From: Naegleria gruberi
Taxonomy: Eukaryota
DNA length: 1,534 nucleotides
Reading direction: 5' to 3' (one strand)
Assembly: GCA_000004985.1 (NCBI GenBank)
Contig: GG739390.1
The translations under genes were made by a program, and so were the position numbers. Under the pieces are notes generated by a model. That model was not told where the DNA came from. It did not search any database and worked only from the letters and a program-made list of their open reading frames with translations. Numbering within the stretch: the first letter of the stretch is position 1; every line of letters starts with the position of its first letter. Below are positions 1 through 1,534 of this stretch, piece after piece.

Positions 1-273
1 CAATTCATCCATCATTAGATAGGACCATACCCTCTCTAGATAATCCCAATTCTGTCCCACTCCATTCCTAATGCATGGAGCAAGATTTAGAAAACATTGA
101 TTTTCGTGAGAAATTTGATTTCCCATGTAAAATTCTCTCGACTCGGCTCCGAACATTTCTGGTTTGATTTTCTGTTTGCCGACCATTGAAGAAATGACAA
201 TGGATGGCTTTTCATCACTGGAAAATCCTGATTTGATAAGAGAGCTGCCGTTATCAATAATAATTGCTGTCAT
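1..273 (-). CDS. ARP6: Actin-related protein, Arp6-like (N-terminal 91 aa only; the gene continues beyond the left edge of the window)
   Basis: Reverse-complement translation of 273..1 gives MTAIIIDNGSSLIKSGFSSDEKPSIVISSMVGKQKIKPEMFGAESREFYMGNQISHENQCFLNLAPCIRNGVGQNWDYLERVWSYLMMDEL with no stop codon. The IIDNGS(S/G)xxKxGF segment is the actin-fold phosphate-1 loop (actin has VIDNGSGMCKAGFAGD). The NWD...VW motif matches actin's NWDDMEKIWHH block. From memory, the start and the inserted segment resemble Arp6 more than actin: human ACTR6 begins MTTLVLDNGAYNAKIGYS and later has ...ANQIDEI...LP...G..VNWDVQRQVWDYLF, against ...GNQISHE...LAP...G..QNWDYLERVWSYLM here. The ATG at 273-271 is the first in-frame ATG after in-frame stops at 361-363 and 379-381. 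A run of eight A (sense strand) sits directly upstream. The plus strand of 1-273 is not C-depleted, as expected for the antisense of a coding region. Assignment to the Arp family is confident. The Arp6 subfamily call rests on recalled homologue sequences and needs a database check. Confidence 0.8.
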   Translation of the reverse strand, partial: MTAIIIDNGSSLIKSGFSSDEKPSIVISSMVGKQKIKPEMFGAESREFYMGNQISHENQCFLNLAPCIRNGVGQNWDYLERVWSYLMMDEL

Positions 274-420
274 TTTTTTTTGTAAAGTTTTTAAAAGATT
301 TGATTGGATATGAATGAGAATGAGATGATGAATAATATTATTGAGAAAATGGAGGAGATTTTAATGGAAATGGGATGGTTAGTTGTAAGAAAGTGGTAGA
401 AGGTCAGTATTTTCATAAAT
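274..420 (-). promoter_or_regulatory. Proximal promoter and 5' leader of the Arp gene: an A8 tract abutting the ATG, then a pyrimidine-rich (CT) sense-strand block
   Basis: On the minus (sense) strand the sequence directly 5' of the ATG is aaatcttttaaaaactttacaaaaaaaa-ATG. This is an A-rich leader of the kind seen in budding-yeast genes. Further upstream the sense strand is almost purely pyrimidine plus A (ctccattttctcaataatattattcatcatctcattctcattcat). Yeast core promoters typically have a T/pyrimidine-rich stretch upstream of an A-rich TSS and leader. No canonical TATAAA is present in this interval. Confidence 0.45.
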
Positions 421-746
421 TTCGAATTGGATTTGAATTCTGCCAAGTGCGCTTTCTCTAATGACGAGAAGGGATTGTTCATCGAGTGTCATTAAGGTTT
501 GATTGGTTGAATCTATGAATGATATGTTGGAAATAACACAATTCGTTGGGATGTTCCACTTTTCCTTAATTTTTTGTTTGAAAATTGACATTGACATGAG
601 CTCTTCTTTGGTAAACCCAAATAATCTTTGTTGGTTGTGAAAGTTTAGCTGGATGGGAATGATTTGAGGTCGATTCATTGGTGGTTGAGGCGTATGAATG
701 ATTGGATTCGGATAGGCCAGTTGTTGGTTTGGAATCATTGGACGAA

Positions 747-769
747 TATGGAAGATTGTCATAATTATG
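747..769. repeat. Left arm of a 23-24 nt inverted repeat (tatggaagattgtcataattatg) ending in the perfect palindrome cataattatg
   Basis: The reverse complement of 1271-1294 is tatgggaagattgtcataattacg. Against 747-769 this is 23/24 identity with one extra g and one t/c difference. 760-769 (cataattatg) is its own reverse complement. Confidence 0.85.
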
Positions 770-796
770 TGGGGGTGGGTGGGTCGTGAAAAAAGG
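770..796 (+). repeat. G-rich box A (tgggggtgggtgggtcgtgaaaaaagg), directly repeated at 1243-1270
   Basis: It shares the 10-mer tgggtgggtc (776-785 and 1248-1257) and 11/12 of g[g/t]tgggtgggtc with box B. The next part holds the same material in permuted order: gtga+A6+gg in A versus A5+gtga+ggg in B. The G tracts are G5, G3, G3 and GG. Confidence 0.75.
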
Positions 797-800
797 ATGT

Positions 801-814
801 CCATAATTACGTGG
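801..814. repeat. Third copy of the TAATTA-core motif (ccataattacgtgg)
   Basis: cataattacg at 803-812 is the exact reverse complement of cgtaattatg at 1271-1280 and differs by 1 nt from cataattatg at 760-769. Each copy is preceded by tgtc or gtcc. The copy lies 5 nt after G-box A. Confidence 0.7.
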
Positions 815-830
815 TCCAGAGTGGGTCAGA

Positions 831-872
831 AAGTAGAGCAGAGCAAAAAACAAAAATTGGCAAAAGTAGAGC
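831..872 (+). repeat. Direct 10-mer repeat aaagtagagc (831-840 and 863-872) flanking an A-rich spacer
   Basis: Seen directly in the sequence: agaaagtagagcagagcaaaaaacaaaaattggcaaaagtagagcc. Confidence 0.6.
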
Positions 873-1128
873 CGAAGGTTTATTAGCCAAGAGTGAGACA
901 GCGTTCAAAGTATCAATTATCACTTGGTCTTCTAGCAACAAGTAATTCGGGGTTCTTGATTTTTTGTGTACCAACAACTTTGGGCAGGCATTCATCTAGA
1001 TTGTTATGGTTGAATGTGCTATGGCTGATGTGGAAGGAAGCAAAGGGAGAACTCTCCTCCTGGTGGTACTGATGAAGGTTGGTAGTTAGCAGGGTGGTGA
1101 TGAAATCATGAGTAATTGTTGTTTGTTG

Positions 1129-1150
1129 TTTTTTTTTGTTGAATATATAA
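1129..1150. promoter_or_regulatory. Poly(dT) T9 tract (1129-1137) followed by a canonical TATA box TATATAA (1144-1150)
   Basis: The sequence is ttttttttt g tt gaa TATATAA cgg. TATATAA is the consensus yeast TATA element. An adjacent poly(dA:dT) tract is a classic nucleosome-excluding promoter element. Orientation cannot be determined from the sequence. The nearest known start codon (ARP6, 273) is about 870 bp away on the minus strand, so this may serve a divergent, upstream or non-coding transcript. Confidence 0.4.
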
Positions 1151-1242
1151 CGGTCAGAACATTCAACTTTCAGCGGTAACATGCTGGTAGTGTGAAAAAA
1201 CTCACATGTAGTGGCCAGGATTTGTTGGGACGATCTTACAGT

Positions 1243-1270
1243 GAGGTTGGGTGGGTCAAAAAGTGAGGGT
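1243..1270 (+). repeat. G-rich box B (gaggttgggtgggtcaaaaagtgagggt)
   Basis: This is a direct-orientation copy of box A. It lies immediately 5' of the right inverted-repeat arm, whereas box A lies immediately 3' of the left arm. So the G-box keeps plus orientation while the arm is inverted. Confidence 0.75.
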
Positions 1271-1294
1271 CGTAATTATGACAATCTTCCCATA
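1271..1294. repeat. Right arm of the inverted repeat (cgtaattatgacaatcttcccata)
   Basis: Its reverse complement matches 747-769 (see the left-arm feature). The arms are about 500 bp apart. No target-site duplication was seen in the flanks (gaa|tatgg on the left, ccata|aaaac on the right). Confidence 0.85.
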
Positions 1295-1295
1295 A

Positions 1296-1534
1296 AAACT
1301 ATCACCATTTGTCTCTAATCAATTTGTTACTCTTTTTATTATAATCTATGAAGAACAAATAACTTTGTAGTTGTTTTTTTTAAAAGGTGTTAGGGTTTTT
1401 CAGAATAATAAAAGAGGTTTTCTTGATGAATTAAAAAATGTGTTTGATGTGTTGGTATTTTTGTAATAACTATCAATAAGAAATTACATTTCAATTTATG
1501 AAATAAACTTTATTTCATATTATGGTTATTTACC
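1296..1534. other. ORF-free AT-rich spacer with AATAAA/TTTATT-type words and a T8 tract (1374-1381). Probably the 3' flank or terminator of a neighbouring gene, or distal promoter sequence.
   Basis: There are stops in all six frames every few codons. aataaa occurs at 1404-1409 and 1501-1506, and tttatt at 1326-1331 and 1511-1516. The G>C skew of the preceding kilobase ends at about 1280-1290, exactly at the right inverted-repeat arm. Confidence 0.3.

What the first reader, a model, noticed from the sequence alone, without database searches (positions are those of the whole stretch)
290..1285. About 1 kb of noncoding DNA with strong G>C strand asymmetry that leaves the ARP6-sense strand nearly stop-free
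In 120-nt blocks across 601-1200 the plus strand has 30-41 G but only 12-20 C. Positions 291-420 contain just 2 C. The ARP6 coding part (1-273) does not show this bias. The G-poor minus strand can form almost only TAA stops, which explains four overlapping ORFs of 62-141 codons in all three frames. A skew this sustained has several possible causes. It could be the remnant of a low-complexity (N/Q/H/P/S/T-rich) coding gene on the minus strand that has since accumulated frameshifts. It could be a transcribed non-coding unit with transcription-coupled mutational bias. It could also be a purine/GT-rich structural element such as a G-strand-like region.
Basis: partly seen in the sequence, partly recalled or inferred. 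Interest (0 to 1): 0.5.

Follow-up and report, generated by a model that had tools for sequence, protein, structure and literature searches.

The report
Skewed region is mostly a Naegleria gene
The G-over-C imbalance is real, but the DNA is from the amoeba Naegleria rather than a yeast, and over a third of the supposedly noncoding kilobase is the intact end of a protein-coding gene, so most of the finding is ordinary.

Summary
The skew is real: 290-1285 has 273 G and 109 C on the plus strand (p=2e-17). The description around it is largely wrong.

- **Coding, not noncoding.** Minus-strand 750->382 encodes 123 residues, 97% identical and gap-free, to the C-terminus of Naegleria gruberi predicted protein XP_002678854.1 (437 aa, N/Q/P-rich). 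The window is therefore Naegleria, not yeast.
- **Source of the skew in that exon.** It comes from an I/Q/L/P/N-rich composition plus avoidance of G-ending codons.
- **Spacer.** Plus strand 272-404 has no C for 133 nt, so the sense strand is G-less. This tract runs from the end of that gene to the start of the actin-like gene.
- **Stop codons.** The count of 39 matches what composition predicts (43.5±4). TGA, not TAA, is the commonest stop.
- **Unexplained part.** Homology to the Naegleria protein ends exactly at 750. That is the outer end of a perfect 18-nt inverted repeat (750-767 / 1273-1290) enclosing a 541-nt segment. The segment has no homologue, no Rfam match and no target-site duplication. 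It carries two over-represented motifs.

Overall the finding is ordinary, with one loose end.

The parts
1..273 (-). First 91 codons of an actin-family protein, with ATG at 273-271. The 'ARP6' label is not verified.
   Evidence: Pfam Actin E=3.4e-16. The best PDB matches are conventional actins at E about 1e-15.
272..404 (.). A 133-nt tract with no C on the plus strand, so the sense strand is G-less. It covers the last 23 nt of the upstream coding sequence, its stop codon, the 105-nt gap between the two coding sequences, and the first two bases of the actin-like ATG.
   Evidence: this is the longest C-free run, and 0 of 5000 shuffles reached 133 nt; 274-381 has G27 and C0.
379..381 (-). TAA stop codon of the upstream gene.
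   Evidence: The P0001 alignment ends at its last residue at 382.
382..750 (-). Coding sequence of 123 codons that matches residues 315-437, the C-terminus, of Naegleria gruberi XP_002678854.1 (NAEGRDRAFT_48002).
751..825 (-). In-frame open extension upstream of the homologous part. It has possible start codons at 804-802 and at 762-760; the second lies inside repeat arm 1.
   Evidence: It has no similarity to P0001.
750..767 (+). Inverted-repeat arm 1, GGAAGATTGTCATAATTA. Its outer end coincides with the end of the protein homology.
   Evidence: pair I1: 18 nt, 100% complementary. The boundary is and the alignment.
1273..1290 (+). Inverted-repeat arm 2, TAATTATGACAATCTTCC.
768..1272 (.). The 505-nt interior between the arms. 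GC is 42.6% and G149 to C66. It holds open minus-strand stretches 1275->916 (extending just past the interior) and 995->810. It has no homologue.
   Evidence: Composition is. No homologue was found, no Pfam or PDB match, and no Rfam match. The AlphaFold2 model of 916-1275 has pLDDT 34.6.
760..811 (+). Motif cluster 1. It holds palindromic CATAATTATG (760-769) and CATAATTACG (802-811), with GGGTGGGTC (777-785) between them. GAGTGGGTC follows at 819-827.
   Evidence: 3 matches to CRTAATTAYG against 0.01 expected; 3 exact GRGTGGGTC matches. One search lists the repeat as D1.
1237..1280 (+). Motif cluster 2. It holds GGGTGGGTC (1249-1257) and CGTAATTATG (1271-1280). It is a direct repeat, about 45 nt long, of 765-811.
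1291..1534 (.). AT-rich flank (GC 22%) with stops in every frame, no significant skew, and no similarity to P0001.

Best explanation
The 1-kb 'noncoding' block is three different things laid end to end on the minus strand of a Naegleria gruberi-like genome.

1. 750->382 is real coding sequence. It is the last 123 codons of a homologue of predicted protein XP_002678854.1. Its sense strand is G-poor because the protein is rich in I, Q, L, P and N and has few residues whose codons start with G (G, A, V, D, E), and because G-ending codons are avoided.
2. 404->272 is a G-less tract. It spans the end of that gene and the very short spacer that must hold its 3' untranslated region and the actin-like gene's promoter and leader.
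3. 750-1290 is a 541-nt segment bounded by a perfect 18-nt inverted repeat, with the same G>C sign and of unknown nature. I infer that it is the upstream or rearranged flank of a copy of the gene that lacks its 5' part.

The overlapping minus-strand ORFs outside the homologous exon are mainly a by-product of G-poverty.

Shown: the homology, the composition and the repeat. Inferred: the role of the spacer and the origin of the 541-nt segment.
For: - One search found one hit at E=4e-69, and one search gave 119/123 identity with no gaps across 750->382, ending at the protein's last residue next to a TAA stop.
- One search identifies the hit as XP_002678854.1, EFC46110.1 and D2VAP2 of N. gruberi.
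- The window GC of 35.5% matches the 35% reported for N. gruberi (PMC9928731).
- In one search the exon has G95 and C41. I, Q, L, P and N make up 63 of the 123 residues. G is rare at fourfold-degenerate sites in both genes (5 of 43 and 2 of 32). The spacer has G27 and C0.
- In one search the stop count of 39 is within the shuffle expectation of 43.5±4.1.
- Rfam gave no match, and RNA folding z-scores are only -1.9 and -1.6.
Against: - 751-1290 is unexplained, yet it is as skewed (+0.37) as the exon.
- Stops cluster somewhat more than composition predicts. The longest open stretch of 148 codons has P about 0.03. The top four stretches summed have P of 0.0015 or less. Crossing 290-1285 needs 5 frame switches against 8.9±1.9 in shuffles (P 0.03-0.055). 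Part of this signal is simply the real exon.
- The copy in the window lacks the 314 N-terminal residues of the reference protein, so whether it is expressed is unknown.
- The identification rests on a single database protein.
- An exhaustive phmmer search with the 141-aa ORF found nothing, although the later hit shows a 97% relative exists. Negative results from these libraries are therefore weak.
Confidence: 0.65

Rival explanations
1. The inverted-repeat-bounded 541-nt segment (750-1290) is a non-autonomous DNA transposon, or the scar of a transposon-mediated rearrangement. It cut off the 5' two-thirds of a copy of the NAEGRDRAFT_48002-like gene. Its arm supplies an in-frame ATG (762-760) for a short protein holding only the C-terminal domain. 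This would add to the best explanation rather than replace it.
For: - The arms are a perfect 18-nt inverted repeat (21 of 22 with one indel) 505 nt apart. My estimate of the chance expectation in 1.5 kb is about 2e-5.
- The protein homology stops within 2 nt of the outer end of arm 1. My estimate for that coincidence is about 0.02.
- The size is typical of a miniature inverted-repeat element.
- The in-frame ATG inside the arm is seen.
- Missing target-site duplications are expected if the junction arose by recombination between two element copies.
Against: - The flanks carry no target-site duplication (TAT versus CAT).
- Homology does not resume beyond arm 2.
- No other copy could be found. 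The only metagenome hits were chance 20-21-nt matches in a gut bacterium, and viral contigs gave none.
- The interior has 42.6% GC and is not palindromic.
- The motifs near the arms also occur in direct orientation, which looks more like clustered binding sites.
Confidence: 0.25
2. The gene is intact here. 751 to beyond 1534 would be a long intron, and the exons for residues 1-314 would lie outside the window.
For: - Homology ends sharply at one point, as it would at an exon boundary.
- 1291-1534 is AT-rich like noncoding DNA.
Against: - The minus strand has no AG dinucleotide between 923 and 651, so there is no splice acceptor at or near 750.
- Any acceptor at 924 or above would run into in-frame stops at 915, 885, 882 and 828.
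- The intron would have to exceed 780 nt.
Confidence: 0.1
3. The whole 290-1285 region is a decayed, frameshifted gene for a low-complexity protein.
For: - Open stretches are longer than composition predicts, and few frame switches are needed to cross the region.
- The minus strand is C/A-rich, like N/Q/P codons.
Against: - The homologous part has no frameshift or stop.
- 751-1534 has no residual similarity to P0001 residues 1-314 in any frame (P=0.3-0.8).
- No other homologue was found.
- The AlphaFold2 model of 916-1275 has pLDDT 34.6.
Confidence: 0.08
4. The skew is a promoter or transcription-linked strand bias of the kind described in fungi and plants, where C exceeds G on the sense strand around gene starts. 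In that case 751-1290 would be a transcribed noncoding leader or upstream transcript.
For: - The sign fits. The sense strand is C-rich upstream of the actin-like ATG, and the skew reverses inside that coding sequence.
- The same pattern is described in PMC3315797 and PMC555766.
- Fourfold-degenerate sites in both genes also avoid G.
Against: - Those papers cover fungi and plants. In PMC555766 the protists sampled showed no C excess.
- The published effect is measured over about 100-200 nt, not 1 kb.
- The minus strand of 805-1290 carries several upstream ATGs with ORFs.
- No transcription data were available.
Confidence: 0.15
5. The region is a G-strand or GT-rich structural element (G-quadruplex or telomere-like), or a structured noncoding RNA.
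For: Local runs such as GTGGGGGTGGGTGGGTC (770-786) and GGGTGGGTC at 1249.
Against: - No site has four G3 tracts.
- The only tandem repeat is (TTGTTGT) x3.9 at 1116-1141.
- Rfam gave nothing below E=0.2.
- Fold z-scores of -1.9 and -1.6 are explained by the 18-bp stem.
Confidence: 0.03

Closest known systems
Naegleria gruberi predicted protein XP_002678854.1 / EFC46110.1 / UniProt D2VAP2 (NAEGRDRAFT_48002), 437 aa, uncharacterised
   Same: The C-terminal 123 residues are 97% identical and colinear, and both end at the same residue before a stop. Both have an N/Q/P-rich composition.
   Different: The window has nothing that matches residues 1-314. There are four substitutions (N/H, Q/K, L/I, F/Y), so the window is not the exact locus that the database protein was predicted from. 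It is a paralogue, another strain, or another haplotype.
[quoted passage not shown] 2005, PMC555766)
   Same: The sense strand is C-rich and G-poor just upstream of a start codon, and the sign changes inside the coding region. Synonymous sites are also affected.
   Different: The organism is a heterolobosean amoeba, not a fungus or plant. The skewed stretch is about five times longer than the published effect, and more than a third of it is coding sequence of a neighbouring gene.
[quoted passage not shown]
   Same: Short perfect terminal inverted repeats enclose about 0.5 kb with no recognisable protein, and the element sits at a breakpoint in a gene.
   Different: There is no target-site duplication and no second copy was found. 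The interior is not AT-rich, and the sequences next to the arms look like clustered motifs.
Beta-grasp (ubiquitin-like, PB1, RA) domains

Membership tests
Coding sequence homologous to NAEGRDRAFT_48002 | Significant colinear protein similarity | tested here: met
   119/123 identical with no gaps, E=9e-85. E=4e-69 against 5.8 billion proteins.
Coding sequence homologous to NAEGRDRAFT_48002 | Open frame through to a stop at the homologue's C-terminus | tested here: met
   There is no stop in 825->382. TAA lies at 381-379, directly after the residue aligned to position 437.
Coding sequence homologous to NAEGRDRAFT_48002 | Presence of the rest of the protein (residues 1-314) upstream | tested here: not met
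   There is no match in any frame of 751-1534. Smith-Waterman scores are within the shuffle range (P=0.3-0.8).
Coding sequence homologous to NAEGRDRAFT_48002 | Transcribed and translated | not testable with these tools
   No expression data were available.
Spliced exon preceded by an intron | AG acceptor at the 5' edge of the conserved exon | tested here: not met
   The minus strand has no AG between 923 and 651.
MITE / non-autonomous DNA transposon | Terminal inverted repeats | tested here: met
   An 18-nt perfect repeat at 750-767 / 1273-1290, or 21 of 22 with one indel.
MITE / non-autonomous DNA transposon | Target-site duplication flanking the repeats | tested here: not met
   The flanks are ...GAATAT and CATAAA..., with no direct repeat at any plausible boundary.
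MITE / non-autonomous DNA transposon | Multiple copies in the genome | not testable with these tools
   No Naegleria genome was reachable. The metagenome hits were chance bacterial matches, and viral contigs gave none.
Fungal/plant 5'-end GC skew | Sense-strand C>G upstream of the start codon, reversing in the coding region | tested here: met
   274-381 has G27 and C0 on the plus strand. 1-273 has G45 and C59.
Fungal/plant 5'-end GC skew | Genome-wide property of the organism | not testable with these tools
   Only this window was available. The published surveys do not include Naegleria.
Frameshifted pseudogene of a low-complexity protein | Homology that continues across different reading frames | tested here: not met
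   The homology is a single-frame match. No other frame scores above shuffles.
Structured noncoding RNA | Match to a known family, or folding energy well below shuffles | tested here: not met
   Rfam's best E is 0.2, far below gathering scores. Fold z-scores are -1.9 and -1.6.
ARP6 (label given to 1-273) | Closer to Arp6 than to actin or other actin-related proteins | tested here: inconclusive
   The only Pfam hit is the general Actin family. The top 60 PDB matches are all conventional actins. The word-index search found no homologue.
Beta-grasp fold (PB1 / RA / ubiquitin-like) | Confident structural match | tested here: inconclusive

The most novel reading that the evidence does not exclude
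The 541-nt segment bounded by the perfect 18-nt inverted repeat is a previously undescribed Naegleria mobile element, or the junction of a rearrangement it caused. It removed the first 314 codons of a copy of NAEGRDRAFT_48002. Its terminal repeat provides a new in-frame start codon, and its motif clusters (CRTAATTAYG and GRGTGGGTC) provide a promoter. The result would be a new short gene that encodes only the beta-grasp-like C-terminal domain.
Probability: 0.15. Interest if true: 0.45.

Novelty: already known. Interest (0 to 1): 0.2.

Why it matters
The main value is corrective. A stretch flagged as skewed noncoding yeast DNA is in fact a dense piece of a Naegleria genome. There, a gene for an N/Q/P-rich protein, a G-less spacer and an unexplained flank all share one strand bias.

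It also shows that strand skew together with multi-frame ORFs is a usable hint of real low-complexity coding sequence. A further lesson is that negative homology searches in the available libraries can be false.

The one point of possible biological interest is the perfect inverted repeat sitting exactly where the gene's homology breaks. If the repeat belongs to a mobile element, it would be a small example of gene truncation and renewal in a little-studied protist.

Tried and rejected
- **Rfam scan at E<=10**: only chance hits.
- **tRNA scan**: none.
- **Tandem repeats**: only (TTGTTGT) x3.9.
- **Pfam on all ORFs of both strands**: only Actin for 1-273.
- **PDB sequence searches of the three long open stretches and of P0001**: nothing.
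- **Exhaustive phmmer of the 141-aa ORF against 1.84 billion representatives**: zero hits. later showed this to be a false negative.
- **Word-index homologue searches** with the actin-like fragment and with 916-1275: nothing.
- **Exact-protein contig look-ups** for five ORF variants and for P0001: none on record, so no genomic context or reference DNA could be obtained.
- **Metagenome scan with the actin-like fragment**: nothing.
- **Metagenome scan with the 20-mer of the repeat arm**: 48 loci. Nearly all are one gut-bacterial gene start, and every match is by chance over only 20-21 nt (24 nt with one mismatch at most).
- **Viral contigs**: none.
- **Literature search for the motifs and for the protein accessions**: nothing useful.
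- **Yeast-based readings considered before the organism was known:** promoter sites for Rap1, Gcr1, Mig1, Pho2, Pho4 or Abf1, a point centromere, a solo LTR, a long intron with a zipper stem, a telomerase RNA, and a ciliate genetic code. All were dropped.
- **Intron models** joining the open stretches: rejected for lack of AG acceptors and of plausible donors.
- **Codon-position chi-square and periodic-model tests**: too weak, and biased by choosing open frames, to count as evidence.
- **afdb50 fold library**: not available.

Full report
**Observation.** The plus strand of 290-1285 has 273 G and 109 C (binomial p=2.4e-17), while A and T are balanced. 291-420 does hold only 2 C. The actin-like coding part 1-273 has the opposite sign (G45, C59).

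The skew is patchy. It is very strong in 301-400, 651-800 and 1001-1150, and near zero in 551-650 and 901-1000. It does not stop at 1285.

Two statements are wrong:
- The three minus-strand frames hold 39 stops, which is what dinucleotide-preserving shuffles give (43.5±4.1). The strand is therefore not 'nearly stop-free' beyond its composition.
- TGA (18) is commoner than TAA (16) and TAG (5).

Stops are, however, somewhat clustered:
- The longest open stretch, 148 codons, is reached by about 3% of shuffles.
- The sum of the four longest stretches is reached by 0.15% or fewer.
- Crossing 290-1285 needs 5 frame switches against 8.9±1.9 in shuffles, P=0.03-0.055.

**What it is.** Early searches were all negative. 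These were Pfam, Rfam, PDB sequences, an exhaustive phmmer of the 141-aa ORF against 1.84 billion representatives, word-index searches, exact-protein look-ups and metagenome scans.

On the yeast assumption, I found that the fungal literature describes a sense-strand C excess around gene starts (PMC3315797 and PMC555766). That fits the sign change at the actin-like ATG.

The decisive result came from the last homologue search. I queried with all minus-strand open stretches joined together. It returned one protein at E=4e-69: a 437-aa 'predicted protein' of Naegleria gruberi, with accessions XP_002678854.1, EFC46110.1 and D2VAP2 for NAEGRDRAFT_48002.

Local tblastn then placed its residues 315-437 on window 750->382, minus strand. 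The match has 119/123 identities, no gaps, E=9e-85, and ends at the protein's last residue next to the TAA at 381-379.

Three conclusions follow:
- The window is therefore from a Naegleria gruberi-like genome, not a yeast. Its GC of 35.5% matches the 35% reported for N. gruberi (PMC9928731).
- 382-750 is coding sequence.
- The four conservative substitutions show that the window is not the exact locus the database protein was predicted from.

One search's zero hits must be a false negative of that library. The other negative searches should therefore be read with caution.

**Source of the skew.**
- In the exon (G95, C41 on the plus strand), I, Q, L, P and N make up 63 of the 123 residues. Residues whose codons start with G are rare.
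- At fourfold-degenerate sites G is the rarest base both in this gene (5 of 43) and in the actin-like gene (2 of 32).
- The two coding sequences lie only 105 nt apart. A 133-nt tract (272-404) has no C at all on the plus strand, so the sense strand is G-less. None of 5000 shuffles reached this length.
- These two parts account for 291-750.

**The unexplained part.** Homology to the Naegleria protein stops at 750, within 2 nt of the outer end of a perfect 18-nt inverted repeat (750-767 / 1273-1290). With one indel the repeat extends to 21 of 22.

The enclosed 541 nt has 41.6% GC, like coding DNA, whereas the flank 1291-1534 has 22%. Its skew is +0.37. It has no similarity to the missing 314 residues in any frame (P=0.3-0.8), and no other homologue, Pfam, PDB or Rfam match.

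Inside it, near the arms, two motifs are strongly over-represented:
- The palindrome CRTAATTAYG occurs three times against 0.01 expected.
- GRGTGGGTC occurs three times exactly.
- Together they form a direct repeat about 45 nt long, 765-811 versus 1237-1280.

Arm 1 contains an ATG (762-760) in frame with the conserved exon, and another lies at 804.

An intron is unlikely here. The minus strand has no AG between 923 and 651, and in-frame stops lie at 915, 885, 882 and 828.

A transposon reading fits the arms, the size and the breakpoint. It lacks a target-site duplication, and its copy number could not be tested because no Naegleria genome was reachable.

RNA folding of 740-1300 is barely better than shuffles (z of -1.9 and -1.6), and that is explained by the 18-bp stem.

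**Verdict.** The skew is real, but the region is not a single noncoding unit. It is a real exon of a gene for an N/Q/P-rich protein, then a G-less spacer between genes, then a 541-nt repeat-bounded flank of unknown origin.

Nothing here is surprising for a gene-dense protist genome, where 57.8% is coding (PMC9928731). The one exception is the inverted repeat at the homology breakpoint, which deserves a ten-minute BLAST against the Naegleria assembly.

Noticed in passing
window 750-767 and 1273-1290: A perfect 18-nt inverted repeat lies 505 nt apart, and its outer end at 750 coincides with the point where similarity to the Naegleria protein stops. Each arm contains ATGACAATCTTCC, that is, an ATG reading outward.
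   Followed up: partly
window 760-827 and 1237-1280: There are three copies of the palindrome CRTAATTAYG and three of GRGTGGGTC, arranged as a direct repeat about 45 nt long. They could be binding sites, but no known motif was matched.
   Followed up: partly
window 272-404: A 133-nt run has no C on the plus strand, so the sense strand is G-less. It spans the end of one gene, the 105-nt gap between the coding sequences, and the first two bases of the next gene's start codon.
   Followed up: partly
window 651-922, minus strand: There is no AG dinucleotide for about 270 nt, so no canonical splice acceptor is possible upstream of the conserved exon.
   Followed up: yes
window 379-804 (141-aa ORF); The exhaustive phmmer search of 1.84 billion representatives returned zero hits for an ORF that is 97% identical over its last 122 residues to a protein in the other library. 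Negatives from that library are therefore unreliable, at least for eukaryotic proteins.
   Followed up: yes
window 1-273: The actin-family fragment matches conventional actins best, and by eye it looks more like Arp1 than Arp6. No homologue was retrieved, even though the N. gruberi proteome is in the database, so the gene may be unannotated or absent in the reference.
   Followed up: partly
window 382-690, minus strand (ORF residues about 45-135): The conserved C-terminal domain is modelled as a beta-grasp-like fold (strand-strand-helix-strand-strand-strand). Its sequence pattern recalls PB1 domains, but this is not significant by any search.
   Followed up: partly
window 1116-1141: A short imperfect microsatellite, (TTGTTGT) x3.9.
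   Followed up: no
loci L001-L048 (human-gut and other metagenome contigs): The 20-mer GGAAGATTGTCATAATTATG occurs by chance at the ribosome-binding site and start of a common gut-bacterial gene whose product begins MLLAIDIGNTH. It is unrelated to the window beyond 21-24 nt.
   Followed up: yes

Follow-up and report, generated by a model that had tools for sequence, protein, structure and literature searches.

How can an inverted repeat enclose G-rich boxes that both point the same way? The question is raised by a window of 1534 nucleotides from Naegleria gruberi (the whole stretch of DNA analysed here), in which two short arms in inverted orientation stand 501 nt apart, each with a G-rich box directly inside it. 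In the preliminary description of this window, one of the boxes was taken to be inverted relative to its arm, and the block between the arms was proposed to be a reshuffled module, possibly the footprint of a foldback or MITE-like insertion.

Arms, palindromic cores and direct units

The left arm (TATGGAAGATTGTCATAATTATG) and the reverse complement of the right arm (TATGGGAAGATTGTCATAATTACG) lie where the preliminary description placed them, and their realignment gives identity in 22 of 24 columns, the other two being a T/C mismatch and a gap of one base (an additional G); the preliminary description had stated 23 of 24. Within the arms, 18 nt match exactly in inverted orientation (750-767 versus 1273-1290). 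None of 500 first-order Markov shuffles contained an inverted match of this length, the largest being 16 nt and the mode 10-11 nt, which bears out the proposal that the pair is beyond chance. In Naegleria-type DNA (27.8 kb, loci L058-L060), no exact inverted repeat with arms up to 1.5 kb apart is longer than 15 nt. Both results favour the MITE-like reading that is set out below.

The inner 10 nt of each arm form a palindrome with the consensus CRTAATTAYG (Table 1), which occurs three times in the window, compared with 0.01 expected. The third core lies inside the left end and carries its own G-box at the same 10-nt offset; neither this core nor the palindromic nature of the inner arms was recorded in the preliminary description. 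The G-rich boxes reported there are shared as claimed, and both are in plus orientation, TGGGTGGGTC being present on the plus strand at 776-785 and 1248-1257. The shorter motif GTGGGTC has three copies, all on the plus strand, compared with 0.12 expected. Palindrome, G-box ending in GTGGGTC and A-run, in this order, make up a direct unit of ~42 nt, and the first two units at the left end, L1 and L2, are identical at 26 of 42 positions. The right module aligns locally with left-module positions 768-809 in direct register (P=0.002), and the direct similarity of the two modules persists when the arms are excluded (P=0.004). Their inverted alignment outside the arms yields only a 6-nt AACAAA match, with a score of 12, compared with a shuffle mean of ~15. 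A profile built from the three units detected no further decayed ~42-nt copies in the interior, and a tandem-repeat finder returned nothing relevant. In a regular-expression scan for canonical G-quadruplexes (four G-runs of at least three, with short loops) none was found; G-box 1 contains just a two-tetrad motif, and G-box 3 has none.

As read from the letters of the window, the layout is X-(pal-G-A)n-pal-X', where pal is the core, G the G-box, A the A-run, and X' the reverse complement of X plus one extra C. The arms come out inverted only because X' reverse-complements X and the core is palindromic, and the G-boxes keep the same direction in spite of the inverted arms because the last core of the directional array doubles as the inner part of the right terminal repeat. 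This direct-unit layout accounts for the arrangement, so that neither an inverted G-box nor a reshuffled interior is needed. Nor is the block a foldback element, since just 24 nt pair and the interior outside these arms has no self-complementarity, scoring below the shuffle mean as given above. Folding of the whole region, which the preliminary description had proposed, gave an unexceptional result compared with shuffles (z = -1.6 and -1.9). What stands of the origin suggested there is the MITE-like part, now with terminal inverted repeats (TIRs) as the leading candidate.

Table 1. Coordinates of the genes, arms, cores and boxes recognized in the window
Feature	Position	Strand	Details
Divergent actin, first 91 codons	1..273	-	Pfam Actin, 3.4e-16
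C-terminal 122 residues of NAEGRDRAFT_48002 orthologue	382..747	-	Stop codon 379-381; protein homology
Putative TIR-bounded unit, 544 bp	749..1292		41% GC, G>C on plus strand; TA at 747-748 and 1293-1294
Left arm	747..769		Outer part X TATGGAAGATTGT, then palindromic core 1 CATAATTATG (760-769)
G-box 1 TGGGGGTGGGTGGGTC	770..785	+	A-run GTGAAAAAAGG (786-796) after it
Core 2 CATAATTACG	802..811		42 nt inside core 1; degenerate X copy AAAGGATGTC before it
G-box 2 TGGTCCAGAGTGGGTC	812..827	+	A-rich AGAAAGTAGAG after it
G-box 3 TGAGGTTGGGTGGGTC	1242..1270	+	Then A-run and GTGAGGGT; direct register with G-boxes 1 and 2; runs into core 3
Right arm	1271..1294		Core 3 CGTAATTATG (1271-1280), then X' ACAATCTTCCCATA
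AT-rich right flank, 22% GC	1295..1534		Looks intergenic; ATG at 1308-1306 (minus strand)

Neighbouring genes and content of the block

The actin fragment is 54-55% identical to an actin paralogue of Naegleria lovaniensis. An exhaustive HMMER search with its 91 amino acids recovered orthologues at 54-57% identity, and a word-based protein search with the same fragment gave no word-sharing candidates. All 60 solved-structure matches listed are actins, and both the fragment and the full-length N. lovaniensis orthologue favour conventional actins. The label ARP6, which the gene had been given in the preliminary description, is therefore not retained; judged by these matches, the neighbouring gene is a divergent conventional-type actin. 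With the syntenic loci L058 and L059 the window shares no more than the actin gene, and the region upstream is not conserved. The gene order around the actin paralogue differs from that of N. lovaniensis and of a related metagenome contig, so that the region has been rearranged, which counts in favour of the MITE-like reading.

Between the block and the actin gene lies another gene, the orthologue of NAEGRDRAFT_48002 (XP_002678854.1), which went unseen in the preliminary description and whose coding block abuts the left arm. Its alignment with the 437-aa N. gruberi protein is identical in 119 of 123 columns, a His/Asn mismatch at the boundary included. The homology begins at the Ile codon 747-745, that is, at the outer edge of the left arm, and nothing in 748-1534 matches residues 1-314 of the reference protein; this coincidence of arm and homology boundary speaks for the MITE-like reading. 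Against that reading, the right flank has no codons for the residues preceding Ile316. A simple 544-bp insertion into the reference exon is refuted by this right flank. An AlphaFold2 model of the full 141-aa ORF has a pLDDT of 51, with residues 1-42 disordered; a model of the C-terminal domain (pLDDT 63) gave no significant match in Foldseek, and exact look-ups of the 141-aa ORF and of the reference protein returned no record. An exact look-up of an N. gruberi actin gave just a 6-kb metagenome contig.

The right arm had been described as a boundary at which the G>C skew of the region stops. It turns out that the boundary is one of GC content, which falls from 41% to 22% there, whereas the skew merely dips at the arm and is positive again at 1351-1500. 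The maximum-likelihood change point of GC content is 1291, with 1271-1316 nearly as likely, and is consistent with the end of an inserted element. At the left boundary the situation is different: the GC content and G>C skew of the unit equal those of the adjacent exon (0.36-0.39), and a 274-nt run on the minus strand that is free of AG (P=0.003) spans the boundary. This continuity of composition and of the AG-free run with the exon suggests native rather than foreign sequence, and both observations count against the MITE-like reading.

Several searches agree with a non-coding element and thus favour the MITE-like reading. No stop-free segment matches a Pfam family (only noise was returned), and homologues were found neither for ORF A nor for the frame-1 stretch 916-1275. 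Codon usage of 748-804 in the frame of the adjacent gene is clearly poorer than that of real exons (-0.72 versus ~0 bits per codon). Rfam 15 at a permissive threshold gave a best E-value of 0.2, with all matches far below gathering scores and none at the arms, and a tRNA scan found none. An 89-aa ORF on the minus strand (1182-913) has no homologue, a viral-contig search included; a likelihood model of codon usage, for which 4.5 kb of N. gruberi-type coding sequence served as training set, has too little power to tell whether this ORF is coding.

Candidate origins of the block

Our leading candidate, held tentatively, is that the block is a MITE-like, non-autonomous TIR element or a relic of one. 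The arms would then be the terminal inverted repeats of a short, non-coding DNA element of cut-and-paste type (~544 bp, 749-1292), either an active-type copy or a relic, adjoining the NAEGRDRAFT_48002 orthologue at its last conserved coding block. Each terminus would consist of an outer part of 12-13 nt (X or X') and the 10-nt core, and the ~42-nt direct units of core, G-box and A-run would be subterminal repeats inside the termini. Mobility would involve a putative transposase that binds the core-containing ends and the subterminal repeats, followed by insertion, and the empty site expected under such an insertion is …GATAGTTTT-TA-TTCGTCC…. Since the reference protein is not continued in the right flank, the inserted or rearranged segment may also be larger and include the unit as a mere part.

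In favour of the MITE-like element, TA stands directly outside both arms, with no longer direct repeat there, 544 bp is a typical MITE size, and the left end has, 42 nt further in, a degenerate repeat of X and its core that agrees at 13 of 20 positions by hand comparison. TA is self-complementary, however, so that the TA flanks can equally be taken as part of the inverted repeat, lengthening it by two bases. The interior is neither AT-rich nor self-folding, which likewise argues against it. At the right end the inner unit has direct rather than inverted orientation, an arrangement atypical for subterminal binding sites that also counts against this reading. It also counts against a mobile element that no second copy was found in the collections scanned, which were viral and metagenome contigs: the nine hits of an exact 18-mer arm scan of viral contigs and the 48 hits of an exact 20-mer arm scan of metagenome contigs are all due to chance, in phage or gut-bacterial genes with unrelated flanks. 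Motifs and arms are absent from the 27.8 kb of Naegleria-type loci, and nothing specific was found in the literature on Naegleria MITEs, introners or promoter motifs or under the NAEGRDRAFT_48002 locus tag.

A less probable, but still serious, alternative is that the ~42-nt units form a short native, non-mobile array, which lies upstream of small genes on the minus strand or in their 5' region, and that X' arose by a single replication template switch or as a small inverted duplication. The genes in question would be a 119-127-aa ORF, whose start would be ATG 738 or ATG 762, and perhaps also the 89-aa ORF; the units may be promoter or transcription-factor sites, in line with the cis-regulatory option of the preliminary description, or neutral; and the palindromic cores would have primed the copying of the 13-14 nt of X', in reverse complement, from the sequence next to core 1. 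The significant direct-unit architecture fits this explanation, which also accounts for an inversion of ~24 nt with its inner limit at a palindrome, and the mutual identity of the arms (92%, compared with 62-80% among the units) is what a recent local copy would leave. The continuity of composition and of the AG-free run with the exon points the same way. The exon edge has no AG acceptor and in-frame ATGs are present at 738, 762 and 804, so that the conserved block could be a first exon, the promoter of which could be in the block. Naegleria genes are spaced ~100-150 bp apart, the modules lie within ~110 nt upstream of both ORFs, and an AATAAA stands 29 nt past the stop of the 89-aa ORF. Yet an exact inverted copy of 18 nt seldom arises at a distance of 500 nt, and a native array leaves it as coincidence that both arm edges match boundaries of composition and homology. 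Its motifs are absent from the 27.8 kb of related Naegleria DNA, which includes 10 intergenic regions; the Q/N/P-rich start of the conserved block resembles mid-protein sequence, which it is in the 437-aa reference, rather than an N-terminus; and the 89-aa ORF is without a homologue.

We consider it unlikely that the block is instead the junction of a larger insertion or rearrangement, such as the last ~0.8 kb of a larger mobile element or a product of ectopic recombination between element copies; it would break the NAEGRDRAFT_48002 orthologue at 747/748, and the terminus would be repeated internally as the right arm. Such a junction would explain why the homology stops at 747 with the first 314 residues unencoded in 748-1534, why a splice acceptor is not found at that edge, and why synteny with other Naegleria is broken here; but the window ends at 1534 with no visible outer terminus, the AT-rich 1295-1534 resembles ordinary intergenic DNA, and the NAEGRDRAFT_48002 gene model may be a mis-joined prediction. 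An improbable function at the RNA level would have the arms act in a minus-strand transcript, as a long-range stem of 22 bp that loops out ~500 nt with about eight upstream AUGs. The stem might close a long leader that ribosomes bypass in a shunt-like geometry, or might be a zipper that shortens a long intron. A 10-codon uORF that begins at AUG 1308 stops within the 5' arm, and AUG 738 follows the 3' arm by 8 nt, as a shunt would have it; the arms pair with each other in both the minimum-free-energy and the centroid structure, whichever strand is folded, with an arm-arm RNA duplex energy of -26 to -28 kcal/mol; in the sense strand, each side of the stem has a C-rich box directly inside it; and the AG-free zone is significant. 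The arms, on the other hand, are conserved by identity, without G-U pairs, as a recent duplication would also leave them, and the overall fold is no better than that of shuffles. Naegleria leaders and introns in the compared loci are short (e.g. a 58-nt intron), canonical splice sites were not found at or near the arms, and no Rfam family matches. Least probable of all, with only a slim chance in our view, is a mobile insertion that behaves like an intron, either an introner or a nonconventional intron of the euglenid type. The TA-flanked, stem-closed segment of 546 nt, one TA included, would be cut out of the minus-strand transcript despite lacking GT-AG borders, joining ATG 1308 (MVIVF) to the IRPM… block. 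The 22-bp stem would bring the ends of the segment together, and removal of 749-1294 (546 nt = 3 x 182) keeps the reading frame and brings ATG 1308 in frame with the conserved block. The reconstructed N-terminus MVIVF differs from the reference protein (…PNNN), and GT...AG borders are lacking on the minus strand, where 650-922 contains no AG and the right border reads TA followed by TGGG, not GT.

The inversion option of the preliminary description has no support; the 1.5-kb window contains no recombinase-like ORF, and the host is a eukaryote. Four further ideas were dropped: a bacterial-type invertible promoter; paralogous coding exons, suggested by NYDNLP in both arms, which is a trivial consequence of the inverted repeat; a telomerase-RNA template or Rap1-like sites, the organism not being a yeast; and a ciliate genetic code, the organism being Naegleria.

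Comparison with known systems and significance

The block shares with MITEs, including the TA-targeting, Tc1/mariner-derived Stowaway-like ones, TIRs of ~22 bp, a size of ~0.5 kb, the absence of coding content, TA flanks, proximity to genes and discrete boundaries. In contrast to them, its interior is not AT-rich and does not fold back, and its subterminal repeats are directional rather than mirrored; its termini are also not known to resemble the usual Tc1/mariner or Stowaway ends. The left end, with a terminal site and a degenerate copy in the same orientation 42 nt inward, recalls the IR/DR Tc1-like elements (Sleeping Beauty, Tc3 class), and its pair of X plus core is reminiscent of the outer and inner sites that are bound in some TIR elements. 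However, the repeats of IR/DR elements are spaced ~165 bp apart, so that the spacing here is much shorter; moreover, the right inner copy is wrongly oriented and a transposase is absent.

Template-switch (quasi-palindrome) mutations likewise involve a short inverted segment that abuts a palindrome able to prime the switch and that is far more similar than the surrounding repeats. Here the donor and copy would be ~500 nt apart, a distance that exceeds most described events of this kind. With pararetrovirus leader shunts and the zippers of long yeast introns the block has in common a stable stem that joins sites 500 nt apart, with a short uORF before the stem and a start codon after it, but splice signals at the right distances were not found. 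The border dinucleotide direct repeat and the base-pairing from the borders are features of introners and of euglenid nonconventional introns. As sequence features, these and the predicted in-frame removal of 546 nt are compatible with the latter. Introners differ from the block in its lack of GT-AG borders, and the reconstructed N-terminus does not match the reference. Euglenids belong, like Naegleria, to Discoba.

If the block is a MITE-like element, it would add one more small transposon family in Naegleria, ordinary in kind, and would be useful for repeat annotation in Naegleria and for explaining differences at the NAEGRDRAFT_48002 locus between close strains. The locus also offers a lesson in method: where a direct unit and a terminal repeat share a palindromic core, an ordinary architecture can pass for a rearranged one. 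Wider importance attaches only to the intron-like reading, low as its probability is; if true, a second discoban lineage, the Heterolobosea, would join the euglenids in having nonconventional introns of their type.

The inverted arms and the repeat units

The preliminary description reported an inverted-repeat module whose arms match at 23 of 24 positions. The module is confirmed, with the arms where they had been placed in the window (table), but their identity is slightly lower: 22 positions match, with a T/C mismatch at one position and a single additional G. A repeat finder recovered within them an 18-nt exact inverted pair (750–767 versus 1273–1290) with a spacing of 505 nt. In 500 first-order Markov shuffles, exact inverted repeats never reached 18 nt (maximum 16, usually 10–11), and 27.8 kb of Naegleria-type DNA, used as a real-sequence control for arm significance, contained no exact inverted repeats of >15 nt within 1.5 kb. 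Exact scans for the arms in viral and metagenome collections gave chance matches only, in phage genes and at a gut-bacterial gene start, with no likeness to the window outside the searched arm sequence.

Coordinates and sequences of the arms, palindromic cores and repeat units
Feature	Position	Sequence	Remark
Left arm	747–769	TATGGAAGATTGTCATAATTATG	
Right arm	1271–1294	TATGGGAAGATTGTCATAATTACG	Reverse complement given
Core 1	Inner 10 nt of left arm	CATAATTATG	Perfect palindrome
Core 2	802–811	CATAATTACG	Third copy
Core 3	In right arm	CGTAATTATG	
Two adjoining 42-nt units	750–791 and 792–833		Identical at 26/42 positions

The core motif CRTAATTAYG was observed three times against 0.01 expected. 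The G-rich boxes are both on the plus strand, as previously described, each containing TGGGTGGGTC in that orientation; GTGGGTC occurs three times, every time on the plus strand, compared with 0.12 expected. After cores 1 and 2, a G-rich box ending in GTGGGTC follows at an equal 10-nt offset and is succeeded by an A-rich run, and in unit 792–833 degenerate outer-arm sequence still precedes the core. The right module (1240–1278, comprising G-box 3, A-run and core 3) aligns in direct register to 768–809, the stretch from G-box 1 through the following A-run to core 2 (P = 0.002). When the arms are left out, the best direct module match has P = 0.004, and inverted alignment of the modules is at noise level. 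No further copies of the unit were found in the interior by a profile built from the three units.

The layout is thus X–(core, G-box, A-run)n–core–X', a directional array in which X is the outer part of the left arm. The inversion of the arms results solely from X' being the reverse complement of X and from the palindromic nature of the core. The internal reshuffling with one inverted G-box that had been proposed thus becomes unnecessary, since this directional layout with a palindromic core solves the orientation puzzle. Just inward of the left units (830–875), AAAGTAGAGC(A/C)GA occurs twice, 33 nt apart, and 1116–1141 holds a (TTGTTGT)n tract with about four copies.

The neighboring actin gene and the conserved block

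The minus strand of 1–273 is the start of an actin-family gene (Pfam Actin, 3.4e-16), and the solved structures that it matches best are conventional actins. An exhaustive HMMER search placed its nearest relatives at 54–57% identity; among them was the metagenome protein P0002, which led to the N. lovaniensis protein C9374_014497, whose full length matches actins and not Arps. The gene previously named ARP6 is thus a Naegleria-type divergent actin. It is lineage-specific, and it is 54–55% identical to C9374_014497 and about 40% to conventional actins. Because the protein collection searched contained no N. gruberi protein matching the actin N-terminus, the gene may lack an annotation in the NEG-M reference.

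The window was compared with two syntenic actin-paralogue loci, L058 and L059, from N. lovaniensis and a related metagenome contig (actin: window 1–273 minus strand, L058 6001–7234, L059 6336–7505; upstream: window 274–1534, L058 4583–6000, L059 5053–6335). At both loci the actin gene is preceded, 100–150 bp away, by a divergently transcribed SRP54-type gene, in a RasGAP–FKBP–SRP54–actin block. No trace of the SRP54-type gene is present within the window, and therefore the gene order differs here; its place is taken by a conserved block in tandem orientation to actin.

A search with minus-strand translations gave only one match to this block, the N. gruberi "predicted protein" NAEGRDRAFT_48002 (437 aa), residues 316–437 of which correspond to 747–382 on the minus strand, with 119 of 123 columns identical (the alignment counts the boundary His/Asn mismatch). 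The homology begins at the Ile codon 747–745, the exact outer edge of the left arm, and none of the 314 residues before the match are encoded in 748–1534. In-frame ATGs occur at 738, 762 (within the arm) and 804 (within core 2). The extension 748–804 has codon usage clearly worse than that of two real exons and is predicted to be disordered. On the minus strand the dinucleotide AG is absent from 650–922 (no CT on the plus strand), a 274-nt run (P = 0.003 versus Markov shuffles) that begins within the conserved coding block, continues over the left arm and the two left units, and ends slightly beyond the stop of an 89-aa ORF; hence there is no canonical splice acceptor at the conserved-block edge. 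The switch from unmatched to matched residues at 315/316 falls exactly at the arm edge, and the Q/N/P-rich composition of the protein runs unbroken through this point, which suggests one real protein. Because the window has no acceptor at the arm edge, either the protein model is mis-joined or there is a structural difference between the two genomes at this point.

The C-terminal ~99 residues (382–678, minus strand) are predicted to form a small beta-alpha-beta-beta-beta domain (AF2 pLDDT 63), for which Foldseek gave no significant match, the weak ones including ubiquitin-like RAWUL and PB1-type domains, and Pfam gave none. The 108-nt spacer from the stop of the conserved block to the actin ATG (274–381) has no C on the plus strand (skew 1.0); it carries ATTAAA about 20 nt past that stop and a perfect 12-nt palindrome, AATAATATTATT, at 336–347, some 65 nt before the actin start codon. 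The near-identity to NAEGRDRAFT_48002 places the window in N. gruberi or a very close relative; N. clarki RU30, whose genome has been published (PMC11702301), would be a purely speculative candidate.

The interior and limits of the unit

TA lies directly outside each arm (747–748 and 1293–1294), with no longer direct repeat at the arm flanks. Deletion of 749–1294 (546 nt = 3 x 182) puts ATG 1308–1306 in frame with the conserved block (MVIVF-IRPM…). MVIVF does not match the …LPNNN-IRPM of NAEGRDRAFT_48002, which excludes a simple insertion of 544 bp in the reference coding sequence. GC content steps at the right arm (41% versus 22%), with a maximum-likelihood change point at 1291 and 1271–1316 nearly as likely. 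The G>C skew, said to stop at the right arm, does dip at 1251–1400, but becomes positive again further right.

No Pfam, Rfam or tRNA matches were found inside the unit, which belongs to no known RNA family; the lack of GT-AG rules out a canonical intron or introner, and the block does not contain a canonical G-quadruplex motif. Between the arms is an ATG-initiated ORF of 89 aa (913–1182, minus strand), followed 29 nt after its end by AATAAA (879–884); neither the protein collection nor the viral contigs contain a homologue, Pfam gives no match, and the codon usage of the ORF is uninformative. An A/C-rich 18-nt run, AAAAAAAACAACAAACAA (1119–1136, minus strand), is identical to 540–557 of L060, a metagenome contig, where it forms the leader directly preceding the start codon of an N. 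gruberi-type actin gene. The shared run may reflect common Naegleria leader composition or mere low complexity.

Origin of the block

A MITE-like TIR element at 749–1292 is still the best candidate, now without the reshuffled interior, and would tentatively explain several observations jointly: a 0.5-kb non-coding block is bounded by a highly significant short inverted repeat with TA at both flanks, GC content drops at one end and protein homology breaks at the other, and a degenerate second terminal-site copy lies 42 nt inward of the left end. However, TA is ambiguous as a target-site duplication, the reference protein is not continued in the right flank, the inner unit at the right end is direct, and the block shares its base composition and AG-free run with the neighboring exon. 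That compositional continuity would fit a native repeat array, in which the directional 42-nt units would lie upstream or in the 5' region of small minus-strand genes and X' would have been made by template switching or a small inverted duplication, the palindromic cores priming a single short copy in reverse complement. Such an array would also fit the sharp inner limit of the inverted segment at the palindrome, the much higher identity between the arms than between the units, and the missing acceptor with in-frame ATGs present. This origin is somewhat unlikely; it leaves both boundary coincidences unaccounted for, and the motifs were not found in the other Naegleria intergenic regions examined. 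It is quite unlikely that the MITE-like element is just one portion of a larger segment that was inserted or rearranged.

Folding predictions pair the arms in both minimum-free-energy structures, with a duplex energy of −26 to −28 kcal/mol, and a 10-codon uORF terminates within the 5' arm while AUG 738 sits 8 nt past the 3' arm. A functional RNA stem of this kind would loop out about 500 nt holding about eight upstream AUGs; the overall fold is unexceptional, and such a stem is very unlikely. The sequence features are also compatible with euglenid-type nonconventional introns, a resemblance only, and one that is notable because Naegleria, like the euglenids, belongs to Discoba; that the block might actually be such an intron is most improbable. 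Nor is the block a foldback element, an option raised earlier. Provisionally, the block is placed under the short non-autonomous TIR transposons, with which it shares terminal repeats and a small non-coding size.
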